From a virus (lineage: Duplodnaviria > Caudoviricetes), in the IMG/VR virus record IMGVR_UViG_2061766007_000342, positions 160,001 through 224,000 of that record: a stretch of DNA of 64,000 nt; one strand, given 5' to 3'. The notes below the pieces were generated by a model. It was given only the letters and a program-made list of their open reading frames with translations, had not been told where the DNA came from and ran no database searches. The translations under genes and the position numbers were made by a program. Within the stretch, counting starts at the first letter, position 1. Every line of letters starts with the position of its first letter. Of the stretch, positions 1-64,000 are shown one piece after another.

Positions 1-327
1 AACAAGCTTTTTCATGATATGATAAGAATAATCCGACGTGATCGTTCCATGATCGACATCTGTGCCGAGCAATAGCGCTTGTTGCTCGAGCATATCATTA
101 TATCGATTCATGAATTTCTTATCAGACAATTTTATCCACCATGTGTTGATCGCATACAATATCGTCACTAAGACAATACGGAATGCAATTGGTTCTGTGA
201 TATCGAATAGTGTCACCAATAGATCTGGTACAAGTATCATGAGTATCAAATCTATTCCAAGCATGATGACAGATTCAATTCGATGTTTTGAAACTTGACG
301 TTCCATTGAGATTGAATCTAACAACAT
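1..327 (-). CDS. Hypothetical membrane protein, truncated by window edge (not in ORF track)
   Basis: GGAGGTG SD then ATG at 327; frame open to position 1 (MLLDSISMERQVSKHRIESVIMLGIDLILMILVPDLLV...), two hydrophobic segments; AT-rich promoter-like motif at ~345-366. Confidence 0.7.
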   Translation of the reverse strand, partial: MLLDSISMERQVSKHRIESVIMLGIDLILMILVPDLLVTLFDITEPIAFRIVLVTILYAINTWWIKLSDKKFMNRYNDMLEQQALLLGTDVDHGTITSDYSYHIMKKLV

Positions 328-362
328 TGATTTATCACCTCCATTCTATTATAATAATATAT

Positions 363-1487
363 TTATTTGGAATCGGTTTCATCTGGTTCCCATTGTAAGT
401 ATTTTGTTTCAATTGCCATTGATGATATTGTTTTAGATCTGGATTTTATCCAAATCTTATCCATTCTAACTGAAGAGTCATAAATATCATAGTAATAACA
501 ACGTTTACCACAATATCTCAATCTCCACGTAGTTTGTTTAGCAGTCAAAGAGCTAACATATGGCGAACATGATATAATCGCAGTGATACCTGGAATATCG
601 GTACCAGTACCACATGATCCAATTGTTGTAACAATGACATCTGCATGTTTATTTGCTTCATTCTCGGATTTGGAATTCTTTGAATTGATCGTTTGGATGT
701 TCAAATCATAGGGGAATGATTCATCATAATTCAAATGTTTATGTAAATAATATGAAGTGTCAATACATAAATCGATCAATGGCATGAATATTAACACTTT
801 AGCAGATGGGTCACGTTCATAAATCATTTTAACAATATCGGTTACACATTTAATGTGTGTTTGTTTTTTGTCATATTGAATGACCCATTTTCCATAAGAA
901 GCAGGTGACATTTTACCTCGATAGCCTTCAACTCTGAATTTCACAATTTTCGGGTTGGCATTTGTATTGATTTCAACGACATTATATTCAACCCATTTCT
1001 TAGGTTTGCTTTCTGATAATAGTGATGATGGTTTATAAAACAATGCATTTGAAAATACATGACGAAATATAATATTTTCATTCTTTGATGATCGACCGTC
1101 GGTTGCTGTTAAATATAAATTTCGTTGAATATTAAATACGAAATCCATCATTAATGTATCTCGAAACTCTAAATGTGCTTCATCAATAATTTTTAATCCA
1201 ATACCAAGTACACGTGGAATATTAGCCATCTTATCTAAATCACGAACACGTTTTAATCCTGCTCGGAATGTTGCATGTGTCATCAAATAGATATCATAAT
1301 TCGGATCATGACCATTTGCAATCGCTTCCAATTCTTCAGATGTTTCGATCTCGTGAACATCTTCTGACGTGAGACCTTGCAACTTATACAATGAATCTCT
1401 CCATTGTGTGCGTAATGTATCTCGATGCATAATGATTAATGTTTTCTGGTTATACAAGCAAGCAGCTCTTCCGGAACAATACGTTTT
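363..1487 (-). CDS. SF2 (DEAH) helicase, C-terminal part beginning with the KT of Walker A
   Basis: Frame is open upstream of the track start (1457) and reads KTYCSGRAACLYNQK from 1487; motifs IIDEAH (II), TAT (III), GTGTDIPG (V), QTTWRLR (VI-like); no SD before the TTG at 1457. Confidence 0.85.
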   Translation of the reverse strand, partial: KTYCSGRAACLYNQKTLIIMHRDTLRTQWRDSLYKLQGLTSEDVHEIETSEELEAIANGHDPNYDIYLMTHATFRAGLKRVRDLDKMANIPRVLGIGLKIIDEAHLEFRDTLMMDFVFNIQRNLYLTATDGRSSKNENIIFRHVFSNALFYKPSSLLSESKPKKWVEYNVVEINTNANPKIVKFRVEGYRGKMSPASYGKWVIQYDKKQTHIKCVTDIVKMIYERDPSAKVLIFMPLIDLCIDTSYYLHKHLNYDESFPYDLNIQTINSKNSKSENEANKHADVIVTTIGSCGTGTDIPGITAIISCSPYVSSLTAKQTTWRLRYCGKRCYYYDIYDSSVRMDKIWIKSRSKTISSMAIETKYLQWEPDETDSK

Positions 1488-1492
1488 GCTTG

Positions 1493-1903
1493 TTAACCGA
1501 AACCACCAGTTTTCACTAAAAATATCTGTTGTCTGTCATTGTTTGAAGAATGCTCATTTAATCCGGCAATAAAATTGATAACATCAGTCTGTTCAATATT
1601 ACGCGGAGGAATGATTTCTTCATGTTCATATTTCATTGATCTGGAATTGATTGCTTGTATAAAATTAACGTGAACGTTATTTAATAATCTACGAATATAA
1701 TCCAGATTAACCCCACGATGAATATACAATAAATTGTTTGCTTCATCCAATAAATATCCTAATGAAATAATATCATCTTGAAACTCATCTTCAAATTCCA
1801 GTCTGGAAATTAGTTGAGATAACGGTTCAATAGCTTCTTTACCAGGATAAACGGTATATGACGTTGGACGAACACACAGGGTGAATTCCGTTGTGGTTTT
1901 CAT
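1493..1903 (-). CDS. SF2 helicase, N-terminal part (Q-motif and first half of Walker A)
   Basis: SD GAGGTG; PPRNIEQ Q-motif; ends KTGGFG-stop; parallels the N-terminus of the paralog at 46239-48719 (EPRSQLQ...PGVGK). Confidence 0.8.
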   Translation of the reverse strand: MKTTTEFTLCVRPTSYTVYPGKEAIEPLSQLISRLEFEDEFQDDIISLGYLLDEANNLLYIHRGVNLDYIRRLLNNVHVNFIQAINSRSMKYEHEEIIPPRNIEQTDVINFIAGLNEHSSNNDRQQIFLVKTGGFG

Positions 1904-1933
1904 TATACATCACCTCTCTTTCTGTATAAAATG

Positions 1934-1962
1934 TGTGGGTACCCGTATGACAGGGTACCCAC
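1934..1962. terminator. GC-rich hairpin after gyrA
   Basis: gtgggtaccc-gtatgaca-gggtacccac inverted repeat. Confidence 0.6.
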
Positions 1963-1971
1963 TATATGTGA

Positions 1972-4230
1972 TCACGATATCGTCGCTCGAATTACCTTAA
2001 CGCTAGGCGCATGCTTTGGTCTTTCGGGTGGGATCGACATCGTTGTTGGTGTAATGGAAGATACATTTACAGTTGTGATTCTACCATCAACATGATTCAG
2101 TTGTACAGATTGTGATTGATCAACACAGAATACTGCAATCAAATCATCTTGTGGTGTCATTGTGATAATGGGTTTCAAATCACCAAACTTCTTACCAGTT
2201 GTCAAGAACTTGGAATGATTTACACGCATCTTACCAAGTCTTGTGACATATACTAACAATGGCTTCTTGGGATTTAATGCAAACATTCCAGATACATGTT
2301 GATTTACAACTAAGAACTGTCCTTGTGCATCAACTGATAATACCTTATTCAGATCAGTCAATTGGAAACGTTTACCATATCCATTTGCTGTGTACAACAA
2401 CAAGTCTTGTGATGTATCATGTACTTCCAATACCGATACGAGATATTCATCCGAGTCCAAAGGAAGCAATGGTTTACGTGCATTATTAGATGGGATCTTA
2501 TCAATCGGCATATACTTGATACGACCCTTATTAGACAACATCACAATGTCATTCTGTGTATTGGATACAGCTGCAACACATTTGGTCATTTGTACCTTAC
2601 CAATGGATGTGAGTGTGATCCGTTTGTTGTGTGGAACATTGTTCGTATCAACCCACAAGAACTTACCTTGGTCATCAATCAAACATACTGCATCACCTGA
2701 TACTGGTGTAACATCCGATGACAGATGCTCAGGACTTTCGGTTTCGGCAAACATAATGGTTCCATCCTGGAATATTTGAACAACACCAATGTTTGTTGTA
2801 TTGGTATTTGTACCAATTACTTTGGAACGACGTGGATATCCATACTTCTGTTTGATCTCTTTCAATTCATCAATGATACACTGATTGATCTTGGTTGGAT
2901 CTCCAACAATCTCACCGATAGCATCCAGTTCATGTTGAATGTCATCCATCTTCTTGATGGTCTTGAGATATTCTTCATGTGTTAATTGATACATCTTGAC
3001 ATCAATCATGTAATTCGCTTGTGACGAGGATACATGTTTCGGATATGCTTTCACAAGTGCTTGTACAATGTCAGATTTGTGTTCACATGCTTTAATGGTT
3101 TTGATTGTCTTATCCAGATTCTTGTCAGATAACATGAATGCTTTACCAGTCAGCATGTTGAGTTCTGTCTGTAAGATGGTGACACGACGTAACAACCATG
3201 CTCGTTTGAACTGAACACGTTCTTTGATCCATGCCAATAAGATTTGACGAACATTGTATTTGCGTGTACGATACATGGAATCCACCACAATCATATTCCG
3301 CGTAGAGATCGCAATACGTAATCCGGGAACACGTGTGAACAACTTGTTCAATACTTGATACAAGTTACACGGTTTACAACGAATCACATATCGAATCTTA
3401 TTGTGAATCAAATCGGATTCATCATCTGCTGATAAAATCTCTGAAATTGGATTGGAAGAATCCATAATCTCTGCAAGCTTTTTATTGATATCACGAACAA
3501 ACCGTTTGTATGGTGTATTGGTGAATGTGATTACATAGTTCACATTATCAATCTCAAATGATGATTGCATCCAGAACGTCTCTGCATCCTTAGGGATGAT
3601 ATCACAACCAGTTGGTGAATCCGGTATGAGCTTTACATCAGCTTTCGGATTCTTTAACAGCTTGATGGTTGCATCTGCAATCTCATTCAAGTTGTACGGA
3701 TAAATGTCTGACGATAATGTGTAACCGATACCCGCTGAACCATTCAACAGAATCAGCGGAAACTTTGCAGGAAGTATCGTTGGTTCCATTGTTGTATTGT
3801 CATAATTCGGCACCATACCAACTTTACCATCAAACTCTGCAAACAATACATCGTATGCAAAGTCAGATAAATATACTCCCCAATATCTACCAGCCGCAGC
3901 ATCATCACCTGCGGTTGCAGTTCCACAGTTACCTGATGGCGTTAATAATGGAACATTATTTGCAAATGGCTGGGCCAACCCAGCGAAGACGTCTCGTAAA
4001 CCAATTTCACCATGGGGAGCAATCTCCAATACTTTACCTTGTGCAATGGCAACAGTGACTTTGGTATGCTTTGCATAATTCTTATAGATCGTATATAAGA
4101 TACGACGATGGATTGGTTTTAAGCCATCATATACCATTGGAATGGAACGTTGTAAGTTGACATTGACACCATACAACATTTGCCAATTCTCCGCTAATTG
4201 GTATACGTCATGTTCATTACCCATTTTCAA
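1972..4230 (-). CDS. gyrA: Type IIA topoisomerase / DNA gyrase subunit A
   Basis: DGLKPIHRRILY, PHG, AAAGRY (catalytic Tyr), LLNGSAGIG; C-terminal repeated beta-pinwheel-like blades. Confidence 0.93.
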   Translation of the reverse strand: MKMGNEHDVYQLAENWQMLYGVNVNLQRSIPMVYDGLKPIHRRILYTIYKNYAKHTKVTVAIAQGKVLEIAPHGEIGLRDVFAGLAQPFANNVPLLTPSGNCGTATAGDDAAAGRYWGVYLSDFAYDVLFAEFDGKVGMVPNYDNTTMEPTILPAKFPLILLNGSAGIGYTLSSDIYPYNLNEIADATIKLLKNPKADVKLIPDSPTGCDIIPKDAETFWMQSSFEIDNVNYVITFTNTPYKRFVRDINKKLAEIMDSSNPISEILSADDESDLIHNKIRYVIRCKPCNLYQVLNKLFTRVPGLRIAISTRNMIVVDSMYRTRKYNVRQILLAWIKERVQFKRAWLLRRVTILQTELNMLTGKAFMLSDKNLDKTIKTIKACEHKSDIVQALVKAYPKHVSSSQANYMIDVKMYQLTHEEYLKTIKKMDDIQHELDAIGEIVGDPTKINQCIIDELKEIKQKYGYPRRSKVIGTNTNTTNIGVVQIFQDGTIMFAETESPEHLSSDVTPVSGDAVCLIDDQGKFLWVDTNNVPHNKRITLTSIGKVQMTKCVAAVSNTQNDIVMLSNKGRIKYMPIDKIPSNNARKPLLPLDSDEYLVSVLEVHDTSQDLLLYTANGYGKRFQLTDLNKVLSVDAQGQFLVVNQHVSGMFALNPKKPLLVYVTRLGKMRVNHSKFLTTGKKFGDLKPIITMTPQDDLIAVFCVDQSQSVQLNHVDGRITTVNVSSITPTTMSIPPERPKHAPSVKVIRATIS

Positions 4231-4253
4231 TTCTCCTCCTCAATATGAATATA

Positions 4254-6065
4254 TTAACACAATTGACCAATAGAAAGCTCTTGATCAACTGCGTCAAATA
4301 GTTGTGTCACTGATGGAGCATTCAACCAGTTTGACATCAATGACATGTGATTATGATTTTTATATGCATTCACAATGGGACCGGTAATGTCTTTTTCGTG
4401 AATACGTTTCTTGGAATCTACCCAAGTGTATTCTTGATTGAACGACAAGTTGTTGCATTGTTTTTGACGGAATATATCATTGTTGACAACGCATTTAAAT
4501 TCCAATGACATGGGGTCTTGATTCATACCCATCTTGGTCGATGGATAGTAAGATTTCGCATCTGCATCCAATGCACCAAAGATGATGTTATTATGGTTCT
4601 TACCATTGATGATCAATCCTGTTGGTGCATTCAATGAAGGCTCCGCAACATAAGCTCCTTCATATGCGGTATCATATCCTTCAGGAACTAATAAGCGACA
4701 CGCCTGTACATATCCTTCATTCTCAAAGAAGTATTCCCGTCGATTTCGTACGATATGTGTTTCTTGGAAACATTTGGAATACTGAGTTGCGAATGTATAG
4801 GAACGTGCAAACAATGATCCACAATCACCCGTGTTTTGTTCAATGGCAACTTGCACAACAACGTCTCGTACATTATATAGAATAAACAGAATGAAGTCAT
4901 AATATGCAAATTCGCGGAATGTATACTTCGTTGTCTTGGATTTTACTTTGTGGATATTGGCGATGATACCACCAATGTAATCCAACTTTAACGAACGTTG
5001 TTCCTTTTGGGATTTGCGTATCTGTGCAAAGTTACGTTCTTGACACAAGAACTGTGTATATGTAGATGCAAAGAAGAAGTCTTTCGATGTCTTCATTGTT
5101 GCTTGTTTGTCTTTATCCTTTTTGAAGTATAATGTATGTGTCTTAAATTCTTCTGGTATAAAGAATGACTTTGGATCATATCCGAGATAACGAATACGAT
5201 TCATGATATAGTTGTCATCAAATGGTGCATTCCATGACAATGTGAACCATGGACGATATTTGGTAATGTATGCAAGTATGGTTCGTAACAAGTAAATCTC
5301 TTTATCATAATCAAAGATATGTAATCGAATATCATATCCTTCGAGATACTTCTTATTGTCATCATCAAATGTACGGATCTTTTCTTTGAATTCTTCTTGA
5401 TGATTGTTTAACCATTCATATGCTTTGATTTGTTTATCAAGTAACTCGTGGTATTGTTGACCCAATAAATGTTTCGGGCGTGGTCCGAGTATGAACACGG
5501 CACAGATCTTTTGTTCTTGTAATATGAGTGTTACTGCATTGACGGGTTGTGGTGCATTTTCATAATCGTCCATATCCAATGATCGATCAATGACATCACA
5601 CTCAATATCGAGAAATGCTGTTGTGACGTGTGAGATATCTGCTTGATCGCCAAATGTCTGAATCCATAACAAACGGAAGTATGCATCTTCGGTGAAATCA
5701 GCTTTGAATACCCATGGGCATTCACACATTTTGCGTTTGATATCAAACACTTGATATGCATCTTTTATTTGTTCATAAATCTGTTCCCATTCACCACCAA
5801 TATGTTTGGCAATTGTTTCCGGGATCTTGGACGGTTTGCAATATACTGGATAACAATCTTCAATACGTGCTTGTGCAATCTGATATTTGTTGGTGCGACA
5901 CTCTGGTTTCAAGAACCAAATATCAACAATTGGTGTGATGTATTTGACCTCCAATCGTTGTGTTAATGGATCCCAATAAATCACTTCGAATGTTTCTGGT
6001 GACTTATTATACCGAACATCAAACAATATGGCTCCGGTTGGGAATTCTTTCTTTAAATTAATCAC
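4254..6065 (-). CDS. Family B DNA polymerase, N-terminal subunit (3'-5' exonuclease plus motif A), split jumbo-phage type
   Basis: ExoI DIECD, ExoII WNAPFDDNYI, ExoIII YNVRD, YEGAYV, motif A DADAKSYYPS; motifs B and C absent. Confidence 0.85.
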   Translation of the reverse strand: MINLKKEFPTGAILFDVRYNKSPETFEVIYWDPLTQRLEVKYITPIVDIWFLKPECRTNKYQIAQARIEDCYPVYCKPSKIPETIAKHIGGEWEQIYEQIKDAYQVFDIKRKMCECPWVFKADFTEDAYFRLLWIQTFGDQADISHVTTAFLDIECDVIDRSLDMDDYENAPQPVNAVTLILQEQKICAVFILGPRPKHLLGQQYHELLDKQIKAYEWLNNHQEEFKEKIRTFDDDNKKYLEGYDIRLHIFDYDKEIYLLRTILAYITKYRPWFTLSWNAPFDDNYIMNRIRYLGYDPKSFFIPEEFKTHTLYFKKDKDKQATMKTSKDFFFASTYTQFLCQERNFAQIRKSQKEQRSLKLDYIGGIIANIHKVKSKTTKYTFREFAYYDFILFILYNVRDVVVQVAIEQNTGDCGSLFARSYTFATQYSKCFQETHIVRNRREYFFENEGYVQACRLLVPEGYDTAYEGAYVAEPSLNAPTGLIINGKNHNNIIFGALDADAKSYYPSTKMGMNQDPMSLEFKCVVNNDIFRQKQCNNLSFNQEYTWVDSKKRIHEKDITGPIVNAYKNHNHMSLMSNWLNAPSVTQLFDAVDQELSIGQLC

Positions 6066-6181
6066 ACTTCTTTACCTCCTTTATGACACATTCGATATTG
6101 TTAGGCATGTGTCCATAGTAACGATATGTATATGACCCATGAGTATTATTTTGTGTGATAAATGATGAATGTTAAAATATA

Positions 6182-6207
6182 AATGGCGGGGTATAAACCC
6201 CGCCATT
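6182..6207. terminator. Intrinsic terminator after tail-fibre cluster
   Basis: aatggcgggg-tataaa-ccccgccatt flanked by A/T tracts. Confidence 0.7.
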
Positions 6208-6219
6208 ATTTTTGTTTTG

Positions 6220-9200
6220 TTATACAGGAGCGACATTACTCATGGTGATACGAAGATTTGGAATTGTGATCAATTTTGGATTATTGATTGGGACACATGT
6301 GTTTGTTTCAAATGTTATTTTATGTTCGATGAATGTTGTATATGGATACACATAAATATCACGTGTTGATCCATTAACATAATAAATTTTATCATCGAAT
6401 GGTATCAATAGTTTTGTAACATATTCAACAACGTAATTGTCACGATAGATCCGATTAAACATAATCGAATAATAATCCGAGTCAATTGTTGATGTAGTAA
6501 TTGGTCCATGATTATTAACAATTTTTCCGAGATTCACAATAATCGTTTGTGATGCAGTCCAACCATTGTTGTTGCCAGATGCCATTGATAAGAATAACCA
6601 ATAATTGTCATGTGAATTTACAATATAAGGACATTTGTAACATTGCATATTGCCGAGATCGTATATTGATTGTGTAATAATATTTGTTGCATCATTGCGT
6701 GTAAAAATAAAAATATGATTCCGATCATTATAAGACGTATTAGATGTCACTAAGATACCATCCTTATATGAGATTCTTTGATACACATGATTCATGCTAC
6801 TCATTGATCCGTAAACTTGATTCGAGCTCAGTGTATACGTAGTATATGGATTAAAATTATATATACCTTCACGACTGTTCCATTCTATAGCTCCAGCACC
6901 ATTAAATCCATATGGGATTGACTGAGTCCAGGTATATTGTCCATCGATGAACCATGTTTCTGGATATATTATTTGTTGTGTCGTATCCTTTGTGATGTCG
7001 TGTAATAATAGACTGTAATCATTACCGATTTTGCAAAGAATATATACAAATTCGTCAAATCCCATAAACATCGTTTGAGAAACATAATCATTTGGTAGAT
7101 CAAATTCGTGAGTAATAGTTTGTGTTGAAACATCATATATCGTCCAATGATCCAGATCATTACTCGGATCGAATATCAAACAATTTGTACCATACAATCT
7201 TCTCCATGTATTAGTCTTGAATGGTAGCAATGTTTCAGTATGGTTTTCAGTATCATAAATAACAACTTCTGAACCGGAAGATGTACTTCCTTTAAAACAT
7301 AAATATTTTCCAACAGATAATGCTGCATAATTGGAAAGTCTATTGTTTGCAGTTGCTTCTGTAAATGAAGAGATATTGATAAACTCAATACCAGGACCAA
7401 TATCAGCTGCGGGAAGTGTCATGTCAGCCATAAAAAATATCGGATGATTCTCATATATAGTGTTATATTGACGTCCATTTTGTTCGCCGTGAGCTGCCAC
7501 CATGAATATTTGTCGAGAATTTTCGGTATAAAATGGAATTGTTAAACCTGCCCAATTATTAAATGTCCAACCAGCAGTAACAAGTGTTTCAAAATTCGGT
7601 GTGAGAACTGTTTCTGGATGTTCATACATGTACCGTACTGTGTTAACATCAATAGCTTCGGATACTTTATGAATGATATGATTATACAACACAAACAAAT
7701 CATGTGTATCATCAATAATAAATGGAGGTACAGTCATGCCATCAGAAGAGTTAGTCATCTTACCATTTTCATCATCTGTATGTGTTGCATGTTTAGATGG
7801 GGTGAATTCATAATCAATTGCGCTCTTGTCTGAATCGGTGAATATTCTTGGTTTAAGAAATTTCCGAACATTCCCATCTTCATTGTCATATAATCTCAAA
7901 GTTGTCTTATCATATCCATAGCCACCATTCAGAAACCGATCTAAGATGTAATATTTCTTATTACGTTGGGACGTAGTTAATGTTTTTGTATTTTCAACTA
8001 ATTCCCAAGTTGAAACGTTCCACCATGTATTGGTACAATACATGGTATATCCACCTTCATCAAATCCAAGTACAGCTCTGTCTTGATAATGCGGGTTACA
8101 ATAGATATACGCATTACGTGCAACACCATCTGGATAGACAATATGTTCACAGCAACAGTACATCCAATTGAACATGTTATAATCATTATCTGGTTTATTC
8201 GTAAATGATTCGGCAATGTCATAATCATCTGTCAAGTAATTGTATCGATATACGGATTGGATATCCATATCCAATACGGGTAAAAAACCATATCCGTATT
8301 TTGCATCAGCATATCTGTTAAATCCCAATATATCATACAAATAATTGTTGTTCCACCAATCCGTCTTAATGAATGTTGTGACGCTTTCTTTGGTTGGCAT
8401 TTTATATGGTTTTACAAATAAAAAGTCGGTATCTTGTAAAAGATACGCATTTTGTGAAGGTCTGTATTCATTATACCCAAGCGAATCAATCACGAAATTT
8501 GCAAATTGGTGATATTTTGAATCTATTAAATACGTAACAACATTATTTGTTTCATATGTTCCCGTATGATTAGTTTCATCGTAAGTGACCGTGAAATTCA
8601 CTAGATTAGTTTCATAAGCAGAGGGTTGATCAAGAGTATATGGTACAATGTATGCGCGCCCTAAGTTTGCATCTCTTGAACTGTAACCTGCTTCCATTGT
8701 ATAAGATCGATGTAATGATTTATATAAGTTCGGTGTTTGATTGAACTGTGCAGAACTGCCATTATAGTAATTCATTCCAAACAAATGTTTTATATCAATC
8801 GCACCATAAGAACCGTTACTCCACAAACTTTCGAAGAATGAAGAATGACATGCCATTGTCAAATATAACGTAATGGTTGTTTTTTCATTGATACGTTTCG
8901 TGAACGTTGTTTCATTACCATTAATATCATAAATCTTAGAATGAGAGAACAATTTTGTCGGTGCAGTACCCCAGCCAACTTCGTTAGCTGTAAAATTTGA
9001 TGTAATCTGATTGATATTATAATCATATACAGATTGATGTATGAGTATCGTTTTCACATAATATCCGGTATCAGAATGGTATACACCGCCATAATCATCA
9101 TTATGACAAGCATTTGAAAGAATACTGGTTGTGAAATTATTAAACATCGAATTATTCGTAATTGACGGTTGATGACTTGTATCGATACCATTACCAATGT

Positions 9201-9441
9201 ATATCGATGGATTTAGTGAATATCTTTTGTCGAATTCTTGTTGATTGCCATATACCGTTGCAAAAAAGTAATTCGTCATGACATTCATACCATAAAACTC
9301 ATTGACATTTCCACTCATGTCTTCGGTTTTAATTTGATAAATGTTATGCAATACGGCATGATTACCAAACTTTGATTTCATGTTATTTTGGAATGTCTGT
9401 AAACGATTATATTCGTCTTTATTAATATTCAACGAAATCAA
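6220..9441 (-). CDS. Large virion/tail-associated protein, paralog of 10065-12944
   Basis: N/Y/T-rich beta-type composition; shared blocks with the neighbour (YGMNxMT, YATDEYWNV/YCTNTWWNV, KxYI, C-terminal INN); start more likely the TTG near 9432 behind AAGGAG. Confidence 0.6.
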   Translation of the reverse strand: MISLNINKDEYNRLQTFQNNMKSKFGNHAVLHNIYQIKTEDMSGNVNEFYGMNVMTNYFFATVYGNQQEFDKRYSLNPSIYIGNGIDTSHQPSITNNSMFNNFTTSILSNACHNDDYGGVYHSDTGYYVKTILIHQSVYDYNINQITSNFTANEVGWGTAPTKLFSHSKIYDINGNETTFTKRINEKTTITLYLTMACHSSFFESLWSNGSYGAIDIKHLFGMNYYNGSSAQFNQTPNLYKSLHRSYTMEAGYSSRDANLGRAYIVPYTLDQPSAYETNLVNFTVTYDETNHTGTYETNNVVTYLIDSKYHQFANFVIDSLGYNEYRPSQNAYLLQDTDFLFVKPYKMPTKESVTTFIKTDWWNNNYLYDILGFNRYADAKYGYGFLPVLDMDIQSVYRYNYLTDDYDIAESFTNKPDNDYNMFNWMYCCCEHIVYPDGVARNAYIYCNPHYQDRAVLGFDEGGYTMYCTNTWWNVSTWELVENTKTLTTSQRNKKYYILDRFLNGGYGYDKTTLRLYDNEDGNVRKFLKPRIFTDSDKSAIDYEFTPSKHATHTDDENGKMTNSSDGMTVPPFIIDDTHDLFVLYNHIIHKVSEAIDVNTVRYMYEHPETVLTPNFETLVTAGWTFNNWAGLTIPFYTENSRQIFMVAAHGEQNGRQYNTIYENHPIFFMADMTLPAADIGPGIEFINISSFTEATANNRLSNYAALSVGKYLCFKGSTSSGSEVVIYDTENHTETLLPFKTNTWRRLYGTNCLIFDPSNDLDHWTIYDVSTQTITHEFDLPNDYVSQTMFMGFDEFVYILCKIGNDYSLLLHDITKDTTQQIIYPETWFIDGQYTWTQSIPYGFNGAGAIEWNSREGIYNFNPYTTYTLSSNQVYGSMSSMNHVYQRISYKDGILVTSNTSYNDRNHIFIFTRNDATNIITQSIYDLGNMQCYKCPYIVNSHDNYWLFLSMASGNNNGWTASQTIIVNLGKIVNNHGPITTSTIDSDYYSIMFNRIYRDNYVVEYVTKLLIPFDDKIYYVNGSTRDIYVYPYTTFIEHKITFETNTCVPINNPKLITIPNLRITMSNVAPV

Positions 9442-9446
9442 CTCCT

Positions 9447-10004
9447 TTACTGTGTATTTGTAACTGTTGCTGGTGATGAACCAATATTATACAGATTTAA
9501 TACAGGATAACCTGGAGGTTGTTCACAATGCTCGGTTTCTTTATCAATATAAGAAATGTTACCAATCAATGATACATCATTTACAAACAGAATTCCATTT
9601 GGTTCTGTATATCCGGATGCTGATGCTCGTGTATATGACGTAACACTAATATCACCGACTAATGAAACACTATCTGCAAATAGAATTCCTTCTGGTTCTA
9701 CATATCCGGTACGTGAAGCTATTGTGTAATCAACGTAGGATATATCACCGATAAATGACATATTTTTTGCGAATAAGATACCCTCTTTTTCAGAATACAT
9801 CTCTGTTGATGTTGATGTATAATATGCAACGTCAGCAGCACGTGATCCACCAATTGAACACACATTGATGATCGGTTTGATCCAATATGGTGGACGATAC
9901 AACCCGGCAATGTATAATCCATGAACAGTCACCAAAGGTTTAGTTTGTAAGATTTTATTTGGGACTTTTTTATATGCCTCCGAAGCTTTAAAGATATTTG
10001 CCAA
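9447..10004 (-). CDS. Small structural protein with three tandem ~31-aa repeats
   Basis: YSEKEGILFAKNMSFIGDISY / YVEPEGILFADSVSLVGDISV / YTEPNGILFVNDVSLIGNISY. Confidence 0.6.
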   Translation of the reverse strand: MANIFKASEAYKKVPNKILQTKPLVTVHGLYIAGLYRPPYWIKPIINVCSIGGSRAADVAYYTSTSTEMYSEKEGILFAKNMSFIGDISYVDYTIASRTGYVEPEGILFADSVSLVGDISVTSYTRASASGYTEPNGILFVNDVSLIGNISYIDKETEHCEQPPGYPVLNLYNIGSSPATVTNTQ

Positions 10005-10028
10005 TTTATATCACTTCCAATCAATGGT

Positions 10029-10056
10029 ACAAGTGGGGCTATAATGCCCCACTTGC
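10029..10056. terminator. GGGGC/GCCCC hairpin
   Basis: caagtggggc-tataat-gccccacttg. Confidence 0.65.
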
Positions 10057-10064
10057 ATGTGGGT

Positions 10065-12944
10065 TTAATTCAATGATCCCGGTGGTTTACCATGATCACC
10101 ATAATATGTTGGAATAACATTTGTTACATCAGTAGACCATTGCTTTCCTGTCACATGACGAATGTTATTAATTGCCGATATTGTTCTTGTTGAACCAACA
10201 TATTCATGTGTCATCATATATTCAATCGGGATAGAATGTGTTACCACCGTGTATGGATCGCCTTTGGTATAAAATCCACCACATTCGTCAATGATATAAT
10301 GATCACCATAACAATAGATTCCATCACGTCCGGACTGATGAACGTTTGATACAAATCCAGCGGATATATTATTTGCATTATAAGCAATATCAATACCGGA
10401 AGATTCATCAATCGGTTTGTATAAGAATTTACCGAGATCAACAATCGCACGTGCCGATCCAGTATAATTGCCCCATGAAACTGTATATCCGCATACCATT
10501 GCAATTGTATTATCACGAATCTTTTTTAACTTTGCATACATTGGTGCAGAACGTGTAACATCGGTTCTGTCTGCACCCAATATGATCGGGATAACTGTCT
10601 CTGGAATATCACCACGAATACAATTGACATCATCAATAAATGGATCGTCAAAACGATAAATGATGATACATTCATCAATTGCATCACATCGAATATATTG
10701 TGCGTTCGAATATGTGAACGAAAACGTGTTTGTACATGCAACACCTTCACCCGTCGTATTCGTTAAATCATAATATCGCATGTAATGTGGTGAATGAACC
10801 CATAAATGATCATTGTATCCAAACATGAGCGTTGGTTCTGAACTTCCGGATGGAAGTGATAACTGATGTGTTGCCGTCCAAGTATTGTTCGTAATGTTGT
10901 ATTCTGCAACTGTGATCGTTCCATTATAACAATATGCAATACGATTCTTTGTGGAATCAATGATACAACATCCCATGGATGCTTGGAAGTGATGACGTCG
11001 TGTGATATGTCCGATTAATCCCGCATCGACGTTGTCGTTCTCCCATTCAATATATGTTGCGACAAACCATTGGTCTGTTGAACTAAGATGTTGAAAACCA
11101 ACAACACCGGATGTGGTTTCTGATGGATATGTTTCCGACCAAATATCATTACTCGATCCATATCCATTTGACGCATCAACCAAGCTGTATGGTGTCGTTG
11201 TACGTGAAGATGGATCTGCTAAATTGGTGAAGTAATACTTATCGGCACCACCACTTGACAACGTCAATACCATATTCTTGAAACAGAATGACTTTGAAGC
11301 CGCTGATCCGGAATTGACACCCGACATTTGATAGGATGCTTGTGAAGCTGGAAAACACACATAGTTTGCTTTCACATAATAACCATATGGTTCATTTTCT
11401 TCATACACCTTTTGTCCGGATCTCATGGTAATACCGGTTGTCCAGGTTGTTCGTTCTGTTGCGGATGTTAAAGCGAATGGTTGTCCACCACGTGTTGGAT
11501 TCAACGTAATTTTCATATTGGTAATATAGAATTTTCTGGATTGTTCTTCAACTGGTATATCCATCGGATTTGTTAACAAATGCCATGAATTAACATTCCA
11601 ATATTCATCGGTCGCATAAATCGAAACATTACCATTGGTGAATTTTGTAATTGGAACACTCGGCTGTGGGTTAATATACAAATAATATTGTGTAATCATT
11701 CCTGTTGAAGTTGTTGTCGCAAAAATATCTGTTGCATTATCAATATAGAAAGATGTTTCGTTATAATGATAATCTGGATTATCATTATTAAATGGAGCTG
11801 GATTGGAATATGTTCTGTTTCTGAAGTTGTATAAATTACATGTTGTCGGATTAAATAATGTGAACTGTGTATCCAATGCATATTCACTGTTCAAACCAAA
11901 TATTTCGGTCAACGATGACTTGTTGATATCATACATACCCGTATCTGCAGTCCAACCAGATGGTTTTAGTGGAGAAGAACCATATGCAGGTTTCTTTAAT
12001 AACGTAAATGGATCGGCATTTTCTTGAGATAATGGTTGATGCTCCCAACATATGTAACCGGGACTTCGTTGTACAAAACCATCAACATATCCGTCTGATG
12101 CACCAGTTTGTTTCAATAAATTAAATCCATTCATTGTATGATAAATGACAGAATGATTTTGTGTAGTAAGAGCGTCGGTTGTTCTGGATTCACAACCACG
12201 ATTTGTCATGGAATTATATCGTTTATATGTGTACAAATTGGTGTCGTCCCAACCCATATGTTGACGTATAAAACGATGCATTGTTGTTAATGCACAATAA
12301 CGTCCTTGCGACCAACCTGATTGGATTAATGATGGATTATACGTCATCACAAAGTATACATCAATATCCAAACGCGTATTTGGATTACGGGTTAATGTTG
12401 TACGGTCTCCTTGAAGATCATACAGCCATGAACGTGTCCACAACGCAGATGCAGACTCACCAATACCAAACTGTGTAATGGTGAATGTTGCCGGTGATCC
12501 ACCACTGGTTTGATCGGGATAGTAACACGCCATAAATTTACACATTAATGATACCAAATAAACTGGTTCATCATCATATGTTCCTGCATAATACCACATC
12601 GGATAATTGAAATATGCGTCATTTGTTAAACAGGTTGATGAAACAGTTGCTGCACCTGCAGGTGATGGAAATTGAAATGCATGATTGCTTTTAAATGAAA
12701 CGCTTTCATCAGCATCAGAAGCAACATAGAAGTTTGTTGGAAATGGAATGCTGGTGGATTGTATGTTGAAGAATTTATCAAATCCATAATCTGTCATTTG
12801 ATTCATACCATATACTTCTTCACCGGTTGATATTCCATTAACAGATTCATGAAATACATATAAATTTGAAAAACCACCGTTTGGTCGGTGGTTTTTCGCA
12901 AATGTCATTAAACGTTGAAAACGTTCGTTCTCATTTGATGTCAA
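10065..12944 (-). CDS. Large virion/tail-associated protein, paralog of 6220-9441
   Basis: Shared sequence blocks with 6220-9441; AAAGGAG SD and TTG start; position in tail-fibre cluster. Confidence 0.6.
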   Translation of the reverse strand: MTSNENERFQRLMTFAKNHRPNGGFSNLYVFHESVNGISTGEEVYGMNQMTDYGFDKFFNIQSTSIPFPTNFYVASDADESVSFKSNHAFQFPSPAGAATVSSTCLTNDAYFNYPMWYYAGTYDDEPVYLVSLMCKFMACYYPDQTSGGSPATFTITQFGIGESASALWTRSWLYDLQGDRTTLTRNPNTRLDIDVYFVMTYNPSLIQSGWSQGRYCALTTMHRFIRQHMGWDDTNLYTYKRYNSMTNRGCESRTTDALTTQNHSVIYHTMNGFNLLKQTGASDGYVDGFVQRSPGYICWEHQPLSQENADPFTLLKKPAYGSSPLKPSGWTADTGMYDINKSSLTEIFGLNSEYALDTQFTLFNPTTCNLYNFRNRTYSNPAPFNNDNPDYHYNETSFYIDNATDIFATTTSTGMITQYYLYINPQPSVPITKFTNGNVSIYATDEYWNVNSWHLLTNPMDIPVEEQSRKFYITNMKITLNPTRGGQPFALTSATERTTWTTGITMRSGQKVYEENEPYGYYVKANYVCFPASQASYQMSGVNSGSAASKSFCFKNMVLTLSSGGADKYYFTNLADPSSRTTTPYSLVDASNGYGSSNDIWSETYPSETTSGVVGFQHLSSTDQWFVATYIEWENDNVDAGLIGHITRRHHFQASMGCCIIDSTKNRIAYCYNGTITVAEYNITNNTWTATHQLSLPSGSSEPTLMFGYNDHLWVHSPHYMRYYDLTNTTGEGVACTNTFSFTYSNAQYIRCDAIDECIIIYRFDDPFIDDVNCIRGDIPETVIPIILGADRTDVTRSAPMYAKLKKIRDNTIAMVCGYTVSWGNYTGSARAIVDLGKFLYKPIDESSGIDIAYNANNISAGFVSNVHQSGRDGIYCYGDHYIIDECGGFYTKGDPYTVVTHSIPIEYMMTHEYVGSTRTISAINNIRHVTGKQWSTDVTNVIPTYYGDHGKPPGSLN

Positions 12945-12946
12945 TC

Positions 12947-15900
12947 TTATTCATCTCCTTTATATAACTTAAAACCATATGCGAATTGATAATTCTCTTT
13001 GGATACGTCAATATGTGTGACATGATTTTCATCATATTCTTCAACTTCATATAGTTGATAGCCATCCGAAATGAGTGCACATGTATCTGTCATTTCCACA
13101 TACGCATCATCATATTCAAAGCTTGATTCAGATTCCGTGTTATATGAGATTTGATATTGTGCATACTTATAACCAATATTGTATTTATCATTTCCCATGT
13201 AATTCAAATATAATGCAGAAACTCCACCGGGATAAAAATAATATGAACGATATGCACACGGCGAACACATTTTTGCACGTGAAGCCTCATGTGCATTTGT
13301 ATTCCACGCCAAATACATCATAGAATACATCTCTCGTTTTAAATTAAACACATACAACCATTGGGAGTTGTAACGTGGAACAATGACTGCACCATTGCAA
13401 TAGGTTGGACGAATGACTTTGTTGTTATTACCCCATTCCACATAATACGAATTCGCAATCGTATATGGTGTTTTGTCTTCAATTACAACCAGATGCGTTG
13501 GGGTAATTACATAGAACTTTCCATCACCATAACAACATCCAAATTCTTCGCCATAATCATTCTGATTGATCGTTGTCCAAGTTTTTGATTGTTTGTTATA
13601 AATGTTAATATGACAATAATTGGAATCTTTATCAACGAGCAATATGGATTTATCCGATACGGCGATATCCCACCAGTTGACACCTGGAGAATTGTCCGAC
13701 AACACGGTATATTGATTTGATTTGATATTAAATAAATACATATCATGTTTTGCGGAATTGTCACCGGTTACGATGGATGTATATGTATCATCGTACCATT
13801 CAATTCGACCATTGATGTATGCATGTCCGTTGTCGGGAACAATACGCCCAGATACTTGACCTGATACACGATTCACAATAAAAATTCGGTCATTTATATG
13901 CGATGATGTGAAGTAAAATTTATTTTCATCCATTAAGAATCCGGATACAGCATAGCCAGTATTTGAACCAGCCAATGTGCTCCATGTTACTTGCCATTCA
14001 AGATGTACCTGATCTGTCAATGCCGATGGATCAAATGATTTGATTTGTAAATACCATGTGCCATTGATATAACATGAAGATGCTGTATAGAACTTACGAC
14101 GGAATTCAATCGAACATGCTGTTGTAATCGATGAAGTTCCGTTATCATACAAATCCAAAACATATTCCGATCGAAATCCATAAGAACCATTAATGCGTAA
14201 TGGTAACAAATATTGTGCGGTTTTAATATGTCCAGTTTCATCACGATATTCATCCATTTCACCACGCGGTTTTACTAACGTGCCATAACACGGATTGTTT
14301 GGTAAACAATCGGTTGATGGAGTAACATCAGACTTTGAAAAATATCGATATGATGCTTGTTGGCCGGGTGAACCGGTAAGTTCCACATGATACAGCTTGA
14401 ATATCTGATCACCGGGTTGATGTTTATAAACATCAAATATGACACGATTCTTCTGTGTGGTTTGATCTTTGATAACATGTACTTTTGGTGAAAAAACCGT
14501 GTCATCATATGGATCCGAATCAATGTAGATGTTGTTAATGGTTGATGAATTGTTCGTGTCGGTTGAAATTCTGACATGATGAGGTGTTGTCAATAAACCG
14601 ATAGATGTGGTTTCTTCGTTCTCATCACACATGTACAATTGATATTCATCCATTAAGTTTGTATCACCCATGAACATTGAATCGGGATATGCATCAAACA
14701 TATCTTTGGTTAATTGTGATGGTTGTGGTCGGATCAATCTCCATCGTGATATAGACTGATCATAATACTTATAACCATCATTATCATGTGCAATGATCGG
14801 TGTTAATAATTCAATGACTGTTATTTTTGCAAACGGTTGTTGATCTTCTCTGGTATTACCTCCTTGAACAAGTGATGTTTCTGATAAACGATATTTATCA
14901 TCAACCAAATATCCATCAGGTTTATATGAGTCTTCTGTTAATACATATCCAGAACCACCTGTTCCCGGATAATCATATACTGCTCCTGATCCACCATACC
15001 AACCACCACCTCCAGTTCCAGGGTAATAATTACCATTGACTGTAGAAGAGCCTCCTTGACCAAAACTACCAGCTACACTTGGTTGTATGTCACTTGGTGA
15101 TTCAGTTTGTGTGCCAGGTCCATTATTATAATATCTAACACTCGGTGAACCATCCCCACCAACTGCACCACCACCATTACCACCATAACCTTGCTGGTTA
15201 GTCGATCGATATCCGTTTGAACCAGCACCACCCGCAACAATAAATCGGTGATACATTGTATCACCATCTATTCTCATATCAGTTGCACCACCACCGTGAG
15301 ATATTCTATAAAACGGCGATGTTGGTGAACCACCACCATTGTATCCACCATATGGATACATTTTTAATGCATAATCCGAGGTATTTGTAATAAATTTGCC
15401 GTATCCTGCAGATTGCATTCCTCGACCACCAACATTTACAACAATTTCTTTATTCTCATATGATCTTAATTCACCACATGCATAACCACCCTTTGGTGTA
15501 TACTCATCATTATTATGACACCATGTGAACACATTACCACCATAACATTCCAGTTTATATGTGCCTGCTGGTAATGTTATATGTTCCATATTTGCAGTTG
15601 AATAAAATTCTATAGTATCACCAGCATTACATTTTGAAACAAGTTTTGCAATAATAACTTCACCTGAATCAGATTGACCAGAACCCATATACACGTTTGT
15701 CATGTAATATTTTGAATCCGGATCATACCCGTCTGGTTTGTATGATGTTGATGTTAATACATATCCAGACCCACCCGAACCAGATGATGAGTGCGCATTA
15801 TTATCCGTCGCATTTGTTAATTGTGTAAAACCACCATACCAACCACCACCAGCTCCACCACTACCTGGCCCATATGATACATTATTACTTGATGATATTC

Positions 15901-17248
15901 TCGTTGAAGGTCTTGCATAACCAAACATGTACCCGGATGATTGATTTGTACATTGAAAATTATTCTGCTCATATCTATTGCCGGAACCAGTAATACCGGA
16001 ACCAGCAATACCACCACCTATAATGCCTCCACCAACCTGGGAAGGCCATTCTGTGAAATTTCCAGATGGCAATCCTCCAGCACCACCAGCAACCATAATT
16101 CGTGAATTGATAGATGGATGGTTTCGTTTTTTGGGACCAGCTTCAAAGCCGTTATCATTATACCAAATTACGTTCTTCGAAATGGTTTCAAATAAACCAA
16201 TTTTATTATCAGATACACGTTGAACCGGAACATAGTCTCGAACTAAAATGTCTGTGTTATCATCATCAACTTCATATATTTTAAATGAAAATAATTGAGC
16301 ATCCTGACCATAATTCGAATCAGCATTTGCTGCATAACAAGTTGCAAATATCCTCAGTGGGATACCAGTCACACTCGTTTCTTTTACATAATCAGATATG
16401 GTCATAGATCCAATTGATGTATTATTCATAAACCATTCTGCTTTATTTTGAAAACATACTAATTTAATATGTTCATCGAATGGGAAATCTGATGTTTGAA
16501 CAGATTTTTTCCCGCTTCTATAACATAATTTTCCAGCTGAACTCGCCCATTTTGTGTAAAATTCAAACAATGCATCACCATTATTACCGTTACGCGATCC
16601 AAATAATGCAGAGTAATTATCAAATACAATATCTTTTGAAAATATAACCCCATCAAATACAATTTTGGTTCGATATGATGGGATATAATCCGTGACAAAA
16701 TGTGAATAATTATAATTTGCCGAATTTATTGAATATGACCCAACATTGCGTATATATTCCAATACATAGTAATTATTATCGTTTGCATCCATTACGGTAA
16801 TAACTGATTCAGACGGTTCATGAAATGTTCCATCAGCATCATACGTTGGATATTCAGATGGATCATATTGCAGTAATCGAATATCTGATGCACCGCCTCC
16901 ACCCAATCCACATCGATAATTACTGGAATATGATTTACTACCAGGAGACCCGCCATTAAATCCAGCGGGACCCGGGATTGTTGTGAGTGTTGCAGCATCA
17001 TTGATTATAGAATTTCCACCAACCACGGCATGAAATGTTGTGGTATCTGTTACATCAATGACAGCCATTGATAATCCACCCATTAAGAATAGATTCGTAT
17101 CAACCTTTCGACCATCTGATGCTCCACCTTTGCAAATGAATAAATATTTACCTGGTTGCAATGTGAACGGTTGGTCGGAATTTGTACATTTGAAATCATG
17201 GATTACTTTCCATAATTCATTTTTATAACTTATGAGTTGATTTCCCAT
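12947..17248 (-). CDS. Putative tail fibre/receptor-binding protein with two ALK/LTK-type glycine-rich domains, a lectin-like insert and a C-terminal propeller-like region
   Basis: PGKYLFICKGG / AGTYKLECYGG, GGGGASDIR / GGGATDMR, RIMVAGGAGG / RFIVAGGAGS, GGGWYGG and GGSGYVLT each occur twice; LVRDYVPVQR...GLFE LamG-like insert. Confidence 0.7.
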   Translation of the reverse strand: MGNQLISYKNELWKVIHDFKCTNSDQPFTLQPGKYLFICKGGASDGRKVDTNLFLMGGLSMAVIDVTDTTTFHAVVGGNSIINDAATLTTIPGPAGFNGGSPGSKSYSSNYRCGLGGGGASDIRLLQYDPSEYPTYDADGTFHEPSESVITVMDANDNNYYVLEYIRNVGSYSINSANYNYSHFVTDYIPSYRTKIVFDGVIFSKDIVFDNYSALFGSRNGNNGDALFEFYTKWASSAGKLCYRSGKKSVQTSDFPFDEHIKLVCFQNKAEWFMNNTSIGSMTISDYVKETSVTGIPLRIFATCYAANADSNYGQDAQLFSFKIYEVDDDNTDILVRDYVPVQRVSDNKIGLFETISKNVIWYNDNGFEAGPKKRNHPSINSRIMVAGGAGGLPSGNFTEWPSQVGGGIIGGGIAGSGITGSGNRYEQNNFQCTNQSSGYMFGYARPSTRISSSNNVSYGPGSGGAGGGWYGGFTQLTNATDNNAHSSSGSGGSGYVLTSTSYKPDGYDPDSKYYMTNVYMGSGQSDSGEVIIAKLVSKCNAGDTIEFYSTANMEHITLPAGTYKLECYGGNVFTWCHNNDEYTPKGGYACGELRSYENKEIVVNVGGRGMQSAGYGKFITNTSDYALKMYPYGGYNGGGSPTSPFYRISHGGGATDMRIDGDTMYHRFIVAGGAGSNGYRSTNQQGYGGNGGGAVGGDGSPSVRYYNNGPGTQTESPSDIQPSVAGSFGQGGSSTVNGNYYPGTGGGGWYGGSGAVYDYPGTGGSGYVLTEDSYKPDGYLVDDKYRLSETSLVQGGNTREDQQPFAKITVIELLTPIIAHDNDGYKYYDQSISRWRLIRPQPSQLTKDMFDAYPDSMFMGDTNLMDEYQLYMCDENEETTSIGLLTTPHHVRISTDTNNSSTINNIYIDSDPYDDTVFSPKVHVIKDQTTQKNRVIFDVYKHQPGDQIFKLYHVELTGSPGQQASYRYFSKSDVTPSTDCLPNNPCYGTLVKPRGEMDEYRDETGHIKTAQYLLPLRINGSYGFRSEYVLDLYDNGTSSITTACSIEFRRKFYTASSCYINGTWYLQIKSFDPSALTDQVHLEWQVTWSTLAGSNTGYAVSGFLMDENKFYFTSSHINDRIFIVNRVSGQVSGRIVPDNGHAYINGRIEWYDDTYTSIVTGDNSAKHDMYLFNIKSNQYTVLSDNSPGVNWWDIAVSDKSILLVDKDSNYCHINIYNKQSKTWTTINQNDYGEEFGCCYGDGKFYVITPTHLVVIEDKTPYTIANSYYVEWGNNNKVIRPTYCNGAVIVPRYNSQWLYVFNLKREMYSMMYLAWNTNAHEASRAKMCSPCAYRSYYFYPGGVSALYLNYMGNDKYNIGYKYAQYQISYNTESESSFEYDDAYVEMTDTCALISDGYQLYEVEEYDENHVTHIDVSKENYQFAYGFKLYKGDE

Positions 17249-17283
17249 TGAGATTCTCCTTTCAATAATTAGGAATGTTACAC

Positions 17284-17309
17284 AACCGTCCCCGTGATGG
17301 GGACGGTTT
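17284..17309. terminator. Hairpin
   Basis: aaccgtcccc-gtgat-ggggacggtt. Confidence 0.6.
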
Positions 17310-17328
17310 GATGTAAATGTGTAAAAAA

Positions 17329-17733
17329 TTATTCTTTTGGTTGATATGGTGTATCGGAAGCACTGTAAATTGCAACCAATGTATCATCTGGAATGACATT
17401 AAGCTGCGCTTGTGTGGGTTCACCATTGAATGCAATGATCTGAGATTCAAAACCAACGAGCTTTAAATTACCATTTCCACAATCTGTTTCAACCGTAACG
17501 GAACGATATTCACGAATGACACGATAAACGGTTTCTGTATTGGTATCTACCAATAATGTATTTCGTTCATACACCGTATCTGATTCATAATCTTTGATGG
17601 AAGCATTACCTGTGCCTCCACCACCTTGACCAATTTCCAACTGTTCAAGCTTGGTTGCTAATTCGTTAATCAATGCTTGCTGACGTGATATCACATCATA
17701 CAATGATTGAAAGATGGAATCTTCCATTGCCAT
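17329..17733 (-). CDS. Small structural/tail-fibre-associated protein
   Basis: N-terminal coiled coil, GGGG linker, YESDTVY...VYRV module; co-oriented with tail cluster. Confidence 0.55.
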   Translation of the reverse strand: MAMEDSIFQSLYDVISRQQALINELATKLEQLEIGQGGGGTGNASIKDYESDTVYERNTLLVDTNTETVYRVIREYRSVTVETDCGNGNLKLVGFESQIIAFNGEPTQAQLNVIPDDTLVAIYSASDTPYQPKE

Positions 17734-17735
17734 TT

Positions 17736-17951
17736 TTATTCACCCCCATTGTTGTCCGCTTGTTGTTCCAACCAATAATCCGCACGTGCGTTGATTCGTT
17801 GTAAATCAGCATTGATATTACCGAGTAACGAAATGGTTGGTTGCAACTCTTGCGATAGTTTGTTCAATACAAATGCCCAAGTAATGACATTCGCAACATC
17901 TCCATCTGGTAATTCAAATGATAATGGTTTTGTATCATCAAATTGTGCCAT
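17736..17951 (-). CDS. Small hypothetical protein (start revised to 17951)
   Basis: AAAGGAG SD before ATG GCA CAA. Confidence 0.6.
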   Translation of the reverse strand: MAQFDDTKPLSFELPDGDVANVITWAFVLNKLSQELQPTISLLGNINADLQRINARADYWLEQQADNNGGE

Positions 17952-18013
17952 ATAAAAAACAGCTCCTTTCGTTATTATTATAGATGAACCATTGTTAAGA
18001 AAGCGTTCAATAT

Positions 18014-18047
18014 AAAAAAACAACCCCGCGATTAAGCGGGGTTGTTT
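18014..18047 (-). terminator. Terminator of cassette A, identical core to 62635-62668
   Basis: Minus strand aaccccgcttaatcgcggggtt followed by T tract. Confidence 0.8.
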
Positions 18048-18057
18048 GGTGGATTAC

Positions 18058-18264
18058 TTAGTCATTACCTCCTTTCATCCGAGAATAGGTAAGCTCGGAA
18101 TACTGTACTGACCACATAGTAGCCAGAAGCATTACACCCGTGGCGATGACCAAACCCGGAGCCGGGATGTACTCCGGATCACCAAGCTTGAACATCACCC
18201 ACCCGAAGGTGGGGATGTCCAGCGTGAGCACCAGCCGCGCTAGTGCTCTTCTCAGCTTAGCCAT
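18058..18264 (-). CDS. Small GC-rich membrane protein (68 aa)
   Basis: AAAGGAGGTG SD, ATG at 18264; hydrophobic GLVIATGVMLLATMWSV. Confidence 0.65.
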   Translation of the reverse strand: MAKLRRALARLVLTLDIPTFGWVMFKLGDPEYIPAPGLVIATGVMLLATMWSVQYSELTYSRMKGGND

Positions 18265-18541
18265 TGTCACCCACCTCCTTTGCGAGCTCTGCGAGCAGAG
18301 TCTTGGCGGCAGCCTTGGACAGCTTGTAATAGCCGCCCGGGCACCACTCATCATTGTAGTGGACCCTAGAGATGAGGTTGCAGCCATTACAGAGGAGACC
18401 GGTGTACGGGTAGTAAGACCCGTCACCGTCAACACGATATTCGTGATACAGCCTCATACGGGTGTTGCACCTCGGGCAATGGAGCATGGTCTTACGGCCG
18501 ATCTCGTGTTTGTTTGCGATATCAATGAGATTATAAATCAT
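18257..18541 (-). CDS. Small zinc-ribbon protein (94 aa)
   Basis: AAAGGGAG SD, ATG at 18541; CPRC...CNGC. Confidence 0.7.
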   Translation of the reverse strand: MIYNLIDIANKHEIGRKTMLHCPRCNTRMRLYHEYRVDGDGSYYPYTGLLCNGCNLISRVHYNDEWCPGGYYKLSKAAAKTLLAELAKEVGDNG

Positions 18542-18671
18542 GGTGATCTCCCTTTCTGTGGCCCGTTGTGGGTGGTACCACGTTACCCATAAAATATAAG
18601 TTGGGATAATACCCATTGGTAGTATACAGAGAATCCAATATTATAAACACCTTCTATTATTGATGATTAAA

Positions 18672-18773
18672 TCATTGGTCGATTGCGATTGCTTTCAAAA
18701 CCATGGTTGTGCATGGTTTTGCAATCTCAGCCAACATCGTCAAGATGCTTGGCATTTGATTGGTAATCTTCAT
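18672..18773 (-). CDS. Possible 33-aa leader peptide MKITNQMPSILTMLAEIAKPCTTMVLKAIAIDQ
   Basis: GAGGTG SD 6 nt upstream; lies inside a structured leader, so it may be non-coding. Confidence 0.35.
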   Translation of the reverse strand: MKITNQMPSILTMLAEIAKPCTTMVLKAIAIDQ

Positions 18774-18822
18774 CGATATCACCTCACTCCCGTGAAGAGA
18801 ATGTGATTCTCTGTATACCATA

Positions 18823-18845
18823 TTAATTATATATATTTCAAATTT
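18823..18845 (-). promoter_or_regulatory. Putative early promoter AAATTTGAAATATATATAATTAA
   Basis: 23-nt exact match to 61764-61786; both copies precede small-gene cassettes. Confidence 0.7.
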
Positions 18846-19088
18846 CAAAATAAATACATATATTTAATGTGATTTCAAATGCATGATGATGCAACATATC
18901 ACATGTCAGTGATCATTCAATTTCATCGTTGTCAGTTTCAAGACATTAGGTATTTGGAAAGTGTGAATGTTTATTGATGAATATGTATGCAATTGAAATC
19001 GGATTATTGGTGCCACATTACAAAAAATAATGTGGCACACGGAGCCCATAACGAAGGGTATTATTTAACCTTCTTCATATATAGATGG

Positions 19089-19114
19089 TACACCGGGGCA
19101 TATGCCCCGGTGAT
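19089..19114. terminator. Hairpin after 19131 ORF
   Basis: caccggggca-ta-tgccccggtg. Confidence 0.6.
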
Positions 19115-19130
19115 ACCCATTCCATTGTTG

Positions 19131-19880
19131 TTATGTCACAAACCACGTTTTCAAGACACCACCGACATTGATGGGTCGTTTCAAGTAATCTTCACAATAT
19201 GATTCACCGGTTGTGATATCAGTGTAAATGATACCATGATCCGAGAACACATGAGAACCATACTCATCTTGGAACTGTTGAATGGTACATTGTTTACCAT
19301 CCTCCGACGGTTCAAAGGTACATGCATCACAACGACCATATCCCGGAATGCCGTTCATGTTGTGGCAATGCTGACACGTCCGGCATACATTTGTTTCCGT
19401 TTCACGGCCATCCAATATGTCCGTAATAACCCCCAGTATCATTGCGTCCAATTCATTATCAAACGCATTATACATTGCTTGGAAACATTCACGGATGTTA
19501 TCAGTGTTATATTCACCCGCATCGATGATGGTCAACATACGAGTGAACAATTCTTTCAAAAAGTATTTGGATTGTTCCGGATTCAATTCATGAACCCGTT
19601 TTGCAATTGACGGGTCATTGATCAATGATACATACCGTTTGATCATCAACCAAGAATACTTGCCGGCTTTGTTCAACTTCTGGTCCATGTATACCAGTTG
19701 TTTGTGGGACATATGAATCGTTGTCGGTGACGTAATCACGATCGAGTCATCGTTCCGATCAACAATGATTGATGCATGTGCCATCGGACTTCCCGACATG
19801 CGAATATTCACATTACCAAGCTTTTCGAAATCATTCAATGCTTTGATGAATGATTGTCCCAATAATTCATGCTTTGACAT
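19131..19880 (-). CDS. Hypothetical protein with C-terminal Cys cluster
   Basis: GGGAGTG SD; CRTCQHC...C..C...C. Confidence 0.6.
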   Translation of the reverse strand: MSKHELLGQSFIKALNDFEKLGNVNIRMSGSPMAHASIIVDRNDDSIVITSPTTIHMSHKQLVYMDQKLNKAGKYSWLMIKRYVSLINDPSIAKRVHELNPEQSKYFLKELFTRMLTIIDAGEYNTDNIRECFQAMYNAFDNELDAMILGVITDILDGRETETNVCRTCQHCHNMNGIPGYGRCDACTFEPSEDGKQCTIQQFQDEYGSHVFSDHGIIYTDITTGESYCEDYLKRPINVGGVLKTWFVT

Positions 19881-19900
19881 AATTTAACACACTCCCAATA

Positions 19901-21241
19901 TTATACACGACAATATTTCACGATTTGTTCCGCCGTATCATTCATCATCAACCGTGTTTGCAGTTGTGCAAATGATATGTTGGGTTTGATATCACCGATA
20001 TCATTCACCGTGTATCCATGATCCGGATAATACCGATCCATGAATTCAATCAATGTTTCTGCACATACATACGGAATTTCCACACATACATCACAACGTC
20101 CCGGGCGGATCAATGCCGGATCCAGAATTTCTTTGTGATTAGTCGTCATCACATACACGATGTTGGTTGGCGATCCCACACCATCCAATGTGTTCAAGAT
20201 CGTTGCCAATCCAACGGGTTCGTTATCATGACCAGCCGCATCACCGTGATATCGTTTCTTACGGGCATTCATATTGGCAATACCCGAATCGATATCTTCG
20301 ATGCACAATACGCGGTATTTGTTTTTCGCCGGTGGATCCAACCACACTTGATTGTATACGATCTCGTTGATGTCTTCAATCAAATCTCCGGACATGACCC
20401 AATACAAGGCATTGATTTCATTGGCGATTGCTTGGGCGATTGACGATTTGCCGGTTGACGGAGCACCATACAACAACACACCGAAATGATTGGGAATATT
20501 CGTATTTTCATAAAACTCGTAATTGTTGATGTATTTCATGATCGGTTCCATGATTTGTTTCCGCAAGCTGTCGGGGATAAATACATCATCAAATGACCGA
20601 AGCTTCTTGTTGTTCATCATTAATACTTCATTGCGTTCACGGATGACTCTGATGCGTCCATGTAAATAAATCCGTTTGTCAATCATTCGCATGGATTCTA
20701 AATACAAATGATGAATGAACTGTTTCAATCCCCGTTTACATTCATCTGTGTTCAGTGTCATCAGCTTCACAACGGGTCGTTCACCCGGCAATTCCACACC
20801 GTCGTTATTCCCGACAATCAATGCAATCATCACACCATTCCATCGAATGCACCGGAAGTATCGTTCCATATGATTCCAATAATAATGTTTATTGTATATC
20901 ACCGGCTCCAAGTCATCCAATGCATTGATTTCAATGGTTTCTTCATAATTGGCGAAGTATCGAAACAATGCATCTTCCAAACGACCAAGTTCATTATCAA
21001 TAGAAACCACGTACAATACTTCACTCTTTAACCATGCAATTCCAGCATCAACCACACCCCCAATCAATTTGTTTGTTAAAACACTCTCGACACTGTCACA
21101 CATACGTTGTTTCACACGCTTTGCCAACATACGATTTTTCATCCGTTCAATGTCTCCAGGCAACACTCTTTTTTCTTTTTTACCATTTGAATTACGATTC
21201 ATCTCATATACAACTCCATTCAAAATTATTAAATGATTCAT
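19901..21241 (-). CDS. AAA+ ATPase, BCS1-like
   Basis: GAPSTGKS, IEDID, ILNTLDG, TTNH...LDPALIRPGRCD. Confidence 0.88.
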   Translation of the reverse strand: MNHLIILNGVVYEMNRNSNGKKEKRVLPGDIERMKNRMLAKRVKQRMCDSVESVLTNKLIGGVVDAGIAWLKSEVLYVVSIDNELGRLEDALFRYFANYEETIEINALDDLEPVIYNKHYYWNHMERYFRCIRWNGVMIALIVGNNDGVELPGERPVVKLMTLNTDECKRGLKQFIHHLYLESMRMIDKRIYLHGRIRVIRERNEVLMMNNKKLRSFDDVFIPDSLRKQIMEPIMKYINNYEFYENTNIPNHFGVLLYGAPSTGKSSIAQAIANEINALYWVMSGDLIEDINEIVYNQVWLDPPAKNKYRVLCIEDIDSGIANMNARKKRYHGDAAGHDNEPVGLATILNTLDGVGSPTNIVYVMTTNHKEILDPALIRPGRCDVCVEIPYVCAETLIEFMDRYYPDHGYTVNDIGDIKPNISFAQLQTRLMMNDTAEQIVKYCRV

Positions 21242-21285
21242 TCAAATCATTCATATTAATGATATAAATACACAATTAAACAATA

Positions 21286-21314
21286 TATTCCCACCCCATA
21301 CACGGGGTGGGAAT
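21286..21314. terminator. Hairpin
   Basis: attcccacccc-atacac-ggggtgggaat. Confidence 0.6.
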
Positions 21315-21329
21315 CATTCATTTATTCAT

Positions 21330-22115
21330 TCATTTACCAATCCATCCATATGATGTATCATAAATACGTTTTAATTCTTTCATACCGTTCTTATTTAAAC
21401 CAACTTTTCCTTTGACTTCTAATCCGATATTATAGTATCCTTCTTTGTTTTTATATACTTCAACAATGTTCCATCCATCATAACTCTCATCACCCAGTAT
21501 ATCACATGCGATATATTTCAATTGATCTTGGTTAAATCCATTTAATGTATATAATCCAATACTATCTTCCCATCCTTTATTCTGTTTATATACAACATGA
21601 ACAACAACTCCATTCATGACTTTATCGCGAATCATAGTAATCTTATTCGTATTAAATCCATTCTCTTTATCAAATATCATCATCATTCCACGTTTAAATG
21701 CATCATGGTAATATTCTTGTCGTCCCAGTGTATCGTCCATTAAGAAATCTCGTACAATTCCTTCAATCTCTTTTGCATCTTTAATGTGTTCAGGAATTTC
21801 CTTTCTCAAATGAGCAGGAGTACATGTATAAATATAATCAATCATCTCATTCAAGTGTATCCGCATCTTAAAGATACCACTGTCTTTATCATATACACTC
21901 TTCATACTAACGACCTTGCCATCTTCACAATCAATACCAAAATGATTGTATTCCCAGAACCATCTACAGAATACTTCCCACATATGATCACATCGTACAT
22001 CTATCTCAAATACTCCACGGTTATACATACCTTCTGTACGATAACCACATCTCAATGCATGTTTCAATGTATCATCAAATGTTTTCTCAATCATTCTAAC
22101 ACTAAATACTTCCAT
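21330..22115 (-). CDS. Hypothetical protein
   Basis: AAGGAGG SD, 261-aa ORF, no recognisable motif. Confidence 0.65.
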   Translation of the reverse strand: MEVFSVRMIEKTFDDTLKHALRCGYRTEGMYNRGVFEIDVRCDHMWEVFCRWFWEYNHFGIDCEDGKVVSMKSVYDKDSGIFKMRIHLNEMIDYIYTCTPAHLRKEIPEHIKDAKEIEGIVRDFLMDDTLGRQEYYHDAFKRGMMMIFDKENGFNTNKITMIRDKVMNGVVVHVVYKQNKGWEDSIGLYTLNGFNQDQLKYIACDILGDESYDGWNIVEVYKNKEGYYNIGLEVKGKVGLNKNGMKELKRIYDTSYGWIGK

Positions 22116-22163
22116 AACAAATTCCTCCTTATATAAAAAATATGCTTATCCAATAATGATAAG

Positions 22164-22283
22164 AATACACCCCCACGGTTCTCCGACCGTGGGGGTGTAT
22201 TTTAGCGCGGCGGTATGACGACACCTCACTGCGTTCGGACGTCATACCGCCGCGCAAGCAGTGTGGCTTACCGCCACGCTAAA
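22164..22283. repeat. GC-rich palindromic element: two 16-bp perfect stems plus nested inverted repeats
   Basis: 22164-22179/22186-22201 and 22205-22220/22240-22255 are perfect inverted repeats; 22201-22215 vs 22269-22283 is a 14/15 inverted repeat. Confidence 0.8.
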
Positions 22284-22316
22284 CACCCACGCATTACGAA
22301 ATGATGGATTGTTTCA

Positions 22317-23357
22317 TTACATCAATTCCATTAAGTTCATTCCTTCAATGGAGAGTTTGGATAATCCATCAATATCCAATTTATCAATCACTTGTGATTT
22401 GATGGATTCAATTGCAGATGGAGTAATCAGTTTGGTATGAGATTCTACATCTACAAGAGGATAGTTTTTCTTAATGTAATCATGATATGATGGATTGATA
22501 ATAGACAATACAGAATCAATTGCTTTTGGATTTGATGGAATCTTGCGTTGTTCAACTGCACGGATTAAGTCGGATGCAAATGCTGTTAATCCCAATGGTT
22601 GAATACCTTGAATGGCACGATCTTTAGAACCAATCATCAGTTGTAATGTATTATAAAAGACCTTATTGTCAATGAATGTTGTGACCAGTTCATCATCAAT
22701 CTTAGAAACTGCATGAACAAGCATCTGCGGGTCTGATATCTGTGACATACCACCTGAAACAAATCTGGAATAAATCACCTTTGTATTTGGCATATAGAAA
22801 TGAGAAGTCATAAATGGATCCGCTGTCATAATGATCTTATCATGTTTATGATCAGATAAGATTTGTGGAAGTACAAAGGAATCAAACTGATCACACTTAA
22901 TCAGATATCCACGCGGAATATACTGAAGAACTGTTTGTGTGAGTTTAATGGATTCATTCCAATAATACGTTAGCTGTTGCATATTATCATTGGAGAATTT
23001 ATGTTTAAAAGGTGACATGTAAGAACGCAATACCGATTGTTCACATAATGATTCGAAGTTGAAATCATTTACCATCATGAAGATACGCACAGAATTCCAT
23101 CGACGTGTGAAATTCTTCCAATGCACAAATGTCTGTAACAAACAATACACAATGTCGGATTGAGCATTTGTTGAAAACGGTAATGAGTTCATGAACTTAC
23201 GTGATGAAGCCATTGTGGATAACAGCGAGTTGAGGTCGATGTAAACATCGACCCCATATGTGGATGGACTGAAGTTCAATCCAAGTGCCATCTGAATGAC
23301 TTTGTACTTGGGTTTCAATTGTCCAGTTAATGGACCAATTGAATATTCATTATACAT
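22317..23357 (-). CDS. FEN/5'-3' exonuclease (T4 RNase H-like) fold protein, possibly degenerate
   Basis: YIDLNS N-terminal strand, IIMTAD, H3TH-like IGSKDRAIQGIQPLGLTA. Confidence 0.55.
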   Translation of the reverse strand: MYNEYSIGPLTGQLKPKYKVIQMALGLNFSPSTYGVDVYIDLNSLLSTMASSRKFMNSLPFSTNAQSDIVYCLLQTFVHWKNFTRRWNSVRIFMMVNDFNFESLCEQSVLRSYMSPFKHKFSNDNMQQLTYYWNESIKLTQTVLQYIPRGYLIKCDQFDSFVLPQILSDHKHDKIIMTADPFMTSHFYMPNTKVIYSRFVSGGMSQISDPQMLVHAVSKIDDELVTTFIDNKVFYNTLQLMIGSKDRAIQGIQPLGLTAFASDLIRAVEQRKIPSNPKAIDSVLSIINPSYHDYIKKNYPLVDVESHTKLITPSAIESIKSQVIDKLDIDGLSKLSIEGMNLMELM

Positions 23358-23372
23358 AATAACACTTCCTTA

Positions 23373-25376
23373 TCACATTGCATCATTTTCTCCAAACATG
23401 AAGTCGGAGAACGAACGAACACCAACACGGTTGATCTCGTTACGATTATCAAATACTGCACGAAGCAACTGATCAGATGTCTTCTCAAATGCAACTGCAG
23501 TCATTGCAGATTCCGAATTGTCCAATGCGGTCTTGACCGTGACAATCTGGTATGGTTCATCTGGATTAAGCCAATTAGGACGAAGCATTCTATTCTCTGG
23601 ATTTTTGAGCAAATGTCCAATAATGATCTCACCATGTACGGAGAAGATTGGGATTAAACCATGAAGCATATTCATCAAACGAAGTACACAATCTTCGATG
23701 GTATCAAACTTGGCAATACCAGAGTTGAAGAACTTGATAATGTCCATATACTTGGAAATGACAGAGATGTTGACAGGTGTAATTTCACACAAAGCACCAC
23801 CAGATTCAGCAACCTTGAAGTTGGTTGTCTGAAGATATGTGACGTCATCAATCTCGACTTTCTTCATCTTATCCAGAATGATCTGTGGAATATGAATATC
23901 AGCATAGTTCGATACAGTCACTTCTTCCATATCTTTACCCATATAGAATGTAAGTGATTCAGTAATGTTATCATGATAATCTTCACGGATCATGATATTG
24001 AAACGCTTCTCATCTGTGGGATAGATATTGGATGAATACATCTGCAGCCATTTGTCCCAGTTATTCGTAAATTCAATACGTTCCGCATCCGTCTTGAGTA
24101 AGTGTTTTGCAGACAGAATGTTCTGGGATACACGTGATGTCATCAGCTCGGTTGTATAAATGAAGCCACCTTCCAAATCACCAACACGTGTTGCAATTGT
24201 TCCATAACATACGTGACAACAATCCTCGTTCAAGTTACATGTACACGGAGAACGGAACCAAAGACGTTTACCAATCAAATGACGATCCGACTTGGATAAT
24301 ACACGGAGAATACCATCGTTCTTGTTCTTCATATAGAATCGACCATGCATCATGTTCAATACAGTATCATCAACTGTCATGGGGATGGGGTTACGTGATC
24401 CACAATCATAAACCGTCTTGGAAATGGTACCATATGTGAGCATCATCATGTTACGATTAAAATATCCGGAATCTCCCATCCAACGTTCATTCATCAAATC
24501 AGGTACTTTTGCAGCAATCGAGGCCGCATAGAAAACTGGCTTCTCGTGATAACCTGCTTTGAAACCATTACCGTTCATGATGACAGGAATGATGTCACGT
24601 CCATCCGGAATCTGGGAGAAGTTGATGTAAAGCTCTTCCATCTGTTTTGGCTTTACAATCTTCGCATATTTCGAATCAATGAAGAACGGATTACCACGTT
24701 TTGTCATTTCTTCTTCAAGAATACGATACTTCTCGGCATTCTGTGCAACGATATCAATCGTCTGGGTATTGGGCGGATATTCAGTGTCATTAATATTACG
24801 AACAACTTCCGACTCCATGTAATGGTCAAGAAACAGGTTCTCTGCAGAGAAGATCTGCAGATCTGCTTGAGAGAAGATTGCTGTTAACTGCTTCAACTGA
24901 AGTGACATGTATGCCATGGTCTCTTGAATCTGGAAGTTTGAATTTCCACGTCCACGAAGTACCTTGACAATATTATCTTGAATATGTTCACGATCTTTTT
25001 CAGACATGAACTTATGCAGAATGAAATCTTCAATATTCACGCTATCGATATATGGAAGAATGGTGCGGATGAATGTCATCGATGTCATGAAACGATTGAG
25101 TGGTAATGCATGTGTCATGGTATCATCAATCGATACCTTGAAATGAATGGAAGTATGTTGCATGACATCATTGTGAATTGGAATGTTCCAACAACAAACA
25201 GCAACGTCCACAACACGTTCAAACAACTCATCATACATCTCGATATTGGTATAACGATCCAACACGATCAATTCACCCAACAATTGATACACCACATCGG
25301 GTGTATCAATCGTCTGGTATGCACGAATGTCCGCAAATCGAGATTCATTGACATCGGTATCTTTGTTGAAATTCAT
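23373..25376 (-). CDS. rpoC: Phage multisubunit RNA polymerase beta'-like C-terminal subunit (probably non-virion RNAP)
   Basis: Bridge-helix DSGYFNR, DCGS, RSPCTC...CCHVCYG zinc site, trigger-loop SQNILSAKH, VHGEIII. Confidence 0.85.
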   Translation of the reverse strand: MNFNKDTDVNESRFADIRAYQTIDTPDVVYQLLGELIVLDRYTNIEMYDELFERVVDVAVCCWNIPIHNDVMQHTSIHFKVSIDDTMTHALPLNRFMTSMTFIRTILPYIDSVNIEDFILHKFMSEKDREHIQDNIVKVLRGRGNSNFQIQETMAYMSLQLKQLTAIFSQADLQIFSAENLFLDHYMESEVVRNINDTEYPPNTQTIDIVAQNAEKYRILEEEMTKRGNPFFIDSKYAKIVKPKQMEELYINFSQIPDGRDIIPVIMNGNGFKAGYHEKPVFYAASIAAKVPDLMNERWMGDSGYFNRNMMMLTYGTISKTVYDCGSRNPIPMTVDDTVLNMMHGRFYMKNKNDGILRVLSKSDRHLIGKRLWFRSPCTCNLNEDCCHVCYGTIATRVGDLEGGFIYTTELMTSRVSQNILSAKHLLKTDAERIEFTNNWDKWLQMYSSNIYPTDEKRFNIMIREDYHDNITESLTFYMGKDMEEVTVSNYADIHIPQIILDKMKKVEIDDVTYLQTTNFKVAESGGALCEITPVNISVISKYMDIIKFFNSGIAKFDTIEDCVLRLMNMLHGLIPIFSVHGEIIIGHLLKNPENRMLRPNWLNPDEPYQIVTVKTALDNSESAMTAVAFEKTSDQLLRAVFDNRNEINRVGVRSFSDFMFGENDAM

Positions 25377-25405
25377 AATGAAACCTCCTTTGAGATATAA
25401 TTGAT

Positions 25406-27754
25406 TTAAGAATCAATATCTGCTTTGGTGAACTTGAAATTCATCAACATGTCTTTGCGTTGATTGATATTGTCTTTACCAGATCCCATCAATGCTCCCA
25501 TCTTCTGTAATGTGACTGCATCTTCCATGGTGACTTGGTAGATACGACGTACCGAAGGATCCATAACAACTTCACGTAATACTTCCGGATCAGACGAACC
25601 GAGTCCCTTATAACGTCCTTTGATCTGTGGGAATGCATCTTCAATGTATTCGAAGAAGTGTGACAACTCCGTCTGCGTATCGACATTACGTTTGCTGGAC
25701 TGGTAATGTATGAGCAGTCCATACTTCTTGATGATATTGATTACATAATCCAATTCCGTCAATAATTCATCATCGATCAATACGAAATTATCAATCAATT
25801 CAATGACGGCGAATACTTGGTTGGTATTGTGATCAAAGCCGATTTCTTTAAAGACGGAAGCAATCGATTTCAACCACTTATCAATGTTCTTGATGAATGC
25901 ATCTTTGGAACCATATGTGGCAATACCATATGCAATATACTCCAGCAAGTAACGATTGACGGAACGATTAACCGACACTTCTTTCAGTGTCGTCAGATAA
26001 TCGAATGCTTCTGTTACGAAATCAGATACATTGATCTTATTAGTGGAAGCAATTGGAAAGTCAATTTTCAAATCGGAAATGGATTTGATACAATACTCGA
26101 TGTATTCGTTCTGTGTAGCAACGTACTTGACATCTTTACCACGTACGAGCTTGTACAGTGGTGGTTCTGCAACATATACCTTACCCGCATAAATGAGTTC
26201 TGGTAAGAAGATGATGAAGAATGTCAAGATTAATGTTCGGATGTGATAACCATCAATATCAGCATCCGTTGCGATAATGATTTTATCATACTTCAGCTTC
26301 TTGATATCTGCGGGAATACCACAACCAAGTGTCGGAATGATATGCTTGCAAGAGTCACATGATAATGCACGTTGTGGATCCAAATCATATACATTCTGAA
26401 GCTTACCCTTAAAGAACAAGATGGCTTGGAATCGTGCATCACGTGCTCCATTCAAACCACCACCCGCGGAGTTACCCTCAACAAAGAAGATCTCCTTTGG
26501 ATGTTCAGTCTTGACAGTGGAACATGGAATGAACGAATCCGGAACTGTCCATTGCTTCTTGACTTTTGTCAATGACTTGATGTCACGTGCTTGTTCACCT
26601 GCAACGCGTTCGCGGTGGTTGCTAATGATAGCATTTACAATGGATCCGATTGTAGATGATGGTGAATTACGTAACGCATCATAACATGTTTGTTCAATCT
26701 CTTTACAGAATTCAGGTGATAAAACCTTATGTTTACTCTGAGATGAGAACAAGTGCATTTTATCACATTCACCTCTGACAACGAGTTGTAAATGTGCAAG
26801 AATATCCTTACGTAAATCTTCATTTTGAAGCTTTTTGTTTTTCTTAATACATTCTTCTGTAAAGAATTTTGTAATTGCTTTGATGATACCATTTACATGA
26901 TCTCCATTCTCGGGTGTGTATATCATGTTCATCCATGAATGACGAACATCTTCCGATCGGGAGGCATACATCATTGCAAAATCGATCTTATATTTACGCA
27001 CAGTTGTCTTGTCCATAAATGTTTCATCAATATTTCCTTTGAATGATACGGTTAATGTATCACTCATGGCTTTATCTTTAAAACTGGAATCATCAAAGAA
27101 TTGACGTAAATGCTTGTGCTGTACATGATATTGTTTTCCATTTGCAGTGTAAGATACGGAAGTACCCGGATGCAAAGTATAATCAAAATCTTTCAACCAT
27201 TCAAGCACTCGATCAACTGGTATCTTATCACATCCCATGACTTTTCGTGATGGCTGATAGGTAACATCTAATCCATGATCATTACCGTCATATTCTTCTA
27301 AGATTTTATCAACAAGCTCAGCTTCTTTGTAAATCAACGTGAGTCGTTTATGTTCGTTTGGTCTTGTTGATACCACTTTGAGATATGATGACAACGCCAA
27401 TAGACATGTCGAACCACCAAGAGAGTTTTCACCACGTGTTGCACCATTCGATCTTGTCATATTCGTACCCGCTTGCATGGTTTCATAAATTTCTTGCATG
27501 ATATCAGTTGGGATACCACGACCATTATCGATAACACGAATCTGTTTATCGGTCATCAAAATTTTGAATGAATCACAAGGTGATTCTGATTTTAATGCTT
27601 CATCGGAAGCATTATCAATCAATTCTTTACACAGATGAAATACTCCAGCTTCTCCGATTGCTGAAATAAACATTGTCGGTCTGGTTCTAATTCGTTGAAT
27701 ATCCACCCTGATGATTTTGTATTCGTCATCAACAAATGTTTGTTTCTTTGACAT
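25406..27754 (-). CDS. gyrB: Type IIA topoisomerase / DNA gyrase subunit B
   Basis: RTRPTMFI, ELIDNASDE, DNGRGIP, VEGNSAGG, TDADIDGYHI, RYKGLG. Confidence 0.93.
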   Translation of the reverse strand: MSKKQTFVDDEYKIIRVDIQRIRTRPTMFISAIGEAGVFHLCKELIDNASDEALKSESPCDSFKILMTDKQIRVIDNGRGIPTDIMQEIYETMQAGTNMTRSNGATRGENSLGGSTCLLALSSYLKVVSTRPNEHKRLTLIYKEAELVDKILEEYDGNDHGLDVTYQPSRKVMGCDKIPVDRVLEWLKDFDYTLHPGTSVSYTANGKQYHVQHKHLRQFFDDSSFKDKAMSDTLTVSFKGNIDETFMDKTTVRKYKIDFAMMYASRSEDVRHSWMNMIYTPENGDHVNGIIKAITKFFTEECIKKNKKLQNEDLRKDILAHLQLVVRGECDKMHLFSSQSKHKVLSPEFCKEIEQTCYDALRNSPSSTIGSIVNAIISNHRERVAGEQARDIKSLTKVKKQWTVPDSFIPCSTVKTEHPKEIFFVEGNSAGGGLNGARDARFQAILFFKGKLQNVYDLDPQRALSCDSCKHIIPTLGCGIPADIKKLKYDKIIIATDADIDGYHIRTLILTFFIIFLPELIYAGKVYVAEPPLYKLVRGKDVKYVATQNEYIEYCIKSISDLKIDFPIASTNKINVSDFVTEAFDYLTTLKEVSVNRSVNRYLLEYIAYGIATYGSKDAFIKNIDKWLKSIASVFKEIGFDHNTNQVFAVIELIDNFVLIDDELLTELDYVINIIKKYGLLIHYQSSKRNVDTQTELSHFFEYIEDAFPQIKGRYKGLGSSDPEVLREVVMDPSVRRIYQVTMEDAVTLQKMGALMGSGKDNINQRKDMLMNFKFTKADIDS

Positions 27755-27869
27755 TACTTTTTCCTCCGTTCTTGTTATATGTATAAAAAGAATGAATCCG
27801 TAATGTACGGTTTCATGGTTTACGTCTTAAATATATCAATATGAAAATGAAAAAAGTTACGTGTAAAAG

Positions 27870-27891
27870 GTGGGGCGCATATGCGCCCCAA
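27870..27891. terminator. Palindromic hairpin in the divergent intergenic region
   Basis: tggggcgca-ta-tgcgcccca. Confidence 0.5.
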
Positions 27892-28065
27892 TAATATTAC
27901 ACATTCATTTATTCGTTCACATGCCCGACACACATGTGAACATTACATCAACATTAAGCGACACTTCACTTTCATGAATTATTATCATCGTAATATATTA
28001 CTTATAAATTATTTATACCGACCAAAATGTAATCGTTCATTTTATTTATAAAAGGAGAGATTAAA

Positions 28066-29574
28066 ATGAAAATTCAAAGTTTGTATGATATTGAAATGGA
28101 TATCAAAGTTAATGGATTGAAAGAAGTTACTTCTCAGAATCCATACAAAACCCAGAACCAATACAATCCCGATGGATTGTTCTCGGAAGAAATCTTTGGT
28201 CAAACCGAAGATGAACGTCGATACCGATGTGGTTATATTAAACTACCCATCCATGTATTCAATGGTGAGATTTATAAAACCATCATCTCACGTAGTGGTG
28301 GTATTATCAAAAAGATGGCAACTGGTGATGTCAGATGCAATTTGGTCAATGGTGTACTTGTGGCTGATGAGAATGGTCAATATTGTGGATTGGTTGACTT
28401 ATATAAGATATGGGATAACATCGATATTGAAAAGACATTGTCCACACGTAAAGCTGTCAACATTGACATCTTGACAAAGTGCCCGAAACGTTTATTATTC
28501 ATTGATAAAGTATTGGTTGCTCCACCGAAAATGCGTGACATGGGTGTCCGCAATGGTCGTCAAGTCAAAAGTGAGTTAAATACCTTTTATATGACATTAC
28601 TTGGTTTGAAAAGTGTCACTTCACATACAACCACAACAGACACGTATCAAGTATACAATAAATATCAGAATGCAGTTGTTGCAATCTATGAATACGTCAA
28701 TAAGATATTCGGTTCTAAGAATGGATTTGCCCAAAAGAATTTGTTAGCAAAGACCACAACGTTCAATGCTCGTAATGTAATATCTGCTCCAAAGTATAAT
28801 ACAGATAACCCGCGTATTGGATTATTTGTTACGGGTTATCCATTGCATTCATTGTGCTCCATGTTTAATCCATTCATCAAGTTCCAAATCAAACAATTGT
28901 TATCTTATTCAAATATTCAACAGATGCATCCAAATAAAGAAGAGATTAATCCCACATTGTTAGATCAGATTTATGATGATAAAATGATCAATGATTTGGT
29001 AAACATTTACATGAATAATCCGGGTTCCAGATTCCGCATTCTGTATTTGGATGAAGAAAAAACGAAACCAATCATGTTTGAAGCATTTGATGTCAAAAAG
29101 AATGAACGTATCAGTCGTCCATTTACATTAACTGACTTGGTGTTTATTGCATGTAAACGTGGTGTTGTTGATGCGGGTAAGATGGCTTACATGGTACGAT
29201 ATCCCATTGGTGACTACATGGGTGCATTCTTTACACATATCCATATTCTATCAACGAATACGGTATGTGACATCCAATTCATGGGTGAATTATATGAAGA
29301 CTATCCAGTTGTGGATTTGGAAGCATCTCATATGCGTGTAAGTACCATGTTTGCTGAAACATTAACGCCTTCTAATTCTCGTTTAAAAGCAGTCGGTGGT
29401 GACTATGATGGTGATACTGTTAAGAGTGTTGGTATCTGGAGTGATGAAGCGAATGCTCAAGCAGAGAAACTGATGAAGAGTAAGATCTACAATATCACCA
29501 CTCAATGTACGACAATGTTTCCTATTGAGATTGAATGTCTGAATGGTTTATATGGTCTAACTAAGGATGAATGA
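28066..29574 (+). CDS. rpoC: Phage RNA polymerase beta'-like N-terminal/catalytic subunit (possibly virion RNAP)
   Basis: PDGLFSEEIFG, GYIKL, PPKMR, ARNVIS, VRYP, catalytic GGDYDGD. Confidence 0.9.
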   Translation: MKIQSLYDIEMDIKVNGLKEVTSQNPYKTQNQYNPDGLFSEEIFGQTEDERRYRCGYIKLPIHVFNGEIYKTIISRSGGIIKKMATGDVRCNLVNGVLVADENGQYCGLVDLYKIWDNIDIEKTLSTRKAVNIDILTKCPKRLLFIDKVLVAPPKMRDMGVRNGRQVKSELNTFYMTLLGLKSVTSHTTTTDTYQVYNKYQNAVVAIYEYVNKIFGSKNGFAQKNLLAKTTTFNARNVISAPKYNTDNPRIGLFVTGYPLHSLCSMFNPFIKFQIKQLLSYSNIQQMHPNKEEINPTLLDQIYDDKMINDLVNIYMNNPGSRFRILYLDEEKTKPIMFEAFDVKKNERISRPFTLTDLVFIACKRGVVDAGKMAYMVRYPIGDYMGAFFTHIHILSTNTVCDIQFMGELYEDYPVVDLEASHMRVSTMFAETLTPSNSRLKAVGGDYDGDTVKSVGIWSDEANAQAEKLMKSKIYNITTQCTTMFPIEIECLNGLYGLTKDE

Positions 29575-29798
29575 GTTTTTCTATTTTTCTTAAATTCTGA
29601 ATATATCATGTTTAATTGACGTTAGTTGGATGAGAATAACGTATATTATATATTATATATAGAATAATTAATAAGAATAAATAGTAAAATAAAAGATAAA
29701 TAGATAAGAGATAAAGATATAAAGATATAAGGTATACAAATTGCGCGGGGGTAAAATAAGGGTTTGAGATTTTTTTGTTATGTAAGGATGTGATAACG

Positions 29799-30119
29799 AT
29801 GAAATGGTATATTGATGATCACAATAGTGTATCAAGCGATCGTTACATGAGAATGACAAAAGAAGAACATGACAAGATTGATCGTTTGGCACAACAACAG
29901 AAAGAACGTGAAGAAATGGAAATTAAGAATTTTGGTGATAAAATCCGTTGTATGAGTCTTGGTGACTTATTGGTGAAAATTCAAGTTGGTGTAAATAACA
30001 ACAAATGTGTCATGGAATCATTATCAAATGGATTTGTTCGTACGTGTGATAAACCCGATACGGTAAAATGTTCGGAATGTATTTTGCGTTCCATTAACAT
30101 GAAATTACCCGGGGATTAA
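29799..30119 (+). CDS. Small Cys-containing hypothetical protein
   Basis: AAGGATGTG SD-like site before ATG 29799; C...C...CSEC. Confidence 0.55.
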   Translation: MKWYIDDHNSVSSDRYMRMTKEEHDKIDRLAQQQKEREEMEIKNFGDKIRCMSLGDLLVKIQVGVNNNKCVMESLSNGFVRTCDKPDTVKCSECILRSINMKLPGD

Positions 30120-30147
30120 TTTTTTTTCTATATAGGAGGTATTTTGT

Positions 30148-31095
30148 ATGAATTTGTTTGAATCTATGAAACTGGGACTGGAGACTTGTCCCGACATTGA
30201 TGAAGCAGATCGTAAGATGAACGACATGTATCCGGATCCACAACAATGGGCTGATGCATTCACACAGTATCAGCAACAGCCTCAGTTGTATCCAAACATT
30301 GGTACATTGATCTGTTCACCATATCCGGAAGACAACTGGGGTAATGTCAGTGGCATTATGGCTTCATTTGAAGAAGAGTTACGTTTTCCACAAAAGGATG
30401 ATAAGATTGATCCCAATCGAATCTATACCAGTGATATTGCTGCATTGCGTTCTTTAGCTGCGGATCAGATTCGTGTAAAGAAGTTGTTCGAGAAACGTTT
30501 AACGGAATCTTTGAAAGACAAAGATAAGTATGGGTTAAACGAGAATGACATCATGGCAATGCAAGCATTAACCGCAGCGAATAATGCTGTAACTGCTATT
30601 AACAAAGAACAAATCCAAATTAAGAAGAACATTGCTGACATTCGTTTGAAACAACAGCAACAACGTAATGCTGTTGGTAATGGCGGCAATGCATCAACTG
30701 GTGGAGATACTGGTAGTGGTTATACAAATTCTTCTATGATTGGTCGTCAGATGATGGATTCTATCTTTGAATCTGTCGGAACAACCGTTAGTAGTGGTCC
30801 TGTGAATATTGAATATGATAATGCACGGTCAATGGATATTGATCAAGCTGCGTCTATACTGGACAACTTGATTCCTGCAAACCCATCTTCTACTGCATAT
30901 GAAAATCTGAATCCAACAACATATGTCGTTGTTGATCAAACTGGTTCTCCATTGGGTTATGAGACATATGATGATCGTGGTAATATTATCGAAGATTATG
31001 ATAATCCAACCACTTCCATCAAAGAAGTAGATCCAACATCTATGACTGCGGTTGATGATTGTGAACGTCAGTATCCTGTCAAGTATAAAGGTTGA
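30148..31095 (+). CDS. Hypothetical protein with central coiled coil
   Basis: AGGAGGT SD; 315-aa ORF. Confidence 0.7.
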   Translation: MNLFESMKLGLETCPDIDEADRKMNDMYPDPQQWADAFTQYQQQPQLYPNIGTLICSPYPEDNWGNVSGIMASFEEELRFPQKDDKIDPNRIYTSDIAALRSLAADQIRVKKLFEKRLTESLKDKDKYGLNENDIMAMQALTAANNAVTAINKEQIQIKKNIADIRLKQQQQRNAVGNGGNASTGGDTGSGYTNSSMIGRQMMDSIFESVGTTVSSGPVNIEYDNARSMDIDQAASILDNLIPANPSSTAYENLNPTTYVVVDQTGSPLGYETYDDRGNIIEDYDNPTTSIKEVDPTSMTAVDDCERQYPVKYKG

Positions 31096-31109
31096 TGTAA
31101 ATATGAATG

Positions 31110-31133
31110 ATGTGGGGGCAATTGCCCCCACAT
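31110..31133. terminator. Hairpin
   Basis: atgtgggggc-aatt-gcccccacat. Confidence 0.65.
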
Positions 31134-31233
31134 ATAAAAATATTAAGACCAAAATATAATTGTACCTGGTATTGTTCCGATTCGCAATACCGTAAACAAT
31201 TAACAAATCTAATGTAAAGGAGATTTAAGGAAT

Positions 31234-34200
31234 ATGATTGATCCTAAATACAGTTTGAAGTATTCATTTCCACATAGCGTTGTTCACATCGTGGACAATT
31301 CTATGGTAACTGGTGAAACTGTTGTCCCTCAGGTTCAGGATCCGTCTGTTTACTCCACCATCGTTGTCACTGGACTTCCGATGGGTGAAGATAACAGATT
31401 CATCAGTGTCTCTCGATCTGATGTACTGAACACCGGTTTCGGAATCAATACTTTGACCACAAGTGATATCGTTAAGTATTCCCAGGCGGTTGAATACCCG
31501 ATGGCACTTCTCCAACAGAATGTACCCGTAAAGCTGATGCGTATTACACCGGATGATGCAACCTATGGTATTGCAGTTATCATGGTTCAGTGGAAGAAGC
31601 TTGAAGAGATTCGCAACAACAAGTTTGAAGTTCGCTTCAATGTATTGTCTGAAGATAAGATCAACAGCACACTCACTGATCTGTCTGAGTACAAGAACGT
31701 TGCTCGTCTGAACAAAGCACTTGTCAACAGACTGAACAATGCTGATGATGATTCCGTTTGCGATTTCATTCTGACAATGTCTCAGCCTTCTGATTGGACA
31801 ACCAATTGGAAGACTTATTACAAGTACGACACTGCTCAGAAGAGATATGTATCTCTTGAAAAGACCGATCCGGAGGAAGCACCTGAGTGGGCAGCTAATA
31901 CGTACTATGAGCGTAAGCAGGTTTGGAACCAGGCTGTGTTCATGACTGTAATCTCTGCTGGTCGTGGCTCCGCATATAACCGTATGAAGTTCTTCATCAA
32001 CAAGACCACACAGGCTCGTCGTCAGACCGCTGTTACCTATAACTTCGGTACGATCGATACTCTGAATGGTTTAACGGTTGAGAACTTCACAGCGACGTTG
32101 ATTAACAATTCCAACTCTGTACTGAGTACGGATTCAATCAACTCTTATTCCACTAAGATTGATACTGTCAACATCGCTGTTGCTAAGCGCGTTGAAGGTT
32201 CTTCTGTACTCGTTCCGACTGTGAATGAGACTGCAGTTCAGACTGTATTCGATGCTTATATGGAATACTTCAGATCCAAGAAGGAGATCGGTGATTCTGA
32301 ATATGCTTCCTATGGTGCTGCATATGATGAGATCTATCGTACACTGAACTCTTCCAAGTTCGATATGCTGTACGGTCAGTTCACCTACAAGGATTCCACC
32401 TTCAAGCTTCCGTACTACCAGGTTGACATGTATGATACCGAGGTTCCGAAGCTTCCTGAGAATCAGCTTGCTGTTACTCGTCTGAAGATCGATGACACTA
32501 AGACTGATGCACCGAATTATGAAAGCTCTATGGGCGCTGTATGTAAAACCATTCAGGGTTATGGTGTAACGTTTGATGCAAACAAAGTACCGATTGCAAA
32601 TATCGATACTGCTGTACCGAATTTCGTATTTGATACATTTATCAAGCAAGCTATCTCTCAGACTTTCAATGATAACAATGCACCCGCACCTGGTGATGTA
32701 TATCTGAGTGGTACCAACTCGAAGAATCCGTTCTTCACTCTTGTTACCGGCGTTAACCTGAAGAATGGTGCAATTACTACTATTCCAATTACTAAGGTAT
32801 TTCCGGCTGATCTATCTGGTGTTGTTGATACAAGTGCAGAGAGCGTTTCGATCTCTCGAGTATTCAGTAACATTTCTCCGATTCTGGATCCGGGTGATTC
32901 TAGAACAGATGTAATCCAGAAGTTAAACAATGCTGGTGATAACTTCTATGTTGGTGAAGTCATCATTGTAACCGGCGTCTATAAGGGTGCCTCTGAGTCT
33001 TACAAACAGTTTGCATTGTACACTATCACCGGTGTTGATTCTAACAAGAAGATTACCGGTCTTGCTCCATATAAGACGAACCTGTATCGCGCATTCGATT
33101 ATACTTCTAATTATCTTGGTAATGCAGTATTTTCTCAGATCTGTCTGGCTTCCCAGATTAGTGATGAAGCAAGCAAGGGTTCTGCATGGACCCGTCTCGG
33201 CTCACTGTTTATCAATGATATTCGTGAAGAGTGGAAAGATAACCAGGGCACTCAGTCGTTCCATGGTACTCAGGCGGATAACGCTTCCCATTTCGATACT
33301 TCAACAACTACTCCGAGATACCTTGCGTACTTTGATATTACCGGTAAGCCTGTATTCTACACTGTATCTGCATATGCAACAACATATGATACTGATGCTC
33401 GGGATAGTGCTTACAGTGGTCATACTACGATCTTCCGTGCATTCACGTCTGTTCCTACGGGTGTTGCTGTCAATGTATCAGCTGACATTATCGGTGAACA
33501 GTTCGATGCACTCGTATATGATCGCAGCAGTGAACTGAATCCGTTCATTGTTAATCCGGAGATTGATCCCGCAGATTACATTTACAGATGTAATGTCCAG
33601 AGCGCAGTCAACAATACTTACCGTGTGACATATGCTGCTGGTATTGATGTACCTTCCAATTATTATGTCAACAACTACGGTGACATTCTGTATGCGTCCG
33701 CATCAATGTCTACATCCGAGGGTGGTATTCCGATTGCATGTGGTTCTACTGGATTCTTCGATGAGAATATCTCTGAACTGGAATTCAAGTGGAGATACTC
33801 TGCACTGCTTGTCAAGGCATTCCGTGGTGAGATTGATCCGAGAATTCTGTCTCCGATTCGTGTACCCGCATTCTATCTGTTCGATGCAGGATTCAATACC
33901 GTTTGTGGTATGAATGTACTTCCGTACACTGTACCGAATGTAGAGGATGTTATCTATGCTTCCTCCATCTTCACTGAGGATGAGAAGGAATCTGTTCTGT
34001 ATGACAAGAGTGTTATTGCAAACATCAAGTCTTATGAGGATATTGATGTTAAGCAGGCGATGTATGACCTGATGATCGAGCGTGTATACCAGCGTATTCC
34101 TGAGGCTAACAGACCTGTTGGTCCCGGTTCTGGTTTGTCACTCCATCTCGACTCCGGTGTAACTGATGCCGAGACTGCAATCTCCATCAACAACTCCTTC

Positions 34201-34830
34201 AAGCAGCGTTTTGATAACCCGAACGCATCTTGGGATATCGGTGGTTATGTGAGTGCGGATAATGGCGTATCTTATACATATCTGATGCAGATTGTTAAGA
34301 ACTGCTTTACGCATTATCGTAACTACTCCGTCAACAAGCCGTTCGTCGGTGATTACTCCGCAATTGACAAGAGTGCTTATCTCAGCTTCTTCCCAGATCT
34401 GGATGCAACCGATTGGGAGATGAGAGAGCTGTACTACAATAGCGGTGGTAATGCTTGGATCCAGGATGCTCGTGGTAGCATCACTCGTCGTTCTCAAAGA
34501 TCTCTGTATCGTGAAGAGACTGGTACGAGCGATCTCTATCAGGAATCCAATATGAGAACCCTGTCCCAGTTCTGCTACCTCATTCAGGAGGAGATTGATC
34601 ACTATCTGTTGGAGTACAACGATGATGGTGTTATCAAGACCATGCAGGAAGCAGTAAACAACAAGTTTGCTGGTTGGGCTGGTAATCTCGTACAGTCTTA
34701 CGACATTAACTTCGCACGTGATTACAACACTGACGGTAGTGACATTCTCATTTGTAATGTTAATGTTACATTCCGTGGACTCATTCTCCGTGTTCCGATC
34801 ATTGTGAATGTCAACAGACGTACCAATTGA
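31234..34830 (+). CDS. Contractile tail sheath protein with large insertion domains
   Basis: N-terminal ...MRITPDDAT, GRGSAYN; C-terminal RSQRSLY...SDLYQESNMR...VNVTFRGL typical of sheath core; precedes tube-like gene; highly expressed codon style. Confidence 0.75.
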   Translation: MIDPKYSLKYSFPHSVVHIVDNSMVTGETVVPQVQDPSVYSTIVVTGLPMGEDNRFISVSRSDVLNTGFGINTLTTSDIVKYSQAVEYPMALLQQNVPVKLMRITPDDATYGIAVIMVQWKKLEEIRNNKFEVRFNVLSEDKINSTLTDLSEYKNVARLNKALVNRLNNADDDSVCDFILTMSQPSDWTTNWKTYYKYDTAQKRYVSLEKTDPEEAPEWAANTYYERKQVWNQAVFMTVISAGRGSAYNRMKFFINKTTQARRQTAVTYNFGTIDTLNGLTVENFTATLINNSNSVLSTDSINSYSTKIDTVNIAVAKRVEGSSVLVPTVNETAVQTVFDAYMEYFRSKKEIGDSEYASYGAAYDEIYRTLNSSKFDMLYGQFTYKDSTFKLPYYQVDMYDTEVPKLPENQLAVTRLKIDDTKTDAPNYESSMGAVCKTIQGYGVTFDANKVPIANIDTAVPNFVFDTFIKQAISQTFNDNNAPAPGDVYLSGTNSKNPFFTLVTGVNLKNGAITTIPITKVFPADLSGVVDTSAESVSISRVFSNISPILDPGDSRTDVIQKLNNAGDNFYVGEVIIVTGVYKGASESYKQFALYTITGVDSNKKITGLAPYKTNLYRAFDYTSNYLGNAVFSQICLASQISDEASKGSAWTRLGSLFINDIREEWKDNQGTQSFHGTQADNASHFDTSTTTPRYLAYFDITGKPVFYTVSAYATTYDTDARDSAYSGHTTIFRAFTSVPTGVAVNVSADIIGEQFDALVYDRSSELNPFIVNPEIDPADYIYRCNVQSAVNNTYRVTYAAGIDVPSNYYVNNYGDILYASASMSTSEGGIPIACGSTGFFDENISELEFKWRYSALLVKAFRGEIDPRILSPIRVPAFYLFDAGFNTVCGMNVLPYTVPNVEDVIYASSIFTEDEKESVLYDKSVIANIKSYEDIDVKQAMYDLMIERVYQRIPEANRPVGPGSGLSLHLDSGVTDAETAISINNSFKQRFDNPNASWDIGGYVSADNGVSYTYLMQIVKNCFTHYRNYSVNKPFVGDYSAIDKSAYLSFFPDLDATDWEMRELYYNSGGNAWIQDARGSITRRSQRSLYREETGTSDLYQESNMRTLSQFCYLIQEEIDHYLLEYNDDGVIKTMQEAVNNKFAGWAGNLVQSYDINFARDYNTDGSDILICNVNVTFRGLILRVPIIVNVNRRTN

Positions 34831-34854
34831 TTCTATAGAAAGGAGATATAAGTT

Positions 34855-35985
34855 ATGGCTATTAGCTTGCAATCTGGTATCCGTGAATATAACGGCGACC
34901 TTTCACAATATACAGGCATGCTCGGTGGCTTAACTCCGGACGTTCACACGCTCCGGAGTTTAAACCCCGAAACGACCAACCGTGTCATCTGTGTTATGTA
35001 TCGTGGTCCGTACTTCCTGATGCACTACTTTGGTGGTGATGGTGCCAATGCATATGATCATCGTAGTCCGTTCATGACCTACAAAAAGGTCATTGAATAC
35101 TACAATATGGGTATTCGTCCGAATATCCAGGATCAGCAGCTTGGTTCCACACAGCTTCAGGGTGGCTTTGCTGGTAGAACGATTCCGATTCCTACTACAC
35201 AGAATGCTTCCCAGGGTCAGACACTGACGATCCGTGTTCCGGAACTCGTTGGTCGTCCTATGGCGAATGTTCATAATATGTGGGTTGATGGTATTGCTGA
35301 TGCAGTTACTGGTTTGACCACATATCATGGCCTGGTCGCTGGTAGTATTGGCGAGGACAATACTCCTCAACGAGTATTCACCAATACAACTGGTTCAGGT
35401 TCCACTGAGGCATTGGAGCCTTCACCTGCATGGGAAGTTGCAGAATTCCTGATCATTGCACTGGATCGTTCTGGTGCACGTGTTGAAGGTGCTCTGATGG
35501 CACTGGGTTGTGTTCCTTCTGGTAAGGTTGGTAATGATACATTGTTCCAGCATGAGAACAATGGTCAGTCTCAGGTTCAACAGCTTGAACTGACTTACAA
35601 CTGCCAGTTCATTCAGTCCGCATATGTAAATGACTTGGCGTCTCGTTACGTTCGTCAGTTTGCTGTATTCGGTAACTCTCTGAACTACAATCCTGGTGCT
35701 GGTGATGCATTCTTCACGGATGTTACCAAGTCTACCGAGATCGATACCCCGATGTTCAACAATGGTGTTCGTCCGACGCTGGATGCTGTTCAGAGTGGTG
35801 TTGGCAATGCTCCGGTATTCAAGGCCAAGGGAGATTATGTCTCTCGTCCTGGTGCCAAGGAGCATATTGTTACCCCAGCGGATCATTCTCGTATCTACGG
35901 AAACAACCAAGCAAGTGGCGAGTTGGATGCAACTCCCACGAGTATTGCAAATCCGTACGATATCGGCAATGCTGCTCCCGGTTGA
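34855..35985 (+). CDS. Putative tail tube protein
   Basis: Immediately downstream of sheath; LTIRVPELVG...WVDGIADAVTGLTTYHG tube-like block. Confidence 0.6.
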   Translation: MAISLQSGIREYNGDLSQYTGMLGGLTPDVHTLRSLNPETTNRVICVMYRGPYFLMHYFGGDGANAYDHRSPFMTYKKVIEYYNMGIRPNIQDQQLGSTQLQGGFAGRTIPIPTTQNASQGQTLTIRVPELVGRPMANVHNMWVDGIADAVTGLTTYHGLVAGSIGEDNTPQRVFTNTTGSGSTEALEPSPAWEVAEFLIIALDRSGARVEGALMALGCVPSGKVGNDTLFQHENNGQSQVQQLELTYNCQFIQSAYVNDLASRYVRQFAVFGNSLNYNPGAGDAFFTDVTKSTEIDTPMFNNGVRPTLDAVQSGVGNAPVFKAKGDYVSRPGAKEHIVTPADHSRIYGNNQASGELDATPTSIANPYDIGNAAPG

Positions 35986-36000
35986 TAAAAAAATACACTG

Positions 36001-36035
36001 GATTGGTGGGGCGTCCAAGCCCCACCAATCTTTTG
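36001..36035. terminator. Terminator between convergent genes
   Basis: gattggtggggc-gtccaa-gccccaccaatc-tttt. Confidence 0.75.
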
Positions 36036-36038
36036 TAA

Positions 36039-36434
36039 TTATGTCAATATGAATAATTCGATGATATCGAATCTCTCATAATACATTCGCAATGAAACAT
36101 AACGTACATCACGGAATGTGAATATGGATAATCCAATTTGATTTAACTTCTTATCCGATTTTGTTACCATCTTTTTGGAGATGATAATACCATCATTCAA
36201 CGGTGTTGGTTCTTTTGCTTTTCCGATGATGGTTCGATCATAATAACAGTATTCTGCATTGATTGCAGCTTGTATTAGATCGTCATCATGAATCGTATCC
36301 AATTCATCTAAATCAAATGATTCAGCCTGTAATTCTTTATACAAAGCATCGTCATGAATGATAAACCGATATTTGTAATTCTTCGGTTTATGCGTGTTGA
36401 TTAATTTGGTTGCGGACATTAACTCTTTACCCAC
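36039..36434 (-). CDS. Hypothetical protein
   Basis: GGAG SD, GTG start, overlaps upstream ORF. Confidence 0.6.
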   Translation of the reverse strand: MGKELMSATKLINTHKPKNYKYRFIIHDDALYKELQAESFDLDELDTIHDDDLIQAAINAEYCYYDRTIIGKAKEPTPLNDGIIISKKMVTKSDKKLNQIGLSIFTFRDVRYVSLRMYYERFDIIELFILT

Positions 36435-37084
36435 GTGGAATCTCTCCTATCTGAAAATGTAATCACATGTTTCACAAAATACCGAACATATGCTTCTAAT
36501 GTAATCGGTAAACGCCGTGATGGATTAATCTTGAACATGAATCGATTATAAAGATCATCTAATGATGATAAATCATAATCAGAATTTTCATATTCTTGTT
36601 CAAACTGTTCTAAGTCTTTTTTGACAGTGAAGTATGATGTATCACATGCAGGACATCCATCTAAGATATCATAATCAAACGCAAATATCATCGGTATATC
36701 ATCAATGAGTTTATTGACAATATTAATGAATGGGATATCACGTCTGAATATCATCTCGCCAAATATTAAGTAATCTGATAATCCTTCAACAACAGTTTCG
36801 GTTGCCGCTGTTACATATTCAGATGTCGTAACGATATGATGGATCTGTTTTGTTGTATTGGAAAACATCTGATACTCTTGAAGTGTATGATATTCTAAAT
36901 CATCACCATCATAATCGTTCGGTAATGTCTCAATCGTAACAGCTGACATATCGAATTTATGTTGTAACATAAACTTGTATATCATCTGATCATCAATTGA
37001 ATATACGCGATGACATAACAAGTTATCATCATTTGGCGTTGCTTTATTCTGTTTAGAATACGGAGAAAAACGAATTCTATACAT
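36419..37084 (-). CDS. Hypothetical protein (start revised to 37084)
   Basis: GGAAAGGTG SD before ATG TAT AGA. Confidence 0.6.
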   Translation of the reverse strand: MYRIRFSPYSKQNKATPNDDNLLCHRVYSIDDQMIYKFMLQHKFDMSAVTIETLPNDYDGDDLEYHTLQEYQMFSNTTKQIHHIVTTSEYVTAATETVVEGLSDYLIFGEMIFRRDIPFINIVNKLIDDIPMIFAFDYDILDGCPACDTSYFTVKKDLEQFEQEYENSDYDLSSLDDLYNRFMFKINPSRRLPITLEAYVRYFVKHVITFSDRRDSTWVKS

Positions 37085-37793
37085 TATGTTCACCTTTCCA
37101 TTGTCTGGTTTCTTCAATTACAACATTCGCCAAGAATGCTAACAATTGCAAATTGTATGCTTTATAATCGGCACCAACTCTACCAAATGGAACATAATAC
37201 TGTTGTGGTAGTTTATCTTGCAGATATTGCATTTGGAATTTGGATAAGTAATTGAAGATATCTTCATCATAGTCTTCGATCATACGGAATACTTTCTTGA
37301 TATGGAGATTAATCCCCATGGTTTGTTCCATCAACATGGTTTGATTAATGTTTTGATACTTGATGTAATCATTCATATAATACATATTGATGTTTTTAAA
37401 CCTCATGAATGAAGTCCATTCACCTTTCTTACGGAAGTTAACACCTTCGATATCAGTGATAACTTTGTTACGAGTTCTCATGAAGACTGCATCAGAATGC
37501 AATGCAATGATATCATCCGTCGATAAATTATTTTGTATAATAAATTTTTGGCGGATATCCCTAATACCTGATAATAGGCTTTGAGAGAAGTCTTTATCTT
37601 CTCTTTGTATTAAGCCAATCTTCACGACACGGTCTTCTTTTTTCATGAGATTCAATTGTGTGATCAAGTCATTATCCAACAATTGAAATCTCTTGGCGAT
37701 GGATAATGACGCTGCTTCCATATCATATTCACATATGTGTTCATGAAACATGTATTGAATGTCGTTATTTTCCCAAACTTGCTTATCATGCAT
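37077..37793 (-). CDS. Small PolB-palm-like protein
   Basis: Motif A-like CEYDMEAAS and motif C-like IALHSDAVF; 238 aa, no exonuclease domain. Confidence 0.5.
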   Translation of the reverse strand: MHDKQVWENNDIQYMFHEHICEYDMEAASLSIAKRFQLLDNDLITQLNLMKKEDRVVKIGLIQREDKDFSQSLLSGIRDIRQKFIIQNNLSTDDIIALHSDAVFMRTRNKVITDIEGVNFRKKGEWTSFMRFKNINMYYMNDYIKYQNINQTMLMEQTMGINLHIKKVFRMIEDYDEDIFNYLSKFQMQYLQDKLPQQYYVPFGRVGADYKAYNLQLLAFLANVVIEETRQWKGEHNV

Positions 37794-37883
37794 GATGCAT
37801 GACCCCCTTTCGTGTAATTGATATCTTATAAAAGATATAAGTATCGATTAAAAATAAATACACTATCTAAGGAGTTGAAAACT

Positions 37884-39761
37884 GTGAACGAAAACAACAA
37901 TGAGTTTCATGACGAACTTGATGACGTGATTGCTCGTGCAACCAAGAAGTTCGGACTGAACAATGATGAACCCATTGATGATGTTGCAACTCCGGTTGTT
38001 CCGGAGACACCCATTGTCAATGAAGAAGTGCCAGCAACTCCAACGGTGAATTATGTTGATAATGATCTGTTGGATATGGATCTGGATGATGATATGGATG
38101 ATGATATTCATATTGATGATCCCGATGATGATCCATATGGTGTAAGAGATTTTGACCGTGAAATGGAAGAAGAAGATCGTCAACGTGAGCTGATTCGTCA
38201 GCAGCAGTTACAAGAGGCAAAGAACCGTCAAGAAGAAATGAATGATGGTATGCGTGCATTACCCCCACAGTCTCTTGACAAGAATTTCCAGAAGGAAGCT
38301 ATTGATTTCCAGACTGACAATCTCAGTATTGTCACTGGTATGGTGGAACGTGTCAAAGCAAAGTATCATCTCAAGGGTGGTATCAAGAATGACCGTCTGA
38401 GAATGGTTATGGGAGATCTGTTGGAAGAATACTACAACAACGGTGAAGAGATCACTCCTCGGTTTGAAAAGATCATTATGGATAACTGGACACATGTTGG
38501 AGATAATGGTGAAGAGTATTCCAATACCGATGTACCACCGACCCAGAATGCTGTTGTTAACAATACAACAGCAGAACGACTTGAAGATGTTCAACCCGTT
38601 GAAGTCAATATTGATGTTACACCCGATCAGCCAGTAACTGTCAACATTGATGATGAGATTGTTAATGCAATCAACAAGAAGCGTGTTGTCAATATCAATG
38701 TTCGTGAGTTAACCTCGAAGGATATGGATAAGGTAACTGTCATTGAGAACTCTCCTCGTGAAGGTATCATTCGTTCCTTTGATACTGGATTGGGTTATAC
38801 ACCTCTGACACTTCCGTTATCTGCATATCGTTGTATGATCAAGCCAATGAACTTCTTCGATATGATTTCTATGAATGCTCCTGACAATAACTCTCCGGTG
38901 GATTATCATCTGAAGCGTTGGAGAACCATTTATGATCATCTGAAGAATCCGTCGATTGGAGAATTCAAAGACTTTGAGGACTTCTTGAAGAATACCAAGT
39001 ACAATGATATGACACTGCTGGAGTGGGGTCTGTTGACAGCAACCTCTGATGATGAAGAGACACTGACGCTTGAGTGTGGAAATCCCAAGTGTAAGCAAGA
39101 GTTCATTCATCGTTACACACCACGTACGTTGATACATCCGAAGCCGGACAAGCTTCCTCCGGAATATGATGAGATCTCTAAGACTGGTGGTGAACGTGCA
39201 ATTCAACTGCATGATCAGATTGCTAGTAAACGTACACGTTATCGTTTACCAAATTCCAAGGTTGTTATTGAAATCTGGGAGCCTTCTGCATATGAATATC
39301 TGACAATCAAGCTTCCGTTGATTATGTCTCGTTATCAGGAGAGATTCCCGAATGATCCCAACATGGAAATGATGCAGGATGAGAATCGTCGTAATTCTGA
39401 TCCGAGAATGATGGAGTTTTCCATTATGATGTCAATGATGATGCGTATTCCTGCAATCATTGTTCCACCTCCGGATGAAGATGACTTCAATACACCACAT
39501 GAGTATCGTTTCACAAATTGGGATGATATTGAAGAACAGCTGGGGATGCTTCCGATGGAAGATACACTTGCAATCTTCAAACTCATTTCCGAACAAGACG
39601 ACTCTGCTCCGATTGACTTCTATGTATCTGATATCCAGTGTCCTCATTGTGGTCGTAAGGAGCCTCGCGGATTACCTGTAACGAACCTTGTACAGAACTT
39701 GATTTTCCGCGTATCTCGAAGACTTCAGAATACAGAGATAAACTTGACGAGGCTGGATTAA
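37884..39761 (+). CDS. Putative baseplate-hub/tail assembly chaperone (T4 gp26/gp51-like C-terminus) with long acidic N-terminus
   Basis: AAGGAG SD and GTG at 37884; LPLS...IKP, ECGNPKC, QCPHCG; D/E-rich disordered N-terminus. Confidence 0.5.
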   Translation: MNENNNEFHDELDDVIARATKKFGLNNDEPIDDVATPVVPETPIVNEEVPATPTVNYVDNDLLDMDLDDDMDDDIHIDDPDDDPYGVRDFDREMEEEDRQRELIRQQQLQEAKNRQEEMNDGMRALPPQSLDKNFQKEAIDFQTDNLSIVTGMVERVKAKYHLKGGIKNDRLRMVMGDLLEEYYNNGEEITPRFEKIIMDNWTHVGDNGEEYSNTDVPPTQNAVVNNTTAERLEDVQPVEVNIDVTPDQPVTVNIDDEIVNAINKKRVVNINVRELTSKDMDKVTVIENSPREGIIRSFDTGLGYTPLTLPLSAYRCMIKPMNFFDMISMNAPDNNSPVDYHLKRWRTIYDHLKNPSIGEFKDFEDFLKNTKYNDMTLLEWGLLTATSDDEETLTLECGNPKCKQEFIHRYTPRTLIHPKPDKLPPEYDEISKTGGERAIQLHDQIASKRTRYRLPNSKVVIEIWEPSAYEYLTIKLPLIMSRYQERFPNDPNMEMMQDENRRNSDPRMMEFSIMMSMMMRIPAIIVPPPDEDDFNTPHEYRFTNWDDIEEQLGMLPMEDTLAIFKLISEQDDSAPIDFYVSDIQCPHCGRKEPRGLPVTNLVQNLIFRVSRRLQNTEINLTRLD

Positions 39762-39763
39762 CC

Positions 39764-39976
39764 TTGTTAGAAGACGCAGAACTATTCAAGAATTTAATCC
39801 CATTGGATATTCTTGAATCATTACCGCTTCCTTTACTGCGCCGTCTTCGAGAACTACAACGGAAGCGTCGTGCATATCGTGCGCAACAACAAAGTGTTTC
39901 CGGTGGTAATCATACCACCGGAAATATTAACATTAACACATCAGCATTAAGCGAATTACTCATGGATGAAATGTAA
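39764..39976 (+). CDS. Small protein in the -1 frame following the chaperone gene
   Basis: 70-aa ORF, weak SD, frame open ~100 nt upstream inside the preceding gene. Confidence 0.5.
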   Translation: MLEDAELFKNLIPLDILESLPLPLLRRLRELQRKRRAYRAQQQSVSGGNHTTGNININTSALSELLMDEM

Positions 39977-40006
39977 CATTTTATACCAAAAGGAGAGTGA
40001 TTCGCA

Positions 40007-40159
40007 ATGGAATCAAATAATACAAATTACAAATTGAATGATGTCGTGAATTGGTATTTTTCTAATTATGGGATACCATATACAGTTGAACATTATATCG
40101 AAATCCGACAAGCATATTATGAACAACATCCCGTTGGGACAACATCATCAACGTCGTAA
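40007..40159 (+). CDS. 50-aa hypothetical protein (not in ORF track)
   Basis: AAAGGAGAG SD; MESNNTNYKLNDVVNWYFSNYGIPYTVEHYIEIRQAYYEQHPVGTTSSTS. Confidence 0.55.
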   Translation: MESNNTNYKLNDVVNWYFSNYGIPYTVEHYIEIRQAYYEQHPVGTTSSTS

Positions 40160-40178
40160 TGATTGGAGTGATAGCATA

Positions 40179-41012
40179 ATGATTACAATTCCAAATTCCA
40201 AGTTACATGAATTCAAGAACATGTTCGAGAAATATCGTTTGTATGTGAATTCAATGAACATTTACATGAATGCTATTCGCATGATTAATGGTCATCATCG
40301 TTATTTAAATAAAGAAGACTTTGAGAAGTATTACTTAAACTTTACTGCTGATATTGAATTGGTATCATCACCGATTGAATCGTTCATTCCCGACTATGGG
40401 GAGTTTGAACAGAACGAAACCAAAAAGAGAATTTTCGTTGTCAATCGTGATGTGCCCGAATATGAACGGTTGAACAAACGTATGAACATAGAAGATTTGT
40501 TCAATACACTTCCTGTGACACATGATGTTGTTACGTTATTAAAAGATAAACCGGAGAAGTTTGTTGATATCGTTGATGATGTCTTTATCTACTGGAACGT
40601 CAACAAATATCTGGATATGATCAATCTATTGCGACTGAAGTCGATCTCTGCAATGACTGGTTGTATCGAATACGTTGTACAGAACATCACACTGAATCAG
40701 TGGAAAGATTTCTTAAGTGGTACAAAGAAGATCAATGAAGAGAAATGTGACAAGTACCAGACGGACAATCTATTTGAACCGGATTATCTGTCAACGATTG
40801 ATTATTATAAACAAATTCACATGGAGTTTGACGCATTTGATGTAGAAGAACTAATCGATCGACTGTGTACCAATATTATTATGAAAACAGATATCTATAT
40901 GATTATCGCGGTATATCTGATACTGTCGTTCTCACGTGTGGATATTGATAACAATGCATTTGATGATTCTCCATGTGCAACGTATGTACGAGATGTACTG
41001 AGTAAACTATAA
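40179..41012 (+). CDS. Hypothetical protein (start revised to 40179)
   Basis: GGAGTG SD before ATG ATT ACA. Confidence 0.6.
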   Translation: MITIPNSKLHEFKNMFEKYRLYVNSMNIYMNAIRMINGHHRYLNKEDFEKYYLNFTADIELVSSPIESFIPDYGEFEQNETKKRIFVVNRDVPEYERLNKRMNIEDLFNTLPVTHDVVTLLKDKPEKFVDIVDDVFIYWNVNKYLDMINLLRLKSISAMTGCIEYVVQNITLNQWKDFLSGTKKINEEKCDKYQTDNLFEPDYLSTIDYYKQIHMEFDAFDVEELIDRLCTNIIMKTDIYMIIAVYLILSFSRVDIDNNAFDDSPCATYVRDVLSKL

Positions 41013-41045
41013 TCATTTTAATTGCAGAAGGAGTGTGTATGAGAA

Positions 41046-43337
41046 ATGGGTAAATTGAAAGCAAAGGTTGATACAAACGCCAATGTACAACCGGACGAAC
41101 CAATCAGAAAGCATCGTAAGAAGTACGTCATGAATTCAATCGATGACATCAACGATCGTTGTTCACATGCGAGTACGTTGTCATTGGTTGGTGCTTCCGC
41201 GATGACGTTTCCGGATAAGATATCAACGGTTCGTTCCAACATGGCTGTTAAGCATACATCTCAGTATGTTGTATTAACCAATCCCGAGTTTCCAAAGGTG
41301 TACACCGGTGCAGAGAATGTGTTTGGTGAACGTTCTTCATGGAATATGAAGAATGAACATGCTTGCAGACTTGTGAAAAAGTTTGTCAAGTTTAAGAATG
41401 CACCCATCTCACCGGTTGTATACGTCTTCTTGGACTTGGAAACCAACAAGTACATTTGCAAACTGGTAAACTGTGCAGAGAACTTGATCGAGAAGTATGG
41501 TTTTAGAATGTATGATCGTATCAAGAACAAATACGAAGAAGGTGATGTTGTACCGGCATCACAGCCCGTTGCACAGTCTTCCTCATATGTGAATGGCAAT
41601 TACTGTTCTGGAAGAAATATCAGAATGGCGTACACTGTACTTCCGGAATTAACTGAGGATGCAGTTATCATTTCCGAATCTGCTGCAAAGGAATTGGAAT
41701 ATGACATGGTTGATATCGTCACTGTAAAGCTGAAGAGTGATGCTTATTTGTTAAATAAGTATGGTGATGATAATGTGTACAAACCATTTCCACGTATTGG
41801 TGAATTCATACACAATGATGTATTGTGTTCCATACGTGAGAATTCATTCATGTCATCTGTATCTGAAGCACGTCGTAGTCATATCAATGACAAGAACTAT
41901 TACTCACGTGGGCAGATTGTTGATATCGATGTATTTACCAATGTTGATTTGGAGAATGAAGAAGTCAATGAATACTTGAAAGAGATTACGGAATGGCATC
42001 AAGAAATTTACACATTCTTGTCAACAATTGTTGCCGATCCGTATCAAGATGATACATCATTGATTGATGTATATCATCGCGCGGAAAAGTATCTGTCTAA
42101 TTCCACATGGGTTACAAAGGAATACATTGTTGATACCATTATCCAATTCAAGGTATTAAAGCATGTTCCGATTCATATCGGTCAGAAGATCGTTGGTCGT
42201 TATGGTAACAAATCTGTTGTAACTGCAATCATACCTGATCGTTTGATGCCTCACACAGATGATGGTCGTCCGATACAAATGCTGTGTAATGGTTTAGCAG
42301 TACCAAACCGAATCATTGGATTCCCGACGTATGAAGCAACTATGACATTTATGGAAGAAAGACTTCATCAGCACTTCTTGCGTATGGAAGAGCGTGGTGA
42401 AAGTATGGATTCCATTGTGGCACTGGCTGTGGAATTCTTGTCAACCTTTGAACCACATGAAGGTGGAGAACTTGCACGGTTGTATCGTGAACGTCCAGTT
42501 GATGTCTATAAAGATATTATAAAGAATGGATTATACATTCAAATCATGCCATTGAATGATAAATGTGTTCGCGATGCTTTGGTGGAATGTTACCATAAAT
42601 GGGGAAATACAATCTTCAAGAAGTACAAGCTTCGTACAAAGCTCCGTCATCGTTGGATTGAGATTCCTGGTGAGTATGCCATTGGTTTCCAGTACACATG
42701 GGTATTGAAACAAGAGCCATCGAAAGCAATGTCGGTTGTATCCACATGCAAAACAACGTGGTATGATCAACCGGTCAAGTCTCACTTGTACGGTAAGAAT
42801 CTTCGTCATTATTCTGACAATCCGATCAAGTTTGGTGAATATGATTCATATAACTTCTTAGCTGGTGTTGGTGTAAAGGACTTCTACAAGTTAACAACAT
42901 ACTTCCGTGGTTCTCAATATACACCCAATTCCATCTTGATGAGTCAGTTGGCAAATACACCAATTGACACAACAAAAGCAAATCAATTCCCACAACTTGA
43001 TAATTTCAGAAATGTATTGAAATTCATTGGGTACAAACTCAGTCCCGAGATCTTTAATTACAACTCGGCAGGTGGATTCGACAGATTGTACGATGTCATG
43101 ATGGGTAATGTCAAAGTAAGGATTTCTATTCCAGACTTAAGACATGTATTAATTCTGAATTCGTATTATATGCAATATCAGAATTACATCAATGGCACAA
43201 TCGATATGGACGACTTCTTTACTCAGATCGACGGGACAAATACTTTCGACAACTATCCTGATGGGTACTCTTTACATTGTAAGAAATTATTCCTATCTCT
43301 TCTGCCCGTGTTGCAGCAAATGAAGCAATATCGTTAA
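41046..43337 (+). CDS. rpoB: Phage RNA polymerase beta-like C-terminal subunit (probably non-virion RNAP)
   Basis: RSNM...HTSQ, GRNIRMAY, TEDAVIISES, GQKIVGRYGNKSVV, PIKFGEYD. Confidence 0.9.
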   Translation: MGKLKAKVDTNANVQPDEPIRKHRKKYVMNSIDDINDRCSHASTLSLVGASAMTFPDKISTVRSNMAVKHTSQYVVLTNPEFPKVYTGAENVFGERSSWNMKNEHACRLVKKFVKFKNAPISPVVYVFLDLETNKYICKLVNCAENLIEKYGFRMYDRIKNKYEEGDVVPASQPVAQSSSYVNGNYCSGRNIRMAYTVLPELTEDAVIISESAAKELEYDMVDIVTVKLKSDAYLLNKYGDDNVYKPFPRIGEFIHNDVLCSIRENSFMSSVSEARRSHINDKNYYSRGQIVDIDVFTNVDLENEEVNEYLKEITEWHQEIYTFLSTIVADPYQDDTSLIDVYHRAEKYLSNSTWVTKEYIVDTIIQFKVLKHVPIHIGQKIVGRYGNKSVVTAIIPDRLMPHTDDGRPIQMLCNGLAVPNRIIGFPTYEATMTFMEERLHQHFLRMEERGESMDSIVALAVEFLSTFEPHEGGELARLYRERPVDVYKDIIKNGLYIQIMPLNDKCVRDALVECYHKWGNTIFKKYKLRTKLRHRWIEIPGEYAIGFQYTWVLKQEPSKAMSVVSTCKTTWYDQPVKSHLYGKNLRHYSDNPIKFGEYDSYNFLAGVGVKDFYKLTTYFRGSQYTPNSILMSQLANTPIDTTKANQFPQLDNFRNVLKFIGYKLSPEIFNYNSAGGFDRLYDVMMGNVKVRISIPDLRHVLILNSYYMQYQNYINGTIDMDDFFTQIDGTNTFDNYPDGYSLHCKKLFLSLLPVLQQMKQYR

Positions 43338-43356
43338 TAAGGTATCACATACATTG

Positions 43357-43382
43357 AACTCCCGGGGACATCCCCGGGAGTT
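43357..43382. terminator. Hairpin
   Basis: aactcccgggga-ca-tccccgggagtt. Confidence 0.6.
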
Positions 43383-43452
43383 ACATATAACAAACTTCAT
43401 TAATAAGTGACACATCTTAGTGTCATATTTTTTTATATGAGGGGGTGATGAT

Positions 43453-45636
43453 ATGAGTTATGTTACAACAAATGCACAAAGCAATATCATTTGTTTACCG
43501 GATGCAAATGGCAACAAAGGTTATTATGACTTTGGAACAAAGAATACTTCTTTTTTGCAAACTGCACAAGAATTGAAATCACTTGGTATCAAGCATTGGT
43601 ATTTTCCATTAAAAGTAAAATATCCACAGTTTGGTTTACAAGATATCAATCCACGTGATCCTGACTTAAATGCAGAAACAATTGGTCGTATTCATTTGGA
43701 GTCTAAAGAGAATGTTTGGTATTGGGTTCGAGAAGTTGCACGTATTCCTGCAAAGGGAGCTCCACAACCATTCATGCCAATGTTAACACGTGCATCATGT
43801 TCGATGGTTTGGAATTTTGATCACAACATTGATTTCATGGTGTGTCAACCTCGTCAGACTCATAAGACGACATGGATTAATTTATTATTAACACATGCAT
43901 TTATTTATGATCTGAAGAACGTTGAAATTCCAATGATGCATCTGCAAGATAAAGATGTCACTCGTAACGTTGAAATGTTCCGTGATTATATTATGCAATT
44001 ACCTACATATATGAATCCTTGGAGTGATCGTTTAAAACCACCAGGTGTCAAGTCTATTAAGTATGAAGCACATAAGACATCGATCTATCCATTGTGTCAA
44101 CCCGATTCAGAAGTAACAGCAATGGATAAACTACGTGGTATGACGTTGTTTGCTGCTTTCATTGATGAGTTTGAATATATTAATTACATTTCAAAGATCA
44201 TATCTGGTGCAAAACCTGCAATGGAGTCTGGACGTACGATTGCAAAACAAACTGGTGCGAGATGTTGTATTATGTATGCTTCCACACCGGGTAACTTGGA
44301 AACATCTACCGGTAAGGAAGCACAACGATTGATTGATTCAACACCACGTTGGTCTGAGAAGTATTATGACTTGTCGGATGCTGATGTGGAACGTTTGTTT
44401 GAAAACAATATCGATCAAGATGGTGTCGATCGTACTATGATTCGTCGTTTCTATATTGAGTACAATTATAAGCAGCTTCGTAAAGATGATGCTTGGTTGG
44501 AAAAGCAACATATGGAAGCGGTTGCTTCAGGTGATATGGCAGAGTATAAACGTGGCTTCTTGTTACAAAGATTCCGCGGTTCTGATGGATCATTGTTCAA
44601 ACAAGCAGACATTGATTTCATCAACAATCATGTGCGCGAACCTGATGATGAGATTTTGTTGTTAAACAAATATCATCTGTACTTATATAAACATGATGTT
44701 GTGATGACAGACATCAACTCCGAAACACCATTCTTTGATGTGACAATTCCATACATGATCGGTATTGATATTGCTGGCGGTACGGATGGTGATAACACAA
44801 CATTTGTAGTTGTTCACCCATACACGTTCCAAGTCGTTGCTGAGCTTGCCTCGCCATATATGGGAGCATTGGATTTGATGCGTTGTATCATTGCATTGGC
44901 AAAGCTAATCAAACATCCAGTGTTCTGTCCTGAAACAAATTCTATTGGTAAAGCATTACTGGAATGGATTCAAGATTCTAAGCTGGAGTATATGTTCTAT
45001 TGTGATCCAAAATTGGATATCACCAAGAATGTCACTGAAGATGATGCGAATGATTTGGAGAAAAAATTAAAGAATACAGCATTGCAACGAAAATACATTG
45101 GTACTAATGTTACTCCAAAGATTCGTAATATGATGATGCAATTGTTGAAGCGATATGTCCATGATTATCGACACTTGATCAATACGAAATTGTTGGTAAC
45201 TGATATCAACAACTTGACTGTATTGAAGGGTAAGATTCAAGCTGATAATGGATTTCATGATGACGTGGTAATGGCATATTGTCACATATTATATGTGTTC
45301 ACATTCGGTTATGACTTGACACGGTATGGTATTGATAAAACAAAATGCAAGTTTGAGTTGGCATATCAAGAAGTCAAGGATTATGAAAAAGAAACTGAAC
45401 TGAATCATGTCAATAATATGAAACCATATGGACGCGGTGCATATGGATATGAAGAACAATTGTTACATGACATTGTTAATGTTCAAGAGAATAATGGCTT
45501 TGATAAACAAACCGGTATGGATATGTATGGTTATAAACAGAACCAATACAATCGACAACAAACTGCAAACGAACAAGAGATTGTTCGTATGACACGTGCT
45601 GATTTGGACTTCTTTACATCGGTACAAAACTTTTAA
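43453..45636 (+). CDS. terL: Terminase large subunit
   Basis: ENVWYWVREV, Walker A-like QPRQTHKT, LRG, Walker B FIDEFE, ASTPG, RNase H GIDIAGG, ETNS, HDDVVMA. Confidence 0.88.
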   Translation: MSYVTTNAQSNIICLPDANGNKGYYDFGTKNTSFLQTAQELKSLGIKHWYFPLKVKYPQFGLQDINPRDPDLNAETIGRIHLESKENVWYWVREVARIPAKGAPQPFMPMLTRASCSMVWNFDHNIDFMVCQPRQTHKTTWINLLLTHAFIYDLKNVEIPMMHLQDKDVTRNVEMFRDYIMQLPTYMNPWSDRLKPPGVKSIKYEAHKTSIYPLCQPDSEVTAMDKLRGMTLFAAFIDEFEYINYISKIISGAKPAMESGRTIAKQTGARCCIMYASTPGNLETSTGKEAQRLIDSTPRWSEKYYDLSDADVERLFENNIDQDGVDRTMIRRFYIEYNYKQLRKDDAWLEKQHMEAVASGDMAEYKRGFLLQRFRGSDGSLFKQADIDFINNHVREPDDEILLLNKYHLYLYKHDVVMTDINSETPFFDVTIPYMIGIDIAGGTDGDNTTFVVVHPYTFQVVAELASPYMGALDLMRCIIALAKLIKHPVFCPETNSIGKALLEWIQDSKLEYMFYCDPKLDITKNVTEDDANDLEKKLKNTALQRKYIGTNVTPKIRNMMMQLLKRYVHDYRHLINTKLLVTDINNLTVLKGKIQADNGFHDDVVMAYCHILYVFTFGYDLTRYGIDKTKCKFELAYQEVKDYEKETELNHVNNMKPYGRGAYGYEEQLLHDIVNVQENNGFDKQTGMDMYGYKQNQYNRQQTANEQEIVRMTRADLDFFTSVQNF

Positions 45637-45647
45637 AATGGTAAAAA

Positions 45648-45673
45648 ATATCCCCCGCGTGTGCGGGGGATAA
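45648..45673. terminator. Bidirectional terminator
   Basis: tatcccccgc-gtgt-gcggggata between convergent genes. Confidence 0.7.
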
Positions 45674-45684
45674 TTTACACAGGA

Positions 45685-45918
45685 TTAATCGATATCCGGA
45701 ATTTTACCGATCTCATTCTCGATGAATTCATCGAGTTGATCAGCCGGTATGTCATCTTTGTATGCCTTTTTCATAGCGTCGAGAAACCTCTCCAAGAAAC
45801 CGATGTTTACATAAGTATCCTCGAAGACTTTGATGAATGAGCTGATGCTGCAATGATGTGCATCGGCTATATCACCGATTGTTCGGATTTCTGTGATTTT
45901 GTCAAAATTGTTATTCAT
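45685..45918 (-). CDS. Small stand-alone hypothetical protein
   Basis: AAGGAGGT SD; own promoter-like motif TTTACATATATAATTTATATG at ~45958-45978. Confidence 0.7.
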   Translation of the reverse strand: MNNNFDKITEIRTIGDIADAHHCSISSFIKVFEDTYVNIGFLERFLDAMKKAYKDDIPADQLDEFIENEIGKIPDID

Positions 45919-45995
45919 AATGAAGACCTCCTTGTGAAATGGATGGGTTTATATTATCATATAAATTATATATGTAAATAAAAATAATATTTTAA

Positions 45996-46033
45996 TAGCT
46001 AAGTAGCGGGGCATGAAGCCCCGCCGTTAGCTA
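45996..46033 (-). terminator. Terminator of portal-helicase operon
   Basis: tagctaa..gcggggc-atgaa-gccccgc..ttagcta. Confidence 0.65.
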
Positions 46034-46072
46034 TGTAAAATGGAGGTAAAAAGAAATGGGTACAATGCCACG

Positions 46073-46217
46073 TCCATTTGGGTCGGACATGTCGACATCC
46101 GCCCTATATATCGACATGTCTCTATACCAGAGGAACTTTACGAAGAATGCATCGCACCAAACATTCTTCTCATGTTAGGAAAGCAGGAAAACCTAACATG
46201 GACGCAACCCAAATGGA
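46073..46217. ncRNA. Candidate multi-stem structured RNA in helicase 3' region
   Basis: 11-bp closing stem enclosing 10-, 4-, 8- and 9-bp hairpins. Confidence 0.45.
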
Positions 46218-46238
46218 TTAATTACTTGTGTAATCTAT

Positions 46239-48719
46239 TTAGCAATAAATTGGTGGTAATTGTTTATAATGACCACTTACACCTGGGAATGATTTCAGAA
46301 CAACTCTACGTTTCATGCCCCATTTCTCAAATGCACGTGCATACTTGACATGATCACATATGTCGAAGTAATAGCATTGGAATCCGCGGTCACGTAATCT
46401 ACCAACAATCTGTTCAAAGATGATAGGTGATGATTTCTGATCAAAGTTAACAACTGCACCTAGATTGGAGATATCAACACCAGTTCCACATGACATGGTT
46501 GTTGATAAGATAATGTCGGATTCAAACGCTTTTTGTCGTTCGGCAATTGGCATAGAACCATCAACATGTGCAATAGTATATTCCTTGAAGTATTCTTGTT
46601 TCTTCATCTCCTCTTCAACCATTGCTATGGCATCAAGTAATGGTAATAACAATAATACTTTACCTTGTTCTTTGATCTTTTGTGCAACTTTCACCATGTG
46701 GATGACATTTGCAACGAATGGTTTGCCATTACGATAATCCATCAACATACGATAATATGTTGCTGATATCAAACCTTTCTTACCATATTTGAAATGCTTC
46801 TGACACAACTGTGAAGAAGCATTGTAATGGATATCTTGAAGATATGGAATAATGTATTCGGTTTGATATTCTTCGTACTTCTTGGAACCAACGAAACGTT
46901 CTGCATCCGATAATGCACGATTCAGCACACGGTCTTCTACTTCATCAGAACGACCAAGTGTTGCCGATAAATAGTAATTGTGTTTGATATTACAGATTGC
47001 ATCAAACTTTAATAAACCTTTCAAATGAAGATGTGCTTCATCGACAATACGAATACCAAAGTTCGCTTTGTCCATAACATCCATAAGTCCCTTCCAATCA
47101 TCACGCAATGCATTCTCGATGGAAGAGATTGTTACGACACATAGTTTCTTATCTGGTGCATCATAGATACGAGTTGCAATATCATCTTCATCAATACCGA
47201 GATCAGTAAAGTTTTCAATCCACTGATTCTTTAGGTTGGCTGTTGGTGCAATGATGATAGGTTTCTTCTTTAACAAATATACCGCATACAGAGCCATGAA
47301 TGTATTATGTGTTACAATGTAATCTTCGGTAAGATACAAGTGTTCTGGATTGTCAACCATGATGCATCGGCATTGTTCTCTATGGGATAATTCAATATTT
47401 GTTATACGAAGTTTTGAATAGTCATGTCTACTTGAAGATTTGGTATCATTTACTGCTTCATTTGCAATCAATAATTTTCGTGGATGTGTCATGATTAAAT
47501 TCTTAATAGAATTTGGGATTCTAAAATACAAATTTGCACAAAATCCACTCGTATATTTCTCAACACGTTTATCAATTGCCAATCTGGATGAGTATCCAAA
47601 TGAATATAATAATTGTTGTAAGTCATTTAGTAAATTCAATGATGTTGAACAATATGACACATAATATCCTTTTGATGATATTGAACCATCAGTGTCCATT
47701 AGACCCTGCAACAGCTTTAAACGAACATCAACACTGTTGATCAGATACATATGTGGTATTCTTTTTTCATAAGAGTATGAATCAATAAATTCCGGAAGAT
47801 CTTTGAAAAACTGCTTTTTGTCAATCGGTTTAAGAGTTTTCTTATCATAGAAATCATATGTGTAATTATGTAAAGAGCGTCTACGTACACCGAATCCACA
47901 TATTTCAGCGATTTTATTCGGAACATATTCATCTCCGGAAGAAATCGCAAAACATCTATCTCGTAAACAACCATTACCAATTAAACATCCGAGAACATAA
48001 GGATCAATGGGTACATTGGTATGTGGAAAATTAACCGGATCACATGTTGGAATATAGATTTTTTTATGAGCTATATTCTTGATCAGAGTCTCTGTGGTAA
48101 CAGTTGTCCATTCATTACTATCATCCGTTTTAATTGTCCATAAATGTTCCAAACCACACATCGCGGTTCTTCCATCTTGGAATGTTATTTTATAAACATT
48201 TTTCACGCCTTGTTCAAAGATACCTGTAACATGTGTCATCATACCATCTCGTGAGAATACTGTATCACCAATGTTGAGATCACCCATCTTCACATAACCA
48301 TTTGGCGTAGGAATTAGTGTTGAATATGGTTGTTCCTTACCGACACCGGGTTTCACTTCGATGGTAAGCTTTGGTGATTTACATTTCACCATAGCATCAA
48401 TACAGTCTCTTTGTAATTGTGAACGTGGTTCACGATTCATCTTGATTTCAATTGTTGCTCCTTCACGTGGAGGAATTGTCTTGATGAATTTCTTTAATGG
48501 AATAACGTTCTGATCTTTCATGGTTAAGAATCCGGACGTAATGTACAATACATCATGTTCTTTACCAAAGATGGGCTTCTTATTTATATCTTTACCAACA
48601 TAAATGAAGTATTCACGCACTGGATCTTTCAATGAGAAATAACGTAAAGCTGCACGTTTGACTTCATCGGATGGTTGATGAATAATCAGTCCGGTTGTTG
48701 TTTTTTCAACCTGTTGCAT
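46239..48719 (-). CDS. SF2 (DEAH) helicase containing an intein
   Basis: PGVGK|intein|T, IVDEAH, SATLGRS, CGTGVD, QIVGRLR. Confidence 0.9.
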   Translation of the reverse strand: MQQVEKTTTGLIIHQPSDEVKRAALRYFSLKDPVREYFIYVGKDINKKPIFGKEHDVLYITSGFLTMKDQNVIPLKKFIKTIPPREGATIEIKMNREPRSQLQRDCIDAMVKCKSPKLTIEVKPGVGKEQPYSTLIPTPNGYVKMGDLNIGDTVFSRDGMMTHVTGIFEQGVKNVYKITFQDGRTAMCGLEHLWTIKTDDSNEWTTVTTETLIKNIAHKKIYIPTCDPVNFPHTNVPIDPYVLGCLIGNGCLRDRCFAISSGDEYVPNKIAEICGFGVRRRSLHNYTYDFYDKKTLKPIDKKQFFKDLPEFIDSYSYEKRIPHMYLINSVDVRLKLLQGLMDTDGSISSKGYYVSYCSTSLNLLNDLQQLLYSFGYSSRLAIDKRVEKYTSGFCANLYFRIPNSIKNLIMTHPRKLLIANEAVNDTKSSSRHDYSKLRITNIELSHREQCRCIMVDNPEHLYLTEDYIVTHNTFMALYAVYLLKKKPIIIAPTANLKNQWIENFTDLGIDEDDIATRIYDAPDKKLCVVTISSIENALRDDWKGLMDVMDKANFGIRIVDEAHLHLKGLLKFDAICNIKHNYYLSATLGRSDEVEDRVLNRALSDAERFVGSKKYEEYQTEYIIPYLQDIHYNASSQLCQKHFKYGKKGLISATYYRMLMDYRNGKPFVANVIHMVKVAQKIKEQGKVLLLLPLLDAIAMVEEEMKKQEYFKEYTIAHVDGSMPIAERQKAFESDIILSTTMSCGTGVDISNLGAVVNFDQKSSPIIFEQIVGRLRDRGFQCYYFDICDHVKYARAFEKWGMKRRVVLKSFPGVSGHYKQLPPIYC
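47304..48335 (-). mobile_element. Class-3 intein (344 aa) with LAGLIDADG homing endonuclease
   Basis: Begins EQPYSTLIPTPNG, block B CGLEHLW, LAGLIDADG motifs LGCLIGNG and LQGLMDTDG, block F CRCIMVD, ends VTHN followed by Thr. Confidence 0.92.
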
Positions 48720-48720
48720 A

Positions 48721-51165
48721 TCACATCATGCCTCCCATCATATCTTCACCTTCGGGAGCATTGTTGAGAATGTTCTTTGCAGGATCAGCTTCCTTCTCCA
48801 AACGATATTGATTGGCTTCATCACGTGCTTCATCAGATAAACGATCAAACAATTCAATGTCAACTTCCGGCATATATTCCGCTAATACTTTCTTCTTGAA
48901 CATACGTGCAGTTGGTGACATATTATCTTCACCATCTTTACCTTCTTTACGTTCCTCAGGAGACAACCATATCGGAAGGATAAAGTCGATAAATGCGGAC
49001 ATATTCTGGATCTTTTCCGTTGTAACATTCAAGTATTTCGCCGTTGGCATACGGAATGAGAACTCCAACGTCTTAATGAGTTCTGGATCGATATCTGTCT
49101 CCCAACGCATAATACGTCTGTAGAAATCTGTTATATACGGATTCAGTTCCAACTTTTGTCCTGAAATGAATGAATTGAACTTTGTGTTTGCAAGCTCTGT
49201 TTCTTTTGCAAATTCAATCTCGGATACACCACCATTGGTGAGTAACAATGCCGGAACTGGTGTACAGTTAACGGCTTCCGTTTTCATTTGATCCATCAGA
49301 TCAGTGTTGATGGGTGCCTGAGCAGCCTCAATTGTCTCCACATTAATAGGAGGATTATCACCTGCACCAAGTGGCATGATCAATTCTGATCCACCAGACA
49401 CTTTATTCATGGATGTCCGATAATTGAAGATATCATTTGCAGTAACACGACGTGCAGCAAACTTACGCATGGTATCTTGTACGAACTGTTTGTAGTTTGT
49501 ATCAATACCACTCATACGAAGATTATACACACGAACTTGTGAGTTGTTGATCTGATAAAGAATAGAATACAACTTCAAGAACATGTACATTCTAGCAGTG
49601 ATTAATCCTGGTTCCAACATGGAGTGACCATGTCCAAGACCATCTTCGTTGACAATGAACGGACACACATGCTCTGCAGGAATGAAGATGAAACGCATCA
49701 TTGCTTCATTGAATTTGTGAGACTGTAAGATTGCAACAATCTGTGCATGAAGTGCTGTGTTATCACGCATGAACTTCAAATCAAAGTTGTTGATGATCTT
49801 AGTTGCCAACTTCTCACAGAACATCTGGTCGGGAGAGAATGTATCATAACCAATGGATGGTGTACGAAGTGTATATCCTGATAAACCGGAGTTACGTCTT
49901 TCACCACTCTTCTCGGGTCTGGTTTGATCGGCAATATAATAATAACCAATAATGGTACGATCAATACGAATAGGAATCAGCTTTGTTGCAGGAAGAATAC
50001 GAATATAACATCCCTTAACATTACCAAATTCTTTTTCAAAATCTTGTACGGTATCATTGGTATCATTGATAACTGCTTCAAATACAGCTTTTGCATTCGT
50101 TATATATTCCGGATGTTTCTTAGAATATTTCAAATCATATGCAAGTTTTAGATCATGTGGTGAATCTTCAATGACTGGTAATGCAATATCCTTATCAATG
50201 TAAGAAATATTATCACCGATTTCTTTCATGAATGCTTCTACTTGTTGATCATATTCTTTGATCATTTTCTTTTCTTGTGTAGATTGTTCCGGCGCATCCG
50301 ACATTGGTTTTGCATGATACATCGGAACAACATCCATGATTTCTGCTTCTGTGATCCAACCACCTTCCATGATGGTTTGATGTTTCTTTTTATATTGAGC
50401 ATTGTGTGCTTCTTGAATGATTTGTGTTGCTTTGTTCAATGACAACTCAACTGACTCACCATATCCGTAACCATTCATACGCGAAGATGTTTCAAACATA
50501 TTCGCAACGGATTCGGAATTACGTTTGTCTTTCTTGTTCAGTTTGTACTTATACAAATCCGAAAAAACTTTTGCATATGGAATGGTGTAAACATATGATT
50601 CACCATACAACTCCGTGTTGAATACAACATGATTCTTGATGATATGATGAAGCTTCAAACGATCTTCAACATCTTCTACCTTTTCAATTAATGAATCCTT
50701 TTCATCATCCGAAAGATTAGAACGATCGAATTTAATCGTGCGAGACAACTTTCCATTGACGGTATCTGCTTCACAAATGGCATCACGTGTAACCTGTAAT
50801 GCTGTAAACCATTCTGGAAGCTGAGACACAATCAAATCTAAGTCTTGACGTAATGCAATATCTGCAATGGTATTAACGGGTAAGAATGCAGCATCTTGAA
50901 GTTCATTCGGAAGTTCCGCAATGGATACTTCTTCACCTTTGTTGTTCGCAAACTTCAGTTTTGCAATCTTTTCGACGAACGACATATCCGTTCGCAGATT
51001 ATACTTTGATAAGATATTCTCGATAGTTGATGTGATCTCATCTTTTGTAACACTCTCTTTGTCTCTACCAATGACATCACCAATTAATCCATCAATAATG
51101 TCTTCATTAATCTTGGGATTTGCTTTTGCTCTAGGAGTATCGTTATTATTATTCATTTCTGCCAT
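48721..51165 (-). CDS. Putative portal protein
   Basis: 814 aa; YGESYVY, GHSMLE, RVYNL, IMPLG, TPVPALLL blocks resemble portal core; close to terminase. Confidence 0.6.
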   Translation of the reverse strand: MAEMNNNNDTPRAKANPKINEDIIDGLIGDVIGRDKESVTKDEITSTIENILSKYNLRTDMSFVEKIAKLKFANNKGEEVSIAELPNELQDAAFLPVNTIADIALRQDLDLIVSQLPEWFTALQVTRDAICEADTVNGKLSRTIKFDRSNLSDDEKDSLIEKVEDVEDRLKLHHIIKNHVVFNTELYGESYVYTIPYAKVFSDLYKYKLNKKDKRNSESVANMFETSSRMNGYGYGESVELSLNKATQIIQEAHNAQYKKKHQTIMEGGWITEAEIMDVVPMYHAKPMSDAPEQSTQEKKMIKEYDQQVEAFMKEIGDNISYIDKDIALPVIEDSPHDLKLAYDLKYSKKHPEYITNAKAVFEAVINDTNDTVQDFEKEFGNVKGCYIRILPATKLIPIRIDRTIIGYYYIADQTRPEKSGERRNSGLSGYTLRTPSIGYDTFSPDQMFCEKLATKIINNFDLKFMRDNTALHAQIVAILQSHKFNEAMMRFIFIPAEHVCPFIVNEDGLGHGHSMLEPGLITARMYMFLKLYSILYQINNSQVRVYNLRMSGIDTNYKQFVQDTMRKFAARRVTANDIFNYRTSMNKVSGGSELIMPLGAGDNPPINVETIEAAQAPINTDLMDQMKTEAVNCTPVPALLLTNGGVSEIEFAKETELANTKFNSFISGQKLELNPYITDFYRRIMRWETDIDPELIKTLEFSFRMPTAKYLNVTTEKIQNMSAFIDFILPIWLSPEERKEGKDGEDNMSPTARMFKKKVLAEYMPEVDIELFDRLSDEARDEANQYRLEKEADPAKNILNNAPEGEDMMGGMM

Positions 51166-51192
51166 GGGTATTGTTCACCTACCTTTGTAATG

Positions 51193-53076
51193 TTAACGAA
51201 CAATTGTTGGTTTACGTAAACTGGTTTCCATACGAGCATGAACTGCTTGTTCATATCCAGTGTAATTATCATAAACACCATCTTTCAATGAATCCGGTAT
51301 TTCTTCTAATCCAGTATTTGTTGGATTCGAAGTAAATGCTGTTGGACGATAACGCGATGGATATTCATGTTCAATGTAATTGTTCATCGAATGATAATCA
51401 TGATTTTCAAATGCACGAGAATCCGAATTGTACAACGGTTTGAACATTAAGAATGGAGAATATATTTTGTAATTGGGATTGACTTGTTGACGTGTATTAT
51501 CCAATACGATGTATGGCGTACCAACCCACATGGATGATGCTCCCATATATGTTTTAGATTGATAATTGACATCATCACGTGGTGAATCACGGTAATAATC
51601 CCATGGTTGTGTATCATACATATCCATTCTTAATGAACCATTTGCGTTGACAACACCTGCGTTATAATTGAATTCTACAAAGGATTGTTCATTCATCTCC
51701 AATTTGTATTGATAACGGAACTGTGCACTGACGGTCATCTCACTCGTGAGTGCTTGTCCATTGTTATTATTGATACCAGACAACTGTGCTGTTACTGGGT
51801 ATACACCATAATACTTACACCAATACAAGATTTGTGTACCAGATTCATTTGTAACCACATCAAATATGGATGAACAATAATCGAGTGCACGATCATATGG
51901 ATGTCCCCATAAACCATTACCAAATGTTTTAGAACCCGTAATATCAATGTCACTACCGGAACCAATTGCATATGTGTTTTGGTATTGGTATCCATTGTAT
52001 GATGGTGAAAGAAATCCTTCATATGTTTTGAACTGATATAACATTTGGAGTCGTAGATAGTTGTATACTTCCAAACGTTTGGTATCTTTAAATGTCAATT
52101 CCAATGTGGAACCAACGCTGGATTGTAATGTACCAGCTGGTGTGATCGTATAACCATCTGTCGACTTTTGTATTGTTTCATCAATACCAATTTGTGTTCC
52201 AGTTGTATTCATGCTCATGACACGATTGGACAACATGAAGTTGAAATTGGAAAATGATCCAGTGATATAAGATGGAGATAACAATTCCAACAAATGTGGA
52301 AATTGATGGAATGCAGTTGAGAAGTCACGATCCTTTTCACATTGTTCACTTAACACAAGTTGTCCATTATTCGTTCCCATGATATAACATTCAGGACGTG
52401 TGATAAAGATATGACGAAATCCTTTACGCCATTCCAAATCTGCAACGGGTAACTTTGTACGATTATAATAGTAATAGTTTGTCGCTTGTGCAAGTTGTGG
52501 ATCAGAACGTGTAAATGGAAGAATCGGTGAGATACGTGGTTCCTTGTTATCGAACAACTGCTTCTCATGTTCGTGTAATCCATTTGTGATAATGTCATCT
52601 ACATTGGGATCATCAAATGGATTAACATTCGTTGTTGATCCTGAAAATACAGGGACTTTGTTTTGTTGTACACGTTGCCATGCTTTCGATGCAGTACGAT
52701 TACGAACCGCTTGTTCATATCCCGAATAGAAATCCGTTCCTTGTGGGATATTGGTTGTTGGCTTTGCAACTAAATTACGAACCGTTGTTGGTAATTCTTC
52801 CATACCAGGTTCGTTGATATCACGTGTAAAGTGTTCGTCCATATGACGAATGAACGTGTCATTATTATCTGCATTGGGATTTTTCAATCCAGGTTGATGA
52901 TGTGCGAAGTGGTTGTTTGGAGCCAATGAAACACCATCAGCATTTGGATTGATATTCCGTGCAGCATCTTGAACATATGATATGTATTTGGGAACACCAC
53001 GTGGATATCCCGTTGTAACATTTTCGTCTGTGGTGTAACCATCACCATATAACGAGTTCTTTTCTAATGTTGGCAT
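51193..53076 (-). CDS. Virion structural protein (tail tube/baseplate-like domain)
   Basis: IFITRP, LTFKDTK, DYCSSIF...ILYWCKYYGVYP; GYEQAV repeated near both ends. Confidence 0.5.
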   Translation of the reverse strand: MPTLEKNSLYGDGYTTDENVTTGYPRGVPKYISYVQDAARNINPNADGVSLAPNNHFAHHQPGLKNPNADNNDTFIRHMDEHFTRDINEPGMEELPTTVRNLVAKPTTNIPQGTDFYSGYEQAVRNRTASKAWQRVQQNKVPVFSGSTTNVNPFDDPNVDDIITNGLHEHEKQLFDNKEPRISPILPFTRSDPQLAQATNYYYYNRTKLPVADLEWRKGFRHIFITRPECYIMGTNNGQLVLSEQCEKDRDFSTAFHQFPHLLELLSPSYITGSFSNFNFMLSNRVMSMNTTGTQIGIDETIQKSTDGYTITPAGTLQSSVGSTLELTFKDTKRLEVYNYLRLQMLYQFKTYEGFLSPSYNGYQYQNTYAIGSGSDIDITGSKTFGNGLWGHPYDRALDYCSSIFDVVTNESGTQILYWCKYYGVYPVTAQLSGINNNNGQALTSEMTVSAQFRYQYKLEMNEQSFVEFNYNAGVVNANGSLRMDMYDTQPWDYYRDSPRDDVNYQSKTYMGASSMWVGTPYIVLDNTRQQVNPNYKIYSPFLMFKPLYNSDSRAFENHDYHSMNNYIEHEYPSRYRPTAFTSNPTNTGLEEIPDSLKDGVYDNYTGYEQAVHARMETSLRKPTIVR

Positions 53077-53098
53077 ATCATCACCACCAATGTATTAT

Positions 53099-54034
53099 TT
53101 ATACCATACCAGTTAACATCGTTAATGTTTTCTTACATGGAACAGATATCAGCTTATTCAAACCAAAGTTTGTCAAACGAGTTTTGTATGCAGCCGAGGT
53201 TAACAACAGCATCAAGTATGCGGGGTTCTCCAATGCGAAGATCAAATATACACCACATGAAGCTGTGAAGTAATTCAAATATGTGCTTTGGAGATTCTTA
53301 TAACGAACGGGATTGATTTGAATAATGAGATTCAGATACTCCATAAAGTTCATGTTATCCATTGATTGAACATTCTGAACAATTTCTTGTACAAGTTTGG
53401 GATCAACCTTTTGGTTTAACATACGCTTATAATTGATCTTGGATGCTTCCATCTTATCACCATCAATCATGCGATAGAAGTATGCAATGGAATATAACAT
53501 AGCCTTTACCAAGTTATCACCCTTCATGTACAGTCGTTGTTCCAAAGGAGCATTCACCATGTATTGATAAGACATGCATAACGACAATACCAAATCACGA
53601 TTATTGGTAAACTTATTCGGATTGATTTGTAATTGTAATGCCAGATAACCTGCTTCAATACCAGCCATCAAGTTAATGATTTCAGATTGATTGGTTAACT
53701 TTGACATCAATGTACTTGCAAAGATGTAACACTTCGGTTGATCCTTACCGGCAATGATGTACGGAAGTACCGGCGGAATCTTAGAAGATGGATTAAAAGT
53801 CACAATCAAGTCACCTTTATCCCATGCAGCAATTGCTTTCTTCAAGATGGGATCACCATTCAATCGCATGAATGATACAACATCTTGTACATCTGTTGAA
53901 CGGATCATGTGATCATTAATATGTGCAAATTCATCCTTAACAGCATCGGTAATACCCGAAGCCGCATCGTATTTTGCATACAACGAAGTCTGTGACAGCT
54001 TTGGAAGCTGTGCTTCTAAAAACAGTTCAATCAT
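53099..54034 (-). CDS. Hypothetical (probably virion) protein
   Basis: AGGAGTG SD; first gene of the structural operon. Confidence 0.6.
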   Translation of the reverse strand: MIELFLEAQLPKLSQTSLYAKYDAASGITDAVKDEFAHINDHMIRSTDVQDVVSFMRLNGDPILKKAIAAWDKGDLIVTFNPSSKIPPVLPYIIAGKDQPKCYIFASTLMSKLTNQSEIINLMAGIEAGYLALQLQINPNKFTNNRDLVLSLCMSYQYMVNAPLEQRLYMKGDNLVKAMLYSIAYFYRMIDGDKMEASKINYKRMLNQKVDPKLVQEIVQNVQSMDNMNFMEYLNLIIQINPVRYKNLQSTYLNYFTASCGVYLIFALENPAYLMLLLTSAAYKTRLTNFGLNKLISVPCKKTLTMLTGMV

Positions 54035-54137
54035 TTTATATACACTCCTGACTTATAATGAAATTGAATTTGTCAATATCGGACAAATGTTATCAACTGG
54101 TCTTGGGGGTAAATTTATAATAGGAGGATCATTCATC

Positions 54138-55379
54138 ATGAGTAATGAAACACAATATTCTGTATTATATCGCGTCAGCTTGATTGCGAATGTAAATGGT
54201 TCCACATATACCATTCCAACCAGTGACATCATTTCCATTTCGCTGTTACATAACTATGACGCATTAACATTTCCAATATGTCGTTTCAAATTAGAATCTG
54301 ATATCTCATTGATTCGGAATATCTTAGAATATCCTGATAATATTGAATTGGTTTGTTCATTAGATGCCAATGTATATGAGATGGACACGAATAACAACAA
54401 ATTGAATGTGGTGAATGGTGCAAAAAATATCTCATTGACATTAAAAGGATATGCTGAAAATAAGAACATACCAACATCTACAATGGATCAATATGACGAA
54501 GGTGTATTGAAAACGGATGACTTGAATGTCAATCGTAAAGTACCCTATGAGTTATACGGATATAACCAATCCTTTATTTATGGTTTAAAACGTTTATCTG
54601 AAGCTGTATATCACAACATTACTGTTCAAGATGTTATCACTGATGCATTGTCCCGTCAATCCATTCATAATATCAAGATACAATGTATTGAACAACAAAC
54701 CAAGTTTGATCAAATTATCATTCCTAACTTAGATATCATTCAAATGATTGCATACTTTGATTCGTATTATGGTTTATACAATACGGGCGGACAACTGTAT
54801 GGTGATTTGGATAATGTCTTATACTTAACATCGTCTGATACATCAATGACAAATAACAATGTGGTTGGTATCCGTATCGAAGACTATAAGTCAAATTCTG
54901 ATATGGGGGGATTACGTAAATATGGATCTGGTTATATGCCACATGTATTATACTCCAATGTCTCTATATTGACGGAAACGGATATTGAACGTGTATTGAA
55001 TTCCGATTCATTGAATGCAGTCAATGTGAATACTGATGAAGTATTGAATGCTTCATTAAAAAAGATATATACCAATTCGGTGTTGACTGGTAAAGACCAA
55101 ACACCAAATATCTTACACAAACATGTCAATCCATTTGTTGCTACAATGAATGCTGCACGCGTGTTGGAAAAAACAACACAAGTTGATTTATCATGTACTG
55201 GTATGGATATTGGTACATTACATGTTGACACAAGAATCAACTTGATGTTTGATACCGCAATACGTGGAACGAATATGTCTGGAATGTATCGTATGTCTTA
55301 TGCCAATCATGTATTGCAATTGTTAGATGGTGAATTGTTTACGTCAACATCTACATTCAGATTATGTAAAAACAATTAA
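54138..55379 (+). CDS. Putative baseplate hub protein (T4 gp27-like)
   Basis: AGGAGG SD at 54122; QIIIPNL...YGLYNTG; C-terminal GMYRMSYANH. Confidence 0.45.
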   Translation: MSNETQYSVLYRVSLIANVNGSTYTIPTSDIISISLLHNYDALTFPICRFKLESDISLIRNILEYPDNIELVCSLDANVYEMDTNNNKLNVVNGAKNISLTLKGYAENKNIPTSTMDQYDEGVLKTDDLNVNRKVPYELYGYNQSFIYGLKRLSEAVYHNITVQDVITDALSRQSIHNIKIQCIEQQTKFDQIIIPNLDIIQMIAYFDSYYGLYNTGGQLYGDLDNVLYLTSSDTSMTNNNVVGIRIEDYKSNSDMGGLRKYGSGYMPHVLYSNVSILTETDIERVLNSDSLNAVNVNTDEVLNASLKKIYTNSVLTGKDQTPNILHKHVNPFVATMNAARVLEKTTQVDLSCTGMDIGTLHVDTRINLMFDTAIRGTNMSGMYRMSYANHVLQLLDGELFTSTSTFRLCKNN

Positions 55380-55385
55380 AAAAAT

Positions 55386-55412
55386 ATAATCGGGGGCATT
55401 GCCCCCGATTAT
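55386..55412. terminator. Bidirectional terminator
   Basis: ataatcgggggc-att-gcccccgattat. Confidence 0.7.
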
Positions 55413-55450
55413 ACTTGATATTTACGCTCTATGTTCTACTACTAATTGCA

Positions 55451-55969
55451 TTACCGCAGACCTGTCAGGGATGTACCCAACAGATCAGACTGGTACTCCG
55501 CACCGACATTATCCTGTGCAGATGCACGTGCATTCTCGTTCTTGACGAATTCACACAGTTCCTTCATCATCTGAGCAGCATCCGGGAGCAGATTCTTCAG
55601 TACAATCAGATTCTCAACAGGCTTTCTCTGCAGACCATGAAGCAGACCAAACAGCAGAAGCTGATTGATTGCAGGAATTGCATCGGAAATCTTGTTAACA
55701 GTATCCTCATCGAACTTGGTGCCGATCTCACGACCACAGCACTTGCATACAAGCTTACCCTCATCATTACGCTGAGTAGCCAGAGAGAAGCCGCTACCAT
55801 CGTACATAATGTGTACACAAGATCTCTTCTGGATCTTTACATCATCGGGTTCATTATTACGACCATAGATTCTTGCCTGCTGTTCCTGGGACAGCTTGAT
55901 CTTTGTCATGTTATAGATAATCGGCTGAATGAGCTGATTAACGTCGGGATGAATTTTATTATTCAGCAT
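55451..55969 (-). CDS. Zinc-finger hypothetical protein
   Basis: CVH...CKCCG; AAGGGG SD; highly expressed codon style. Confidence 0.65.
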   Translation of the reverse strand: MLNNKIHPDVNQLIQPIIYNMTKIKLSQEQQARIYGRNNEPDDVKIQKRSCVHIMYDGSGFSLATQRNDEGKLVCKCCGREIGTKFDEDTVNKISDAIPAINQLLLFGLLHGLQRKPVENLIVLKNLLPDAAQMMKELCEFVKNENARASAQDNVGAEYQSDLLGTSLTGLR

Positions 55970-55988
55970 GGTATAAACCCCCTTGAAT

Positions 55989-56954
55989 TTAATTGATCTT
56001 CAGGCTGATAGCAACCTGTTTCAGATTCGGATACTGAGAACCACAATCCTTCGGCTGAATCAAGCATGTCTTCACATACTCAGCAGGAGATACAGATCCA
56101 TAGACCCATACCAACAGCTGCAGACACAGTGTTGGATCCATGCAGTTCAGTCTGTTGTAAATCCACTTTGTCATGGACTCAACAAGCTTGGTCTGGTTAA
56201 CAGACAGCTTTACCCAGTCTGCTTTCTTCAGACGAAGAATACCTGCATACAGATACGGGAGCTGATCATTTGTCAACAGCGGACAATCGAATACATCTGC
56301 TGTGACTGCAATGTCGGAATCCAGCAACGCATATGCAACACTGTCATTACCCATTGCCAGCAGAGACGCTACTGCGATGACATCAGAATCAGACATCTTG
56401 ACAAACTTACTCTGAACGAATGCACAATGCTTCTTCAGAAGGAGTTTGCCGAGAGACATCATAGATTCCACGGTCTCCGGATCAACGTGGGATTTCAACG
56501 GTGCCTGTGCCTTGTCATCCTTCTTCTTTTCAGCCTTTGCTGTTTCGTTAGCCTCGTCATCAAGCTTCTTCATGTCCTCGAAGTACATTCTTAGTGCTTC
56601 ACAAACGAATGACCCAACAAGTGCATTTGCAAACTCATTGTTGTCATGCGCCAGCTGCTTCTCCAGCAGTGTCATGAAGTTCTTGTCGCGCATATGATGT
56701 GCAAGTGCAATCTTAAACGCAGACGCCTTATCATCTGCTTCAGGTGCAGAATTGATATAGGCAACGAGTCTTGGTGTACGCTGTACAATGTCGGAATAGA
56801 AGACATTGGAAGCGTCCTGGTAGTACCGCAGATACTCATCGGGTCTGGTGTTATCGGGTCTGACATTTCTTGCATTCATGTAAGATTCAAGAGACTGCAG
56901 AACGACAATGTCCGATGCGATGACTTCTACGGGAATCGGATTATTGTTCATCAT
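55989..56954 (-). CDS. Helical hypothetical protein (start uncertain)
   Basis: Long ORF with expressed-gene codon bias; no clear SD; start codon lies in a hairpin. Confidence 0.65.
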   Translation of the reverse strand: MMNNNPIPVEVIASDIVVLQSLESYMNARNVRPDNTRPDEYLRYYQDASNVFYSDIVQRTPRLVAYINSAPEADDKASAFKIALAHHMRDKNFMTLLEKQLAHDNNEFANALVGSFVCEALRMYFEDMKKLDDEANETAKAEKKKDDKAQAPLKSHVDPETVESMMSLGKLLLKKHCAFVQSKFVKMSDSDVIAVASLLAMGNDSVAYALLDSDIAVTADVFDCPLLTNDQLPYLYAGILRLKKADWVKLSVNQTKLVESMTKWIYNRLNCMDPTLCLQLLVWVYGSVSPAEYVKTCLIQPKDCGSQYPNLKQVAISLKIN

Positions 56955-57153
56955 CGTATATGAACAACGACTTTTGTTTCTCATCCAAGTGGTTCTCTAC
57001 GCCACAGACAATGAGCTCTTACCGAGTGTCGCTCTCGGCTGACCAAGGGCGGAAGTATCATTGAATTGATACTTATGGATTTTTTGTATCTATGTGTGGA
57101 CAGATACGTTGAAATTATATGTGTATTCGTCCACACATTTCTACCATAATGAA

Positions 57154-58233
57154 TTATACCCACTTGAACTTCTTATCTCCATCCTTGTTATCAACGATGG
57201 AAGCCTTCTTTTTCTTCATGAAGTTGGGTCGCTTGGAACGATTCATACCATTGGAAATACCACCGACATCATTGTACTGGGAATCAATTTCACGAATCTC
57301 CGGTCTGGGGAGACCTGCAATAATGACAGTTGCTTCACAGATACCATCATTGTCCGTCTGCTCGATATGGCGATACTCATCAAAGGTATGATGAATACGA
57401 GAACGTACTTCATCAAATACAGACTTAAAGTCTTCAGATGCGAAGATGGATCTGAGAGAGAATGCAGACATGAATGTGAGACGACGTGCATCTTCTTCTG
57501 TCCACGACGGCTGAAAACCTGTGAACATCTTTGCAGTAATTTCACGTGTCAGTTTCGGAATATCAGATGCCGTTGCAGTAATTGCAACAAATCTACCGGG
57601 AGTTGACAGTACAACATCCAGATCCTGATCATCGATAGAATCCTTGTCAGTATCATGATAACGTTTACCAAAGATGATCTCGATCATATCTGCAACAGCA
57701 TTGTTGATCGGACCATAGTTGGAATCGCCAGAACGATTACGAAACACATTATATGTTGTGACACCAATCTCGTCCAGTTCAATGAACAGGTCATTGGTGT
57801 TCAGATGATATGCATCGGGATCATCCATTGCCGGACAAATGATCACCGGAATCACCTGGATGTCACGTTCGATAAGAGACTTACATAACGGAACAATCGA
57901 TCCGGAACCCGTACCACCTGCAGATGATGATACAACAATTACAGGGGTCTTGGAATTTTCTGCATCATTGTACATTTCATCAAATGCACCATTATCTTCA
58001 TGATACTTGAACATGGCTGCACCACGCTCACGATCACGTCCAGAACCACACTTGTTATCTGCCATGATCGGAATATTCTTAATACGCTGAATAGAATCCA
58101 GTGTGACTGTATTTGTGACAGAGTCGATTGTATAAAGCTTTACGTCCTTTAAGCAAGATCTCTCAGTCAGTGTACGAACGATCATGCTTCCGGCATTTCC
58201 TGCTCCAATAACCATATTTTCCATAATTAACAT
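57154..58233 (-). CDS. phuZ: Tubulin/FtsZ-family protein (PhuZ-like)
   Basis: IGAGNAG, GSGRDRERG, signature GGTGSG, T7 loop IDDQD. Confidence 0.88.
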   Translation of the reverse strand: MLIMENMVIGAGNAGSMIVRTLTERSCLKDVKLYTIDSVTNTVTLDSIQRIKNIPIMADNKCGSGRDRERGAAMFKYHEDNGAFDEMYNDAENSKTPVIVVSSSAGGTGSGSIVPLCKSLIERDIQVIPVIICPAMDDPDAYHLNTNDLFIELDEIGVTTYNVFRNRSGDSNYGPINNAVADMIEIIFGKRYHDTDKDSIDDQDLDVVLSTPGRFVAITATASDIPKLTREITAKMFTGFQPSWTEEDARRLTFMSAFSLRSIFASEDFKSVFDEVRSRIHHTFDEYRHIEQTDNDGICEATVIIAGLPRPEIREIDSQYNDVGGISNGMNRSKRPNFMKKKKASIVDNKDGDKKFKWV

Positions 58234-58252
58234 ATCCTTTCCTTGTGTAATA

Positions 58253-58280
58253 TGATACGGGGGTGATGACCCCCGTATCG
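58253..58280. terminator. Hairpin
   Basis: gatacgggggt-gatg-acccccgtatc. Confidence 0.6.
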
Positions 58281-58290
58281 TTATGTTGGA

Positions 58291-59001
58291 TTAAAACTTC
58301 TTAGCGTCACCCTTGATGCTCTGCTTGATTGTAGATCCAGGAGTCAGCACAATCTGATCACCATTGAATACTTCAATTGTGAAGATATTATACATATTCA
58401 CTTCACATTTCTGTTCAATTGCAATCTGTACTCCGGCAGCATACATAGCTGCAACGACAATGAAGATTGTCGGAGCAACGATCATGTCGATACCATAATC
58501 CTGGACAAGCTTTGCAAATACAGCGTTCTCAATCTCTGTCAACGTCTCCGTGAGGTTCTCAGTTCTCCAAGAATTATACTTCTGGAGCAATGCATTCTTG
58601 AACGAAGATCCGATCATGTCGGAATGTTCACGCATACGGAACATCGGGATTCGTTTGTGAATCAACTGAGGAACGATGTTGGTGTTCTTCTCATTCTCAG
58701 AGTATTCGGTTGTATACTCCATGGATACGCCACAGATATCAACTGCGAACTCAGGAGTATTCTGAGAAGCAACAAACGTGAGAATCTTCTCCCATGCTTC
58801 AACAAATACGAATGGAAGCTGCTTCGGATTGGTGATCTTGAACTGGAACTCATTCCAAATCAGATTGGTTGCAATCTCGGGAATATCCGTGATCAGCATC
58901 TTGTCACGGACGAAGCCCTTCATGTTCAACCAATTCTCCTGGACGGTGGCGAAATGCTTCGCCAGTTCTTCGGGATTGTTTGCGTTTGGTGTTGTGCTCA
59001 T
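58291..59001 (-). CDS. Hypothetical protein, possibly HU/IHF-like
   Basis: C-terminal EVNMYNIFTI...LTPGSTIKQSIK resembles the HU beta-strand/helix 3 pattern. Confidence 0.4.
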   Translation of the reverse strand: MSTTPNANNPEELAKHFATVQENWLNMKGFVRDKMLITDIPEIATNLIWNEFQFKITNPKQLPFVFVEAWEKILTFVASQNTPEFAVDICGVSMEYTTEYSENEKNTNIVPQLIHKRIPMFRMREHSDMIGSSFKNALLQKYNSWRTENLTETLTEIENAVFAKLVQDYGIDMIVAPTIFIVVAAMYAAGVQIAIEQKCEVNMYNIFTIEVFNGDQIVLTPGSTIKQSIKGDAKKF

Positions 59002-59159
59002 AATGAACTCTTCCTTTCTGTGTGTGATTGATTTGATTTTGCTAACTGATTCATATCCAGAGTTGGGTATGAATACACGTGAAAAATATAATTATTCAAA
59101 ATAAAAATATTTTGAAATTATATTTTTGATATGTAAAATAATGGTATGGAGGTTTTACA

Positions 59160-61679
59160 ATGAAAATTTTATATTTGAAATTAGTAAACTTTGCAGACGT
59201 GTATGCAGCAATGCATACGAATGAAATCGAATTTGATTTCAAAGACATTAACAAACCGATCATTCAGATATATGGTCGAAACAGGTCTGGCAAGACAGTG
59301 TTGATTCAGAAGTTACATCCATTCTCCAGTATTAATCTGAATGGTGATGATCGTAATGATGTTCCATTAATCATCAAAGGTGAAGAGGGAATGAAACAAA
59401 TTGTATACGAGATGAATGGTGACGTTTATCAGTTCACACATGTATACAAACCGACTCCATCTGGTAGACACACAGTATCTTCTTCCTTTATTAAGAATGG
59501 AACAGAACTGAATGCTGCAGGTGGTGTTAACACGTTCAACCAGATGGTTGATCATGAATTCGGTATCAATAGGTATGTCTTCCAATTTGTTATTAACGGA
59601 ACACAATTAACATCATTCGCGGGTTTAAACCAGAACCAACGTAAGACATTATTAAACAAAGCAATGGGGATTGACATCTATGATCGTATCCATAAGCTCA
59701 GTACGGAAGATTATCGTTATACTTCCAAACTGATCACATCATTGAACAATACAAAAGAATATTTGTTGAGTAGCTATGGTTCATATGAGACATTGAAGAT
59801 GACATTAGACAAGACAGAAACAGAATACAGTAGTATCACAAAACAAATGACAGATGTGAAATCCAAGATTGATCAATTCACCGGCGTGGTTGTTTCATTA
59901 CAATCTCAAAACATTGAACAAAACTTGTATGATGTGAATACGAAGCTGGAACAATATGACACGGTTGTGAATAGTATTGGTTCATTTGATGCATTAATTT
60001 ATGATCGTTTAGTTGATGAACAAATTCAATTGAATCAATCATTGAATGAGATGAATGCAAAGCGTATGGTATTACTGAAAGATCAAGATACCTTATATGA
60101 GAAACGTAATCATATTCAAGATGAGATTATGATTCATCAACGTAACTCTCAAGAATATGATAAGTTAGTTAATATGAAGACAGAATTAACTGACAAAGTG
60201 AATATGATGAATATTCCGTATGATATCGAAGCATCGTCGAATGCATTATTATCAACCATTCCATTGGCACAAGCTGTGAATGATACTGCAAAAGAAATCA
60301 TATTGTGTTTGAATGATCATCATTTGGAGATGTTCTGTGATATGATTCTCAAGGGTGTTGATATATCCGGATTCTTAATCAAAGAAGGATCTGTATTAAT
60401 GGATTCTGAAAAGGAAAAGAATACCATATCGAGAATCCGTCATATGTTATCAACCGTGCCGGGTGAACATATTGACTGTGGTCGAAATGAATGTTTGTAT
60501 AAAAATACATTCGACCGTTTAAGCCAATACTTCAAATCATATGAATCCGTTCATGATGGTGGGTTTACACAATATGACTTAGAACAGTTTGAACATGCAT
60601 TGAAGAATTACCAAACGATTTGTCGTTTAATTAAATCACAAATTCCAAAAGAATTGGAATATGACTTTTCTGTCAATGCGATTGTTGAACAGATCAAATT
60701 GCGGAATGATCCCATTGATGTTAATCATATCAAAGAATTGGCATCGATTGCAACAAACATTGAATTGCGTAAACAATACATTCATCAATTGTCGGAGATT
60801 GAACAACATCTGTCTCGAATTCAGATGAACCAAGACATTGGTGGTAATCCCGATGAACAATTGAACAGTATCAATCAGCAATTGAGTGTAATCCAAAATG
60901 ATGTGAATGGTATGACAAATGACATTGAACAAATACGTGCCAAGTTAAACGATAATGAACAGAAACGTGTTCGATTGTCTTCTATTAAGAATATGGACAT
61001 TAAAGATTTGAAGAAACGTCAAAAGCAATTGACTAAACATATGGAACAGTTGGTTGCAACTCGTAATGAACTGAATGACTTGAACATGGAATATCGCGAT
61101 TTGGTAAACAAAGCGGGTATGATGGAACAAAGCTTAAAACAGTTACGTGATGCAAATCAACAATACTTGAAAACAATGGAAGAGATTGCAAAGCACACGG
61201 TTATGGATCAACGTTATAAGATCATATCCGAAGCAACATCTTCCACCAAGGGTAAACCGGTGATTGCTATTAAAGAAACCATGAATCAAGCATTACAAAT
61301 GTCAAATCGATTATTGAATGTGATGTATGATGGTGACATTGAACTGTTAACACCTGTAATTGATGAAACATCATTTACATTACCATTCCGATGTGGGGTG
61401 AATACATCCGATGATATCAAGACTGGTTCTCAGTCGGAATCCACATTGTTATCATTGGCATTATCCATGTCATTAGCATCCATGCTGACACATTACAATG
61501 TATTCTTATTGGATGAATGTGATGGTTATCTGGATATTGGCATGCGAGATGCTTATATTACAATGCTACAAGATATCATGTCAACATTGAAAATGGAACA
61601 AATGTTCATTATTTCACATTCTATACAGCCTGGTCAATATGACTGGATTGTTCATACAATTGATATATCACATGATTAA
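59160..61679 (+). CDS. sbcC: SbcC/Rad50-like SMC ATPase
   Basis: MKILYLKLVNF, GRNRSGKT, long coiled coils with central CxxxxC, signature-like GSQSE, LLDECDGYLD, IISH. Confidence 0.88.
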   Translation: MKILYLKLVNFADVYAAMHTNEIEFDFKDINKPIIQIYGRNRSGKTVLIQKLHPFSSINLNGDDRNDVPLIIKGEEGMKQIVYEMNGDVYQFTHVYKPTPSGRHTVSSSFIKNGTELNAAGGVNTFNQMVDHEFGINRYVFQFVINGTQLTSFAGLNQNQRKTLLNKAMGIDIYDRIHKLSTEDYRYTSKLITSLNNTKEYLLSSYGSYETLKMTLDKTETEYSSITKQMTDVKSKIDQFTGVVVSLQSQNIEQNLYDVNTKLEQYDTVVNSIGSFDALIYDRLVDEQIQLNQSLNEMNAKRMVLLKDQDTLYEKRNHIQDEIMIHQRNSQEYDKLVNMKTELTDKVNMMNIPYDIEASSNALLSTIPLAQAVNDTAKEIILCLNDHHLEMFCDMILKGVDISGFLIKEGSVLMDSEKEKNTISRIRHMLSTVPGEHIDCGRNECLYKNTFDRLSQYFKSYESVHDGGFTQYDLEQFEHALKNYQTICRLIKSQIPKELEYDFSVNAIVEQIKLRNDPIDVNHIKELASIATNIELRKQYIHQLSEIEQHLSRIQMNQDIGGNPDEQLNSINQQLSVIQNDVNGMTNDIEQIRAKLNDNEQKRVRLSSIKNMDIKDLKKRQKQLTKHMEQLVATRNELNDLNMEYRDLVNKAGMMEQSLKQLRDANQQYLKTMEEIAKHTVMDQRYKIISEATSSTKGKPVIAIKETMNQALQMSNRLLNVMYDGDIELLTPVIDETSFTLPFRCGVNTSDDIKTGSQSESTLLSLALSMSLASMLTHYNVFLLDECDGYLDIGMRDAYITMLQDIMSTLKMEQMFIISHSIQPGQYDWIVHTIDISHD

Positions 61680-61685
61680 AAACGA

Positions 61686-61718
61686 TGGAAGTGGGGGCTA
61701 TAAGCCCCCACATTTCCA
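61686..61718 (+). terminator. Hairpin after sbcC
   Basis: tggaagtgggggc-tataa-gcccccacatttcca. Confidence 0.65.
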
Positions 61719-61763
61719 AATCGTATAGCATACATAAAAAGTGACGATTTTTCTATTTTTTTA

Positions 61764-61786
61764 AAATTTGAAATATATATAATTAA
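61764..61786 (+). promoter_or_regulatory. Putative early promoter AAATTTGAAATATATATAATTAA
   Basis: Exact 23-nt match to reverse complement of 18823-18845. Confidence 0.7.
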
Positions 61787-62032
61787 AGTGTATAGGAAGG
61801 AAGAAAGCAAACCTTCCATATATAAAATCTGATGTATATCAGATTGCAAACCCGTTCCCAATGCCTCCGGGAATAGAAATATAGGACAGGCTTCCTGACT
61901 CAGTAGAGTTCAGGCTTGGGGTTAAAGCAATCGGATATTACACAGATTATCAACCCGAGATGCACGGGAAACAATACTGCATCCGGTTACGGAACATTTC
62001 GTATGTTCCCTCCACCGCAAAAGGAGTACACT

Positions 62033-62365
62033 ATGGCAGCTTTCGATTACACCCAGAATGCAGAAGCTTTCGCAGCCCTCAACACCGACCAGCAGGGCTT
62101 TGTCTTGACGGGCCTGAATAAGGCCCACAACGATGCTGTCCGTGCTGAGCGCCGCGCCGAGCGCGCACAGCGCAGGGCAGACCGTGAGGCTTTCTGGGAG
62201 GCTCACAAGGGCCTCAAGACCGGCCTCATCGTAGCAGGTGCTGCAGTCGGAACCATCGTTCTGATTGGGACGGTATATTATATCGTCCGCAAGTTGAACG
62301 AGGATGGCAGCTGCGACTGCTCCCCCGCGACCGATGCTGAGAAGCTCATCTGCGGGCTCGTGTGA
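62033..62365 (+). CDS. GC-rich small membrane-anchored protein (110 aa)
   Basis: AAAAGGAG SD, ATG 62033; charged helix then TM GLIVAGAAVGTIVLIGTVYYIV. Confidence 0.75.
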   Translation: MAAFDYTQNAEAFAALNTDQQGFVLTGLNKAHNDAVRAERRAERAQRRADREAFWEAHKGLKTGLIVAGAAVGTIVLIGTVYYIVRKLNEDGSCDCSPATDAEKLICGLV

Positions 62366-62378
62366 GAGGTGATCTCAC

Positions 62379-62456
62379 ATGACCATCAACGACGCAGATG
62401 ACTTCATCGAGCTGCTGCTTGAAGTTCTCAGAGACTTCGGCAACGGCGGGGATTGA
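62379..62456 (+). CDS. 25-aa acidic peptide MTINDADDFIELLLEVLRDFGNGGD
   Basis: GAGGTGA SD inside hairpin gtgaga-ggtga-tctcac overlapping the upstream stop. Confidence 0.5.
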   Translation: MTINDADDFIELLLEVLRDFGNGGD

Positions 62457-62630
62457 GAACACGTCTAGTGTGTAGACGTTAAACACACACAGTCGTCAGC
62501 ATGCTCAATGCTGATGTGACTCTTCAACTACCTACACAGTGGGAGTTGACCCCTGATGGAGTTCAGGCGTATGGTTCGCGTAAGAATCACGGGTCCCGCT
62601 GAAAGGCCGGACAACAGATGACGTAAAGAG
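62457..62630 (+). ncRNA. Candidate structured RNA trailer (pseudoknot plus five hairpins)
   Basis: acgtcta-gtgtg-tagacgt-taaa-cacac followed by consecutive stems. Confidence 0.45.
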
Positions 62631-62634
62631 AAAA

Positions 62635-62668
62635 ACAAAACCCCGCTTAATCGCGGGGTTTGTTTTTT
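62635..62668. terminator. Bidirectional terminator of cassette B
   Basis: aaccccgcttaatcgcggggtt with flanking A and T tracts. Confidence 0.8.
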
Positions 62669-62671
62669 GTA

Positions 62672-64000
62672 TCAAGGACGAGTATTTCCATAATAGTAGT
62701 AATCCGGGTTTACGTTATTTTTTGGAATGATCAACATGTATGTGGAAGTCGATTTGTTATAAACCAAATTACCAACAATCACATCAGTATTGGACATTGA
62801 TGGAAGTGCAGTCTTTGTGATACGATTGCCATCATCAAACCAAATATCATATCCCATCGATTTCATATGCTGATATGTTGACTTGATGCGGAAGATTGCT
62901 TCATCGTATATGAATGGAACAACATTCTCTTTGACACCATAACGGAGCTTCATATGTGATGCGTCATGTATCTTCAATACATCACGTGGAATCAAATGAT
63001 ATCGAAGACGAGTAATCTCGTCATACAAATGCAACATATTCGATTCACCGCCATTATCAAATGGACCACCAAAGATATATGTGAATTCATCCTTGGTAAA
63101 TTCTACCATATATGATTTGAAGTAAGAAATCACTTCTTTCAAGATATCAATGTATTCTTGTGCACCCAATGTGTACATCTGTAATGCGATAAGTTTGGAA
63201 TTTGTGTATGCTTCCAAAGCACGAATGATGGATTTGATCAATACCACAATTGAATCCATGTTGGATTTCATTGACATCAATCCGCGATACAATACTGGGT
63301 TAGATCGAAGTAACAATGCTTCATATGTGCGTGGACCATAATCCGTATTCGACAAATCCAATGATACTTTGTCTTTGATGATGGATTGGTATTGATTACG
63401 GAATACAGCATTCAATGCAATAGCATTATCAATGTTGGAATCATGCCATGTATCCATAACCGCATTAAACTTATCAACGAATGCAGAATCTGTGGTGAAT
63501 GGATACTGTGTTAATGACTTAACATCCGATGTCATTAACTCATATGGTGAAATCGCATATGTGGTTCCATTATATGGAACATTAATGGTGTTTTCATCTT
63601 GGAATAAGAAATACTTGAATGATTCGTATTCCTCTGCGGAGAACCCATAATTGGATATGAGGATTTCATCGGTTGATATCTCCATCGATTCAAACCATTT
63701 CAGATTCAATGGATCCGTTAAGAAGATATGATGATACGCTGTATCTACTTGACGGAATTCGTGAATCGTCATTGCATTGAATAACTTGTCTCGTAAGTAT
63801 TTATACACTGCTTTGACTTCATGCATCATGGTTTCACCAATATTAGCTGTTGTGCGATTGTAAATGCTTTCCAACATTGGTACGAATACATCGGGATCCA
63901 GGTATGATTGATAGGGAAGTGATTTGTAATACTTTGGATCAGTATTTGGTAAATCAAAATTAAATGCAGATACAAGATACGGTAATCCGGGAATCGTATC
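62672..64000 (-). CDS. C-terminal part of a large virion structural (baseplate wedge-like) protein, truncated by window edge
   Basis: Frame open to 64000 (DTIPGLPYLVSAFNFD...); LKEVISYFKSYMVEF block. Confidence 0.55.
   Translation of the reverse strand, partial: DTIPGLPYLVSAFNFDLPNTDPKYYKSLPYQSYLDPDVFVPMLESIYNRTTANIGETMMHEVKAVYKYLRDKLFNAMTIHEFRQVDTAYHHIFLTDPLNLKWFESMEISTDEILISNYGFSAEEYESFKYFLFQDENTINVPYNGTTYAISPYELMTSDVKSLTQYPFTTDSAFVDKFNAVMDTWHDSNIDNAIALNAVFRNQYQSIIKDKVSLDLSNTDYGPRTYEALLLRSNPVLYRGLMSMKSNMDSIVVLIKSIIRALEAYTNSKLIALQMYTLGAQEYIDILKEVISYFKSYMVEFTKDEFTYIFGGPFDNGGESNMLHLYDEITRLRYHLIPRDVLKIHDASHMKLRYGVKENVVPFIYDEAIFRIKSTYQHMKSMGYDIWFDDGNRITKTALPSMSNTDVIVGNLVYNKSTSTYMLIIPKNNVNPDYYYYGNTRP

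Follow-up and report, generated by a model that had tools for sequence, protein, structure and literature searches.

Natural cases of translational bypassing are few, comprising T4 gene 60 and the relatives of its cassette, the byps of yeast mitochondria, and the candidate terminases of the PhiHau3 group. The terminase gene of the Streptomyces phage PhiHau3 offers a precedent, in which short gaps (7-10 nt) that follow a Gly codon are bypassed; with UAA as the A-site codon, mass spectrometry detected the junction peptide in E. coli (PMC10732093). The terminases of PhiHau3, StrepC.1 and an S. catenulae prophage are considered bypass candidates (PMC10732093), as first proposed by Smith et al. in 2013. 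Synthetic stop-hops and other short hops in E. coli, from Weiss et al. 1987 onward, made use of engineered constructs and were of low efficiency (reviewed in PMC5009743). That 2016 review knew of no natural in-frame stop-hop, noted a long-standing expectation of short-distance counterparts of gene 60, and reported that minimal pairing at the landing site is sufficient in some systems (PMC5009743).

The window, that is, the whole 64,000-nt stretch of viral DNA analysed here, carries a jumbo-phage helicase gene that is interrupted by 8 nt inside its Walker A motif. The arrangement resembles that in PhiHau3 in that a very short non-coding insert (10 nt and 7 nt in the terminase candidates) lies in an essential phage ATPase gene, behind a Gly take-off codon and with a slow-to-decode codon in the A site, for which a stop can substitute in PhiHau3. 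The nascent chain ends in both cases in Gly-aromatic-Gly (KGWG there, K.xGFG here), and the PhiHau3 g6/g7 gap also falls between ..GWG and KD.., according to the protein segments quoted in PMC10732093. The A-site codon of PhiHau3 is the rare UUA, a proposed sensor of host tRNA-bldA, whereas a genuine stop codon (TAA, TAG or TGA) takes its place here. Three genes are known in the PhiHau3 group, compared to 13 gap types of seven lengths in the one gene family described below, which includes near-cognate landings and a second take-off codon (Phe). The gene, the phage group and presumably the host also differ.

The earlier note likened the locus to hopping in T4 gene 60, and the likeness extends to mechanism but not to homology. 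As in gene 60/MobA, a Gly take-off codon is followed directly 3' by a stop, reading would resume after a landing codon that matches (in the window at two of three positions), and two ORFs would give one protein (PMC5009743; bioRxiv 10.1101/2022.08.31.505936). In both, the neighborhood is one of DNA metabolism, and the site is of a kind on which homing endonucleases act. The gap in gene 60 is 50 nt (20 nt in one clade) in a topoisomerase gene, as opposed to 1-11 nt across the present helicase family and 8 nt in the window. Gene 60 relies on a nascent-peptide (KKYK-type) signal, a take-off stem-loop and an internal SD, whereas no shared structure was found here. The gene 60 cassette travels with an adjacent mobA HNH endonuclease gene, whereas neither an adjacent endonuclease gene nor sequence homology was found at the helicase locus. 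With an 8-nt gap, a helicase gene, no endonuclease domain nearby and a hairpin in the window's clade alone, the locus falls outside the gene 60/MobA cassette.

The mitochondrial byps of Magnusiomyces capitatus are similar in being many short inserts corrected in translation, with a take-off/landing match that is at times imperfect (two-out-of-three) (PMC5009743). They are 27-55 nt long, occur in many mitochondrial genes and place an unassigned codon in the A site, whereas the gaps described here are 1-11 nt long, at one site of one gene in a bacterial system. Synthetic stop-hops were engineered, whereas the present gaps are natural, conserved and under selection. A point of likeness is that the in-frame 9-nt form would yield one amino acid for its 9 nt. 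Formally, the 1-nt alleles found in relatives use the same mechanism as the +1 "shifty stop" frameshifting of the prfB type, but overlapping re-pairing cannot cross the 8-nt gap of the window.

The interrupted helicase gene and a proposed hop

The minus strand of the window reads, in order, AAA ACT GGT GGT TTC GGT (1498-1496), TAA (1495-1493), CAAGC, AAA (1487-1485) and ACG TAT TGT. The upstream ORF (1903..1493, minus strand) has 136 codons plus the stop and ends in TGGFG*. Its coding part (1496..1903), with the ATG at 1903-1901, aligns with the N-terminal approximately 135 residues of intact relatives of 505-513 aa, and its end, ...IFLVKTGGFG, covers strand beta-1 together with the first half of the Walker A loop. 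Relative to the upstream ORF, the downstream sequence lies in the -1 frame, which is open from 1535, contains FRLTSKTYCSGRAAC, and stops at 365-363. The C-terminal segment (366..1487, minus strand) has 374 codons and starts with AAA ACG, the K-T of Walker A. It carries DEAH, TAT and the helicase C domain, with the motif IIDEAHLEF, and matches Pfam ResIII (33.4 bits; cut-off 22.5) and the PHROG 16 DNA helicase (8.5e-23); the scores for Pfam DEAD and Helicase_C lie below their cut-offs.

Deletion of 1488-1495 (TAACAAGC, the non-coding gap on the minus strand) joins the two reading frames, as the earlier note had claimed, into 136 + 374 = 510 residues with the P-loop GGFGKT. The same P-loop, within the motif TGGFGK[ST]YC, is found in intact relatives (P0004, P0005; 505-513 aa). 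The 8 nt can be positioned in alternative ways that differ by up to 2 nt, given that TAACAAGC, TTAACAAG and GTTAACAA each restore FGKT. By its core features, the predicted product is an SF2 helicase (ResIII / DEAD-like) whose Walker A is complete only with the gap skipped. A topoisomerase II subunit gene adjoins the helicase gene, in a neighborhood of DNA metabolism. Megablast of the locus against GenBank phages gave no match, and the nearest named relatives by tblastn are helicases of AR9/PBS1-type and Staphylococcus jumbo phages, which at approximately 24% identity are too distant to inform on the gap.

Ribosomes probably hop the 8-nt gap, such that a programmed short translational bypass yields one 510-aa helicase. 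The ribosome would read the N segment up to the proposed take-off codon GGU (1498-1496, minus strand). With peptidyl-tRNA-Gly on GGU in the P site and UAA (1495-1493) in the A site, codon-anticodon pairing would be lost, the mRNA would slip forward by 8 nt, and tRNA-Gly would re-pair via two G:C pairs on the proposed landing triplet AGC (1490-1488), which is near-cognate for a GGY-reading tRNA-Gly and pairs at positions 2 and 3. Decoding would then restart at AAA (Lys) to give a single SF2 helicase with an ordinary GGFGKT Walker A loop, while ribosomes that instead terminate at UAA would release a 136-aa N fragment. The efficiency of the hop in the window could be low, given that AGC is only near-cognate in comparison to GGY. 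Such a hop would add a rare natural example of translational bypassing over a very short distance.

Gap types and selection among relatives

The window was compared to 47 relatives from metagenomes, for a total of 48 unique alleles. Twenty-two are intact, six carry an intein after GFGK, and 20 are gapped at the P-loop site. The alignment with homologs, suggested earlier as a check for gaps of variable length, uncovered gaps in 20 of the 48, and further look-ups bring the total to 13 gap types, with lengths of 1, 5, 6, 8, 9, 10 and 11 nt. All 20 interruptions fall inside one 3-nt window of the P-loop, and the rest of the approximately 510 codons is free of them. This pattern is beyond chance, given that 20 of 48 unique alleles are hit at the same site with no other interruption in either half. 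The types include T, TGAGC, TAGGT, TAACGC, TAACAAAGC, TGAATTGGGT and two forms with TTC take-off. The 1-nt allele is nested within the 5-nt (TAGGT) clade. The in-frame variants of 6 and 9 nt also fit stop read-through.

The order of Gly take-off, immediate stop and near-cognate landing that the earlier note described for the window recurs as a rule throughout the series. In all 13 types, as in the window, the gap starts with a stop (TAA, TAG or TGA) right behind a Gly (GGT/GGG) or Phe (TTC) codon, such that the stop would occupy the A site when the tRNA takes off. Directly 5' of the codon at which reading would resume, the gap ends in a triplet that agrees with the take-off codon at two or three positions in every type. 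Landing triplets in relatives are GGT, GGC, AGC, CGC and GAC for Gly take-off and GTC and ATC for Phe take-off. Five gap types of relatives have an exact GGT or GGC landing (3/3), and the others match at 2/3 (AGC, CGC, GAC; TTC to ..GTC or ..ATC), as does AGC in the window relative to its take-off GGT. A match of 2/3 could partly stem from an insertion after the first base of an original GGC or TTC codon, and AGC in the window could likewise be partly a remnant of the original codon. The 1-nt form has GGG followed by a stop, and a slip to the overlapping GGT fits the same rule (GGG TAA G/A). Where a gap of at least 5 nt follows Gly, the codon used is GGT in all 15 unique relatives, as opposed to 6 of the 22 intact alleles. 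The lengths span all three frame classes, and skipping restores GFGKT every time; gap length and frame are free and the flanks are constrained. An alternative genetic code was rejected, since TAA, TAG and TGA all lead gaps and the frames differ.

Allele-specific recoding could in principle cross the same gaps by -1 frameshifting (5, 8 and 11 nt), read-through (6 and 9 nt) or +1 frameshifting (1 and 10 nt), leaving two to four extra residues within Walker A. The downstream frame is indeed open across the gap of the window (..FRLTSKT..), the -1 product of alleles with GGY landings, GFGLxGKT, still fits the generic GxxxxGKT, and GGG-UAA in the 1-nt variant amounts formally to an ordinary +1 shift site. 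However, three different mechanisms would be required at one site, and the mechanism would have to change from the window (8 nt) to a strain of 97% identity (9 nt). No slippery heptamer is present, and backward re-pairing of tRNA-Gly on CGG would involve one of three positions. The most conserved motif would acquire variable insertions (LS, LG, LTS, xQS, LGSI...), and the -1 product of the window, GGFG-LTS-KT, would lose the Gly before Lys, as would the products of several other alleles; the earlier claim that only skipping of the 8 nt restores the P-loop stands. The bias to GGT at take-off and the landing-triplet rule would be left unexplained, and recoding of this kind is judged improbable.

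Selection acts on both halves of the gapped gene. The comparison of dN/dS suggested earlier gives values of 0.015-0.28 in both halves for gap-gap pairs (24 of 26 values below 0.18) at dS 0.08-2.7, compared to 0.02-0.08 for intact-intact pairs. The same gap is kept while synonymous sites approach saturation (pairs L002/L003, L051/L052 and L021/L065), and no further stops or frameshifts were found in the 20 gapped alleles. Judged by these substitution patterns, both halves are open and under purifying selection like intact alleles, and relaxed selection and added lesions, as expected of a pseudogene, are not seen. The low dN/dS in both halves also contradicts a recent inactivating insertion, which had been left open. 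The strain L106, which has 97% DNA identity to the window and carries TAACAAAGC (9 nt) at the same place, differs from it in the C half by 52 synonymous and three non-synonymous codon changes. In the KT region the differences are synonymous only (ACG/ACA, TCC/TCT), which suggests that these codons of the window are translated. Comparison with relatives thus strongly indicates bypassing.

The gaps might instead be non-functional scars in a dispensable, dead gene, as footprints of endonuclease cleavage and repair or of imprecise loss of a mobile element. In this phage group, that P-loop DNA is indeed a target of LAGLIDADG inteins and group I introns, and gaps are gained and lost fast, as near-identical alleles differ at the site (L007 and L041 intact, L008 and L017 gapped); no co-conversion tract is visible around the gap among these four. 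The selection on both halves, with dS to about 2.7 and as in intact alleles, makes scars very unlikely, as do the lack of a second lesion in any of 20 gapped alleles and the retention of identical gaps near synonymous saturation. A random origin also would not always give Gly or Phe plus a stop at the start and a matching triplet at the end.

A truly split gene, with the 136-aa N fragment bound non-covalently to a C fragment that is initiated on its own, would account for the conservation of both halves. Large phages have split RNA polymerase and topoisomerase subunits, and AR9/phiKZ-type phages are known for split genes. Some alleles have TTG at or near the stop (TTGA in the TGAGC type; TTG GGT AAG in the 1-nt type), such that termination-reinitiation is conceivable there. 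In the window, however, no ATG, GTG or TTG occurs in the downstream frame from its upstream stop to the Lys codon, and the first, a TTG at 1457, lies past KT. The TAGGT, TAACGC, TAACTGGC and TAAATGGC types likewise have no such codon up to KT, yet the KT codons are conserved with synonymous changes. Interruption of the chain inside GK[ST], between Gly and Lys, would place charged termini in the phosphate-binding loop; moreover, the two halves are fused in 22 of 48 alleles, and the split is confined to this one site. A split gene therefore has a low probability, below that of allele-specific recoding.

Finally, the 8 nt might be removed or absent at the level of nucleic acid, through RNA excision or editing, polymerase skipping, mixed DNA, or an assembly or homopolymer error (CAAGC in place of CAAAGC). 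The 8-nt form does occur only in the window, and its three closest gapped relatives carry 9 nt. We know of no mechanism that splices out 1-11 nt, and a stop-led gap would remain even with 9 nt in the window. The gaps are multi-base and lineage-specific, and gapped alleles recur over many independent assemblies from different pipelines (P0109 in 17 contigs; also L106), such that the assembly error considered in the earlier note does not fit. There is very little probability that the explanation lies at this level.

The helicase family forms a comparative series of 13 variants and seven lengths at one site, with exact and near-cognate landings and two take-off codons, beside alleles that are intact or bear an intein. 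From this series, the minimal needs for hopping on bacterial ribosomes could be worked out.

Searches for stimulators and further hop sites

An RNA hairpin of uncertain significance is predicted at 1448..1498 (minus strand), in which the take-off codon and the gap (1498-1486) pair with 1461-1448. The minimum free energy is -25 kcal/mol for 111 nt, with a z score of -2.25, and 6 of 200 shuffled sequences folded as well. The same helix appears in the minimum free energy folds of L106 and L005, and those folds are not significant. Nothing comparable was found for the other gap clades and the intact alleles (z of -0.9 to +1.0), and no stimulatory signal common to all gap clades emerged. No conserved upstream SD stimulator of the prfB-like kind was seen, and the nine tRNA genes of the phage include none for Gly or Phe and no suppressor.

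A scan of the genome sought long ORFs in which a second long open frame, without a nearby start, runs across the stop codon. This gave 23 junctions and recovered the helicase site. The two other junctions with a Gly codon before the stop were inspected, and both look antisense or of low complexity.

Homing elements at the same P-loop DNA

A paralogous SF2 helicase of the window (46239..48719, minus strand) carries an intein in its P-loop (GVGK|T). The intein, at 47304-48335, has 344 aa and a LAGLIDADG homing endonuclease, and matches the gp41-1 intein (PDB 6riz; 4.3e-10) and PF14528 (41.1 bits; cut-off 22.5). The inteins after GFGK in six of 48 alleles of the gapped helicase belong to the same family. 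Among 10 orthologous loci of the paralog, five are intact, two bear the intein and three are interrupted by a group I intron; micro-gaps were found in none of the 10.

The P-loop DNA at which the gaps lie is also a target of homing inteins and group I introns, which suggests that the gaps may persist by disrupting the target of P-loop-specific homing endonucleases and may give homing immunity. In the fullest form of this proposal, the stop-led gaps of 1-11 nt would be a natural family of minimal bypasses, for which little beyond Gly or Phe take-off, a stop and a two-base-pair landing is required; their origin and persistence would be due to breakage of the sites of P-loop-targeting endonucleases (intein LAGLIDADG and intron-borne) while the ribosome restores the protein. 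This combined proposal is tentative, and we consider it possible although well short of probable. If true, it would describe a small-scale analogue of the T4 gene 60/MobA arrangement that lacks an endonuclease, and the shared P-loop DNA target makes recoding as immunity against selfish endonucleases testable.

No endonuclease domain was found in the ORFs neighboring the gapped loci, and the extra ORFs that lie between the topoisomerase gene and the helicase gene in L003 and L004 lack a Pfam domain. A resident intein of this family is present in five of 20 relatives' records, among them records in which the allele is intact, gapped or intein-bearing. Many of the records are fragments, and across the 20 there is no simple correlation between gap and resident intein. 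The complete genome G002, which is gapped, has no such intein.

Gene callers split the gapped genes into two ORFs, and approximately 28% of the protein clusters found contain nothing but C halves. The same phenomenon may lie hidden in other "split" P-loop genes of phage metagenomes.

The interrupted helicase gene and its relatives

The upstream ORF of the helicase locus (1903..1493, minus strand) consists of 136 codons, ending in IFLVKTGGFG and then TAA. The downstream segment, in the -1 frame relative to the upstream ORF, extends for 374 codons from an AAA at 1487-1485 to a stop at 365-363. Its frame is open from 1535 (minus strand), reading FRLTSKTYCSGRAAC, with no ATG, GTG or TTG before its Lys-Thr codons; the first such codon is a TTG at 1457. 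That the locus is a split gene for two separate subunits is rather improbable. The C segment scores as a ResIII/SF2 helicase by Pfam (PF04851, 33.4 bits against a cut-off of 22.5) and by PHROG 16 'DNA helicase' (8.5e-23). Skipping of 1488-1495 (TAACAAGC) gives 510 residues including GGFGKT, which bears out the claim of the earlier note that an exact 8-nt gap separates the two parts of a helicase of about 510 aa. The same peptide is also restored by two alternative gap placements, offset by 1 or 2 nt. The window represents bases 160001-224000 of a source virus record of 257,908 bp that is 96% complete.

A query with the C half detected 257 homologues in metagenomes. Among the best 120 clusters of these, 79 are uninterrupted proteins of about 500-530 aa with the motif [GP]GFGK[TS][FY]C, 33 contain the C half only, and 7 are long forms of about 584-654 aa. 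The long forms carry an in-frame insert directly 3' of GFGK that ends in VTHN and is followed by T, and the insert is therefore taken to be an intein. DNA was retrieved for 31 IMG/VR loci, 56 metagenome loci and several ENA, JGI and Logan contigs; de-duplication left 48 unique alleles, with 22 intact, 6 intein-bearing and 20 short-gapped at one site. Alignment of homologues, proposed in the earlier note as a search for gaps of variable length, thus revealed gaps at one site in 20 of the 48 unique alleles; the gap types seen number 13, of 1-11 nt.

A common rule for the gaps

The shortest gap, found at several loci, is a single T after GGG, with re-pairing on an overlapping GGT. A GGT take-off codon, the last before the stop, is followed by TGAGC or TAGGT (5 nt) or TAACGC (6 nt), each at several loci; by 8 nt in the window (TAACAAGC) and in the relatives' loci L017 (TAACTGGC), L018 (TAAATGGC), L019 (TAAATGAC) and L080 (TGAATGGC); by the 9-nt TAACAAAGC in L005, L037 and L106; and by the 10-nt TGAATTGGGT in L115. 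In L008 and L026, IMG/VR contigs of 294,548 and 202,267 bp, the gap lies one codon earlier, after Phe (TTC TAG...): TAGCAAGTC (9 nt) precedes GGG AAA in the former, and TAGGTAGCATC (11 nt) precedes GGA AAG in the latter.

In all 13 types a stop codon (TAA, TAG or TGA) lies directly 3' of the take-off codon, and skipping of the gap restores GFGK[TS]. The landing triplet, the last three nucleotides of the gap and next to the resume codon, agrees with the take-off codon at all three positions (GGT, GGC) or at two of them (AGC, CGC, GAC; GTC and ATC for Phe). The Gly take-off, immediate stop and near-cognate AGC landing described in the earlier note are present in the window, and the same rule recurs in the gap types of relatives. 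A matched second base together with a pyrimidine third base is found in 11 of the 12 non-overlapping types, against about 1 in 8 expected by chance; the types are partly non-independent, but they represent seven or eight lineages at the least. All 15 unique alleles that have at least 5 nt of gap after Gly use GGT for take-off, while the same codon in the 22 intact alleles is GGC (7), GGA (7), GGT (6) or GGG (2). If the insert entered behind the first base of what had been a GGC or TTC codon, the two matched bases could be a remnant of that codon, which would account for the landing match. Such an origin would leave unexplained that every insert first completes a Gly or Phe codon and next provides a stop.

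Selection, frame indifference and a proposed hop

The gapped alleles, with N parts of about 133-153 codons and C parts of 370-379, contain no further stop or frameshift. The comparison of dN/dS in both halves that had been suggested gave 0.015-0.28 for gap-gap pairs (Nei-Gojobori; 24 of 26 values below 0.18; dS 0.08-2.7), the maximum being the N half of the window versus L005, and 0.02-0.08 for intact-intact pairs. Identical gaps are kept near synonymous saturation in L002/L003 (TGAGC, dS 1.2-1.9), L051/L052 (TAACGC, 0.9-1.5) and L021/L065 (TAGGT, 0.9-1.3). Low dN/dS in both halves without a second lesion speaks strongly against a pseudogene, and makes it very doubtful that the gaps are dead scars. 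The same gaps recur in independent assemblies from different pipelines, which speaks strongly against an artefact; the TAACGC type is present in the metagenome protein clusters P0117 (10 contigs) and P0109 (17 contigs). Error, which these recurrences oppose, or removal of the gap at the nucleic-acid level has very little probability.

The most telling result for the window itself is its comparison with L106, a locus from another sample with 97% DNA identity, in which the gap is the in-frame, 9-nt TAACAAAGC rather than the 8-nt TAACAAGC that shifts to the -1 frame. The N parts differ by 26 synonymous and 7 non-synonymous codons and the C parts by 52 and 3, and from the landing triplet to the first possible start the differences are synonymous only (ACG/ACA, TCC/TCT). 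A frame change between the halves is therefore tolerated under strong constraint on the C half, as would be expected of a gap that is skipped, with the landing triplet fixing the point of resumption. It would not be expected of a fixed -1 frameshift or of read-through, and a mixture of such conventional recoding events is an unlikely explanation. Pointing the same way, the 1-nt allele L020 is nested within the TAGGT clade on the tree, and near-identical alleles are variously intact (L007, L041), gapped after TTC (L008) or gapped after GGT (L017). Parsimony requires the gap state to have changed about 10 times across the tree, with at least 5 of these changes forced by starred branches. The comparative evidence supports the bypass interpretation of the earlier note, and it is probable that ribosomes hop over the gap and so yield an intact P-loop.

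As judged from the sequences, the one mechanism to fit all variants is forward re-pairing of the P-site peptidyl-tRNA. With the stop codon in the A site, peptidyl-tRNA-Gly (or -Phe) would leave its codon, the mRNA would shift by 1-11 nt, the anticodon would re-pair with a cognate or near-cognate triplet, and Lys would be decoded next (Gly-Lys after Phe take-off). In the window, the move from GGU to AGC would give two G:C pairs, one at codon position 2 and one at position 3. It is chemically reasonable that a wobble-paired GGU would be abandoned for a triplet ending in GC or GU. The Phe take-off in L008 and L026, with GTC and ATC as landing triplets, indicates that the phenomenon is not tied to tRNA-Gly alone. 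The nine tRNA genes of the whole genome of the window's phage, G000 (Leu x2, Pro, Glu, Thr, Lys, Ser, Met and Gln, clustered at 18-42 kb), include no tRNA-Gly, tRNA-Phe or suppressor tRNA, so the tRNAs used would have to come from the host. Termination would yield the 136-aa N fragment, and the gap could therefore also attenuate expression.

No stimulator common to all gap clades was found. A hairpin is predicted in the window between the take-off codon plus gap (1498-1486, minus strand) and 1461-1448 (z -2.25); it recurs in the minimum-energy folds of L106 and L005, neither of which is significant, and other clades lack it. With one bulge, the sequence of take-off codon and gap comes close to a reverse complement of 1461-1448, a stretch encoding CLYNQ. 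Either selection for a hairpin or template switching in a repair event that created the gap could account for this complementarity.

Among described cases the nearest is the PhiHau3 terminase, in which inserts of 10 nt (one prophage has 7 nt) follow a Gly codon and the nascent chain ends in KGWG; its bypass junction peptide was detected by mass spectrometry in E. coli once a rare UUA was changed to UAA (PMC10732093). The likeness to T4 gene 60 drawn in the earlier note holds for the Gly take-off, adjacent stop and matched landing, but that gene is non-homologous and its 50-nt gap requires elaborate signals. Synthetic stop-hops demonstrate that such events are possible, with no natural in-frame case known as of a 2016 review (PMC5009743). 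A search of open-access papers and preprints yielded no account of this helicase family or of micro-gaps in P-loops. If true, the hop would represent a minimal, highly variable and recurrent form of translational bypassing.

Homing elements at P-loop DNA

A paralogous SF2 helicase in the same window (46239..48719, minus strand) has its P-loop, GVGK|T, interrupted by an intein of 344 aa (47304-48335, minus strand) with two LAGLIDADG motifs (PF14528, 41.1 bits) and PDB matches to the gp41-1 and DnaB inteins (4e-10 to 7e-9). Another intein of this family (46-49% identity) is located outside the window on the plus strand (G000:C1:45279-46397; locus L094 52-2904), at the Walker A site GASGLGK|S of an ABC-transporter-like ATPase of 950 aa that has a membrane domain at its N terminus. 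Three related phages have a group I intron instead at the P-loop of the paralogue (L099 2187-2508, L100 2213-2510, L105 2176-2491; Rfam RF00028, 60-70 bits), which ends just 5' of GGA AAG AC (G-K-T). L100 belongs to the same 294-kb genome as L008, whose other helicase has the 9-nt gap with TTC take-off.

The occurrence of inteins and group I introns in several P-loops indicates that P-loop coding DNA in these phages is repeatedly targeted by homing elements, and between the gaps and the intein insertion point there are 3-6 nt. It is only an idea, by analogy, that the gaps would disrupt a homing target, in the way reported for the T4 gene 60 gap and MobA (bioRxiv 10.1101/2022.08.31.505936). No endonuclease gene was found next to gapped alleles, and no simple co-occurrence of the gap with a resident intein was found across the records of 20 relatives. 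L003 (445-1050, 201 aa) and L004 (350-835, 161 aa) have an extra ORF, without a Pfam match, between the topoisomerase and helicase genes, which the window lacks.

The inteins of the 6 intein-bearing alleles of the gapped helicase family have end motifs in common with the paralogue intein. The first residue of the latter is Glu rather than Cys or Ser, and its relatives begin with A, L, P or M, which suggests class-3-like splicing chemistry.
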